A DNA stretch of 64,000 bases from Setoptus koraiensis (lineage: Eukaryota; Animalia; Arthropoda): NCBI GenBank assembly GCA_048013815.1, contig CM106585.1, positions 10,416,001 through 10,480,000 on the forward strand, in the 5' to 3' direction. How positions within the stretch are numbered: position 1 is the first letter of the stretch; each line of letters opens with the position of its first letter. Position numbers and translations under genes: made by a program. This document shows positions 1 to 64,000 of this stretch, in pieces. A model generated the notes under the pieces. The model searched no databases. It saw only the letters and a program-made list of their open reading frames with translations, and was not told the origin of the DNA.

Positions 1-776
1 GTAATCATCAAAATAGTGGTGGAAACAATGCAAATAATAGTAGCACAAATAATAATAGCAGCAGCAACAATAATAATAATTGCTCAAGTGGTGGCGGTAA
101 TAACAACAATAGAGATAAAAGATTAAGAACACAAATATTGCCAGAGCAATTAGATTATCTATATCAGCGCTATCAACAAGAGTCAAATCCATCCCGAAAG
201 ACATTAGAGACCATAGCTCAGGATGTTGGCCTTAGCAAACGGGTAGTACAAGTGTGGTTTCAGAATACTAGGGCCCGCGAGCGTCGAGGTCAATTGCGAA
301 CCTCGCATGTTGTTGCACAGCAGCAAGCCGCCCAAGCCCAACATCAGGCACCAAGCGCCGGAAACAACAACACCAACAACAGCCAAAATAATAACAGCAA
401 AAACAACTTGTCAGCATCAATGGCCAACAGCGGCTTAGGCACTAATCAAAATAGCAACAACAGCTTGAGCGACGGCAACAACAACAATTTTGCCTCAACT
501 GATTTGAGCAGCGCCAATGCGGCCGCCGCTGCAGCAATGGCCGCCCTCATGAGCAACGGGGCCGGCGGTGTCGGATTTGCACCACTAGATTTGTCCAGTA
601 GCAAAGCACTAATGGCAGGTTTAAGTCAATTGAGCGCACTCACTGGTGGCCAGCTCAATTCCATTTATGCCAATGCAGGCCAAACTGGTGCACAGGTGAG
701 AGGCGCAGCCGTGGATAACTCTAGCAAGTATGATTTTGATGATGACGATGATGACGATCAATCGATGGACTATTGA
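1..776 (+). CDS. zfh2: 3' portion (5'-partial) of a zfh2/ZFHX3-4 family zinc-finger homeodomain transcription factor
   Basis: The frame is open from nt 3 (N/S/G-rich linker) to TGA at 774-776. It encodes [60 protein letters not shown], which closely matches the third homeodomain of ZFHX3/4 and fly Zfh2 (KRLRTTI.PEQL...SNP.RK.L...[14 protein letters not shown]). The ORF-track start at 138 is an internal TTG (Leu), not the true start. Confidence 0.9.
114..293 (+). other. Homeobox (ZFHX HD3-type)
   Basis: 60 codons from GAT AAA AGA (DKR) through helix 3 [15 protein letters not shown]. Confidence 0.93.
582..596 (+). other. PLDLS CtBP co-repressor binding motif
   Basis: In-frame CCA CTA GAT TTG TCC = PLDLS, the canonical PxDLS motif. 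Confidence 0.75.
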
Positions 777-1652
777 TGCCCATACGCAATAGAAAATACA
801 TTGCACATACATTGCATATAGGGTCAGCGTGTGCCACAAAGCGAAATACAGATAGATAGATGGATTGATAGTTGGAAAGAACTAGAGTGAAAGAAATGAT
901 GATGACTTATTTCTTTATTTATTTTCCAGCCTAACCCTACCAATGAGAGCGAGAGGCAGCCTCAGCAGAATGAAAGTGCCCTCGTAAGAGCGATACACCT
1001 AGCTTAAATTATAAGTTTAGTCACAGTGAGTCTTAGATGAATGTGCTTTGCTGATTATGATGTTAATGATTATCACTATTATTATTACTATTATTATTAT
1101 TAGCATTATGATTTGAATAAATTATTATTATTATTATTACTAATTTATTAATTATTATTTAGCAAAAGAATCGTTTTTAGTTTTTCCTTCTTTTTCTGTT
1201 CAAGAAACCCTTTTTTCGCGAAAAAAACCTTGTCATTCTTTTAGTTAATGCTCTCTTAATATGTTTGGTTCGGCCATTTACATCTACATTTCATTCGCTT
1301 TAATAGCTTTTACCTTCTGTCGTAGACGTCTATCAGCCTGTAGTGTAGCGGGTCTGGCCCGAACACATCAATTGATCTTGGCAACAGCAACAACGAGCAA
1401 GTGGCTCTAATCTTATTAACACGATGATGGCCAGTTATAGAAATATTGTGATACTAAATTGGATTTTTTCTGCTCCTAAATGAAGAAAGAATTTACCTAA
1501 AGAAGTAGAGAGAATAATAATAAATGAAAAACGAGGAAAACGGACGGGCGTTATTAAAGCAATTTCAAATTACTACCCAGGCCAGATTGGTTTTTCTTTC
1601 TGGCCAGTGAACAACAGTTTACAAGTTTCATTCGACATAATGAACACTATAT

Positions 1653-1657
1653 CACAC

Positions 1658-1709
<52 letters not shown>
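1653..1709. repeat. (CA)n microsatellite
   Basis: About 28 CA units with one interruption. Confidence 0.95.
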
Positions 1710-1714
<5 letters not shown>

Positions 1715-1855
1715 ATTCACATATTGGACTTGATAGATTTGCATACTAAAATACACACTTCATATTTAGGCGCGATATCAAATAATAGTGCCAAGTAAGC
1801 TGGATTAAGTCCGGTCCGAGCTGATATTGTTTAGTTGGATCGGCGAGAAAACTAC

Positions 1856-2722
1856 AGTTCCTAAAAAGTTGTATTAATTAGAAGAGATTAATAATATATA
1901 GTCGCCATGTTATGATTGAGCAGCCGAACGACTTTAATACGACGATAGCAAATTGCTATCAAATATAGAAGATAACTATCCGAAGCGGGATAGAATAATC
2001 GCACTACGAAAGTTCCTAAAACTTTATACACTTACAAAATACTATTGCAAAAATGCACTTATAAAAGATTTAAAATATAAATAGAGAAAAGAAAGATAAT
2101 GTACATATATAGAGAAGATTTATCAGCTATCTGAAGAGAGAGTGACTGGCAAGCCGTGTCACAAGGACAAACGAATGCACCCACCGAAGAGCTTGACTAT
2201 TAAGGAAAACCGATGGCACTCACTCACACGTTTAGATGTTTAAACGTTTAGATAGAGCTAAGCATTCATGAAAGCATAAATAGGTAGCGTAAATTTTGTA
2301 CACGACGACGGCGACAAATAGTCGTATACTTGTCATTGGACGCAACATTTGTCACGCGGTTGCTCAGCGCAATTGATCAACGATTAAATTTTCATCAATG
2401 ATCTAATTGATGGTCGGCCATCGAGAAAGCGGGAGCGCCCAAGAACAAAGTTGGTATGACAAGTAAAAAATGAGTAACTCATAGTTCCTAATATAATCCC
2501 GGTTTACACTCTGGCTAACTGTAACGGTTTGGTTTAGGCGCGTATAGGCGCGCCCGTTGTAAGCAAGTTATCTAATAGTGACGACTGATAATGCTGGTGG
2601 CGTCTTGCGTTAGCTGACACCACCAAACAAATTTTGTGATTAGCGATAGAGAGTCACAACCGGGACAACACACACACCGGCCACAAGTTTTGCAAACTGA
2701 TGATCTCAACTTGTAGTTCCTA
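1856..2722 (+). promoter_or_regulatory. Four miR-276-3p 8mer target sites (AGTTCCTA)
   Basis: AGTTCCTA at 1856-1863, 2011-2018, 2483-2490 and 2715-2722 is the reverse complement of miR-276 nt 1-8 (UAGGAACU). I saw no other copy in the window. Confidence 0.75.
2700..2708 (+). promoter_or_regulatory. bantam 8mer target site (ATGATCTCA)
   Basis: Complementary to bantam nt 1-9 (UGAGAUCAU); lies 6 nt upstream of the fourth miR-276 site. Confidence 0.45.
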
Positions 2723-3377
2723 AAACTATTATTACTATTACTATATTATTATTATTATTATTATATATTAAGCCAGCAGACGGGAACGTTTTTTGAGCGT
2801 TGTGTTGTGAGGCGCTTATAGCACAACGCGATCGAGAGGCGTTCGTCCGTCAGTCACCTTACCTGTCTATAGAGCACGTATCGACACAAGCTGTATCAAA
2901 TTGTGTATGTATCAAATTGTATATGTATCATTGTATGTGTATCATTGTATATTGTAGCGCTGTATGCAGTGGTCACTGTATAACTGTCGCGCGCTGTATC
3001 ACTGTATATAAAAGGAAAAAAACGAAGCAAGAAGCATAGAATAAAGTTGCACCGATTAATTGTATATTGTATACTTATTACTAATCTTTTAGCTGTCAGT
3101 GGAGCCCGCTATCTGGCCGGCCTATTGACAATGATAATTATAATTAAGCAGCAGCATTGTATAAAACGTATCACTGTCTGTATGTCTCGAATGTGTGCGT
3201 TGTAAATAGAAGCTGACAATAAACGAACGAACGAATAATGACAACCGAAAATAATAACTCAGTGACAGTTGCATTTGTGCCTGTGTGTCGGATCAAAGCA
3301 GCTTGCCGGGCTTAATTGGCGCGCTGGCTCGATAATGGTTCGCTTCTCATGGCGCTACAAACAAACGCAAGCGGCCA

Positions 3378-3465
3378 TGAGCGGCCAGTCGGACGATGAG
3401 CGGCCAGTCGGACGGTGAGCGGCCAGTCGGACGGTGAGCGGCCAGTCGGACAATGAGCGGCAAGT
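3378..3465. repeat. 19-bp minisatellite TGAGCGGCCAGTCGGACG(A/G), 4 copies + partial
   Basis: Units start at 3378, 3397, 3416, 3435 and 3454. Confidence 0.9.
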
Positions 3466-6400
3466 GGGCGTTGTTAGGGCCGTTTGGTCGCTTGCGTTTG
3501 GCTCTGATTGGTTGATTGGTTGAGACAAGTGCATCATATAATTAATGTTCGGCAACAATTTTCCTGCGCCGCTCACCGTCGCCGATCTCGACCGTGTACA
3601 AAAGATGAACAACAACAACAACAACAACGATCTGATTTAATGGCGTGTCGATGCGACAGGCGACACAGACTGCGCGACATGCAGCGATATGCGAGCCGCC
3701 GACATGTTAAGGCCAGTCAATAATAATATCAATCGATCGCATGTCTAATGATTGTATCATTTGCGTGTCGTCATCGATCGCTGAGACCTGGCCGCATAAC
3801 AAGCTGCGCCAGCTCCGGTGACTGGAGCGCCACTTGCGCCGACACCAGACTGTGGCGGGGGGCACAATGGCAATTATTGACGTATGATATCATTTATTTA
3901 TTATGATTGTCGTCTAATGTCTATTATGCGGTCGGCGTCGCTTGCATTCCCATGGTCGCATGATTTCATGCTCGCCTAGTTTCTCATGCCAGTGTCATGT
4001 TTTGGTCGTTTGTGTCACCCAACAACGACAACGACAGCGACGACGACAACCGCAGCAGCAGCAACAGCAACAACAACATTGTTTATCTGCTGCTTTATTT
4101 GCTGTTGTGCTGTTGTGCTGCGATGGGCCGCGATTGATTTGAATAGCATGTGTTAACTGAACCCTAAAATAAAATGAGTTGCGTCTGCTCACAGCCGCAC
4201 GACAGTCTCACAAGACAGCGTGGCGGCCAACAAGACGCTGGCCGTTTCACTCAACGTTGAACAACAGCGGCCATCGATAGCAGTTGTTGTTGTTGTTGTT
4301 GTAATTGTTTGCCTCTGCTGACTTTATCGCCCTGGCAACGCCAACAATTAATTGCCGGCCGACGCCCCGATCAAGTCACTCACCGTGATCCAGTTCCAGT
4401 TACCTGTTGCCCGGCCGTGAGTATGGTCGCTGCTGCGAGTATCGCTCGCAGCGCCGCTGTCGCTGTCCGTTGACGGGCACGCACCCATCAGCGGACTCGG
4501 GCGCGTCGGGCCCAATCAGGCCGGGCCGCTATAATTAACGCTGTTGTTAATGCTGTTGTTAATGCTGCATTATTACTTATTATTGTTATTAGTGCAGTTA
4601 TCAGAGCTGTCGTTGGTGCTGTTGTTGGTGCTGTTGCCCGTGTCGGCCGCTGTGCGCCGCGCTGACACAGAGCGGAGGGCGAGTCGCCCGAGCGGGCCCA
4701 TTCAAATTCAAGTTGCTCTGCGCGACTGTTGGCGCGCCGTGTTTAGCAGCGCTGTGTCGCTCATTGAGCGCCGCCTCACAACTGACGAGTCACAACTTGA
4801 GACTCGCAAGCCGCGCGAGCCCCAGCTCGGCCGCGTCAAGCAGCGCCACGGCGAGCACAATGTGTAATTATTGTTTCTTCGTTTCGGCGTGCCGGTCAGC
4901 GTGCTGGTCAACGTGGTCGTTCAACACAGCAGCGTCTCGGGCGGCGCAATCGGGTCGCGTTGCCGGCCGACAGAACGCTGGCGGCTTTATGGGCGCGTTC
5001 GGCGGCCGTCTCAGCGCTTCGCGGCAACAACGGCCAGCGTCTTTGCGCAGTGACAGGCGCCTAGTTGAGCCCGGTCGTCGTCGTTGTTGTTGTTGTTGCT
5101 AGCGCTGGCGCTGGCGCGAGCGACAACAACAGCAACAGCGACAGCCCAAGACAGCCCAAGACAGCCTAAAACAGCCTGAGCAGCCTGAGCAGCCTGAGCA
5201 GCCTGAGACAGCCTGAGACAGCCTGAGACAGGTGAGCGGGCGAGCAAGGTGGCCCAATTGGCTATTTTAGCTTGATTGATTAAACAAACTAACAAGTGAG
5301 TGGTCAGCGAGTTTGTTGTAATTTTAATTTGCCCATTACTGCTTGAGTGCGGTAATGGCCTCTCATGCTTGCGACACCGCGACACTCGCGAGCTTGCGAG
5401 TCGGCGAGTCGGCGAGACTCGCGAGACTTGCGAAACTCGCGAAACTCGCGACCAGGCCCAGACGCAACAGCGCACTGACAGCGCACGCAGGCCAATACAA
5501 ACACTACAACCATTGTGGCACAATCATCGCAGCACAATGGCGACTTGTGAGTGCTGGCCGGCAAACGAGTCTTTAGCACAATTAACAATTAATCATTAAA
5601 TCAATTTTATTTTCTGTTTCTGCAAGCCGCGTCTTTTATTGTGATTGGCTCACCATTTGTTGCCTGTCTGTGGCTGTGAGCTAACTCACAAGTCAGCCAC
5701 TCGCTCGCAACTTGCCAACCGACAGCCTGTGTTGTTGTTGTTGTTGTTGTGTTGCAACAACAACAACGAGCGCCGCTAACTAACAATTCAATTTAATTGT
5801 TTGCCTGCGCAATCATGGTCGTCAAACAAACTTGTGTGTGTGACCAACTTGTTGTTCGTCTCGGCCCTCGATGGCCCTTCCAAGTGGCTGCTGGCTCACC
5901 TGTGAGCCTGGCTCTGGCCGGCAGTTTGTTTAAATGTGAGCCAGCGCTCAGCCGGCGATTTAAACGATGCAACGTTTATAATCGCATTGACGCATCACGA
6001 CCAGCGCACAACTTTGATTGGGCCTGTCGCGTTTGTTGTGCCAGCGCAACGCACACCGACACAACACACACACACTGACGCAACGCACACTGACGCAACG
6101 CGCCGGGCTCATGTGTCAGTGGAGCCGCGCCGACAACAGGTTGTTTTAGAGTAACAATGGCGGCCGAATTAACAACAGTGACAACTTTGACACTGCGTCA
6201 TGTTCAATTAATCATCCCCGCTAATCCCAATAATTCCAATAATTACCGGCGCTCGATGGCAGCGGCGCACAGCCGGCACAAGCGCGCACGATCGCTCACA
6301 ATGGTCGCTCCTTGAGCCAACAGGCTAAGCCGCCGAGCTCGCCGAGCTCGGCAAGCTCGGCAAGCTCGGCGAGCGCAATGAGCGCAATGAGCGCAACGAG

Positions 6401-8004
6401 CGGCCAGCCAGCGCTTGGCGCCACAACTGCCGGTCGTGGCGCTGCTGCAACAACCGACAACTGTGGCGACGCTCGTCGGCCGTCGGCGCAAGCGTCACGA
6501 CAGCGCCCATAATCCGACCGAATAAACCCATCATTCGACTGTCTGGCCAGCCGATGGCCATTAGTCAATCACCGGTCAGCTGACGGCGATTAGTTAATTA
6601 GTTGTAATTAGCGGCAAGTATTAGAGGCAAGTGCAACAGCCTATAATGACGGCCCGTGCGCTGTAATTATGTAGGCCAAGCGGCGAGCTAGCCAGCCTAT
6701 AACTAGTGTATAGCTAGTGTATAGCTAGTGTGTAAGTAGTGTGTAACTAGCGTGCAACTGCTACATGTGCGCTAATTGTTGTGTGCGGCGCGCAATTACA
6801 CAGCTGCTTGCGGTGACACAGTAACGGCGGCCCACAGTGACAGCGTCAGTGATCCGAGTGTGACAAGTGTGCGCACATGACAGCCAGCCAATCAGCGCTC
6901 GCTCGCGAGTCAGCTGCTTGTCACACAGTTACCGCCGGCCACTGTCACACAGCTCGAGCACCAGCTGACCGGTTATAGGTTGCTGCTCGCTAATTACTGT
7001 GCGCTCATTCGATAATAATTATTGTTGTTCGATTATTGTTGTTATCGGCGCCGAGCGGCCATCTCGCTCACCGCCGGCGAGAATGTGCGAGCTCATTAGA
7101 ATATTTGCGTCGCTGCCACTGTCGCGTCGCTGGGCCGGCGTCGGTGACGCAAGTGGCGGCACAGAGACGACATCTAATCGACCAATCGAACCTCGCTCCA
7201 GTTCCATGTGACACGCATGACACTGCTGCACAGCAGACACTGCACAGCAGGCACTGCACAGGATGTGACGCAATGGCAGCCGGCAGTGTCTTGGCATGGA
7301 CAAATGAATGTTTATATTTGATGTATGACAAACTTTGCATCAGCTGTTGTGCGTCAGCTCACAACTGTGTTATCGGCTGTGTTATCGGCTGTGTTATCGG
7401 CTGTGTTATCAGCTGTGTGTTTCGGTTGTGTTTTCGTTGTGTCAGGCGGCCGACTCACGGCTGATACAGACACACAGCATAACCGGTGTGTGCAACGTGG
7501 TCACCGGTGAGCTGGCCGGCTCACAACTGACAGCGCCGCTTCCCGTTGTCAGTGTCGGTGTGGCAGCAGTATCGGCGCAAATATGTGAGCGCCAATATGC
7601 GCAAGATGTGTCATGCGCTGGCCGGGCGACAGTCATGAGCCGCTTCCTAGTTTTCTCATCGACTCATTATGTTTGCCTCGTTTAGCCGGGCTCGGCCTGG
7701 CCCGTTGCCAGCCCGTCTGTCGGCCGCTCAGTTGGCCGCTCAGTTGGCCGCTCAGTTGGCCGCTCGGTCGGCCGCTCGGTTGGCAGTCATGCTACGAACA
7801 CAATTATATCAATCATAATTTGAGCACAACATGACCATTATCTCGCATGTGCGTGATACTGCGCAGCACAACGCAAACAAATCAAAAGTGATATACTCAC
7901 AATTGGCAACTATGCAGCCCCTGCGTAATGTAGAGCATCGCCGCCGCCACTGCCGCTGCAAATGAATGAATCGCTGTTGGCGTGTCGTCGTTGCCGGTGT
8001 CGCC

Positions 8005-8074
8005 GTTGTTGTTGTTGCTGTTGTTGTTGCTGTTGTTGTTGCTGTTGTTGCTGTTGTTGCTGTTGTTGCTGTTG
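8005..8074. repeat. (GTT/GCT)n trinucleotide microsatellite
   Basis: Read directly; it generates spurious polyQ/L/C ORFs. Confidence 0.9.
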
Positions 8075-9385
8075 GGAAGCGGCGGCCAGTTGCAAACAGC
8101 GACACACAAACGCCAACACAATCAGCGAGCGCCGGCATCACCTGGCGCCAGCGCTAATGAAGCGCGCTGATGCTGCTGTCGCCGGCGCCGAGCTAACAAT
8201 AATGATAATGATTGGCTGTGCATCCCCATGCTCACCTGTGCGTCTGCATACATCTTTGGCATGCATTTTATGCCACAGATTGTGCATAGTTGGCATGCAT
8301 CATAGTTGGCGCAATGGTGCCGCCGTTGTGATGCAGACACTGTGTGACAAGTCAGTTGTGAGTCGGCGGGCATCATAACGCGCCGAGCGCGATCAATGGC
8401 ATCATTAGTGACACTTGTTGGCGCTATTGCTGCACACACTGTGTGTGCACGGTGCGCGACAATGGCTCGCAAGGTCGCCTCTGTCGCTGTCTCTCGCTGT
8501 CTCTCGCTGTCTCTCTCTCTCTCTCTCTCTCTCGCTGTATCGCTGCCTCGCTGTCTCAATGTCGCAGGGGCTCTCCGTGGCTCGCTAATGGTTGTTCGAG
8601 ACTGACGGTTGTTCGAGACTGACGGTTGTTCGAGACTGACACTTGTTCGCCGGCGCTGCGACGCCCCTGCGACGCCGCCTCGAAGCCGGCGCTGTGTGCC
8701 GTATTGTGCGTCGTGATGGCGCACACAATTGCTCGCCATTGGCCGTGCTACTCGCTCGCCTAGCACTGCTGCCAGATAACAGTGAGTGACTGTCGCTGGA
8801 CGCAACCGGCCAGCGGCACGTACACACAAACAATGAGCCGGTGAGCAGCCCCCACTGGCGGCCAGTCCGCGAAAACATGTCCGTGGCCAGTGCTGGCTGG
8901 ATATCGGCAAACAAGCTCGCTTTTCGTCCGCGCCCGACAACAACCGGCAACCACCGGCAACCACCGACAACCACCGGCAACCACTGTTGTTGCGCAACAG
9001 CGTTGTCAGCCAACAACGACGACAGTGTCGCGAGTGGCCACCAACAATCGCAATGAATCATTATTTACAAGCAAAAATCAAATTGATTCCTGCGACCTGC
9101 ACACCGGCGCGCTAATTGTCGGCCGCATGATTAATTGATTGTTTTGCTCGCTGCACTCAATGCGGCTGGCCTGTGCTCAGCAACAGCCAGTCGCTGCAGC
9201 AGCCAGAGTCAATACAACTCCGAACACCATTCATGGCAGCGATTTCTCGCCAACAATAAATCGGTGTGTGCAGAAGAACACACCGATTATTGATATTTGC
9301 ATAATTCGTCATTAGTCATCGGTGTGCGTCTTGCAGGCGGCGCAACCTGTTTGCCGGCCCGTCATTGAGACTTCGAGACACACGT

Positions 9386-9444
9386 TGAGTCAAATGATTG
9401 AGTCATATGATTGAGTCATATGATTGAGTCAAATGATTTGACTC
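9386..9444. repeat. 13-bp tandem array, each unit carrying TGAGTCA, ending in an inverted copy
   Basis: TGAGTCA at 9386, 9399, 9412 and 9425; GAGTCAAAT-G-ATTTGACTC at 9426-9444. Confidence 0.9.
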
Positions 9445-12400
9445 GCCAACGAGCAGCTGAGCGCCAATAATAGCGTTGACAAAGCTGACAAGTTGCGAGA
9501 TGCAGCCGCCAGAAGCGAGCGAGCCCGCCAATCAGCTGACGCGGCGCTCTCGTCCGGCCGATTGCGGCCGCGGTGGCATGATGATTGCATCATCAAGTGG
9601 CCAGCAGCACAGTGTTGCGCAAGCAACACAAAACCGACACAAAACCAACACAAAACTAGCACAACACTAACACAACACTAAGCGCGAAACTAGCGCCAAT
9701 CTAGCGCCAAACCAATGCAACGGGCAAGCGACGGCCGGCACAGGTGCAAATGAGCCATCATTAGTGGGCGCGCTCAGTCATTAGCCGGTGGCCACTAATG
9801 AACTTATCAACTAATGAACTTATCAGCCAGTCGTCTCAATGCCTAATGAATGGACGCTCGCTCGACAGTGTGGAGTCGACACACACACACTCAGCGCATA
9901 TCGTGAACTGTGTGCAAAGTGAACTGCGTCGCAATTTCTGTCTGGCATGCTATCTGTTGCAGCATGTTGTTGTACAATGTGTTATGTAATGTTATGTAAC
10001 ACACAACACACCACAGTGATGAATATAGGCAATAATGATGCGAGGCGAGAAAAAAAAAATATAATCATATTTGTCTATATCGGCGCACACTACACGCAAC
10101 AACAGACTCTGTTGAACAGAGTGTGTGTGTTGCAACAGATTAGCCGGGCGATGATTAATCATGATTAATGCACAATAAGACAAGCAAGACGCCAGCCGAT
10201 GCTGGCCGCAATAGCTGCACGCCAGCAAGTGCCACACGCAGCCTATGGACCATGCACAGTGTGGCCCGTCGGACTGTTGTCCGAGCTAGCCACACTGAGG
10301 ACGGGCCACACTGTGGACGGGCTAGCCGATATTTGCCGGCCCGTCGGCCAACAGGTGGATTAAAATAAATAAACAGTGGTCAGGTGAGAGAGAGAGCGAT
10401 CGCGCTGAACGATATGCGAAGCAGATGAGCCCCAGATAAGAGCGGGCCAAATTCCTGAGCCGTCGATAATGCGCCCGCTTATCTCGGCAGAGCATCGATT
10501 GACCAGTGGCGGCCATTAGTTGTGTGCATTAGTTACTGGCAGTTGCGTTGTGCCACGACACACCCCTGGCCGGTGTCGGGCTGGCGCAGCCGGTGCCAGT
10601 TGAGCGCAACTCAAACTCAAACTAATTATGTGAAAACAGACGCCGAATTCCGATCTCGGTGCCGCCGCTGCTGCAATTGGCTTTGGTCGTGGGCAAGCGA
10701 GCGCGATAAGCGAGCCATGCAACAAGCCGCCCGACGAATAAATAGAAAATTGCCAAGAATTGGCTCAAATTGGCAAATTGTGCGGCCAACAACTGGCCAT
10801 GCAGCCGCAGGACTGGCCGCTACGTTGGCGCTGCTCACACGGGCGCAAATGCGAGACACTGGCCAGGTGAGACTGGTCAGGTGAGTCAGGTGAGGATGGG
10901 AATTTGCTATGAATGGTGGTGGCCAATGTTAGGCGCAAATGAACTGTGCGCGCCTGTTCAGCGGCCAATCAGCGATGTCCATCTACACCGGTAATGCTGC
11001 CGCTTGGTAGCAATAGTAATTTGTAAAAAATGAATGAATGCCAGCCAGCGCCGGCCGCCGAAATGATGAATGAACAACAAGAAGCTGATTACGTGCCAAG
11101 ATTAGCAAATAGGATGTGTTAATTGTGCTTCTCTCTTTGATACGCTTTGGTCGTCGCTGGTGCTGGCTCACCGGCCAATGCCAGCAGCGCCAACAACAGC
11201 GCCAATAACAACAACGCCGGCAACAGCAACAACAACGCCGGCAACAGCAACAACAACGCCGGCAACAGCAGCGACAACAACAGCGTCAACTAATACGCAC
11301 CGCAATGGCACTGACGCCGGCAGCAGCATTTTATTCATACTAACAAATTATCTTAATCGCAATTGGCATGAGCTCACCTGTTCTGCGTGTGTGCGTGTGT
11401 GTGTGCGCTAGTCAATTATCTAGTCATAATTCAGATCCTTCCTGCCGGCGCCTGCTCACTGCGCGCCGGCCACGGACCGGCCCGAGCCGCCCGAGCGGCC
11501 GCCAATGGGCATGCAACGTCGACGCGACCGTCGCTTGAATGGCTGCGATCGCTGAATGGCTGCGATCGCTGAATGGCTGCGATCGCTGGATGGCTGCAAT
11601 GTGCAGCGGCGGCGGCGGCGGCGGCAGCGGATAAATTAGCCAAAGACGATCCACAAACAACTCACCTGTAGACTGTGGTGTCGGCGCTGCACACTGCGCG
11701 GCGCGAACAAGTGCTCGCCACTGTGCGCCCACTCACTCGCGGCCCAATTAGCCACTGGCCTGATTGTAATCACTTTGGCTCATTATTTATTACTTATTAA
11801 CACCATTATCTGGCTCGCCCGCCTGTCCGCCTGTCCGCCGCAACCTGTGAGCTGCACAAACGTTTGTTTATATAGGCCACACTGCTGTTTGCAGTCGCCC
11901 TGGCACGGCGAGCCAGCTCACGCGATCTGTGCCACATCCGTTCGGGCGCAGCTTGCGAGCGGACGGCCAAGGCGGCAAGCTGGCCGGCTCAGTATGTGCC
12001 TGGTGTGGTCGACACCGAGCAGGCGCGCGTATCGTCCAGGCGGGCCCAATCGGCACAGTGGGCACAATCGGCCAGTCACAATCGGTTAATCACAATCGGC
12101 TAATTGCAACAGGCACGACCGATGCTAATTAAAAGCGCCGAACCAATCAGTCGGCACAATGTAAGCTCATTGTGCCAATTTGGTCAATTGGGCACAGGCG
12201 ATTCTAGTTTGAGGCAAACCTGTCCCGACGGCAATGGGCGAACGGTGGCCATTGGCGACAGCGCGCTCTGGCCATTGTTTGGCCGGCCGGTCGGGTCGCA
12301 CACACATTCACACCACTGGAGCGCAATTACAATAGTGAGCGAGCGATAATTGGCGAGAAATAATCAGCCTTTGGAACGAGTGCGTTGCATGCAATTAGCG

Positions 12401-13196
12401 CACTAATTATAGGACCGGCTCGCAAAGTTTGCGGTCGCAGCTCGGTTGCGCCGACAGGCCGCATGTGTTTGGCGGACGGCGGTCGGCGGACGGCGGTCGG
12501 CGGTTGGCCGTCGGACATTTGGCGGCGTCTCATGCGGCCATTGGGCGCTGGCCAGCGTGTGAGCCAGTGGCTGAATCAGTGTATTGAGCCCAACGAAAGT
12601 GACACACGGTGAATTTGATCATCGAATTCAATCGAGCCAAAAGTCACACACACACACACACAACACAGCTGACATTGAACAGGTAAACAAACAAACAATC
12701 GGCCGGCAAGCAAACAAACAGCGAGTTTTAACAGAGAGATGTCAAGTGGCGCGCCATTGATTGCGATGACGACTACGACGGCGGCGGCGGCGACGCCGAC
12801 GACGAGGCCCAACCAATTAACGCTCGGCGCTTGCTCATTAATTGGTTGCGGCAATTTAAATTGAATTGTTGGGAACGCACGTTTGACGTACGTTGTCAAT
12901 ATGTCAAGAGCTCGACAATGATCAAACAACGAACAATTGCGGGCTACTCAGCGGCGCAGCAAGAAACAAAACGAGCACTGCTCGCTCAATGCGCAGCCAG
13001 CCATCGGATTGAGCAAAGAGCAAAGCAATTACCACCATCAATGCATTAATGTCAACCGGCCATTGTAAGCCGTTGCGCAACGCGCGCACCCATGCGTCGC
13101 CTCTCCAATGAGCGTCGTCATTATTCGCCGAGTCGGCGTATTCATTTACTCGGCGTATTCATTTGCATGAGTTGCACCGGCTCATTTATAGGCTAC

Positions 13197-13336
13197 TTGC
13201 GCGCTCACATTAATTGCGCGCTCGCGTTAATTGCGCGCTCACATTAATTGCGCGCTCGCGTTAATTGCGCGCTCGCCTTGATTGCGCGCTCGTGTTAATT
13301 GCGCGCTCATGTTAATTGGGCGCTCATGTTGATCGC
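13197..13336. repeat. 17-bp minisatellite TTAATTGCGCGCTCRYR, about 8 copies
   Basis: TT(A/G)AT starts at 13210, 13227, 13244, 13261, 13278, 13295, 13312 and 13329. Confidence 0.92.
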
Positions 13337-14040
13337 ATGTCGAGCGTCGGCCTGCGCAGCTAACAATTGATGGCGACGACGAGAATTAACACAATTCCAT
13401 ATATCACACCACCACACAACTACAACCACTGCCAGACACAATGACTGGTGGCACAACTTGTTGGTGTGCTCACGACACACAAACAGGACAGGTGAGCGGG
13501 GCTCGCACAAGGCCCGTCGCACATTGTAATGCGATGTTGCGACTACCAACAAGCGTCGTTGTTTACCATTGCCCGTTGAATTCGTTTGCGATTTCCTCCT
13601 TTGCCGGTCGCAGGCAGTCGCAGGCAGTGGCTGGCAGTGGCTGGCAACGACAAACGACAACCAATGACAGCAAGGCACAGGTAAAAAGATGATACATGAG
13701 ATGAGATTAGAGATAAAATCAAATCAGATGCGCTGCTAACTAACAGTCGAGGCTGCGACAGGCGAGCTCACTATGAGAAATGAGTAGGCTCATCATTATA
13801 AGCCGCTATTTGCATAGGATTTGATTTTGTGTGTGTGTGTGTGTGTGTGCGTATATCAAATCAAATCAAATCTTCTCATCATATTTGTATTTTTGTGTTG
13901 TACGCTCATTGCTCATTCTGTCTGGCCTATGAGCGATAACAAGTTATCATCAAGGCATGTGCATTAGCGCATATTTGCACTTACGCGCTGCCTAACGCGT
14001 TAAACTTTGTGTATTGGTGGCTGCGACAAGCCGCCCTGTC

Positions 14041-14124
14041 TAATGCTCACCTGTAATGCTCACCTGTAATGCTCACCTGTAATGCTCACCTGTAATATTC
14101 ACCTGTAAGAATTACAGGTGAGCC
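14041..14124. repeat. 13-bp tandem array TAATGCTCACCTG x5 followed by an inverted copy (TTACAGGTGAGC)
   Basis: Units at 14041, 14054, 14067, 14080 and 14093 (variant); CAGGTG at 14115-14120. Confidence 0.92.
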
Positions 14125-14828
14125 AGTTTGATTGAGACTTCCCCCAAATGCCAGCAGCAACAGCAACACCAACAAACAGCTGATTCGGGCTGATTACAAC
14201 AGCGCGTCGGCAATTAATTTGGCGTTAGAATAAATTTGTTTAAAGTGTTATCTTCCTTGTTATTTGTTTGTCGCCACTCGCGACGACTCATTTTATTTGT
14301 CGGCCTGACACCACTAACACGATAATTTTATTTCATTTTATTTTATAACACGATAATTTTATTTTTTATCTTATAACAGCTGTAAGATGCTGTAAGATAT
14401 CTATGCTAGCTAACTATTTCACTATTTTACACAAATTGACTAACTGAGGCTCGATTGCGCCAACTAACTGACGCGACTCAACTGACGCGACTCAACTGAC
14501 GCTAAGCAAGCAGATCGGCCAAGGACATTGACAATGTTGTGAATGTCATCATCGTCGCAATCATTGTTGGCTGCTCAACAGGCTCGCCTCATTCATTCAA
14601 ATGAATCGTCACGGCGTCGTTTATTTGTTTATTTGTTTGTTTATTTATTTACTATTATTATTATTGGTCTCGGCGCGTCATTTTGTTAGTTAGTTGCTGT
14701 TTCTGGCTCTCCCAATCACTCGGCTACCAGGCTACAAAGGCCGCCAAGCCAGCTGATCGAGCCATCTATCAATATGGATGCTTGGCTGGCTAGATGGCGG
14801 CTGCCTCTCTCAGCGGCACACGGTGCCA

Positions 14829-14918
14829 GCTGAGAGAGGCTGAGAGAGGCTGAGAGAAGCAGCGGGAAGCTGAGAGAAGCTGCGAGAAGCTGCGAGAAGC
14901 TGAGAGAAGCTAAGAGAA
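14829..14918. repeat. 10-bp tandem repeat GCTGAGAGA(A/G), about 9 copies
   Basis: Read directly. Confidence 0.85.
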
Positions 14919-17900
14919 TGCCACCCGACAACGATTAAAAGGAAACTGACTGATGAAAGGCCCAGCGTGACAGACCAACGTCGCTCGACGATCATCGCCA
15001 AAAATCATCATCAATTTATAATATCCATCGGCAGCCACAATCGGCAGCCAACAACCAACGACAGCCGACTGACGAATGTGAGACTTATATGTAATAATAC
15101 CCGGCTGCCAGTCAGCGCAATGTCGGCGCAATAGTTTGCGCTCACCAATAATAACAAATTGGCCAGCTAACTAATGTCTAATCTGCCGCTCACCACTGTG
15201 CTCGGGCCCTTTCAATTTGGCACTTTTTGCAACTATTGGCAAAGGGAGAGACTTTCCTCCTACTTGCCGGTTACAGTTGCAGCCTTGCCAGCCTTGCCAG
15301 CCAAAAACCGATGATCAATCGCGATTCGTGATTCACGACGCTGATTGGCGACAACAATCAAACGATTGTCTTGCCACTGCAATATATTAACAACAACGAC
15401 AACAACAACAACAACAACAACAACAACGACGACAACAACGACAACGACAGCATATTTAACAGCAACATTGTTATTCATCGTCGCGGCTTGTGTGTGTGAC
15501 AATTGCATTAATGTTACGTCATTTACACAAGCCAATGCTGTTCAATTGGCTCAAATCGTTCAAATTGTTCGAATTGCTAAAGTTGCTAAAATAGCTAAAA
15601 TTGTCAAATTGTCAAATCTGTGAATCTGATCACTGTGGCTGTGAGTGTCCAATGTGGTTATGCTGCACCAGTGGCGCCGTCTAGCGGCCAGTTGTGTAAA
15701 ACACTGGTCGTGTTGTGTGACCAATTAGGCATGACAGCTATACATGACATGACAAACACAGTGATGATGCAATGATGATTCTGTCAACCTGTCTGTTGAC
15801 CACTATATCATATCATCAGCTGATGTGGCGATATCCGCTGAATGACTGGACAGCTGATCACACGCACACACACACAATGATCACATGGTGCACAATCAAT
15901 GCTCGAGATGGATCGAAATGATTGAAATGATGATGGCAAGACGAGTAGCAATTAGCACCAGCAGCCAGCATTTAACAGGCGGTGAATAGGCGGCGATATA
16001 GGCGGCGATAGGATAGCAATTTGCATATTGCAGTGACCGGACAGATTACATAGTGTAATGTTGCAATGTTGTAATATTGTAATATTGTGTAACACACACA
16101 CACAGGCAAAGTGGAGCTGTCTGGCGAGGATGGCGAAACGATGATGAATAAACAAGAGCGACGAGAAAGAATTGGCGGCTCAATTAAGTGGGGCGGCCTG
16201 TTGTTGTGTGCGTATCCGTCATGGGCTAAGTTGCGTAAGTTCGTAACAAGTGGCGAATCCCTAATGAATGGTCTGTTTCTCTCAATTTAACAACAGTTCA
16301 GTTCGGACAGCAAATTGTGAGTTGGTTTGTTCGCTCGTCAGTTTGCTGCCGGTCGCCAGGTTGGCTTGCCAGCCAATCTCCACCCTTGTGGTGGCCGCAG
16401 ATCAGCCGCAGATCAGTTTTGCACTGCAACCAGTGCAAAACTGCGGCTGATCTGCGGCTGATCTCTCATCGGCCAGACAGCGGGCCACAGTTGAGCTCGA
16501 ACATAACAGGTGAATGGCGCTTGGGCCATTCATTAGAGGAGACGACGATGACCGTGATGAGATGATGTGCTGGCAGCGGCTTAAATATCCATCATCCATC
16601 ATGATTTGATTTCAGACGCTGGCCGGACTTTGCTTGAAACGCTTGCGCTGTCTAATGGCCCTTTCTCACTGTGTGTGTGTGTGTGTAATAATAAATACAA
16701 TAATAATAATGATGATAATAATAACAGCAGCAGCACAGGCGAGGAATTAAAAGAAATCAAGAGCAAAAAGAAGGAACGAGACGCAAGAGAAGAGACGAGA
16801 CGTAGCGAAACGACATGCAGCAAGACGAAACGAACGAGCGAAACGAGCGAATCGAAACGAAACGAATCAAATGGCGAGAATTCTCGCCGGCGAGCAGAAG
16901 AATTCTTGTAAATGACGTAACAACAGCAACAACATTGCATAACATGACGCTAGTCGGACAGTGCGGTGCGGCTGGCGTTTGGCAATTTGCAACAAACAAT
17001 GGACACATCATCAACAACAAATACACACATTGCATATCAAACAATTACATTGCACAAGATAATATTCTTACCAATGCGATTGTGTGTGTGTGTGTGTGTG
17101 TATTTAAATGATAAAGGGCGGACCTCACCTGAGACGAGGAAACCCGACTCCATTCTTGTTGTCGGCGCTGCGCATTACATAACATGAGGTTGCCCGAACG
17201 CGGCGTCGTCGTCGTCGTAAACGTTTAATTCTTTCCACTTGCCATTGGGAGCTTCGAATGTGCACTGTGGCCAGTTTGTGTGCGTTGGCCAGTTGCACAG
17301 GTGAGCTCACCTGTGCAAGCTATGCGAGCCATTGCAAGCCATCAATTGATGTGCTCTGTTTGTCCGATTGCGTCGTCGACGCTTCTGCTGACATCACTCG
17401 CCGACTATCACATAATAAATAATCTGCGCGCTATTATCAGTGCGACCATGTAACTAATCGCCCCTCTCTCTCTCTCTCTCGTCTGTTGGCTCGTCGTGCC
17501 AGTGGCGCCGCCTGGCGCTCATCGGCCCATGGCGCAATATGCTGGCACACATGATGTAACAATGACAATGATGGCCGCATCATGTCGGCGGGCACTGCCA
17601 GCGGACACACTACGGGCGGACACTGCGAGCGGCGGGCCGGCCGGCCGGCCGCACTGACCGCAACGCGGTGATGATTAAATGCTGTAGCTTGATTGAATTG
17701 TTTGCCGTTGCGGCGCGACGGCGCTCGCGATCCCAGCGCCACATCGGACCAACGTCAAGCGGACCTTTGTGTCAGCATTTTCGCATTGTTTGATCACACA
17801 AACATCGCCCAACAAAGCCTCCTAGCGGCGCTCAACTGACCACTGGTGCAACAGTGTGCCAACAAGTGCAACGTATGCCCGTCAACCGTATGCTAATACC

Positions 17901-19970
17901 GGCTCAAACCGGCCAACGCCGGCCACTACAACAGGTAATGGCCAGGTAACGAACGCCAAAGATGGCACCGTGATTGTTCGTTGGCCGCTAACTCAACGAC
18001 GACAACAGTCGCTGCAGTCACCCTAGCGGTCATATTTCAAGTTATATTTCTAGTTATAGTTGTGGCTTTATTTCCACTGCAACAGTGATCGCAACAATGA
18101 CGATGCTTCGGTTTCGCCTAGACCCAAGACACACACATATTGCGCAACACGGTGAGCCGGCGCCCACTTGCCGGCGCCCGTCACAGGCAATGGTGTCACT
18201 GGTTGCACAGTGGCAGCACTGGTTGCTCGGTGCGCCGCACAGCCACTGGCCACGAGCAGCAGCATCGAGCGTCACTTGCGCCCATTTCCGGTAACAGCCA
18301 CCATCATATGGCTGGCACAGCTTGCATGTGGCCGCTGTTTGTGCAGACCAGGTTGCCGGTTTGCGCAAGCCAAGCGAAAGTAGACTTGTCTGCTGGGCGT
18401 GACTGTCCGCGGTTGACCGTCGGCGGCCGACGTGCGCGCTTGTGCCGCACTCATGCATGCCTCGGGCCGCCGCAAGCATCATGTTTGCCTTGGGCGGTGC
18501 TTGGCCGACCGGCGCAAGTCGGCCCGACTCTGCCCGGCCCAACACTAAAGCGGACACAAGCGGAGCCGGTGCAAGTGTGGCACCGCCGAGCACACAAACA
18601 GGCCAAGTTCAATGTCTTGGCGGCGGTCATTGCTTTGGCGCGGTCGGTCGGTGGCGCTGTCGTTGTCATTGTTGGCCGCCATTAGCCGCTGCAGCAAATA
18701 GCCGCGACGAGGACAGCCGCGACGGGAATATGTCACGATTGCGCCGACGCCAGTCATTAAGTGGGCACAACAACAATTATTATTTTGATTATTTTGTTGT
18801 TTGTTGGCGCAGCCAGTTTGCGCCGGCCTAATTATCTGGCGTGCGTCTGTCGGCCGCTGTGATTGAGTTGATGATGATGATAATAATGGTACCTTTACCT
18901 GGATGTTGCAAACTGCACAATGGTGTCGCTGCAGTCGCGCTGGCAATCACATTTGCGGTCGCAGTTGCAAATGAGACCGATCGCAATTAGAGCCCGAGCA
19001 CACAGCAAACTAATTGAATTGCGGGCCATGAATCGGCGCCGTCCGCCATCACGATCTGCCTTATCACGCCCTCTTTATTCTCGTCCCGAATCATATCCGG
19101 CTGGCCGGTTTGGCGGCCCGTGCTGTCATACGGACCCGATGTGGCATGATGGGCGGCAGCGGCTGCCCGTCATGAGTGTGTGAGCGGGCGGGCTCACGGC
19201 GAGCTCGACGGCGGTCGGCGGTCAGCGGGTCCGTATGACCGTACGGCGGCCGACGGGCACGGCGACAGGTGAAAATTGACAATCACAGCGACAATGACAG
19301 TGCGACAGGCTAATTAAGCCCGCTTTGTGTCGCTCAGCTGTTGGCGCTGTGTCTTGTGTCGGTCAGCTGTTGGTGTTGGTGTTGTGGCATGTTGTGTGCG
19401 ACACACACACACACACAACAGTGAGCATGACGCAACGGATAACAGCATATTGTGTCATTGATGGCCGGTCCGGCAGCAGCGTCGGCAAACAATCAACCCG
19501 GATCTTGGCGTCTGGCACAGATTTGGCATTACTTTTCAGCAACTGGCGCAGCTCAACTTGAGCTGCTCAATCCGGCAATCAAACGATCCGCGAATCTCAC
19601 TTGCGAATCTCACTTGCGAATCTCACTTGCGAATCGCGACTTGTGATGCAAATTGCGATGCGCAGCGCTCCGTCGGTGCGCTCAAATCGCAATCAAATTA
19701 TCATCGTCTGGCCGCACCGAACGACTGGCCGGCCGGACGAGCTCACCTGTTGTGCGCGACCGGCCCAGTGGTCAGCTGGTGCGTGCATGTTGGCGCTGTC
19801 ATCGCAACGGTTGCCGCTCTCGCCGCTGTTGCCGCTCAAGCCGCACCACTCAACGGGCACCACCCAACGGAGCAACCTATAAATACCTTTGCAACGCTTT
19901 GCACTGTTCACCTTGTGCCTGTGCAAGGCGACCATGAGAGCACGTTAATTAGACGCTAATTAGCCACTCG

Positions 19971-20034
19971 ATGGCGCAATGACGCGATGACGCAATGACA
20001 CGATGACGCAATGACGCAATGAGGCGATGACGCA
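19971..20034. repeat. 8-bp tandem repeat ATGACGC(A/G) x8
   Basis: Units every 8 nt from 19971 to 20027. Confidence 0.85.
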
Positions 20035-23000
20035 ACCGTCGTGTCGTGCCAAGCAAGCAGCCGGCAGCCCACGAGAGCAGCCCACGAGAACGGCCCACGA
20101 GAGCGGGCCGCCGGTGCGTTTAGCCGGCCTAATTGTGTTTATCCAGGCCTGTCCGTGTGAGTGTGCATCCGCATAATTGTGCCCATTTCTCTATATCTGT
20201 GCGTCTGTGCGTTTATGTCAGCTGGACAGTTCGGGCGAGTATGTGTGTCAGGTCAGATGCGAGAACAGATTGAGCCGGCCGAGTCAATCTAATTGACACA
20301 AACCAGGCCCCGTAACAGGCGAGCTAGCCAAAAAGAACAAGACGAGCGGCCGGACAACGACGACGATTAATCGATTATATGGCACGATAAACAACTAATG
20401 ATGCAATTGCGTGCAACTTGGCGCCGATTCGCTCCGATTTGTTAGCGACTTTAACAACTCGTTTCAACCACGCTCGCCAATTCAATCACCTGTGAGCAAA
20501 TCCTGAGAAAAAAATCCGCCAAAATCCACGGCACAGTGCGGCACAGCGCGGCACAGTGTGCCAATGTTGGCCCATGTTTGTCAGCAGCAAGATCAGACGA
20601 CAACGGTCACCGTTTGGCCGGACTTTGAGCTATTTTTTGGTATCGCCAATTGATAATTACTGTTAATTGTTAATTGACCACTAATGGCCTTCATTTGCGA
20701 CTCGTTTGGTGCGACGATGCGACGCCGATCGCATCTCATATCGCACCAGTCATTAGTTGGATGATGATGATGGATGACGCAATGACTCTGTCCGGTGTGT
20801 GTGTGTGTGTTGTCGTGTTTTGACAACAAATACGACGTGTGTGTCACCTGTGCGGCCGCTAATGATGGCTGACCGGAGGCTGCTGAAACAAGCCAGACGG
20901 GGCTGCCAATTTGGCGTTTGATTAATTGCGCGCTCGTTCCGTTATTGGCCCGTTATCAGGGGCGCCCGCTTCCTGGCCGGGCCATGTCAGCGAGCGAGCA
21001 ATGATCGGGCGGCGGGCCGGCTCGCGCGGGCGACGGGTTCCGGCCGTGGCCTGGCGTAGATCGGAATGTGCAATGGCCGCTGTCGCGCAATTGGCAATCT
21101 CGCGTCGTGTGGCCATTGTGTGCCTCGTACAGTGGCGACTGGCGCCTTGTGCGCAACGAGTACGTGCCCGACCGGACAATAGTGATAGGCGCACAAATAA
21201 TAAATAGATCGATGGGGATAAATGGCGGACATTAGTCGCAAAACAGTATAACGGCAGTGGCAGTTGCGTGCACGAGTGAGGGGCCTTTTTATTATTATTA
21301 ACTTTATGCACGACACACAAGCCAGGCAAATGGCGATCATTTTAAAACAGCGGCGACGATAATAGCGCATTGTGTTGGGGCCGGTCCAGTCCGGGCAACT
21401 GTCCGGCCCGGTGACGCTCGAGCCGAGCGGGCGCGTCGGGCACCGGGGAGGGGCCATTCAATTATCTTATTATCTTATTGTCGCTTGCCGGTCACTCAAT
21501 CGCATCTCATTTTATGCCAATGCCCCGGTGAACACACAAACAAAATGGGGCCCGGCGAGCAAATCATTTGCGCTACCTGCGCGCCCGTGTCGTCGCTTTC
21601 GGGGCCCTCCTCCGGCCCCGAACAGCCATTCAATTAATTTGGAGGCTCGTTTTTTAGTTTCAGCTTTCTCTTGCCCGGCTTGCGCCCCCTTCTTGGGCCT
21701 CAAATTAGCGTCTGTCGGACGATTTCCGCGACGCGATGCCGCACATAAGCGGCGCATATGCGCGGCACAGGCAATGTACGCGGCCAAGATGGAGCGCCTG
21801 TCGGGCCCGTTTAAATTGCCTTTTGCCGCGGCACTAAATTTTGTTTGTTTCTTTTCTTTCAATTGGCCAGCGCGCGGCTCGCAAATCTTGTTCGCCGATC
21901 GGCCCGGCCGGTCGCTTTTCAGTGGCCGATCGTTTTTCAGTGGCCGGTCGGCCGGCCCAATGCGGAAATGCAGCGATCTCGGGCCGATCCCGGGCGGCCG
22001 GTACCCGACGGGCGCCCCCTTGCCGCACTCCGCCGGCCAGGGAGTTTAGTCAAGCGTTACGGCGCCCCCTCGCTGTCCGTGATGCGCGGGTCGTTAGTGG
22101 ATCCGAGCAACTGGGGCGCCCCAATTGAATGAATGCACCAATGAACCAAGCCGCCGCACAAACTGGCCGGCTAAAAAATAACTGAAAAAATACCGCTGCC
22201 GACCAGCGCGGACCTGTATGCAAATGCTGGCCCGGTGCGCTCCGCTGTGCCAGCGAGGCCCGCCAATCAAGGCTCTCTTGTGGGGCCCCCGACAGCTTGT
22301 CGGGGGAGCGCGCCCCAGCCGACAGCGCCGCCAACTGGCCGAAACAACTCGCCAAAACGACTGGCCGAGACAACTGGCGAAATTAATTCAATTGCATTCG
22401 CAAATTTCGGACGCGCAAAAAGTGCGCCACCAGCGCAACGTGTAGCGTTGCAGTTTTGCAGTTTTGCAGCCGACGGGGCGGCCAGTTTTGTGGGCGAACG
22501 CGAATCAAACCGAAACGTGCCCACGTCTGAAAAAAGTTGATTTGATTGGCGATGCGCGGGCCTCGCTGGCCAAATTTTGGCCAATTGCGAGCCAATTCGG
22601 ATGATTCAGATAATTCGCATGATTCGAATGATTCAAATGATTCAAATAAGCGTGTGGCACACGAAACGATAACCGTTATCGGATAACGACGCTCCGATGA
22701 TGGCCACCGCCACCACCATGATGACCGTCGTGACGCTGGCAGGCACGCCAGCCAAACAAACAAACAGTGCAAAGTGTGTCAGAGGGAAAAGTTGCGTCAT
22801 TGGTGGCTGTTTGTCGGCTGTCCAAATTCAGATTCAAATTCAAATTCAGATTCGAACCCGAACCCGAACCGGACTAATCTATAATTGAGCCTCTGCTGAG
22901 ATGATTCATAAGTCTTTAGGATGGGATTAGAGGCGAGCACGCATATGCTGCCGAGTAATGCGATATTGGGCGATGCTGGGCGATATTGTCAAAAATTGAC

Positions 23001-26000
23001 TGGCCACGGCAGAAATTACGACCGACGCACACTGTTTAAATGCTTTCCAATGAACAAAGCAACGTCGCAAACAAAGCTCCATGAAACGCTAGCCAGAAAC
23101 AAAACGAATTGCTGAAAAACAAACAAGCTCAGGTGAGCTCGCTCAATCAATCCATCAGCTGACCGAGCAACATGATTAGCGTGATTAAACGCGTGTAATC
23201 ATGACCCAATTGCACGTGCCGCCCCAACAAAACTGCACACTGGCCAACGCTGGCCCAATGCTGGCCAATAATGTAATTATGTAATGCGTGCTTTACATAA
23301 AATACATGAATGCATACATGCAAGCACGTCATGATGTTGTGTTTGTGTATGTTCATGCATAAATACATTGGCAAATATATGAATAAGCACGAAGAGGGCA
23401 AATCACAAATGACGGTTGCTGCAAAATGATGATTATTGCTCGTGATTGAGCACGCGTTACGCACGATAACATGCAGGCGCACACACGCGCTGAAACAGGA
23501 GCCCCACAGTTGGTATTGGCAAGAAAATATGCAAATAATGAGCAAGCCCATCAAACATGTAACATTAGTGGCCAGTTGGGGGCGGACAACAGTAAATAAT
23601 TTTTGCGAGCAGCAAAAAGTGATCATGATTGATGAGCTACCTGATATTCACCCGTGAATATCAGCATTATGTTGTTCGTAACATTGCAAGTTGCTGCCAC
23701 TGCCACTGCCACTGCCACTGCTGCTGCTGCTGCTGCAATATAGGCGCTAATTACGGTCAATCATTTAATTAGCGCGCACACTCCCACGCACACAATGTGC
23801 CAGACACAATCTGACAGATTGAATCTGACAAATTGAATCTGACAAATTGAATCTGACAGAGCGACCTATAGAGCGGCCCACACTACACAAAGCAGCGGGA
23901 TACTGTACGCCAATACTACTGGCCACTAGTCACAATGTTGGCGCTGCAGTCGGTATGCAAATGAGCTTGATATAGGCTCGAGACAATTACTCATAACGAG
24001 CACTGATTAATCGCTCGCCTATAATTAGGCACGCAATGTATTGCTATTTGTATATTATTTGTATCCATATTCGCTCTTATTATTACAGGGCCATTATAGA
24101 GTCGCGCAGTGCACGCTTGATTGGCCCTCCGCACAGGTGACTCATATCGACAATTATGTAATTTGGACGATGCTGTCCATGTTACATTGCTGCCACTATT
24201 ATGCGGCAATAAAACGCTCACAATTGTCAATATATCTGGCGACATATCGGGCGACATATCGGGCGACATATCGGCGATATATCGGGCAACAGCGGGCAGC
24301 GTTTCGAGCCGGCCAAGGTCGAGCTTGCGACCGATGCGGCCGGCAAAATATTAAAAAAATATTATAAATGTCAACATGCCATTTGTGTTGCATCTGACAC
24401 AAACAATACAAATTGGGCAACATCTTATGTCTGCTATCCTTTGTTTGCATTTTGGGCATCGATATCGGGATATTTGTCAAGCTGCTGGAATATGATGCAA
24501 TTGTAGCGACATTCATCAGACGATGAGCACTGGCGACCGCAATTGATTGGTGCTCATGATTTGTGGTTAGTGGTTTAATTTGAGCCAACTTGCTGGCTAA
24601 TTTTTTATCTTGTGTCTGGCAGCTCAGTGTTGCCCATTACTCACATAGTGAATGTATACATATACATCTATCACTATATATAGCAATGTAGCCAAATGTA
24701 TAGCAATATCGCCGCCAAATGTATAGTAATGCTGGCTGTATTATGTGATACAGCCGGTGTAATTATATAACTTAATATATTATGTAATGTGATTGGCGCT
24801 CGCATGCATTGTTGTGCTGGCAAAAGAAAAGAATGCGCTGCTGGCAAGATTGTTGCAAATGGCAAGCGTGCTCAAAACAGGCAACTGTGTTGTCTATCTG
24901 ATATAAACTAAATAGTTTAGATGCAGCAAACGATAGACAAACGAGAATTGCGCTCATAACAAGACGAGAAGAAGGTTACGTCATCGTCGTGGTCGTGTCA
25001 CACACACACACACACAATCTTATGTGTAACTTACATAATGCAGCTTACATAATGTAAGTTACATAAGAGCTAGGCCATTACGTAATGTTATTTTAATATT
25101 ATCTTGATATCGTTGTGTCTGCTGCTGCTGCTGCTGTAGTGCAATTGCAGCAGACCGTGTGTCTTGGCACAACACGGTCGGTTGTTGTAGCTGTTGTTGT
25201 TGTTGTCGTTGCTGTTGCTGCTGTTGTTGCTAGCGAGCAAACTAGCTCGGCTCGACAAGCAAATGCAACATTGCTATTGGAGCGCCAGTGGTCATAGTGG
25301 AGTAACAAACACAATTCAGCGGCAGCAACAACAGCAACAACAACAACAGCAACAACAACAGCAACAACAACAACAGCAACTAGGTGCATCCGCATTGATG
25401 CGCATTGCAATCAATTGTGCGAGTGTTTAGTATTACGCAACACACATAAAATCACAACAATTGATGATGATTTATAGGCACAAATGAGACAACGCAGCCC
25501 AGGGCCGACGCTGATGAACAGGCGACTTGGGATACGAATCTGCGGTTACGTAATATCGAGCATAGCATGACATGTGTGCTGTACATGCCATTATGTAATT
25601 GTCGTCGTCGTTGCTGTTGTTGTTGTTGCTGTTGTTGTTGCTGTTGTTGTTGTGCTAAATTGTTTCTTAGTCGCATTCGTCTTGTTACATTTAAATCAAG
25701 ATCAAATGGCCGATGCTCATCAACATAAAGCCACTTGTTTGTGTATATATAGTGCATGTGTAGTGTATGTGTATGGCAGTGCAAATATATAGGACACGGC
25801 ACGCCAATAAGCACAAAAGCAAGCGGCCAGAAACAAGTGGCAAGTTGCAATTAAGCCGCTACCACTTGCCGCATCACTTGTAAAATGGCCCGAGCGTCTC
25901 TTACGTAACTAACAAAATGCAACAATGCCACTCAATGGCAACTTGCAAATTATTATTGCGACTTGCCATTGCCTAACTGACATACCGGCCATACGCTGGC

Positions 26001-27960
26001 CTGGGCTAGTTGCCCCCAGCCGCACATGGCGCCATCTGACGAGCGCTGGGCGCCGCGCCTGGCCGGGCCGGGCATCAAAAGATAATTTGCATTTTGATCG
26101 GCCACGACCGGCGCTAATGCGCTGTGATTGCAAAGAATTCCCTCTCTCTCTCTCTCTCTATATATCTCTGCATGTCTCTTCGCTCAACTTCTTGACTGTG
26201 CGCTCGAGAGCTCAACAGCAACAACAACAGCAACAACAACAGCAACAACAGCAACAACAACAACAACAGAGACAACAACAGCGACAACAACTTAAAAAGT
26301 TAATAGTTACTAACGAAAGAACGCTCTTGCCCAATCTTGGCAGCGCCGAACAAAAATCAGAAATCAGAAATCAAGAAGCGAGAATTGGCATGGCGAAGAA
26401 TGGCAAACACAAGAGAGCGAGACTGGGAATAATCACCGATATTAGCAGTTTATCTTTATGTAACACACACACATAAATATATAGTTGTCGGGTGGATAAT
26501 TTTCATCGCTTGAGCTAAAAGAATGACCCTTATTATTTTTGAATTATCTAAGAATTTATAATGAAAAAATTATGATTGATAATTTAGATTTTTGCATCAA
26601 GAGCAGCGGCTTATCTGAAATAATGTGTGGCGATAATATGGTTGCCATTGTGTTGTGTCGAGCCGAAGACAAGCTTCGAAAATTGGAAATATCTGCTGCG
26701 CGGCTCGAACAGGTAGTTGTTCTTAATTATAGTCTTGGAGGCGGCGGCGGCAGCGGCAGCAACAACAACCAGAGTCGCACTTATCGGCGAGCCATGGCCG
26801 GTTGCGCAACTTTATGCATAGAAAGAGTTCGGTCAATTAGATTCGACTTGTTGTCTTCTTCGTTCGTTCGCTCGCTCTGACGTAACTTTTATCTAGGGAC
26901 AAAGGCACTGGACGACAGAAACCTGTTCTCGGTGGCCGCGCTTGTGCGCTCATTGCGCCACATTGACCGCCTATAAGCGCTTTGATTGAACTTTGCTGCT
27001 GCTGCTGCTGCTACCAACAACAATGAATGAATGATACAATACATTATGTAATAATATCGTATTAATAAAACTCGTTCGCGTTGTCCGACTGCCCGTCTGT
27101 CCTGTGCGTGTGTGTGTGTGTGCGTGTGTGTGTGTGTGTAGGCAGCCAAACTATTAATCCATGGGCGCCTGAGCTACGCATTTGCTCGCCGGCCAGCCAG
27201 CCGACAGTCTTGCCAGATGAAAATCCAATCTGGCCGGCGGATCGCATAATTACGGCACAACGGCGCTGAAACGGCCCCAACAAAAACAAATCATCGCGTT
27301 ATTATATATTATGCACACACACACACACGAGCGACACAAGTGACAGTCGGAATTGAAATGGGAAAAAATTATTGAGAATTATTGAGAATTATTGAGAAAG
27401 GGAAAAATTATCGCCTTTCAACTCGAGAGTCTCAAGTGCGCAATTTTGTTTGCATTCACGCGTGAATATCACACACAGACACACAGACAATTTGTAGTCA
27501 TGTCTATATGATACTGGCGATATGATACTGGCGATATGATACAGCCATTGGCCGCCTATAACCTGGCTTGGTTAGATGGGCCGGCAGCGAGCATGATTAA
27601 TGCACATTTTGACAGGCTTGTCAGCCGGTGATTGACACTATTAGCCGGCTGATGGCCGGCCGGGCCAATCTAATGCGGGCTCATTAGCAATGGGCGCCGC
27701 TGATGCCGGCGGTGCACGGTTGCGCAATGAGCGGCTGACATTGTGAGAGGGCCGAGCGAGTCAGCGAGACGGATAATAAATGGGGGACACAAATTTTGCG
27801 TTCATTGTCATAACGCTTCTCTAGTTAGTTGCCAATCAAAACTGTGCGGCCCGGTTGATATCGTGATTGCGCAATGATGAAATCTAAACGAACTCTCGGC
27901 CGGCCATGGATACAAGTTTGGCCGCCATTGTTGTGCGCTCTCAATTACAGGTGACTTGTT

Positions 27961-27962
<2 letters not shown>

Positions 27963-28041
<79 letters not shown>
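27963..28041. repeat. Perfect (CA)n microsatellite, about 39 units
   Basis: Longest perfect dinucleotide tract I saw in the window. Confidence 0.95.
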
Positions 28042-28043
<2 letters not shown>

Positions 28044-31000
28044 TTGTGGCGCAATCAATTGTTATTTGTGCCGAGCGGCGCCATCATGCGGCCAGCCAGC
28101 CGGCCAGACGTACACACACGCCTAGATAGATGAGACAAGATGAGATGAGATGAAATGAGACGAGATTAGCGAGATAGACAACCACTTGTTCCTTGTTTGT
28201 GGGCTTGCCAATTGTTCAATCGGCAACAACTAGCTCGAGAGCAATGAGCTCCAAACTAAGGCGGCCCTAGTGTGTTGTTGCGGCGGTTGTTGCAGTTGCG
28301 CAACTGGCGCCGTCGCCGCTGCTGCAGCAGTAATGCGAGGTAATAATGTGAGATCATTCATATCTGGAATTATTTTTATTTTGTTGATTATTACATAACA
28401 ATAACAATAATGAGACGACGACGACGACGAGTCACAAGTGGCAGCCAGTCGGCCGATGCCGGCCAGCCACTCGCCAGAGCTGAGCAGTCGTCATCGGGCG
28501 CAGCTAGTTTGCCCATTCGGCTAACTAGCTAGCTGCCAACTAACACACACACCGACCACTTACCTGTAATCGAGTAAGGCTGCCGATTACGTAATTCAGT
28601 TGGTTGCCGGCTCATATCAACCTGCTCGTTCGTTTCGCACAATTCGTACATTTCGTACATTTGGTATGTTTCGCATGCTTCGTATATTTCGTATATTCGC
28701 AGTGTTTCCTGTGTTGGGCCTGTGTTCTCGTATAGGCTCAGCGACAGCGCCAACAACAATCCTATCATAATGAGAGCGTGAGAGCATAAGCGCCAATTCT
28801 CATAATAATTCTCTCATAATAATAATCACAATAATGATAAAAGGGACGACAGCAACAGTATCATTATGCGTCCATATTTGTGCGCACTCCAATAATCAGT
28901 TTGCATCGGTTTTAATAAGAAGAAACAGAAACAGAAAACATCTCGCCTGCCAACTATTTCCGACGACGAGCCCTTGTTTTAGAGGCAGCGGCCGTCGGCG
29001 GGTTCGACGGCCAGCCGATGGGAACAGTTGGTCGTTTAATTTGTTTCGCACACAATTACGCAACATACGCGGGGCATTGGGCCAAATATTGGCCAAATAG
29101 TGCGCGCCCCTAGCGAGCGGCCAGGTGAACCGGTCAGTGCGGGCCAGTGTCGCAAGCGAGTCAGCCAATGTGCTGGCTAATGTGGCCACATTGCGACGCT
29201 GCGAGCCACGGCCAAGAGAGGGCGATAATTATGGCGACATCGGCCGATAATTATACGAGCGGCCAATGTATCGCCAATTGGCCAACTAGTGTGTGACATA
29301 ATTGCTTTTTGATGTCCACTGCTGGCTGCACGTTCCGTGGCCGGGCCCGTTCAATCGGTGCACCGACTCAATCGGTGCACCGACTGTTTGTTTGTGTGTT
29401 CGCGATTGGCTGGCAGCGGTCAATTTGGCGCTGGCGGCCTCACTCGGTCGGCCGCTGCGACGGGCTTCCTCGGGCTGCGACGGGCTTCTCCGGGCTGCGA
29501 CGGGCTTCTTCGGGCTCGAATGCGCGCCGTTCGAAGGCGCGCCGTTCGGAGAGGCGCCGGGAGCGCGACAAGCGCCGAAGGATTCGAGGCCAACATGACA
29601 ATTATGGATTGGCCATAGTGGCGATTCGCGGCGATATGTATAACAAGTTGTTGTTGAAGGCGCCGAGTAATGCGACATGCCGGAGATAATGACGACGATA
29701 AAAAAATAATAATAATTTGTATTTGTGTGTGTCGTGCATGCCGATGTGCGCCGGTCGCGTATCGTGTGACTGTTGCGGTGTGATTGTACAATGAGAGATT
29801 GTATAATAAGAGATTGTGCAATGAGAGAGATTGTATAATAGCGCGACGGCCGGCCTGCCGGACAATCGATGAGCAATTGGCCGCAAAAAGCCAATCAAAT
29901 GTGCGCGCCAACTCCGCCTATCGTTGGCAGAGATCAAAATGAATAATTACGCAACAATTCTTATCGATTTCTTATCGCATCTATGACATAATCTGGCGCA
30001 ATAAACAACTGGCCGCTCACGAGACACAAACTAACTTGTAAGCTAAACACTTGTGTTTATGTCTCGCATCAATTGATGCTCGTTCCGTCACACACATCAA
30101 GTGGTACGGGCAGTGCAGATATCGCAGATATAACAGATATCGCAGCGACACAAAGCGACATGCACAAACGACCAGACCAAGAAGAATGGCAATGGAATAA
30201 GAATAGAAAATATATAAGAATATAAAATAACGAAGAGCCAGAAATCGTGTAGCAGAAAACCCATGATTAGTGTGCGAACAAGAACAATGGCACCGCAACA
30301 TTGACAGCCATCGATGAGCCCACGAACGAGCCAACGACACGACGAATAAACGACCATTTCGTTCCAATGGCTCGCTAACATAAAAATAGAAAATAAAACT
30401 AAATTCTAATAAACTGGCTTCTTTTTGCTCTCATTCGCGGGCTCATTTCTAACCGTTGCTTGCCGCTTGCGACCAAGAACAATAACGTTCGTCTCTCACA
30501 CTTCTCGTATTCTTGTGCCGCACACACCAGCGGACAAGTCGATATCGATTTGCCCATTGCCGACAATGTTCGCTGACGAAGCTCGCTGACGAAGTTCTCT
30601 GACAAAGTTCTCTGACTATGCTCTCTGACACTGTTGTCGGCAGGCAGATAAACACACACAAGCATATAAATATATAAATATCCTCTCACAATATTTATCG
30701 CAATGTTGCAATCTGTTTGCCGCCGCATTCATCCATAAATATGTTGCGGATAAATACGCTCACACCGACCCAAAACAACAATGCACTGGCCACAGTGCCC
30801 TCTATAGGGCCAACTTATCAAGACAATAATAATTATTATTGCGCAATCATGATGCGACCCATACAATGATGGTCGTGTCGCCCACATATGAGTGCCATGC
30901 AAACATGTAAACATATAAACGGTCAAAGCGCTGCTATAGGTCATGTCCGCCATAACAGGTTGCTGTGTTGTTACATCATGTAACTTACATGACAGCAACA

Positions 31001-34000
31001 ACAATTAACAGTTTACTTGCTGCTTGCCACAACCGCCAGCCGAGTGGCGCCACCTACTTGCGCATGCCGCACTATAAAGTGGTGGATTTTTATTTTCAAA
31101 CCTGCAAAATCTCACAGCAAGCATAATACAAATCAATACAAATCAATTCCGGCGCCATCTTCTGGCGCCACAACGGCAACGAGTCGATGGCAACGAGTCA
31201 ACGGCAACGAGTTAATGGTAATGAGTCAATGGTTTGAGAGCAGCCGATTACAGCCGGTCGGGGCCCAAACAGCAAGTCGCCTGCTTCAATGCCGTCTCCT
31301 CCGGCCGACCAAATCGGAACGACCGGAAACGAGAGCGAAGCCATTGATTGCGACAGTGATTAACGGTAGCTGGCTGGACACAGCGGAGCGGTCGTGTTGG
31401 CGCCGGGCCCGGCCGGCCCGACTGCAGTACTAGTATTAGTATTAGTATAGTTAGTTGCCGGCGAGTATTATTTAGTGAGTTGTTGTCGTCTAATTTTCAA
31501 GCTCATTGAACAAAAGAAAAAAAAAGAATGGCCGTTTGAATTAACGTAGCGACTGGGGGAGTTAGGCGTCAATTTAAAAAACGACAACGACAAGCGGAGA
31601 AAAAACTAAAAAACCATCGTGTCTTGGAACATTAAATTGCGACCCGAACGATATATTGGCTCGGCGCGATCGGGCCGGCGCGATCGGGATCAATATGAGA
31701 TCAATATGTGAGAGCAACAAGGACAATTACGCTTCATGTTGTGACTCGGTCATCATGGTCAGTGGTTTGTTGCGCAATATCCCATGTCTACGTATATGGG
31801 TGTGTGTTTGCGCCGGCGACGTGATGACCATGATCAGCATAATCATGACGATCATGGTCGTCGTCGTCGTCGTCGTCGTGATTACTGCCACTGGCGCTGC
31901 CACCAACACCAACACTAACTCCGATACTGATACTAGCACTAATACGGCCATGCGATAAGCGAGCAGATAGGCTCAACAAACAACAACAGCAGCAACAGCA
32001 ACAACAGCGACATCCAAATAAGCAAAGAAGCAGCGCGAATGTCGCGATGACGCAATTTAAATCAAAAAAGGACAACGACAACAATAAAAACAACTAAGAG
32101 GGGCAGGCAATGAGAGAGGGAATTATCAAACAAAACGTCGCCAGCGGTTGTGTGTGTCGTTGTTGTCGCTGCCGCTGTTGTTGTCGTTGTTGTTGTCGTT
32201 GTTGTTGTTGTGCCCCCTTTGTCCAGCGTGGCTGCTGATAATGCCGCGGCCGCGCTGCTCTAATTCGAATTTGGAAATTTTGTAATTCGAATTGGAAATT
32301 CCACTCTCAAATTCTAAATTCGCCATCATGATGATGATTGTGGCGCAACGAACAACGACGACGACGACGACGACGACCACTGGCCAATGTTGTTGTTCAT
32401 GCATGACGTCAAATGGCATCAAATTAAATGGGAATTGGCTCTCTTTCTCTTTGTGCCAGCCAGATCTGGCTGGCGAATGAGCGCCGGCCAGCGGCGCAAC
32501 AACTCGCCCAACAAGCGAACAAGCGGCCAGTGCCAAGAAAAGAATGGACATGCAAAGAAAGAGAATGCAGCCTTTCGAGTGAAGTTTTTTGAGCGCCGAG
32601 CACACGAATACGATAAAATGGAATGAAATGAAAATGAGAATGGAAATGAAAATGAAAATGAAAAAATTCAAATTATACAAACGCGCCACCAGCAGCAGGC
32701 AGGCGAACTAGCAACGCCACCATCTTACATAATCACTCATGACATGAGAATGACCACTAGCGCTAACTGGTTATACTGGCGCCGTGCACACAATGCCATT
32801 GGCCCATAACGCACCAAGTCGCACGTCGCACAACTCGTGCAACTTGCAACGTAATACCCACAGCCCTCACACTGTGAGGCTCAGCGCGCAGCGGATAACG
32901 GGATTGTGGGGCGGCCCGCGTTGCCCGCTCAAGTGGCCCCTCGGTTGCGACTGGCAGCAAGTGATAAATTGGAGTTGCCAACTTTGCGCGGACTTATCTG
33001 GGCTGCTTTGCATACGCAAGAACAATGTGTCCGGCGGCCGCTGTCGTGCTCGGCGCGATAGCGCCGCAAGACCGCGCCGGCCGAAACAAGACAGCGGGCC
33101 ATTCATTTGGTGGGTCGTTTTTTGAAATAAATTAAAACTAAAAACCCCCTCTAGGGGGCCCGAGTCGGCCGAAAAGTCGCCCCTCTTCTGCAGCCGCCGT
33201 GACAGAGGCCCCGATTCGGGCTGATTGGCCGGCGGCCCGAGCACGAGCGGCTGCATGCAAATTGCGGCCCATGCCCAATATTGCCGCTCCCGATATAGTG
33301 TCTACAATTGTAATTAGCCTGGCCAGCCCGGGCCCATTAGCCGGCCTATAAAATGGCCGGTTCGCCGGCAAAGGGGCCAATAATTAAAGCATATAGGCGA
33401 TGTTGGCCGCCAAGACCGGCCAAGACTGGCCGAGACGCGCATTCGGTGTGTGAGGGTGGGGGGGGAACTTTATTATCATAATGACCGATATAAGCGCGAT
33501 ATAAGGCCGCCACTAACAAGATAAGACTTAAGATTTGTTTGCGCCGGCCAATGGTCACTGGATGTACTTATTTGGCGTGGTGCGCGCTGATTTCTCATGA
33601 TAAAAGGACGGCGGGGCGGCGGAAACACACTGGCCAGTTTCATTAATATTAGCACTGGCGGCCCCAATACGCAGCTTGTTTGTGTGTGTGTGTGCGTTGT
33701 AAAAGATTGACATCGAGAGGAGGAACTGGCCTGTTTATGGCCGGGCCTCAGTCTTGTCATTTATTGCTTCGCTTGCTCGTGCGCGCCAGCGACATGCGAT
33801 ATAGATAATGTCACACTTAAAAAAATCCAACGGCCAAAAAGCGGCCAGCGACGCCGACAAGAGCAAAGATGACGCACAATGGCCCCATGGGATAGCATCA
33901 TCAATTAGGAGCGCGCACTGAGGTCCGAGCGCAGCTCTCTGATCAATCGTCGATTGGCTGATTGGGCCCATATCGGGCCCCCACGCAGTGGGGCCCAGTG

Positions 34001-37000
34001 AAAAATTTCCACTTTCCAGTGGCGCGTTGGCTTCGTTTGGTGTCGCGCCGATTCAATTCGATGCCAGGGCCCAACGCACACACACACACACACACGCACA
34101 CACACACAATACACACAAATTTCGAGCGGCAATGAGAGCGAAACACGGACAATTTCGACACTTTTGAGACTCACTCAAACTGAATCAGCGGTTGATTAGA
34201 GTGCCAGATAAGAGGCCAACTGGAGCCACAGACACTGACCCCTGCGAGTGGCAACTGCTGGCCGTATTTGATTTCTTATTTCTTTTGAGATTTTACTTTT
34301 TTATTTCAGTTTCAGTTTTCTTTTTCTGTCTCTTTTTGTTTGTCAAAACTAGCGGCCCGATGATGATGATAATTTTACCCGGAATGAGACACACACACAC
34401 ACACACACACAGATAGAGAGCCAACTAACGTGCCCAAAGCCAATGGACTAACTAAAGAGGGGGAAGCCAATCAAGCGTTGGAATTGAAACACACGCACAC
34501 ACACATAATCTGGATTTCCATCATTGTGCTATTAAAAGGGCGCCACCTGGTGAGAGGCCCCGCCTAATGAACGATATGTGCTCGCTAAAAAGAGCCTATG
34601 TGTGTGCTTGTGTGTGCTCGTGTGTGTTTACGGGGGACACCGTACCGTCAATGATTGACACTGAGCCTCGCAGCGACGGTGCTCCGGTCCCCCCGAACTT
34701 GTGCTTGTGTGTGTCTCATTGTTACGTAACACCGCTTGACGAAATAACGGAACCGGGTTAGTTAGGTAAACGAGCGTCTAAAACTGCAACTAAACGGGAC
34801 GAGACGGCACGGCACGGGACCCGAATAGCGAATATGCGGCACAGAAATATGGGGCAAAGATGGCGCTAATATCGGAATGAAAATGAAAAAAAAAAAATTT
34901 TTTCTTCTCAAAAAGAGAATATCGCAAGCGCACATTTTAAAGTAACGAGAGATTGCAAAAAGAGATTTCATGCTGATCATGATGAGCAAACTAATCGATG
35001 CCATATCCAGTGCCAGTTATCATTGGGCCCCGTTATTGCGATCGCAGCCAAGCCAAACAAACTCTCTGCCTGCGCAGGCTTGATCGATTGATCAGCGCCA
35101 GCGGGGCCCAGCCAGGCCAGATTAGCGCCGATCCGGATCAGCTGTGGGTGCTTGCGCGGGTCCGTCTGTCTGAATTAGGAGGGAGCGCGCAAAAGAATTA
35201 GAAGGGAGGGCTCTTCATCGATCATGTCAATGTTGTTTAAATAGCGGATAGCCGGATAGTTGCCTTTTATAACTAACGGTATTGTGTGCACAATATATTT
35301 AGAGGGGCCCCAGAAAAGAAGACGAAACTTAATCTAATTTTGTGAGGAAGAAATTTGAAATTTTTCACAAAATCGCCCGCCTCTATCCGCGTGCAATCTA
35401 TTGTTTCTCGCAATGTCCACCGGCCCCAGTTACGGTGTGTGTGTGTGTGTGCGTGTGTACAAAATTTGAATCTTGTATCCTTGGGCGTTCGCAAGAATCG
35501 CCTCTCTCTCTCTCTCTCGCTCTTGTCGTTTCGGTGTGTGCCAATAAAAGGATATCATTGATGGGTGTTTGTTTCTTATATAAATAAGAGACACACACAC
35601 ACACTAACGGCCAGCGGAATTACAGTTATATTTGCGCCAGGGCGAAAAATGCATTGCAAACTGGATGCAATATTATGCCAATTGGGAATTATATTATCAA
35701 AAAGTAAAACAGGGTAAAAAAGGAGCAGGGAGGGGGCGAAAAACAGCGGAGGCCCACGAACGTGATCCGTTATTAGGCACACACACACACACGAATTCGC
35801 TGTTTGCTGAGCCGTTATTTTCGGACCACAATGGCGTCTGGGGGGCCATCGCGCGAGCCTTGGCTGACCTGTGGGCGCTGGCGACTGCAGCCAGGATTTT
35901 GCACTAATTTAAAATTTAATTCTTGCGCTTGTCACTGGCGGGCGGCCGGTCGGTCGGGCACAAACCGTTATCACGAGCCTCCGGTACGGGGCCGGCCAAC
36001 AACAAATTCATTTCGTGCCTAGCATGCCAACTCAATCATCTTGCAACTATATTCACCTAAGTGGGCCCGCCGCTCGCTCGCTCGTCTGCGGACAAGCGAA
36101 GAATCCGCTGCTGGCTGCAGGGGACACCCGCTGCCAGGCCCAGGGCCCTCGCTTCCCCCCGGTCCGGCCAAATGAGGCGTGCTGCTGATGGTGACGTAAC
36201 TGATCAGTTCCAGCGCGTCGTGCCGTGCCGTGCCGTGCAGTGCAATATCTTTTGCCGTGCACCTTGTGTTTGCCATTAGCGTCGGTCACTCGTTATAACG
36301 GAAACGGACGAGGCATAAATTAAAATAGCTGCTGGCCGCCAGTTATACACACAAACAAGTTGGAGAACAGGTGAGCTGCATGGTTAGCTGGTTGGCGGGT
36401 TGCGAGTTGCGAGTTACGAGTTTCTAGTTGCGAGTTGCCGGCCAACAAGATTGCACTTTGGCCCCCGTTGGCCGAATTGCTGGCCAGCGGGCCTGAAAGG
36501 GCGCCACCAAACCTAATTCACCTGTGAGCTAAATTTTGGGCCAGCGTTTTTTTGGTTTTCTTTTTCTGAAAACTTGTGCCCGACGCTCACTTGCATGTCA
36601 AATGAACACAATAGTTTATTGCGCTCGCAATTGCGCCCGCCGACCAGCGACACGTAATTGCGTTTGCTTGCGCGCACCGCTACTGCCGCTGCAAATACGA
36701 TAATACGCTCTAGATTGGCCAGGCCCCATTCATATATAAACTACACACACACACATATAAACTGCGCAAAAAGGGGGCCGGCATGAGCTCATTGAATCAA
36801 TGAGCCAGTTTAGGCCAGTGCATGAGTCATCAATCAATTGTTACGTGAGCCAGGCGAGTGAAAAAAGTTTAAATTGGCCCCAAAACAAGTGGACAATGGG
36901 CGCCCAATAGAGAAGGGCGCTCATTTGCCTGCTTTTCTATTGCCTCTGTCTGGGCAGCCCCATTAAATGGCTAATGTTTCCCCCATGTGTGTTCCCCATG

Positions 37001-38893
37001 TTGTGTTGTTACGTAACACAGCGAGCGAGCGAGAGAAAGAGAGAGAGGAAAACGTGTAATAGCCGTTATTATGTAGGCCGCCTAACTAACATTTTTAACT
37101 CGCTCTCCAGTGTTTAACTCCAATCCAATTGAGCGGCCTATAAAGGGCCGCTGGCTTGCACGCCAGTTAGTTTGCATAATGTGTTCGCTGCTCATTATAG
37201 GCACACACACACACACGATAATTGATGTGGGCCCCTCTCTCTCTCTATATATATATATATACATATATAACTGTGCACAACCGTTATTATAGTCGTTGCA
37301 CAGCATTGTGTCTATAGTTACAGTGGTTGCTGTCGTTGTTGCTGTTATCCATTATATAGTTGATGATGTAGGTGCAAATAAACACAAACACAGAAAGAGT
37401 TGCACGTGCTGTTGTTGTTGTTGTGCACGCGCAACTCTTTTGACACTTGCCTGTGCGGTGCAGTCAGCTGATTTAGAACAACAACAACAACAACAAATGA
37501 CAGTGTTCGATTGGCACTGACGGAGCGGCGCCAACGAGGGCGCCCATCGAGGGGAAACAGTCGACAACTAACAAGGCTGCCCATTAATTTATTCTTCGTT
37601 GCCGCCCCCCTTTGGGCACTATAATAACGTGTCAGGAGACTATATAACGTTTCTCAGTAGTATAGTATGATATGTAGATCACTTATAAAATGGCAGCCAA
37701 TAGTTTATGACAGTTGTTTATATACAGTGGCGCCACTGGCGCCCTCTGTGCGCTTTTGACAAGCTGATCAGCTGATCCGCTGAGGCGGCTGTCAAAGAAA
37801 TGTCAGAATGACCGTTGCCTGTGCTGCTGCTGCTGTTGCTGCGTGGTGGCCGCAAGTGAATGTGGCGCCATCTGTGTGTGCTATACATGGCTCACACAAG
37901 CCAATTGTCAAACAAGCGAAAAAACATGACACACAACAGCTGACCGTCGATTGATAATTATGAGGGTGGTCATTGTCGTAGTGGCGCCAGCAAACAAGTC
38001 AGTGTCGTCTTGTCTTGTTAGCTAAGGTTGCTGCTGGTGCCGGCGAACGCTGAGTTACGCAACACCGACACCGACACAACAACAACCGACAGACTGACTG
38101 ATAAAGATGTCGAGAGGCCCTTGTTGTGGCTGCTGTCGCCCTTATCGAATCGGCTCACACAGCAGCCAGCGGAAACACGTCCAGTGTCAGTGGCCCCGTT
38201 TCCGGTGCCCCAAGCAAAGTGAGTCAGCGTGTTGTCAGCGAGGGAACGGCTCGATTTAAACAAAATGTAGCACACGCCGCTAAACATCAATTGTAATTAT
38301 GGCTGGCTCCAGTTCTGTTGGCTGGCTCCAGTTTTGCTGGCTGCTGGCCGCCAGTTCAAGTGGGGCCGGCCCAATGACAGCCGATTGATAAGACGATCAT
38401 TTGATATATAGGCTTGATAAGCGATTTGTGTTGTGTGTGTGTGTGTGTGTGAAAACTGGCAAAACTATGAAAAATCGCGCTCGTGCATAGCGGCCGCGCT
38501 GAACCCAAATCACCCAAAGCGCCCAAATCACCCAAAGCGCCCAAATCGGCCAAATCCCGATTTCGGCGGGCCAATTTCATGTTTTTTTATTCACATGGCT
38601 GTGAATGCGCGCAGGCGAGAATTGAAAGATCTTTGGCATCTCGAACGAGCCAATTCGATCTGCAATATATGAGTGGCGTTCGATTGAGATGTTGGTAATA
38701 ATGTTGGCGTAATTAAGTTTAGCAACAACTGCCCGCTTGCAATCACATCCACCCATCGACAGCGCTCAAAAGCTCGCTCATAAAAAAGTTTCAAGTCTCG
38801 TCACAACAATCCTGGCCAGACTGGCGCCGATTTTCTGTCGCCCTGTGATATATGTGCGCGTGTATAAATCACCTAGATCCATTGAGCGATGAG

Positions 38894-38945
38894 TTTGTCC
38901 AACAATTTTGTCCAACAATTTTGTCTAACAATTTTGTCTAACAAA
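38894..38945. repeat. 13-bp tandem repeat TTTGTC(C/T)AACAAT x4
   Basis: Units at 38894, 38907, 38920 and 38933. Confidence 0.9.
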
Positions 38946-39715
38946 GAGACGGCTTCGGCTGGCCAGTGAATCATGTATGATATAATTAGTGTCGACTTAT
39001 TATTACACACACATCGGGCGGGCGCTATCATTTGCTGGTGATCGCTGGCGGGGCGAGTGTGAGCTTTCTCTTTTTTAAGTCGTCAGTGGCTTCCTTTTTT
39101 AGTGGGCCCTGGTAGCAGTAGTTTTGGGTCGGCTCTCGATTCGGTCTCGCAATCTTTGGCCGCTTTTATGATGACTATTACCAGTTACGCGACAACAACA
39201 ACAACAACAACAACAACAATTGAACATTGGCCAACCGGCAGCATTGCCCGCTGGTGCACATGTATAAATGGGCGACATTTTTTAGCTTAATCACAGCAAA
39301 CATGGGCCCGCAGCGGCCGACTTTGGCGCACGCCAGGCGCCTCCTTTCGGGCATTTCGGCCAGGGCAGGGCAAGAGTGGGCCGAGAGCGAGAGACAGAGA
39401 GCGAGAGAGAGAGAGAGAGCAAGCAAAAGAAGTAAGTAAATGCGAGCGGCGATTTGCGACAAGAAGAAAGAGCGAGAGAGCAAAAAACCATTAATTCTTT
39501 GCTTCTTTTAGTTGGCTCAACTCGGACGCTCATCGGCGCAACATCAACGCGCGCCCAATGTGGGCCCCGTTGGCCAGTGGCGCCTTCTATTCATGAGTTA
39601 ACTGAGTTGGCTGCTGGCCCCATTGGCCAGTTGTGATTGCGCTGATGATGGCGCTGATGGCGCCGATGACGCCAATGAAGCCAATGAAGCCAATGAAGCC
39701 AACGCAGCCAACACA

Positions 39716-39747
<32 letters not shown>

Positions 39748-42700
39748 TGACGCCGATGACGCTGATGACGCTGATGACGCAACCAACAAAGTCAAAAAGT
39801 TAGTTAGAGCCACGTTACGTAACCATCGCACACGTTGACTTTGCAGCGGCGCCAGCGGCAGCTTCTTGATCGGGCTTTCGGTGTGTTAGTGTTGTGAGAA
39901 TGGCTAAAAGCGCCCCACAATCGGCCCAATGAGCATTCAATTCATACCAGCGACCAACGGCAACAAAACGCTGGTCAGTGGTCGGGCCAAAAAATTGTTG
40001 TTGGCCATCGGTCAGCTATTGGCCATTGGCCGTTGGCTGCCTCTGTCGTTGAATGGGCAGGCTCCTGCTGAAACAGTGACGGCGCACGCAACTAACGGTA
40101 CAATGATCAGGAATAGAAAAGATATCGATCAATTTAATGATTGAAACGATGATTATTGGCGCGCCACTATTGACCATCACTGGCCACCATGGGCGCCCCA
40201 CATGGCGACTTGTGTGTGTGTGTGTGTGTGTATCACGGCAACTTGGTGTAACCACCGCAACCGCCACTCAACTGCCACTGACTTGGCCGCCATTGGCGCC
40301 GCTAGCTCACCTGGTGGCGCGAAATCGCAGCAAAATCACACCGGGCCACACTTGGGGCCCCACACACACAAACAGTGAGATAAAAGTGGCACAACAAGTC
40401 GTAAGTAACGCACAGAATAGTGCGCAGGGCGTCAGTATGTAGGCCGAGCATGAGTGATTAGGCCCACAATCAATGTTGATTGGTTTAATTGAGCTTGGCC
40501 CGCTTGATCGATCACTCAGCTAATGGCTCCTCCTTGGGCCCACTAGCCCAATTTTGCCACTAGCCGGCCAGGCCCTGGCCAGTGTGAGGCCCCTGTCAAG
40601 TGGTTTGTTTTTTGGGCGCACGAGACGAAATTCGAGACGGGCTCACTTTTGACTCGATACTCAACATAGCTCATATATATATTTTATAAGATGTAAGATA
40701 TATTTTATATCTGGCCCTTTCATATCGCGCTTGGGCTCCAAATTGCGCCACCGACAATTTGGGGGCTAATTCTTGGGCTGGCTTGTTCAACTAGCGGCGG
40801 CGGCCATTCGAGCGGCTTGCCAATCCAAATGGCTTTCCAAATGCGTGCAAATGAAATGGGCCAAATGGGCCCAGTTGGCCAGTTCGTGGGCCAACTTGCC
40901 AACGAACAACAGTCATCATGGTGTCATTGTTGCTTCGTCGATGACGATTATTCTCTCGGCTGCTGCTGCCGCTGTTGTTGTTGTCGTCGTGTTTGATTGC
41001 GTCTCTGGCCAACAAAGGCCACTTATCGAGAAGCCAGAGCCAGTGCCGTTGATCAAGTAAAAACATACACGATGAATTTCTCGCCGCCGGCCACTGGTTT
41101 CAGTGAGGAGCGACCACTGGGCCCGCTTGCAACAAAAGAAACCAGATTCAATCATTTGAATCGGATCGGATCGACTTGGATCCGATTCTATCCGCGAGTC
41201 GATCGGATCCGATGCACTCGCAAGCGGTCTCGCGAATGCCGTTTGCTCGTTCGGCCGCCAAAAAGAAAGAAACTGGGCCCCCGGCTCGACTGGTGGCATT
41301 TCTCTATAGTGTTGTTGTTGTTGTTAAAACTGCTGATTAAATACTTTGCCTTTCACTTTGCCCTTCACTTTGCTGCCCGCACACAGCCCGGCCATCAGAC
41401 TGTGATGATCAGAGCGAGGTCCGAGCGAAATCACATTGGCGCTCGCGTGTCGCTATGGCCCCAGAAAAGGGGCCCGGTCCTCGGGTCTTGCCGTGTGCCT
41501 CAATGGACATGATAATCAAGCTAATCAAACAAACTCAATTTGGGCCGCCCGCCCGCCAAATGGGCTAAATGGCCATTGACTCAATGGCATTGAGTCCTCT
41601 CCATCAGACTGCATGTAAAATGTATGTGGGTTTAATGTGGGCAGTGCTTGCAAACGAAGTGAAATTCAGATCCGCCTAATGGCGACCACGAGATGCGACT
41701 GAGAGATGATAAAATGGCCATTCGCCTATTTATTTGTTGTTACATACATAATCAAATGACCAAATCAAATCGTATATCGACACCGTTGTGCGCTATGTGC
41801 GCCTGTTTCCTTCGAGAGCAAGTTTCTGGTTTTGGGGGATCGCCCCTCGGCTCGAATTGCAATTGCAGCTATGCGAACGGGCAGTTACAACAACTGAGAC
41901 TCGAGCTCACACGAGACCCTCGACTGGCGCAAAAAAATATCCAGTGCGTGCGTCTCTAGAAAGTAGCAAGGAGTGTGGATATAAGAGTTGGGGGCACAAA
42001 CAAACAAACAAACAAACAAACAAGTGGTCGCATTAATGATGGCCAATCTTCACTAATGATTCGGCCGGATCAGCAAGTACAACATGGCAACATGGCACAG
42101 CGAGAGAAAACAAACTCACTAAATACTCGCCGTTGCAACTATCAATATTCATGATGATCTTTTTTCCTTTCTCTTCTTTTTATCTCATTGGCTCTGATCA
42201 CGCCGTTTTATCATTTCGACCGCTGCCCATCCCCCCCTTTATATTTCTCATGAAAACACAAACAGCCGCGCACCCGAACCGCCGAGCGCCCGAACGGCCC
42301 GCGAGCCGAACGGGCGAACGCGCAAACAGCACGGGCTAGATCGAGGCCCAGATTAGAGCGCCACCGTGTCATGTTCGGGGCGCCTTAGTTAGCGAGTCGC
42401 AGGCAAGTTATTAGTGGGAGAGGCGCGCTGGTTATTACACGTTATTAGACGCACGTCATTAGAGCCGGCCGGGCCATATCTCGGGGGCCGCGAGATATGG
42501 CCCGCATCTCGGGCTGGCCGAGGTGCCGACGCGATCAATTGCGGCGGCCCCGTTTCGCCGCCGCATTGATCATCCGACGCCGAATGAATGATGGCCGAAA
42601 AATTTAAATCTGCCCAGCGGCGCAATTATTCCAATTTGGCTGTCGCGTTCTCTCTCGTTTTGTCTCACTAGTTTGCTCTTGTGGCGCCCCATCCCCCCCC

Positions 42701-44416
42701 CGGTACCTATAAGCCCTGCGCAGCAACTGTCAGCGTGGCATCGGTAATGCTGGTTTGATTTTTGCCTCTGCGAGCCAAAATGACGTCGGCTGGTTTTGTT
42801 GGTGCTGGGCCCCAAAGCGTGGCCAGCATCGGGCCCAGCTGGGCCAGCGCCCAGAAGACGACGAAAAAATGACCATAATCGGCGGATTGGTGGCCACTCG
42901 CGAACCGATTCGCGGCCATGGCGCCAAATTAGTATTGGCCGACACCAAATTGGCCCCGTTGGCCGCTCCTCGTCGATGCTGGCCGCTCGCCGGCCACGAG
43001 CGCCTCCGAACTTCGCAGTCCGAAGGGGCCGCACGCGCACCACGTGCAAAACTCATTCGCCGCATTAATTGTATTAATTTCGGCCATTATACCGGGCACC
43101 GAGATGATTGTTAGTTATCTGTTTGTCGCTAGCCGGCGACAGAGAGAGGGAGAGCGAGAGAGAGAGAGCGGCCAACAGACAGATTCGCCACTGTGCGGCC
43201 TGAAATCGATCGATGCGAGGCCCAGAGTTGGGGCCGGTTTCGGCGCCAGCGGCCGCTAAAACAAAATTGCTTTTGTTTGTCTCTCGCAAGTTGTCAGCTG
43301 ATTGTCTTGCATGATGAGGCCAAGGTGCCGGCGCTTGTTATATCCAGCGTTCCAGTTATATCAATATCGGCCGTTATCGTATCATCGTTATTGCCAATTG
43401 CCCGGCACGTTGTGTGACACGACAGTGAGGCCAGTTTAATTGAGGCTCCTCTCGTCGTGTGGCCCCGTGACTCAATGCCGGCGGCCCAAGTGGCCGAAGC
43501 GCCAATCTCATGCATACCGGGCAACGATGCTCGCAAAAAAACAAAATGGCTGAAACAGCCAAGAATAAAGGTAGGCGTAGGTGGCGGCACCAAGTGACAA
43601 TAGTGGCACTGAAACGGCAAAGCCGCCACTCAGTGCGCTTTTTCCTCGGTGGGCGCCCGCTTTTTTCATCAGTGTGCGCCTCACATTAGCGGCGGCGGCG
43701 CCGGCGATCATTGAATTGGATAATATCATCATTATTGCGTCATCATATTTTGCGCAATGCTTCATCATGCAATTTGTGGCCGGTGCTTTGTTTTGTGTGG
43801 GTGTTTTGTTGGCTCGCGCTTGTTATTGCCGCTCGCGCCGGTAGGTGTACTGGCGGCGCGCCGCACCAGCTGACCGGACGAAATGATATCGTTATAATAA
43901 TAACGCGCCGGGCAGACAGCAAAAAAAGAATTATCACCGATGCTGGCTCGAGTGGGCGCTTCTCTCGAAACAAAAAAATATCGTCTTGTTGTCGCCACTG
44001 TCGCTGTTGTTGTTGTCGCCACTGCTGCTGTTGTTGCTGTTGTTGTCGCTGTGACACTCCTGTTGGCGCACAATATTATTGTCGTAATAACAATAATAAT
44101 CATAATGGGCCTATATATAACAACTAGCCGTTATTGGCTTATTGGCCGTAGATTGGACCGACGCAATTGGCCAATAAGAGCAGCAGCCGGCAGCTCCCAG
44201 AACAAGTCAGCCGAAGGAGTAATGACTATGACGAATTTCATTATGATCTGTCTGGCTGGCGCGATATTGTTAGTATATCGTTGCTGGGGCCCCGCGATTA
44301 TAATCACTGCTGCCGCTACTCATAGTTAGCTGGTCATCGCTACAAATCATCATATAGGGCGCGCCGGGTTGAGTCGCATCAATTATTTCGCTCGGCATCA
44401 CCATGCCTCCATACAC

Positions 44417-44520
44417 CTGACACTCCCAGGCTGACACTCCCAGGCTGAGGCTCCCTGGCTGAGGCTCCCAGGCTGAGGCTCCCTGGCTGAGGCTCCCTGG
44501 CTGGGACTCTCAGGCTGAGA
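44417..44520. repeat. 14-bp minisatellite CTGA(CA/GG)CTCCC(A/T)GG, about 7 copies
   Basis: Units at 44417, 44431, 44445, 44459, 44473, 44487 and 44501. Confidence 0.9.
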
Positions 44521-47500
44521 GGCGCGCATTGGGGGCGCATTTTGGCCCTCCGAGCCTCACAGTGTGAGGCGCACTGAGCCGCCGGCGCCGACTTTGCTCA
44601 GGTGCTCGGCCAGCGAAAAGTGCAATGATCAAATGAGCTATATAGTCTTAATTTGAGCTAATCTCCTCTCTACTCAACGCTATTAGCCGCTAACTCGACT
44701 CTCTTGGCCGTATGTATTCGCAGCAGCAGATCTATCATTATTAATATGGGGCCGGCATATCGCACCGCGCCCAGCCAACTTGTTAGGCAACTGGCCAGTG
44801 CTGGCAATAGATAAGGACGACGGCGACGATTCATCGATCTTGATTAATGAGTTTCAACCTTTTTGCGCCCATTTCTTGCCATTTCTTGCCATTTCTTGCC
44901 ATTTCTCGCCATTTCTCGCCATGGCGTATGCCTAGCAATGGCGCTTGCCGACGGATAAGTCAACAGCCAGTTTGTACAACTGGACAGCGCCACCTACAGC
45001 CAAGTGGGCCGAAACAGAGCAGCGAGGCAAAAGTCAACAAACAAGCGCAGTTGCGCAATCAAAGTTGCGACAAACCTAATGATGCCGCCGCGCCCCATCG
45101 ACCTGGCCGAAGTGGGCCCTCCACTGGCCGAAATGGGGCCCCCACTACACACACTCGTTTGTTGGACAGGCTCTAATTGAGACTCTGGCGAATTTATTTC
45201 ATTTATTTTGTGCGTGTCAGCTGGTTACGTAATAGGCGTGGTAGGTGTGTTGTCGTCGATGGCGGCCCCGATCGAGCATCATTAGGCGGGCGGTCAAGTT
45301 GGCGCCAAATTCAAAGCACAATTGGACCTGGCCGAAGCGGGCCCCGCACAGAGGTGTGATAAAAACGCCAGCGCCACTATAACTGGCGTTGATTTAATAT
45401 GGTTTGTTTGTTTGTTTGTGAGTTTGGCCGTTTGTTTGTTTGTTTATTGTTGTCGTTGTGTTGAGCATTGTGAGCAATACAACAACTGGCAACAACTGGC
45501 AACAACTGGCAACAACGAGTGCCTAGGTGAATCATCATTGGGGCGCCACTGATGGCCAACACTGTAATTAGATGTGGAACGGGCGGGCAAGCCAGCGAAC
45601 GTGCTAATCGTTTTGGGCCGGCGCAAGCGTTGTTTGCTCAGCCAGCGCCAAATGGATACTTGATATATAGAGTTTGTGTGTTTTAATTCATGTCATGATT
45701 ACGTCGCCGTCGCCGTCGCCGTCGTCGTCGTGATTCGCGAAAGCTTTATCGCCTCGCGAGAGAATTAATTCTGTGCCGCCAGTTTGCTGGCTTGTTTGCT
45801 CGTCGATATTTTGCCACTTGCTTCGGAAGTAGCTTAACAAGCCCTGGGTGTTGCGCGAGCCAGTGGCCGGCCGATTGTGTGGCGCTGGTGTCCACTTGTA
45901 ACTCAAGATGCGCCCCCTGCAACAAACTGGCCGCTTATCTAACCAACTCTGGCCGGTTAACTAACAAACGGGCCAACAGTGACAGCAGAAACAGAGATTA
46001 GCCGGGGGAGCTTTAGTCGGCCGGCCGAGAGTTATAAGACGACGACGCGCGCAAGAGTAATTATAGTTTTGAATCGTCGACGGGCATCTAGCGCCATTAG
46101 CGACTCGTGTGTTTCCGTTCCGCGCGCCACTATCTGTCTGGCAATATATTGATGGCGCTGACTATTTGATTATGGCGCCCGCCGCTAGATGCCCAAAGCA
46201 CGCACCTAGCAGCCAGTGGGAAAACCAACTAAAGATTGCCAATTGCCCATTGCTCGCATCGGCCAGATTCTAGAGGCCAGATTCTAGAGGCCAGATTCTA
46301 GAGGCCAGAGGCATCACTGAATTGTCTCGCGCGTTCGAGGCCGACATGAAGCGGCCTGCAATGAGACGGAATAATGATAATGATAATAACGACGCCACGA
46401 TGAGAGTTTAATGTTAGTTAGTGTGGTCGATGGTGGCAACAGCAGTGGCGTTTATTACTTAACGGTCAGGCGGCGCGCGATAATGCAGGCCAACTTATCG
46501 GTTTGTTTTGGGGCGCCAATGGGCCCCAATTGTGGGGGCCGCGGCGCGACAACGAGCACAGAAACGAGAGAGCAAAAAAGAGAAAGGAAAAAAAAACGAC
46601 GCCAGCCCGACCGAGTGCACGAGGAGGTAATTTAAGTCCACTTCAATTGCGCGTGTCCACTTCCTCTGGCTGGGGCCCACTTGGCGGGCCCGATATGCGC
46701 CACATCTCGTGCTACATCCGATATCCAGCGGATCGCTTATCATCGTCACTTATCGCACCAGAGCAATTAAGTGGGCCCCTAGGCCAGCCAGACCGGCCCG
46801 GCCCGGCCCTGCTAATGAGCCGCTGATTGGCCAGTTTGATACATGCGTGATGCGTTGCCGAGCGGAACCCGCCGACGAATGCTGTGCGCGCGATATGAAC
46901 GTGTGTGAATAACGACGTGACATAACGTCTCAGACGTTATGTCTGGCGTGTCGATGTGTGAAATATCTGCCACACACTATATCCGCCATGCAATATATCC
47001 GCCATGCAATATTCGCATGACGCGTGGATATTCACGATATGGCGACTTGTTTGCGGATAATGACAATGATGGACTAATTAGCTGCAGCCAGCAATCTTTG
47101 GCCGGCTGGCTCATTCTGCGCCACTGCGCACAACTAATCATCACGGCGGCAAGTATTCATGTGCCGCATTACGGGACCGGCCAGTGGCTTGAGCCTCGAG
47201 CTGGGGCCGAGTTACGTCACAATGGCCAGCGATCGGCGAGAAATTTAATTTTGTTTGTTGGCCGGCCGGTGACAGAGTGACAGTCGGGCACAATCGCTTC
47301 TAATGACACACACACCGTTATTTGTTTGTCTGGCAAAGCGTCGCATATTGGCCGACAGAGATGAGGAGATATTTGGTGGTGGCGACTGGCGGACATTAAC
47401 AACAACGCCAACAGTATGCGCGAACAGTGGCACTCGTCTTATATTACATCATCGTCATATTAAAACAAACAACATTTTACATGGGCGACTTTTGCTGGTC

Positions 47501-50500
47501 GCTGGCGCCCCCTTCCAAAGGCATCGTTGCGCTTCATTTGACACACTCTGTCTCTAGTTTCTTTTTTCCTTTTTTGCCCGTTATGTCGCCTCTTTAGCCT
47601 CATCTGGGCTCTTTGTTTTTGTGTCGCGTTCGTTTGATTTCTTTTGTACAAATACGCCACTTCGTTCGCTTATATATTCGCCCGTCGTCTGAATAATAAT
47701 AATGCACACTGGTCATCTCGCCGGTGGCATTATTACAAGGCAATATTGGCGACGACATTGAGTGACTATCTGGCCATGAACAAATGAATTCATTATCGCC
47801 ACGATACGCGGCCCCAACTATCCCCTGGCGGCAAACCGGTCCGCCCATTTTGGGGCCCCCAGCGCACCGCTGCTGCCACCTGGCGCAATTTGCGCCACTT
47901 ATTGACATTACAAGTATGTGAGGGCCAATCATGGGGATAATAAACGGTGCGCGAGCGCCATCTGTCGCCCGTTCCCCGCCAGTTAAATTCCCTTTCGCCT
48001 GTGCGAAACAATATTGGGTGGCAATTTTACAAGAGTGGCTACTCTTGTAAAATTCACTTGTCGTCGACAATGCGACAATTTGTGTTGTTTGTCACGACGA
48101 CGACGACGACGACGACACTAAAATAAAATTTAAATACTGTTAACTATCGGACAGAGGCGCAGATATTGGCCAAATTCAAGAAGCAAAACGCCAATTTTAT
48201 TAACTCGAAGTGAACATTTTTGTCCGACTGGCCTGGCCAATAGTGAGCCGGCCGGAAAGCTGTTTGTTAGCTGGCGAGTGGTGGCGCTGACAGTTGAATT
48301 AATATCAGTGTCAGAGGATATTAGCAAATATAGGCCAGCGGGCCAGCCATTGGCGACAGTGGAGCGATAATAATGATATCGTGTTCGCATATCGGCGGCC
48401 AGTGATTTGCGTTTGAAAGTTTTGGTCGCTGGACGCGTTGCCAAAACTTGTCTATATGTGCATAAATAGAAGATGCGCAGACAAAAATAGACGCCGGCCA
48501 ACAGCGAAACATGGAAACAGCGAAATAGCAAAATAACAAAATAAAGAGGTGCTGCGAATTATGCAAATAACAAGCGAAAATGTGCAAAATGTCTCGTCCA
48601 GGCCGGCCGAGTTAAATTGAGAGCGAACGGGCCGAGTTTGTGATGTGAAATTGAGATAATGATTGGCGCCTCTCACTCGCGCGCTCGCCGGCGTCTATTT
48701 AAACGGATCAAACAACGCGAACCAAGTTGGCCCGCTCTATATTTGATGATAATAACAATAATAAAATCTATATAATGCGCGTGCCAGCGCACATGGCCCC
48801 ATAGCCGGCATAATAATAAGATGGATCGCCGATAATCGTCGCCAATCTCGCCCGCTGCATTGGAGTGGCGCGCAAGTTGGCGGCCGCGCGAACACGATAT
48901 GATTTTTACATATTATTTATCTTTTAAAATAACAGGCCCCGAGAAGCAAAATAATAACAACATTAGAGCGCGAGTGTGTTGCTGTCAGTTGATGCTGTCG
49001 CTGTTGTTGGCGTTGTTGTTGTCGGCGTTGTTGGCGTTGTTGTTGTCGGCGTTGTTGGCGTCGTTGTTGTCGGCCGACACAACGGCCCCCGTTCCGTTAT
49101 GCTTAGTGCGTGTGTGTGTGTGTGTGTGTGATGATGCAATTATACTATTCGCATACTGGCGGCGCCATGATGATGGTCGCTGTTCCATTCTAATAGGCAC
49201 ACAAAAAGATATTTAAAATAAAATTTCATTCCCAGTCGAGCTCGTCGAGCGCCACTGGGCCCCTGTGCTCGAAGCTGCCGACTGCCGACTGCCGACCGAC
49301 GGCCGGCCGGCCAGCGCCCCAACTCGAGAATAGAGAATGGAGAATCAATAAGAGTGTACGCATGGCTGCGCCAGATAAGTTTGTTGTGATAATCGCAATC
49401 ACGATCGGGCCATGATTATTTCTATCTGGCTCGGCATCAGTTGCGGATATTCGTTGTTATTATTACTGTTGTTGTTGTTGTTATTTTTACAACCACTGTC
49501 ATTACCACTGTTACTATTAGTATTGCTATTAGTATTACTGTTAGTTGTGTTGCAGCGCTGCCGAACCATGTTTATTCATATAGGTCGCGCGCGCGCGCGC
49601 TCACTTCCGGTTCAGTCGCGACTCGCGAGCCTAGCGCCATGTCTCTGGCGGCCTTTTGGCTGGCACGCGCTGCTTCCAGACAAATACACGGTGCTGGCAG
49701 AAATGAGCACAAAAAGGAGTAAATGAGTGGTAAATGCAAGCGCGCACATTTGCATATAGGTTGGCCCATTCGGGGTGCCGTTGCTCACAAGAAATGGAAT
49801 AATCATCATTCAGGTCATTAGTTTGGCTGCAGTTTAAAACTTTTTCTACTTATTCGTCTTTTTCTTATTCGTCGTCTCTCTCTCTCCATCTCCTCTGCTA
49901 GCGCGCGTCACTGTTCATGAGCTTACGTAATGCGCCAACGCCAACAAGTTTAAGTGTGTGTGTAATCCCGAGGTGGGGCCCGCCGCCCTTAAGCTGCCAC
50001 CCCCGCCCGATAGTGGCGCGTTGGCACAGCCATTATAGGCGCCTGTTGTTGTTCACGCCAGGCTACCGTTAGTTGTGTTGCTTGATATAGAGCCCTCGAG
50101 ATCATTACGTATTAGTTTTGTTTGGCTCGAAACTAATGCCTAATACAAATGTAATCAGGCTTGCGTCAACAACTGGCAAAAGCTGGAATAAACACACTCG
50201 CCGCACGCTGACAAGTGCATTAGGAGCCCACTATCGGGGCCCCGCACTGGCGCTGCATTGGCACGCCAGGGGAAAAAGCCATATATGTGTGAATGAAAAG
50301 ATAACTGTAAAATTTTGCCCATGTTAGTTATATACATTAGACAATAAATGTGTGTTATTTTTGAATATATCTAAATGTTGCCAAAAGCACCCAAAAAAGA
50401 AAAAGTAGAGTGCTCTAATTCTGTGTCTATTAGTGGACGCACGAATTGTTGTTACATCATCCGAAATCATGTAAAGTTTTATATCGAATTTGCACCACCG

Positions 50501-51036
50501 AAATGGGCGACACACAAAATGGGGCCAGCCGGCCCCAAAAGGGGGTCGGGCGGCGCATTTCGCACTAAGGCCATTAGTGACCAGCCCTGTTGGACAGGAG
50601 CGCAGATTGCAAGAAAGAGGGCGCAAGCGCCCATTGGAATGGCACGCTCATGTGCGCATTATTTTAGGCCAGTTAAGGGGCGCATTTTCGCAATTCTTAG
50701 AAGGAGGGGCCCCACGCACTTTGGCGTCGTTTTTTGGCTCGCTCGATAACTATTATCTCTCTACGCTGGGGACATTCGCACTAGTTTAGGCCTCAACCTT
50801 CAACGGGGCCTAGCGACTGGCGCTTGCCTAAAATAGGCCCAACCGGCAGTGGCCTAATTCGACCACTAGGCGACTTGTACACAATAAAAAAAATAAATTT
50901 CTGCCAAACAAATTATCGCACCAGCGACACATTAAGTCTTGCCAGTCGTCGGCGACAACAACAACGCATTAAGCGCCAACTGGCGAGCTGTCTGGCCGGC
51001 GTTTGTGTGCCGAGCAAATGTGGTGCATATTGTAGC

Positions 51037-51073
<37 letters not shown>

Positions 51074-53208
51074 CAAAAGCAACTAAATACCCAACATTGA
51101 CATAATGACATTATGTAACAACGCCTCTGGTGGCAGCGCCATTCATTTAAATGAGGCTCGGCCGGGTTGCGAGTGTCGCCCAATATGCGCGCCGACGCAC
51201 GTTAGCCGGCGATAGTAATACGATATCGATGCATATAGTGTCATTACAAAAACTGTCGGTGTGTAACTAGAACGCGTCATCTCAAATTGGCGAGCTCGTG
51301 CGCGAGCTGGCCCCATAATTGAGGCGCATATGAGGCCGGCTAGTCGGGCCTCAGTCGCGGCATTGGCATGGGTCCGGCTCGCGGCGACGGTAATCAGATA
51401 GCTGGTGGCACCGTTTGGGCGAGTGGCCAGTAATGACGAGACAAGAATTCGTTGCAAATTAATGAGCGACAACAATGTAAATTGTTGAAGAATCAAGAAT
51501 TGTTCTCGGCTGGCCTGTTGAATTGGCCCCAACGCATCAGCTCAACTGACATGGGCCGATGTGTGTGTCATCATTATAATAATTTCACAATTTATACAAA
51601 GTTTACAATTCAGTTACTGTGCCGGCACCGTTGGCGGCCCCCTCCAACGGTCATATTGACGCTGCAACTGTTCCTACGTTGCGTGTTGTCATGAGGCAGC
51701 ACTTCCGGTCTAAATTGAACGGCCCACGGGGGCACGGGCAAGATTTCTGCGCGACATGTGACTGGTTTTGCTCAGCGACAGACTGTGGACTCGAATTTTA
51801 ATTTTGAAACATGTCGTGCGCTATGTAAATTAGTATTCGAGACTGGCCAGTCGTGATTCGGCGTGATCCGATGACGATTCGACAATTCGAATCGATGATT
51901 GCGAGCGCTGCGAATCGATGATTGCGAACACTGCGAACGTCGCCAATTGAATGAACAGCCCACAAGAGGCCGAAGCGAGGACAGAGCTGGACAGAGAGAG
52001 ACTTGAACAAAATTTGACCACTGTAATGATTATGTTGCATATTGCGCTATTACATAACGTTTGTTTGCTCGGTCCACTAATGATGGACGACAGCGGCAGC
52101 AGCGTAATGACGCAATGGTCAGTGCAATATGGTCACTTTGATACTCACTGGGCGAGTTCACTTTTCAGTTTAGTTTCACTTTTCACTTTTTACTTTTGTG
52201 TGTGATAAAAAGTGGTTCGATAAAGATCCGATAGGGATGATGATGGACAAGTTTCAAATGTCACGCCGGCCCGGCCGACGGTGGCGTAACGTTCGGTGAG
52301 ATTGCCTAATGATGGCACCAGCAACCACGGTAATGGTTTCAACAACAATGCAAATGGGGCCCGACCATGCAAGACTTTCGCTTGCTCGACAGCTGATTGC
52401 TTGCTTGTGTCGTCGGACAACAAAACTTGCTTGTGTCGTCCGGCAAACCGAGCAACCAACAACAAATGACTCACTGAGTGAAGGGGGCGCTGAAACAGGA
52501 GCATTACAGCAGCGTTGGGGGGGGGGCAAGAACAAGATTGAGAATTTTAAATTCAAATTTGCGCCAACGGGGCGCTTGATTGTTGGCGCTGCGACAACAT
52601 AATGACGTAACTGTCGTTTGTCTGCATCGATTCAATTGTGTTGGTCATTAGTTGTCGTCGTTTCTTTGTTTTCTTCATCGGATCGCCGTCCACTGGGCCG
52701 TCCATTTGAGTATCCGTTTGAGTGTCCGTTCGAGTGTCCGTTTGAGTGTCCATCGGAGTATCATCGGAAATTCGAGCATTCATTTGAGTATTATCGTGGC
52801 CTATAATCGCGCTCCCGTTGCCAACAAACTCAACCTTTGCACCAAAAGTCTGTGTGTGTGTTTATTTCAAAACTCGTTACGCAACTTACGCAACCTACAC
52901 GAGTTACGCAATAGCTGATTTGGCCAGATTTGCCGGCCGGTGTTTCGAGTGTCCGATTTTGACTGCGTGTCAACTGATGAAATATAAATATTATCAAGCA
53001 TTAAGTGTTTGGCCGGTTGCATTGTGTGCCACGAGCCGCTGGATATCACGAGCGGCCACTATTCATGAATATGTTGACCGACTTGCCGGATAGATCGAAC
53101 GAGAGTTGTTGTCCTATAAACGAGTTGTCACAGTTGAATAAGTATTATGTAAATAACAATTATTCAACATTTGCGCTCAACTGTTCGCGCCCGCCAAATG
53201 ATACCCGG

Positions 53209-53303
53209 GCCACCTTTTTCGAAGCCACCTTTTTCGAAGCCACCTTTTTCGAAGCTCCCCCTTTCGAAGCCGGCCTTTGTGGAGCCGGCCTTTGTGGGGC
53301 CCC
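53209..53303. repeat. 15-bp graded minisatellite GCCACCTTTTTCGAA drifting to GCCGGCCTTTGTGGG, 6 copies
   Basis: Units at 53209, 53224, 53239, 53254, 53269 and 53284, with progressive divergence. Confidence 0.85.
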
Positions 53304-56300
53304 TCTCTCGCAGTCGGCGAGTGCCAGTTCGGTGAGACGCGCGCAGCAGGTTGCACGAGGGCCGAATGTTTAATGCATGATGCCGGCATCGGTTGCCACT
53401 TGTTTTTTGCGCCAAGTTTTGTGCTGGCCCGCGTGTGACAAGTGACAACAACTAAAACTGAGAAAGCTCGCTAACGAAAAATTGGTGTGGCCCCCTGCGC
53501 AATTTAGTTACGTAATGACGTCACAATGGCGCCAGTTCATTGTGTGTCAATTGTTTGCACGAGCTCGTGCACGAGACGCGCGTGTTGTAATTTACTTTTA
53601 AACTGACTTGGCCGCCAGAGTTGACACTTCTTTTGTTCTGTCTTTGGCGTGCATTATCGGCTGGCCTCAGTCAGTGTGGCCAGGCTCGCCAATGGGATAA
53701 TGCGCGCCACGTGCCCACAAGGCCAATCTATTGTGTCCGTTAGTTTGTTTGCATGGTTGCGAGGTGTTGATGGTCAGCGCGCGACCTATAAATGCTGCTC
53801 TGGCGAATTTCAACGTGTCGTTCAACTGGGGCCCGCGCCAATTCGGCCGCTGGCACATGGGTGATGCGCCAGTGAAAAGTAGCAATAACAAGGGCGCAAT
53901 TTTGAATATTGTAAGCGGAGATTGCATGATTAATCCATTAGAGGCTCCATTATTCTTATCTCAGGCGCACACACTGGGCGCTCATCATTACAGCATTAAC
54001 AAACATTAACAAACACTGCCCACGCCAGCATTCACAATATATATTTGTATAAATAGAAGGGGCCAGCGTACAAACAATATAAATATCCGAGCGCAACACA
54101 TCCTATATTGCGGCTCTCATACCCGGCCTCATGACCGCTCAGATTTATTCCGACTGCTCGTCCCGACCGGCCCGTTAGCGCGTGCCGCGCGCCTATATGC
54201 TGGCCGCTCGTTGTCATGCGAGAAGATAAATAATATCTTGCATTTTTAAAACTGGGGGGGGGGGGGTGAAAGTTTCGCAAAATTTAAAGCAAAACCATTG
54301 ACCAGTTATTGTGCGCGATGCGATGTCCAGTTATTGCGCAAGATAAATAATGTGCCGCCGCCGCCGCTGCTGGCGCTGATGATGATGATGAAATACGTGA
54401 AAGTGTGAATACGCAACAAACTTCTTGGGGAACATCAGCTGGGGCCCGATCGCCCCCCCCCCTCAACTGGGCCAAATTTTGAGCACGCCAAAGTTTGGGC
54501 AACTTGAAGCAGTTTGGGCCCAATCTGGCGCAAACAAGCGGCGCGAATTTTGCACAGAATCGTGCCTTGTTGCGCGGGCCGCCTAACAAGCCAGCGGGCC
54601 AGTTTTCGGCTTGCGCGGCCCACCCAAACAACCGGTCAGTTGGGGGCCGCACGTGCGCTTGACGCGCGCATAATTGCCAGTTGTTTGCCCCAGCAAACAA
54701 CTGGCATTGTGAACGTTGAGCCAGTCCGAAAGTGGCCCCATTTTTAGCTGGCCAGCTTAAAAGAATAATGTAAAAATAATGATGAAACGCTGAATGAATA
54801 AGCAGCGACAAAACTGACCAACTGACCAACTGGCCGCTCTGGGCCAATCTAGGCGCGCGGCCAGCGACTTGTCGTTGCGTAATCATCTTTGTCTTGGATG
54901 GTAGTTGTTGTTGTTGCTGATGCGAGCAACTAGAGCGAGACAGCGCTGCCGTTCGCCGAGCAAACAATCGAACGCGTTGCGTAACAACGTTATATTCGCG
55001 GCGGACAGCCGGGCATTTAGCGCGCGTTTTGCAACTTTTACACTAAACTCAAAATAACAACAAAGACCCGTCGAACGCTCTAAATTGAAATCGATCCAAT
55101 CCCCTCTTTGTGTTCGTGCTGATGCCATTTGCATATCTCTCTTGCCGTGCTGTCAGAGCCTGTGAGTGTTGCGGCGCAAGTGAGAGATTTCGCGGCCCGA
55201 TTACCCGACGCCGGTTGCGTCAGTCGAGCGCGCTCGCACAAGCCCACCACCACCACCGACAACAACCACTACAACAACTACGTCTGCAACTACAACCACG
55301 ACTACAACTACAACAACAAGTACAGCATAGGCTACAATTTCGACAACAACAACAACAACAACAACGACAACGACAGCAACAACAACAACAACCACAACAA
55401 CGACAACAACAAATGCAGCAACTTTGCATGCAAATGTATAGGCCAATTATAGGACGAGCGGTGATTGTGTGCGAAAAGAAAAAACCGTGATTGAATAACG
55501 GCGAGCATGAGCCTGATCAGGGGCCCAGATAAGAGATAAGCGATGAGTTTGGGGCCGCATAAGTGCGCCTATAATGAACACTCGGCCAATCGGGCGGCCG
55601 CCTAATTACGATCGTGCACTCGCTTCGGGCCGGCGGGCCGGCCGGCCGGGTTACCCGACGTATCTGGCGGATCGAAGTGGAGCGGAGCGGATCGGGTCGG
55701 CGAGCGGGCAACTGGGCCGCTGGGCGAGTTGTTTGCTCGTTAAGTAGAGCAGCCAGTCATGAATCAACGCCGGCCTGATGAGTTCAAAACGAGTTGCAAA
55801 AAGTTTAAATGGCAGCGGCGCGAATCTCGGCCGGAATCCATTGCGCGCATTACATATACATGTATATATATTTGTAAATTGGAACACAAATCGAATATAT
55901 GCGAAATAGTTGGCGAAAAGTCTCACGTCTGTCGGGGCACAATTGAAATGAATGAATGAACTGACACAATAACGCCAACGCGATAATAACACATCGCCGA
56001 TGAATAACAACGATCGATGATAATCACAACGGCGCGAGTCGTGCGCGCATGCATAATTCTAATGGATAAAAGATAAAAATGAGCGAGGGAGCGACGGCGC
56101 CAATAATCAGGCCGACATGACGACTGGCTGCCATCGATTTGATATGATAAAATGGGGCCGAGAGGTGCGAATTGTTGTTGCGAGTTGTTGTTGCGAGTTG
56201 TTGCTGCGAATTGTTGTTGTTGCGAATTGTTGTTGTTGGAGCGTCGCGATGCGCCACGCGCAAAATGGGGCCCACGCTGTCATCTATCAGCAGGCAGCGC

Positions 56301-57564
56301 TATGCAAAGTGTATAGGGCTGGCGAACGGGGCTGGGGGCTGGGGGGAACCGCTCACAGAGCGCCCCAATTCTCAGAGGAAATGGGGCCGCATTAGCGGAG
56401 ATAAATGAATTAAATAAATGAACAGTGTGCGCATATCTTGAGAAAATCTTTGCACGATGATGAAGATAAGAGCGCCAGCGAGCGAGCCATATAGGCCCGG
56501 CCATTAGATGGGGCGCACTTGTTTTTGCACGCCTGACAGACAGATAAACAGATAAACGGATAACTAGCGCGCGATGCTGATTATGTGCATTAGCGAGCGG
56601 CGGCCCCAGCTCGACAACGGCGACGCCACCGACGACGACGCCAACAGCAACGACAGCAACGACAGCAACGCCAACAACGACGACGGCGACGACGGCGACG
56701 ACAACAACGACAATGATGCACAACATAACGGTAATGAACGACAACAATGCACGAGATAACTTGATTTGGCGCTACGTGGCGCACCGCGTGCCACGCGCGT
56801 ATTGCCTATATGGTGCTGCCATTACTGTCACTAGTGCCGTTGAGCTATTTTGGGCACTGAGGCCCGCGATAACCCGGCGACGATATTTGCGGGCCCGAGA
56901 GCGTGGGCGCGGGGCGACATCTATATTGCACTATTATAGACCGTTCATTTATGCTCCATTGATTGGCCTGGCGCTGCCTATAACCAGCTGATAACAGCAC
57001 GATAACGCGCGCTGTTACATAACACTGTTACGAAACACGTGGCATATTGGGTTGTGCAATTGTGACCGGTCGACCAAAACTGACCAGTGCTCATGGCAGC
57101 CGCGCCGCCTCACATGGCCACTGTGCCAAGTGGCACAAGTGGCAGCTGCTTGATTGAAAGCGCCACTTGCGCTTTAATTGAATTGGCCCTGATTTTGGCC
57201 ACAATTTAGCGCTCGCCATTCACACATGCTCTAATTAAGGGGCCGCGCGCAGATCGCCTATCGGTCATTGGCCGGCTGCGGCCCGCTCCATGCCCACCGG
57301 ACAGGGCACACGCGACGGCCCGTTGAATGGCGCAATTGACTGATGGGCACCGGGTGACCGGTGCACTGAACGGTATGATAAATAAATACAATCAATAAAT
57401 AAATGCAATCACAGCGACGCAAACGCAACAAAACGCAACCGTTACCTAACACTCTCACCTTTGCGTGCCGGTCGCATCTGTTTGCGTCGGCACACATTGC
57501 GCTTTGCCGGCGATTGCCAGCGATCGCCAGCGATCGCCGTGGCCCCACAAACAATGGCCGCAGC

Positions 57565-57565
<1 letters not shown>

Positions 57566-57600
<35 letters not shown>
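57566..57600. repeat. (GA)n microsatellite
   Basis: Read directly. Confidence 0.9.
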
Positions 57601-57605
<5 letters not shown>

Positions 57606-60018
57606 TGACCTCTGGCGCACGAACTGAATAGATGTGCAGATTGTGCAAACAAAGCGCGCACCGTTACGCGGCCGCTCGTGGCGAACGCGCGCTGTTGCGC
57701 CACGAGCCACGCAGCCACGCAACGGCGGCCACGTAACGGCGGCCACGAGCAGGTCGCTGTCGCAATGGAAACGGGACTCGCGGTCGCTGTCGCGTCCGAT
57801 TCGAACGGCCAGCGCGAGCGGCGAACGCGAACGGCGATTTCGAGCGGCGATTTGATACATTCAGTGTCTGGCGCACATAAATAAAACAAACACGAGTTGC
57901 GGCGTGCGTCGGTCAGCTCGGGCCGGCCCAACCTTTGGCCAGTCACGACGTTCGCGTGATTCTGTGCCGCGCACGCTGTGGTCGCGAGCGGTCGAGCCGG
58001 AACGCGCAGCGCCGACCGAAGCGCCGACCGAAGCGCCGACCGAAGCGCCGACCGAAGCGCTGCCCTCAGAAGGCCGGATGAGGCGGCACGCAACACGTTG
58101 CAGTGTCGGCCTCGTGGTCTCGTGTTGGCCAGCGCGTGCTTGCGCCCTTGTCAGGCTGCGCGCTCACCTTGGCCGGCGCCGGCGGGTGAGCGCGTGCCGA
58201 TCGGCGCGCGTTGTGGCCTCACTTGAACAGGACGCGGCACAACAAGTACGCAACTGTTGGCCAGTGATCCATCTTATGTAAAGGTAACTGTAGCTCATGT
58301 AACGGCGACTTGTGCAACGGCGACTTATGTAACAGCGGCTCAAACTTGTGTAACGGCCACTGATAATGAGCGGCCCGCTTATCAATTATCGGCTATCTGG
58401 CATTGTGATAGATGACACATGCGACTGCGTTGCGTCAATCGCCCCGCTACCGTTATTATTTTTCACTTTATGGCTGCGCGATTCGCTGTCGCTTGAGCCG
58501 GCGCCATCATGTGACCGCTACCCGATCATGGGGCCGCTACGCGATCATGGGGCCGCCATAAGATCGCGGGGCCCGCTGCAAGATCGTGGGGCCGCTATGC
58601 GATCGTGCGCCAGTGGCCAGAGTGCAGGGCGGCGGGCCAAACAAACGAAAAGTTTTGTCTGAAATTTTGTCGCCACGCTCATTTTGGCGCACCGGTGCCC
58701 GCGCGACACCGACACCGCCGGCCCCACTGGCGCAACAATGACGGGCCCAACAATGACAGGCCCAACAATGACGCAACAGCCGCGGCACCGTGCGCGGCAC
58801 ACGACCAACGGCAACAGTAGTGAGCACAAGTGACGCAATATACGCAACGACCGTTATTATTTTAGAGCGCGGTGCACGCGCTATTTTGTACAAATAATCG
58901 CACAAAAATTGTGCAAAACGCGCATGCAAAATGCCAAAATGCATGCAAAATGGCGAAATCGGCATGCAAAACCAGACAGAGGAGAAAAATTGAAAATTGT
59001 TTGCTGATTGCGTCGTCGCGGGCACGTTCAGTGTGAGTGGCCATTCTGGTGGCCATTGTAATCCGGTCGGCGCTGCGGCGATAACGCGAGCGGCGACAAG
59101 ATGTTGCGCGCGAGTGTAAATAAATAATCATTTGAAATACTTAGCGCAGCTGTCGGCGTTGTCGTGACGCAACAGCAACAACTCATAATCGCAATCTAGT
59201 GATCGGTGTCACATTGTGCCGGCTCGCGCCGACCGTTCGCAGCGTTCGAAGCGTTCGAAGCTTTCGCAGCGTTCGGGGCGCTCGCGCCACCGGCCACTGA
59301 GATCGCCGGTGCGATGGTAGCTGGCACACGAGCGCCGATTGGGCACTTTTAACAAAACGAGGCAAACGTTTTTTAGCAGCTCGTGCTCGTTGGGGCGCCG
59401 GCCCGACACCGCAAAACAAATTCATTCATGCTTTGCCGGCGTGCGTTACCGTTCACCGTTGAGATTAGCGCCAGGTGCTGGCGCGCCGGACACCACAATC
59501 TACATCGCGCAACAGAGTTAATGCTTTGAATACTGTTGTTGTTGTTGTTGTTGCTGCTGTTGTTGCTGTTGGCGCCCCCGGTGACAACGCACACCGACTG
59601 TCGGCGGGCCGGTGCGACACGGTGCCCGCTCAACGGTGGCCCAGATTGAATTGTTTGAACGAAAAGCATCATTATGACGCAACAACTGGCGCTGACAAAA
59701 GGTTGCGCCTGCCACTTGAGTAGGTGGCGCTCGACAGCCAGCAAGTGAGCAGTGATGCAGAGCAAAATAAATCATCAACTTGATCAAATGATGCTGCTCG
59801 CACACGATCATTTGATTAATCATCGCCCCCATCGCGTTCGCATCATTACTTCCGGTCCGCTCACAGCGCAACTTTAGTGAGTGCGCACTTTTAGTTGTTA
59901 CACTTTTGCACTTACCTCACAGTTTTCTCGAATGATGATTGTTCTGACACACAGTGTTGTTGTTGGTGGCGTGTCAAACACGCCACCGCCACCAACACCA
60001 CCACCAACAACAACAACG

Positions 60019-60059
<41 letters not shown>

Positions 60060-60410
60060 GGCCCCACTTCCGCCACGGGCAGACAATGCAGTGCGCATTG
60101 TGTGCTGTGGCCAACGGGTTGAATGAAGTGGAAGCGGCCCCCGTAAGCAGATATGTGGCTCATCGTGGTTATTGTTGGCGATTATTCGTGCCAGTCGACA
60201 ACAACAGTCATTAGGCCATTGTTAGCCACTGTGAGAGCTGGCGCTTAATCCGGCCCGATAATCGCCGCATAAAATCGGGGCCAGCGCACCCACGCCAGCT
60301 GCCCGCCCCCCCCCCCTGCTTATGCAAATGAGCGCCCCTGTGCGAAACGGCCTGCCTATAGAGGCCGGCGCCAGCGGTGTACTTGTTATAGGCGAATCTG
60401 GTACAACTGG

Positions 60411-60416
60411 TTTATT
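60411..60416 (-). terminator. Candidate polyadenylation signal for SDH
   Basis: Plus-strand TTTATT = AATAAA on the minus strand, about 105 nt past the SDH stop. Confidence 0.4.
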
Positions 60417-60521
60417 CGGCTCTCTATCACGTAACAATAAAATCAAATGACATCAAATGGCATGCTGATTGTATATGAATAAACAGAGCAGTAGCGATAA
60501 TAATTAGCTGTTGCATCAGTT

Positions 60522-61903
60522 CTACTCTTGAGCTGGCTGGTTTTGTGTCTGCACGCCCACGACATTGCCGTTGATTTCCGGTTGCTTGACCGTCGCCGCA
60601 ATTCCGTTAGTTGCTTCACCGTTTACCTGAGCGGCCTGTTCGGGCTGTGAGGCTGTGCCGTTGGGCACAAGCTGAGCCGCTGACTCACTTTCGTCTACGC
60701 ACTTAATTAGGATCTTGACTCCCTCGGCACGCAAACAAGTCTCAAATGCCAACTGTGCCTGTTCCAGTGTGAATCTGTGCGTGATGAGCGGCTTCAAATT
60801 GATCTTGCCAGCCGCCACCAATTTTAGTGCCAACGGGTAACAGTTCCGGTAGCGGAACACGCCCTTTATGTCAATCTCTTGTATGAGTGCGGTCATCATG
60901 GGTACGGTCACCTGATCGGGTTGGCAGCCGACGCACACTATGGTGCCCCCAACGGCGGCGCTGTTAATGGCCAAATGAATGGATGATTCCGCTCCGCTGC
61001 ATTCGAGAGCAACATTCACGCCTTGGCCCTCCCTCGACTCGGACTTAATTAGCGCGGCCAGTTCCGCCGGGCTAGTTTTGCGCTCTACCAGGTAGGTTCG
61101 TGTGGCGCCCAGTGCGCGCGCTGTCGCTAGTCGGCTCTCTTGCACGTCGGTCACCACAATGTCGCTCGCTCCGAATGCCTTGGCTGTCAGCATGCACAAC
61201 AGTCCGACGGCGCCCGCTCCGCACACCAGAACACTGTCGTCGATTCCGACGGGCGCCCGCTGGCAGGCGTGAACGGCCACCGCGAGCGGTTCCAAGAGGG
61301 CACCCTCCTCGAGTGACACGCAGTCGGGTAGCCTGTCGGGTAAGGTCGGGGGGTATGCGGGGGCGTGCAAGAAGGGGAGAAACAAGAGGCAAGGGTCAAT
61401 GGATATGGCAAAAGTTGCAAAAACATTGGGCTCTGCAATTGGACATATATAGTTGGTTGGACGGGTACTCACTTGAAGCAAAAGGCCGCCGGGTGGTTGA
61501 AGTAGCGGGTCAGGGTGCCGTCGTAGGGCGGCGTTGCCGCGAACGCCATATCCTCGCACAGGTTGTATTTGCCGTTGCGGCATCTCGAGCACATTGAGCA
61601 GGGCACACCCACCTCGGCGGCTACCTTGTCGCCGGGCTTGAGGTTCTTGACATTGGCGCCCACCTCAATGACAACGGCGCTCGTTTCGTGTCCCAAAATC
61701 ATTGGCTTCTTCAATATAAAGCTACCTATTTTGCCCTGCTGCCAATACTTGACGTCCGATCCGCAAATGCCCACGGTGTGGGTGGCCAGGGTGACCTCAT
61801 TGGGTTTTGGTTTGTCGGGCAGGGGCCGTTGTTCGAGTTGCATTCGTTGGGGCTCGTGTAATACCAGAGTTAAATTGCACTTGTTTGCCTTGTCTGTTGC
61901 CAT
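60522..61903 (-). CDS. SORD: Sorbitol dehydrogenase (Zn-dependent medium-chain dehydrogenase); exons 61903..61473 and 61332..60522; 413 aa
   Basis: Catalytic-Zn motifs VGICGSD and LGHE, structural-Zn cluster CSMCSRC...NLC, and the SDH-typical FAATPPYDGTL. The splice joins FCFK|LPDCVSLEEGALLEP. NAD-binding VCGAGAVG, then GVFRYRNCYP, LITHRF and VKILIKC. Spliced length is 1242 nt = 413 codons + stop. Confidence 0.95.
61333..61472 (-). other. 140-nt GT-AG intron of SDH (phase 2)
   Basis: Donor AA|GTGAGT and acceptor CCTTACCCGACAG|G. Removal restores AAG (Lys) and a colinear SDH alignment. Confidence 0.9.
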
Positions 61904-62130
61904 TTTTCTATTTATATTAGATATATGTTTTGTAATAATTTAGCTTTTTTGATAATTAGACAATTGATTGCTGGTAATAATTGGAGTATTATTAGATATA
62001 TTGATTTTCACTTGATTTAAATGTTTAAAGTAGCACTGGTGTAACAATTGTCCGCTGAGTTTGTACGCGCTGCGTTTAACCTTTACGAGCTGGCTGTTGT
62101 GTGACTTTTGCGTATGAGATACTGTGATAT

Positions 62131-62138
62131 ATTGTTGC

Positions 62139-62190
<52 letters not shown>

Positions 62191-62200
62191 GCTGTTGTCG
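62131..62200. repeat. (GTT)n microsatellite in the SDH-GMC intergenic region
   Basis: Read directly; a complex (CAA/CAG/CGA)n tract also occurs at about 63585-63705. Confidence 0.9.
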
Positions 62201-63747
62201 TTGTCGTGCTTGTCGTCGGCTAGACAATATTAAATAACAATTGTTGTTTTATTATATGTTGGGCTGGCCAGATTTTTATATTGTCAAATGTTGGTGTTGA
62301 GAAGGATGTGAGCAAATAAAAGAGCTGCCAGAGTTTTAGTGGTAACAAACAATGGCGCATCATTGATAATAACTTGATAATGTCTGAATATAACTTGAGT
62401 CATATATTTAAACATCACGGCACTGAACGGCTTACAAATGGTGGCGCATTGTGCACAATAATGCGCGCATTGTGCACATTGCGACAAATGACACATTTCG
62501 TGCAAATGAGTTTACAGCTGAGAGAACGGGCGAAATTTTGCACTAATCGCAAATTGGGGCACAGAAATTGGCTCGCTGCCCGCCAGTTGCTCGTTTTCGG
62601 CTCGTCCTTGCTTGTCGGCTTGTTAGAGCTTGCCGAGAAGTCGCCTAGAGGCGTTAGAAGGGCGATTAATTTTTGAGTCGCTTGGCGTCTTCCAGACACG
62701 GCTCAGACAGAGCAGCTGTTGTTGTTGCTGGCGCTGTTGTTGCTGCTGTTGTTGTCGCTGTTGTTGTTGTACAACAAACAAACGACGGCACGACTAGCTT
62801 GCCAACACTGTGGCAATGACATTGAGCGAGCGAAAAACAAACAACTGCTTGGCAAGCTAGCAACAGTGTAGACCATTGGCGCTAGCTTGCCAGTGAGTTG
62901 CCAGTGAGTTGCCAGTGAATTGCCAGTGAATGGGAATCGTAGATGAGAATTGAAGATGAATTAGGGCAAAACGCTTGCTGTGGCTCGGCGACGGCGGCCA
63001 CAGCGCCAAACGTTGTTGCAGCAGATACACTGTTGTCGACTGCGCCGACGACGCTATCAAATTAGCAGAGCGCTGATATAACGCTCACATATAATATATA
63101 TATATATATATATATCTATTTATATAATGCTGCTATACTGGTATTACATAATATGTTGGTATTACATAATATATTGGTATTATATCGTGTATTGGATCGT
63201 GTGCGCGATGCTGCGGATATCGGGCTGCTGCAACTGGGACTAGCCAAGGCGATTTTGATGACAGAGGCTGTTTTTTCAATCACGTCGATGAAACAGTGCG
63301 CCAAATGAGTATATCCGATCGATCGGCCATCGCTCGCAATTGGCGAGCTTTTGCTTTTTATTTCTTTTTGTTCATCCCTTTGGTGCTTTTTGTGCGCTCG
63401 CCAGTCGCCACTCTGCGAGATGGTGTCTGCTGTCACATTTTTTGCCCCACACCAACAACTTGCAAGCCAGTCGGGCTCTTCAAATTGCAGTCTCGTTTAA
63501 GCTCGTTAATTGTCTCGTTAATTATCTCTAGTACTGTTATAATCGCCATTGTTACAATCGTCATTGTCGTCGGCAACAACAGCCGCAACAACAGCACAAC
63601 AACAGCAACAACAGCACAACAACAGCGACAACAACAACAACAGCGACAACAACAGCGACAACAACAACAACAGCGACAACAACAACAACAGCGACAACAG
63701 CGACAAGCTCGAAAGCTCATTGGTAATTAATTCGCCCCCTCACACAC

Positions 63748-64000
63748 ATGATAAGCTACCCCGGTTTGTCGTCGCTCATACCCCTGGTGACTGCCATACT
63801 GTGGATCAGGAGTCCCGAGCAAAGGTTCGAGGTGAAGACGACAGGATGGAAGAGCGAGTACGACTACATAGTGATAGGCGGCGGCTCGGCGGGGGCCACG
63901 GCCGCGGGCCGCCTGTCCGAGATGTTAGATCAGGACATTTTGCTAATGGAGGCAGGCGGCACAGAGAACATACTGTCCGACATTCCCCTGGCGGCGGGCA
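63748..64000 (+). CDS. GMC oxidoreductase / glucose dehydrogenase [FAD]-like, 5' portion (3'-partial); absent from the ORF track
   Basis: Translates as [84 protein letters not shown]. This has the GMC N-terminal signature [12 protein letters not shown]...RLSE...LLxEAGG after a hydrophobic leader. The frame is open to the window end. Confidence 0.92.

What the first reader, a model, noticed from the sequence alone, without database searches (positions are those of the whole stretch)
1856..2722. Four perfect miR-276 8mer sites clustered in the zfh2 3' UTR
Seen: AGTTCCTA occurs four times within 867 bp, all on the sense strand just downstream of the zfh2 stop, and I found it nowhere else in 64 kb. 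A given 8-mer is expected about once per 65 kb at uniform composition. The flanks differ between copies, so this is not a tandem repeat. Site 2 has extra pairing (nt 9, and GCAC opposite miR-276 nt 16-19). Known: AGTTCCTA is the exact 8mer for arthropod miR-276-3p (UAGGAACUUCAUACCGUGCUCU). From memory (please verify), zfh2 is a predicted multi-site miR-276 target in Drosophila. Inference: a miR-276-zfh2 repression circuit has been kept under selection in this lineage and may be deeply conserved across arthropods.
Basis: partly seen in the sequence, partly recalled or inferred. Interest (0 to 1): 0.75.

Follow-up and report, generated by a model that had tools for sequence, protein, structure and literature searches.

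The report
miR-276 sites in mite zfh2 tail
Four perfect landing sites for the microRNA miR-276 sit in the untranslated tail of this mite's zfh2 gene. The same sites recur in zfh2 of other mites, a pseudoscorpion, a beetle and a brine shrimp, so a pairing predicted long ago in fruit flies looks old and kept by selection.

Summary
AGTTCCTA occurs at 1856, 2011, 2483 and 2715, all on the + strand and nowhere else in 64 kb (0.42 expected). In the 48.8 Mb assembly it is the only chain of three or more copies spaced 500 nt or less.

The sites lie 1.08-1.94 kb after the stop (774-776) of a 2569-codon Zfh2 exon. They sit in an AT-rich, ORF-free block that ends near AATAAA signals at 3040 and 3218. This is a probable 3' UTR, but no transcript data were available.

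The genome has one mir-276 hairpin. Its predicted mature arm is identical to sequenced Dermatophagoides farinae miR-276-3p.

The two closest relatives found, both plant-metagenome contigs, each carry five perfect 8mers after the zfh2 stop. An oribatid mite has three. Sarcoptes, a pseudoscorpion, Tribolium and Artemia each have one, and the last two also carry several 7mers. No antisense 8mer occurs in these flanks. Three sampled species have none.

In an unbiased k-mer test on seven orthologous flanks, AGTTCCTA is the top non-repeat word.

Drosophila zfh2 was already predicted as a three-site miR-276a target in 2005. This is therefore a new member of a known kind, with new evidence of deep but patchy conservation. 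Repression itself is untested. The scan's notes show no earlier report of this on other DNA.

The parts
1..776 (+). End of the giant last coding exon of zfh2 (2569 codons, beginning 6.9 kb upstream of the window). It holds the third homeodomain at about 111-299 and the stop TGA at 774-776.
   Evidence: Searches give the ORF. (Pfam) finds three homeodomains plus C2H2 fingers. One search gives best hits named Zfh2/ZFHX3/ZFHX4. One search finds no fourth homeodomain or C-terminal exon further downstream in the window.
777..3245 (+). Inferred zfh2 3' UTR of about 2.3-2.5 kb. It is AT-rich (27-45% GC), has no long ORF, and is followed by a switch to 50-64% GC.
   Evidence: One search gives the composition. 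One search finds no + strand ORF above 79 aa. One search gives the AATAAA positions. There is no transcript evidence. The Artemia zfh2 transcript contig has at least 4 kb of 3' UTR.
1856..1863 (+). miR-276-3p 8mer site 1 (+1080 from the stop)
   Evidence: One search gives a duplex of -13.4 kcal/mol.
2011..2018 (+). miR-276-3p 8mer site 2 (+1235). It has pairing at nt 9 and three supplementary pairs. Its 13-nt form ACGAAAGTTCCTA is identical in relatives L017 and L018.
2483..2490 (+). miR-276-3p 8mer site 3 (+1707)
   Evidence: One search gives -15.1 kcal/mol.
2715..2722 (+). miR-276-3p 8mer site 4 (+1939)
3040..3045 (+). AATAAA, candidate distal poly(A) signal. It is the first one after the last site.
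   Evidence: U/GU-rich sequence follows it.
3218..3223 (+). AATAAA, second candidate distal poly(A) signal. It lies at the AT-to-GC composition switch, with a GU-rich stretch about 55 nt downstream.
1116..1121 (+). Proximal AATAAA (another at 1519-1524). If used, it would give a short 3' UTR isoform lacking all four sites.
   Evidence: Its use is untested.

Best explanation
The four AGUUCCUA words are working target sites for miR-276-3p in the distal half of a zfh2 3' UTR of about 2.4 kb.

The single-copy mir-276 gene on the other contig would give the mite-type mature RNA UAGGAACUUCAUACCAUGCUCG. Loaded into Argonaute, its nt 2-8 pair with AGUUCCU, and the 3' A lies opposite nt 1. Four 8mer sites spaced 155, 472 and 232 nt apart should add up to strong deadenylation and translational repression of the Zfh2 transcription factor wherever miR-276 is expressed. 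Use of a proximal poly(A) signal (1116 or 1519) would let a short isoform escape.

Shown here: the sites, their non-randomness, their strand specificity, the cognate miRNA gene, and retention of the same word in zfh2 3' flanks of distant arthropods.

Inferred: that the transcript runs through 2722, that miRNA and mRNA meet in the same cells, and that repression follows.
For: Sites and statistics.

miRNA gene. Its mature arm is identical to sequenced D. farinae miR-276-3p (PMC10722260).

UTR reading.

Closest relatives found have the same three-homeodomain Zfh2, with the third homeodomain 92-93% identical. L017 has five 8mers at +917 to +1172 (0.10 expected in 19.8 kb). L018 has five at +1305 to +2414 (0.25 expected). 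Apart from (ATT)n and (CA)n tracts, the only matches between these UTRs and the window's are the sites themselves.

Further species: Medioppia has three 8mers. Sarcoptes has one at +499. Cordylochernes has one at +94. Tribolium has seven seed sites between +334 and +1220. The Artemia transcript has one 8mer and three 7mer-A1 sites.

In total 21 sense 8mers and no antisense 8mer occur in these flanks.

Unbiased test: AGTTCCTA is the top non-simple 8-mer across seven flanks, 9 observed against 0.28 expected.

Drosophila prediction.
Against: There are no RNA data for this organism. The 3' end is inferred, and AATAAA signals at 1116 and 1519 lie upstream of the sites.

The Rfam score of the hairpin (47 bits) is below the family's gathering score (62).

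No sites occur in 10 kb after the stop in Halotydeus or in the sampled Uloborus copy. None occur in the first 3 kb in Cloeon, nor in the unnamed L025.

Site spacing is wider than the range usually linked to cooperative action, which I state from general knowledge.

The flank ACGAA, shared by sites in three species, is not explained by pairing beyond nt 9.
Confidence: 0.8

Rival explanations
1. The word is the core of a binding site for an RNA-binding protein or another small RNA, and its match to the miR-276 seed is incidental.
For: The shared upstream flank (A)ACGAA in sites of three species, and a general A-rich context, are not explained by miR-276 pairing beyond nt 9.
Against: The conserved core is exactly the 8mer of a conserved miRNA encoded in the same genome. 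In Tribolium and Artemia the word decays into 7mer-m8 and 7mer-A1 forms, as miRNA sites do, rather than keeping one fixed longer motif. Outside the three closest species the flanks vary freely.
Confidence: 0.07
2. The sites are real words under selection but lie outside the mature zfh2 mRNA, in DNA downstream of the poly(A) site. They would act as a DNA-level element such as transcription-factor sites.
For: AATAAA at 1116 and 1519 precede the sites. zfh2 is followed by a long gene-free stretch that could hold enhancers.
Against: All 21 8mers in eight species are on the sense strand and none on the antisense strand. A DNA element would not be expected to keep one orientation. In Artemia the sites lie inside an assembled transcript. 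The AT-rich block runs unbroken from the stop to about 3250.
Confidence: 0.07
3. Chance, or copies spread by a local repeat or duplication, with no function.
For: Short similarity of 16-23 nt at 75-88% surrounds the sites. Elsewhere in the genome a 492-bp tandem repeat carries the word in several units.
Against: My Poisson estimate is about 1e-5 such chains per genome. There is no repeat unit beyond the immediate flanks. The same word is independently enriched in orthologous flanks of distant species.
Confidence: 0.02

Closest known systems
Drosophila melanogaster zfh2 as a predicted multi-site miR-276a/b target (Burgler and Macdonald 2005, MovingTargets, PMC1180435; Stark et al. 2005 as cited in PMC2773040)
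   Same: The miRNA family is the same, the target gene is orthologous, and there are several sites in the 3' UTR (three in the fly prediction, which required sites in regions conserved with D. pseudoobscura).
   Different: Here there are four perfect 8mers in a chelicerate, with five in each of two relatives. The miRNA is the mite type (A16, G22). The fly pairing was a computational prediction within Drosophila. I could not fetch the fly UTR to count 8mers myself, and Stark 2005 is not in the held library.
let-7 : lin-41, the textbook deeply conserved multi-site miRNA-target pair
   Same: An old miRNA keeps several seed sites in the mRNA of a developmental regulator across very distant animals, while the rest of the UTR does not align.
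   Different: let-7:lin-41 is experimentally proven and spans bilaterians. As far as I know, miR-276 is confined to arthropods. The pairing here is untested at the bench, and sites are missing in some sampled lineages.
Tribolium castaneum zfh2 (Dev Genes Evol 2009, PMC2773040)
   Same: It is the orthologous gene. Its authors speculated on miRNA control of zfh2 by analogy with the fly.
   Different: In the passage I read, the paper cites only the fly result and reports no Tribolium sites. Here the Tribolium 3' flank shows one 8mer, two 7mer-m8 and four 7mer-A1 sites within 0.9 kb.

Membership tests
Canonical animal miRNA 8mer target site in a 3' UTR | Watson-Crick match to miRNA nt 2-8 plus A opposite nt 1 | tested here: met
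   AGTTCCTA occurs four times, set against the mature arm UAGGAACU... of the genome's own hairpin. Duplexes show 8-9 contiguous seed pairs.
Canonical animal miRNA 8mer target site in a 3' UTR | Cognate miRNA encoded by the same genome | tested here: met
   There is one locus, G000:C2:8370919-8370940(-), with a hairpin fold of z -6.6.
Canonical animal miRNA 8mer target site in a 3' UTR | Site lies within the 3' UTR of a mature mRNA | tested here: inconclusive
   Composition, lack of ORFs, distal AATAAA signals and absence of downstream exons fit a UTR. There are no transcript data, and proximal AATAAA signals exist.
Canonical animal miRNA 8mer target site in a 3' UTR | Kept in orthologous UTRs above background | tested here: met
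   Six non-discovery species hold 5 against 0.26 expected. Two close relatives have five 8mers each. AGTTCCTA is the top non-simple shared 8-mer.
Canonical animal miRNA 8mer target site in a 3' UTR | miRNA-dependent, seed-dependent repression | not testable with these tools
   Needs reporters, knock-down or Argonaute CLIP.
mir-276 precursor family (Rfam RF00637) | Match to the family covariance model at the curated gathering score | tested here: inconclusive
   The score is 47 bits against a gathering score of 62, so one search lists nothing. The match is full length (1-90 of 90) with E 1.2e-10.
mir-276 precursor family (Rfam RF00637) | Mature 3p arm with the family sequence, on a stable hairpin | tested here: met
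   The arm is 22/22 identical to sequenced dfa-miR-276-3p and 20/22 to the insect form used as the pattern. Minimum free energy is -35.4 kcal/mol, and 0 of 200 shuffles fold as well.
mir-276 precursor family (Rfam RF00637) | Expressed as an RNA of about 22 nt | not testable with these tools
   No small-RNA data are available for this organism.
Zfh2 / ZFHX3-4 zinc-finger homeodomain proteins | Several homeodomains and C2H2 fingers in one very long polypeptide | tested here: met
   The 2569-aa exon product has three homeodomains plus C2H2 fingers.
Zfh2 / ZFHX3-4 zinc-finger homeodomain proteins | Closest named relatives are Zfh2/ZFHX3/ZFHX4 | tested here: met
   One search returns 531 hits. The named ones are all of this family, and chelicerates are nearest in the best local segment (89%, against about 80% for beetles).
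Zfh2 / ZFHX3-4 zinc-finger homeodomain proteins | ZFHX3-type finger (PF24056) and a fourth homeodomain with the conserved C-terminal tail | tested here: not met
   Neither is found in this exon or downstream in the window. Sarcoptes, L017 and L018 also have three homeodomains, and so does fly Zfh2 as I recall. This marks a reduced form and does not exclude membership. Upstream exons were not examined.

The most novel reading that the evidence does not exclude
miR-276:zfh2 is an ancestral arthropod miRNA-target pairing. It would have been kept since before chelicerates and pancrustaceans split, lost or moved in some lineages, and built up to four or five perfect 8mers in tiny plant-associated mites. 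That would make it one of very few miRNA-target pairs traceable across the whole phylum.
Probability: 0.5. Interest if true: 0.6.

Novelty: new member of a known kind. Interest (0 to 1): 0.45.

Why it matters
Few miRNA-target pairs are known to persist over hundreds of millions of years. Most target sites turn over quickly even when the miRNA is conserved.

Here one pairing, predicted in flies in 2005, recurs as the strongest shared word in zfh2 3' flanks of acariform mites, a pseudoscorpion, a beetle and a brine shrimp. It is also the only non-repeat island shared by the otherwise unalignable UTRs of three related mites.

This gives a concrete and testable case for studying how a miRNA tunes a dose-sensitive patterning factor. 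Zfh2 acts in appendage and nervous-system development in insects, which I state from general knowledge and from PMC2773040. It also gives a marker of working miRNA targeting in a highly reduced mite genome.

It does not reveal a new kind of mechanism.

Tried and rejected
**Close relatives by protein search.** The word-index search on residues 1330-2420 and the full HMMER search with the last 1200 residues found only distant orthologues, matching about 500 conserved residues. The closest relatives came from a metagenome scan with an alignment of the third homeodomain instead.

**Look-ups that failed.**
- The Dermatophagoides isoform is not on record.
- The Tachypleus gene is too long for DNA.
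- One look-up failed on a machine error and was repeated.
- Stark et al. 2005 is not held.

**Repeat origin of the sites.** Rejected.

**A further coding exon downstream.** A fourth homeodomain or C-terminal tail downstream would have made the region an intron. Rejected.

**Sites elsewhere in the gene.** The 7.7 kb exon holds no AGTTCCT at all. The many AGTTCCT words inside spider and pseudoscorpion zfh2 coding sequence fall in Val-Pro or Ser-Ser codons of conserved peptides. I did not count them as sites.

**bantam gene search.** This was prompted by a bantam-type 8mer next to site 4. It gave only a three-mismatch hit with a broken seed, no better than the control.

**Other AGTTCCTA pairs in the genome.** One lies in coding sequence that looks Toll-like by eye (no family scan run), one in a 492-bp tandem repeat, and one in unannotated sequence.

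**Gene model.** Only the single last exon was searched, by reference.

Full report
**1. The observation**

AGTTCCTA occurs four times in the window, at 1856, 2011, 2483 and 2715. All copies are on the + strand and none is elsewhere on either strand. Dinucleotide shuffles give a mean of 0.42 and never reach four. All four copies read AGTTCCTAA.

Among all 8-mers of the window, this is the only word other than (CA)n that forms a dispersed cluster of four or more copies within 900 nt. The other clustered words are tandem repeats or CAA/CAG-rich low complexity.

In the whole assembly (48.76 Mb, two contigs) the word occurs 543 times on both strands. Only six same-strand pairs lie within 500 nt, and three of them are the consecutive pairs of this chain. 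From those counts I estimate about 1e-5 such four-site chains per genome under a Poisson model.

The other pairs are ordinary:
- two words lie inside an LRR-containing ORF ending in a TIR-like stretch (Toll-like by eye, no family scan run);
- four words come from a 492-bp tandem repeat;
- one pair sits in unannotated sequence.

Around the zfh2 sites, similarity extends only 16-23 nt at 75-88%. They are therefore not copies of a larger repeat.

**2. Where the sites lie**

The window opens inside one open reading frame of 2569 codons. It starts 6.9 kb upstream and ends with TGA at 774-776. The product has three homeodomains and C2H2 fingers. Its relatives are named Zfh2, ZFHX3 or ZFHX4, and chelicerates are nearest.

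Other chelicerates have a fourth homeodomain and a conserved C-terminal tail. No such exon exists anywhere downstream in the 64 kb, so the gene ends at 776. Sarcoptes and the two closest relatives also stop after the third homeodomain.

From 777 to about 3250 the sequence is AT-rich (27-45% GC) and has no + strand ORF above 79 codons. It then switches to 50-64% GC.

AATAAA occurs on the + strand at 1116, 1519, 3040 and 3218. The last one sits at the composition switch and is followed by a GU-rich stretch.

I read 777 to about 3060-3245 as the 3' UTR, with the four sites at +1080, +1235, +1707 and +1939. This is an inference, because no transcript data were available. The proximal signals could give a short isoform without sites.

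**3. The microRNA**

A search of the assembly with the insect miR-276a sequence found one place, G000:C2:8370919-8370940 on the - strand, with two mismatches. A search with the mite form found the same single place, even when three mismatches were allowed.

Rfam's mir-276 model aligns over its full length at 47 bits and E 1.2e-10. This is below the curated gathering score of 62, so the default scan lists nothing. The 92-nt hairpin folds at -35.4 kcal/mol, z -6.6, and no shuffle folds as well.

The predicted mature 3p arm is UAGGAACUUCAUACCAUGCUCG. It is identical to dfa-miR-276-3p, which was sequenced at high abundance in Dermatophagoides farinae (PMC10722260).

AGUUCCUA is exactly the 8mer site for this RNA. 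Duplex predictions give 8-9 seed pairs at each site, and site 2 gains three supplementary pairs at nt 17-19.

**4. Comparison with other species**

Protein searches gave only distant orthologues. I fetched their loci and counted sites after the stop codon on the sense strand.

| Species (locus) | Sites after the stop |
|---|---|
| Medioppia subpectinata, oribatid mite (L013) | three 8mers at +253, +1370, +2854 |
| Sarcoptes scabiei (L009) | one 8mer at +499 |
| Cordylochernes scorpioides, pseudoscorpion (L015) | one 8mer at +94 |
| Tribolium castaneum (L010) | one 8mer, two 7mer-m8 and four 7mer-A1 between +334 and +1220 |
| Artemia franciscana, intron-free transcript contig with 4 kb of 3' UTR (L014) | one 8mer and three 7mer-A1 |
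| Halotydeus destructor (L008) | none in 10 kb |
| Uloborus diversus, sampled copy (L011) | none in 10 kb |
| Cloeon dipterum (L012) | none in the first 3 kb |

A metagenome scan with an alignment of the third homeodomain then found the nearest relatives seen here. These are L017 (an ENA plant-metagenome contig) and L018 (with an identical copy in L019, from JGI). Both have the three-homeodomain architecture, and their domains are 88-92% identical to the window's, against 82-84% for other mites.

L017 carries five perfect 8mers at +917 to +1172. L018 carries five at +1305 to +2414. Expectations are 0.10 and 0.25 for the whole loci, and no shuffle reaches five.

These UTRs do not align with the window's, with two exceptions. 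All three have an (ATT)n tract, then a (CA)n or (CAGA)n tract, in the same order. And the miR-276 sites themselves match. ACGAAAGTTCCTA is identical in window site 2 and in sites of both relatives.

In the flanks where sites occur, there are 21 sense 8mers in eight species and no antisense 8mer. One antisense copy occurs in an unnamed, intron-split locus, L028.

Two marine metatranscriptome-like contigs of a Zfh2-family gene (L085, L068) also carry seed sites just after the stop. Their taxon is unknown.

**5. Tests without prior choice of word**

Take 3 kb after the stop in the six named species other than this mite (Halotydeus, Sarcoptes, Medioppia, Uloborus, Tribolium, Cloeon). AGTTCCTA occurs 5 times against 0.26 expected under per-species first-order Markov models (P 7.8e-6). 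Every higher-ranked word that was printed (the top 15 of the 48) is a microsatellite or tandem-repeat word.

Among non-simple words present in at least three of the seven species, AGTTCCTA ranks first of all 8-mers, with 9 observed against 0.28 expected. GTTCCTA and AGTTCCT rank first and second of all 7-mers.

The panel is only a rough control. miR-276 alone has more than one 8mer.

**6. What it is and how it most likely works**

The best reading is a set of working miR-276-3p sites that together repress Zfh2 output after transcription. The sense-strand restriction argues for an RNA-level, miRNA-type function rather than a DNA element or a fixed protein motif. So does the presence of sites inside a real transcript in Artemia. 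So does the decay into 7mer forms in insects and crustaceans.

The spacing (155, 472 and 232 nt) suggests additive rather than cooperative action in this mite. In L017 the sites are 43-91 nt apart. Expression, co-occurrence of miRNA and target, and repression are all untested.

**7. What is known**

Drosophila zfh2 is listed with three mir-276a-3p sites by a method that required at least three sites in regions conserved with D. pseudoobscura (PMC1180435). The Tribolium zfh2 paper cites Stark et al. 2005 for miR-276a/b control of fly zfh2 (PMC2773040). I could not read Stark et al. 2005.

Full-text searches for miR-276 with zfh2 or zfh-2 gave only three papers, and none deals with mites or with conservation beyond flies. 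miR-276 itself is well known in mites.

So the pair is already known as a fly prediction. The mite sites, and the evidence that the pairing spans chelicerates and pancrustaceans, appear new but are of a familiar kind.

**8. Organism**

Earlier notes of this scan call the genome an eriophyoid (gall or rust) mite. I did not test that.

Three things I saw are consistent with an acariform mite with a tiny genome:
- chelicerates are the nearest named Zfh2 relatives;
- the miR-276 is of the mite type;
- the assembly is 48.8 Mb in two contigs, and the closest relatives come from plant metagenomes.

No contig looked human, and nothing was withheld on that ground.

**9. Verdict**

Novelty: new member of a known kind. 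Interest is moderate.

Noticed in passing
window 2006-2018; L017 11240-11253 and 11339-11352; L018 12473-12486: Several miR-276 sites in three species share the upstream flank (A)ACGAA. ACGAAAGTTCCTA is identical in all three species, and a 16-nt form is identical between L017 and L018. miR-276 pairing explains only the A opposite nt 9. The rest may reflect common descent of one site or an added constraint.
   Followed up: partly
window 1067-1160, 1653-1716, 2720-2770: An (ATT)n tract, then a (CA)n microsatellite, precede the sites, and a second (ATT)n tract follows site 4. L018 has an ATT tract then a CA/CAGA tract before its sites, in the same order. L017 has CAGA-type tracts before its sites and its ATT-like match after them.
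   Followed up: partly
window 2701-2708 and 2180-2187: There are single 8mers matching the bantam seed (7 nt upstream of miR-276 site 4) and the miR-278 seed. A search for a bantam gene in the genome gave only a three-mismatch hit with a broken seed, no better than the control.
   Followed up: partly
window 3369-3460: A 19-bp unit (GAGCGGCCAGTCGGACGRT-like) is repeated about five times in tandem, right after the probable poly(A) region, at the start of the GC-rich block.
   Followed up: no
window 693-700 and 922-928: A consensus-like splice donor (CAG|GTGAGA) lies inside the last 80 codons, and an acceptor-like ttttccag lies 230 nt on. If used, they would swap the acidic C-terminus for a different short tail ending near 1004. 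There is no evidence for their use.
   Followed up: no
window 1-776 with L005 67-7773; L009, L017, L018: This Zfh2 lacks the fourth homeodomain and the conserved C-terminal tail (…HPxMY…GRNKL) that a spider, an oribatid mite and a pseudoscorpion have. Sarcoptes and the two plant-metagenome relatives also have three homeodomains. A PLDLS motif (CtBP-binding type, by my recollection) is invariant in all eight sequences aligned.
   Followed up: partly
G000:C1:15282800-15285250 (L098 1697-4591): A 492-bp tandem repeat of 5.9 copies at 84% identity carries AGTTCCTA on the - strand in four units. It is the only other group of four in the genome and is plainly repeat-derived. The units hold short repeated ORFs.
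   Followed up: partly
L011 10208-19727; L007 1478-6931; L015 10254-18651: AGTTCCT (7mer-m8) is frequent on the sense strand inside zfh2 loci of a spider, a spider-like Logan contig and a pseudoscorpion: about 7-13 words on the sense strand against 0-2 seed words of any class on the antisense strand. In the spider and the Logan contig they fall in Val-Pro or Ser-Ser codons of conserved peptides. Whether any of them acts as a coding-region site is open.
   Followed up: no
L041 12660-12667 and 13642-13649 (same in L040): An unnamed metagenome contig has a zfh2-like homeodomain (67% identity) and two sense 8mers 1.3 and 2.2 kb after the end of its open frame. The taxon and gene end are unknown.
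   Followed up: no
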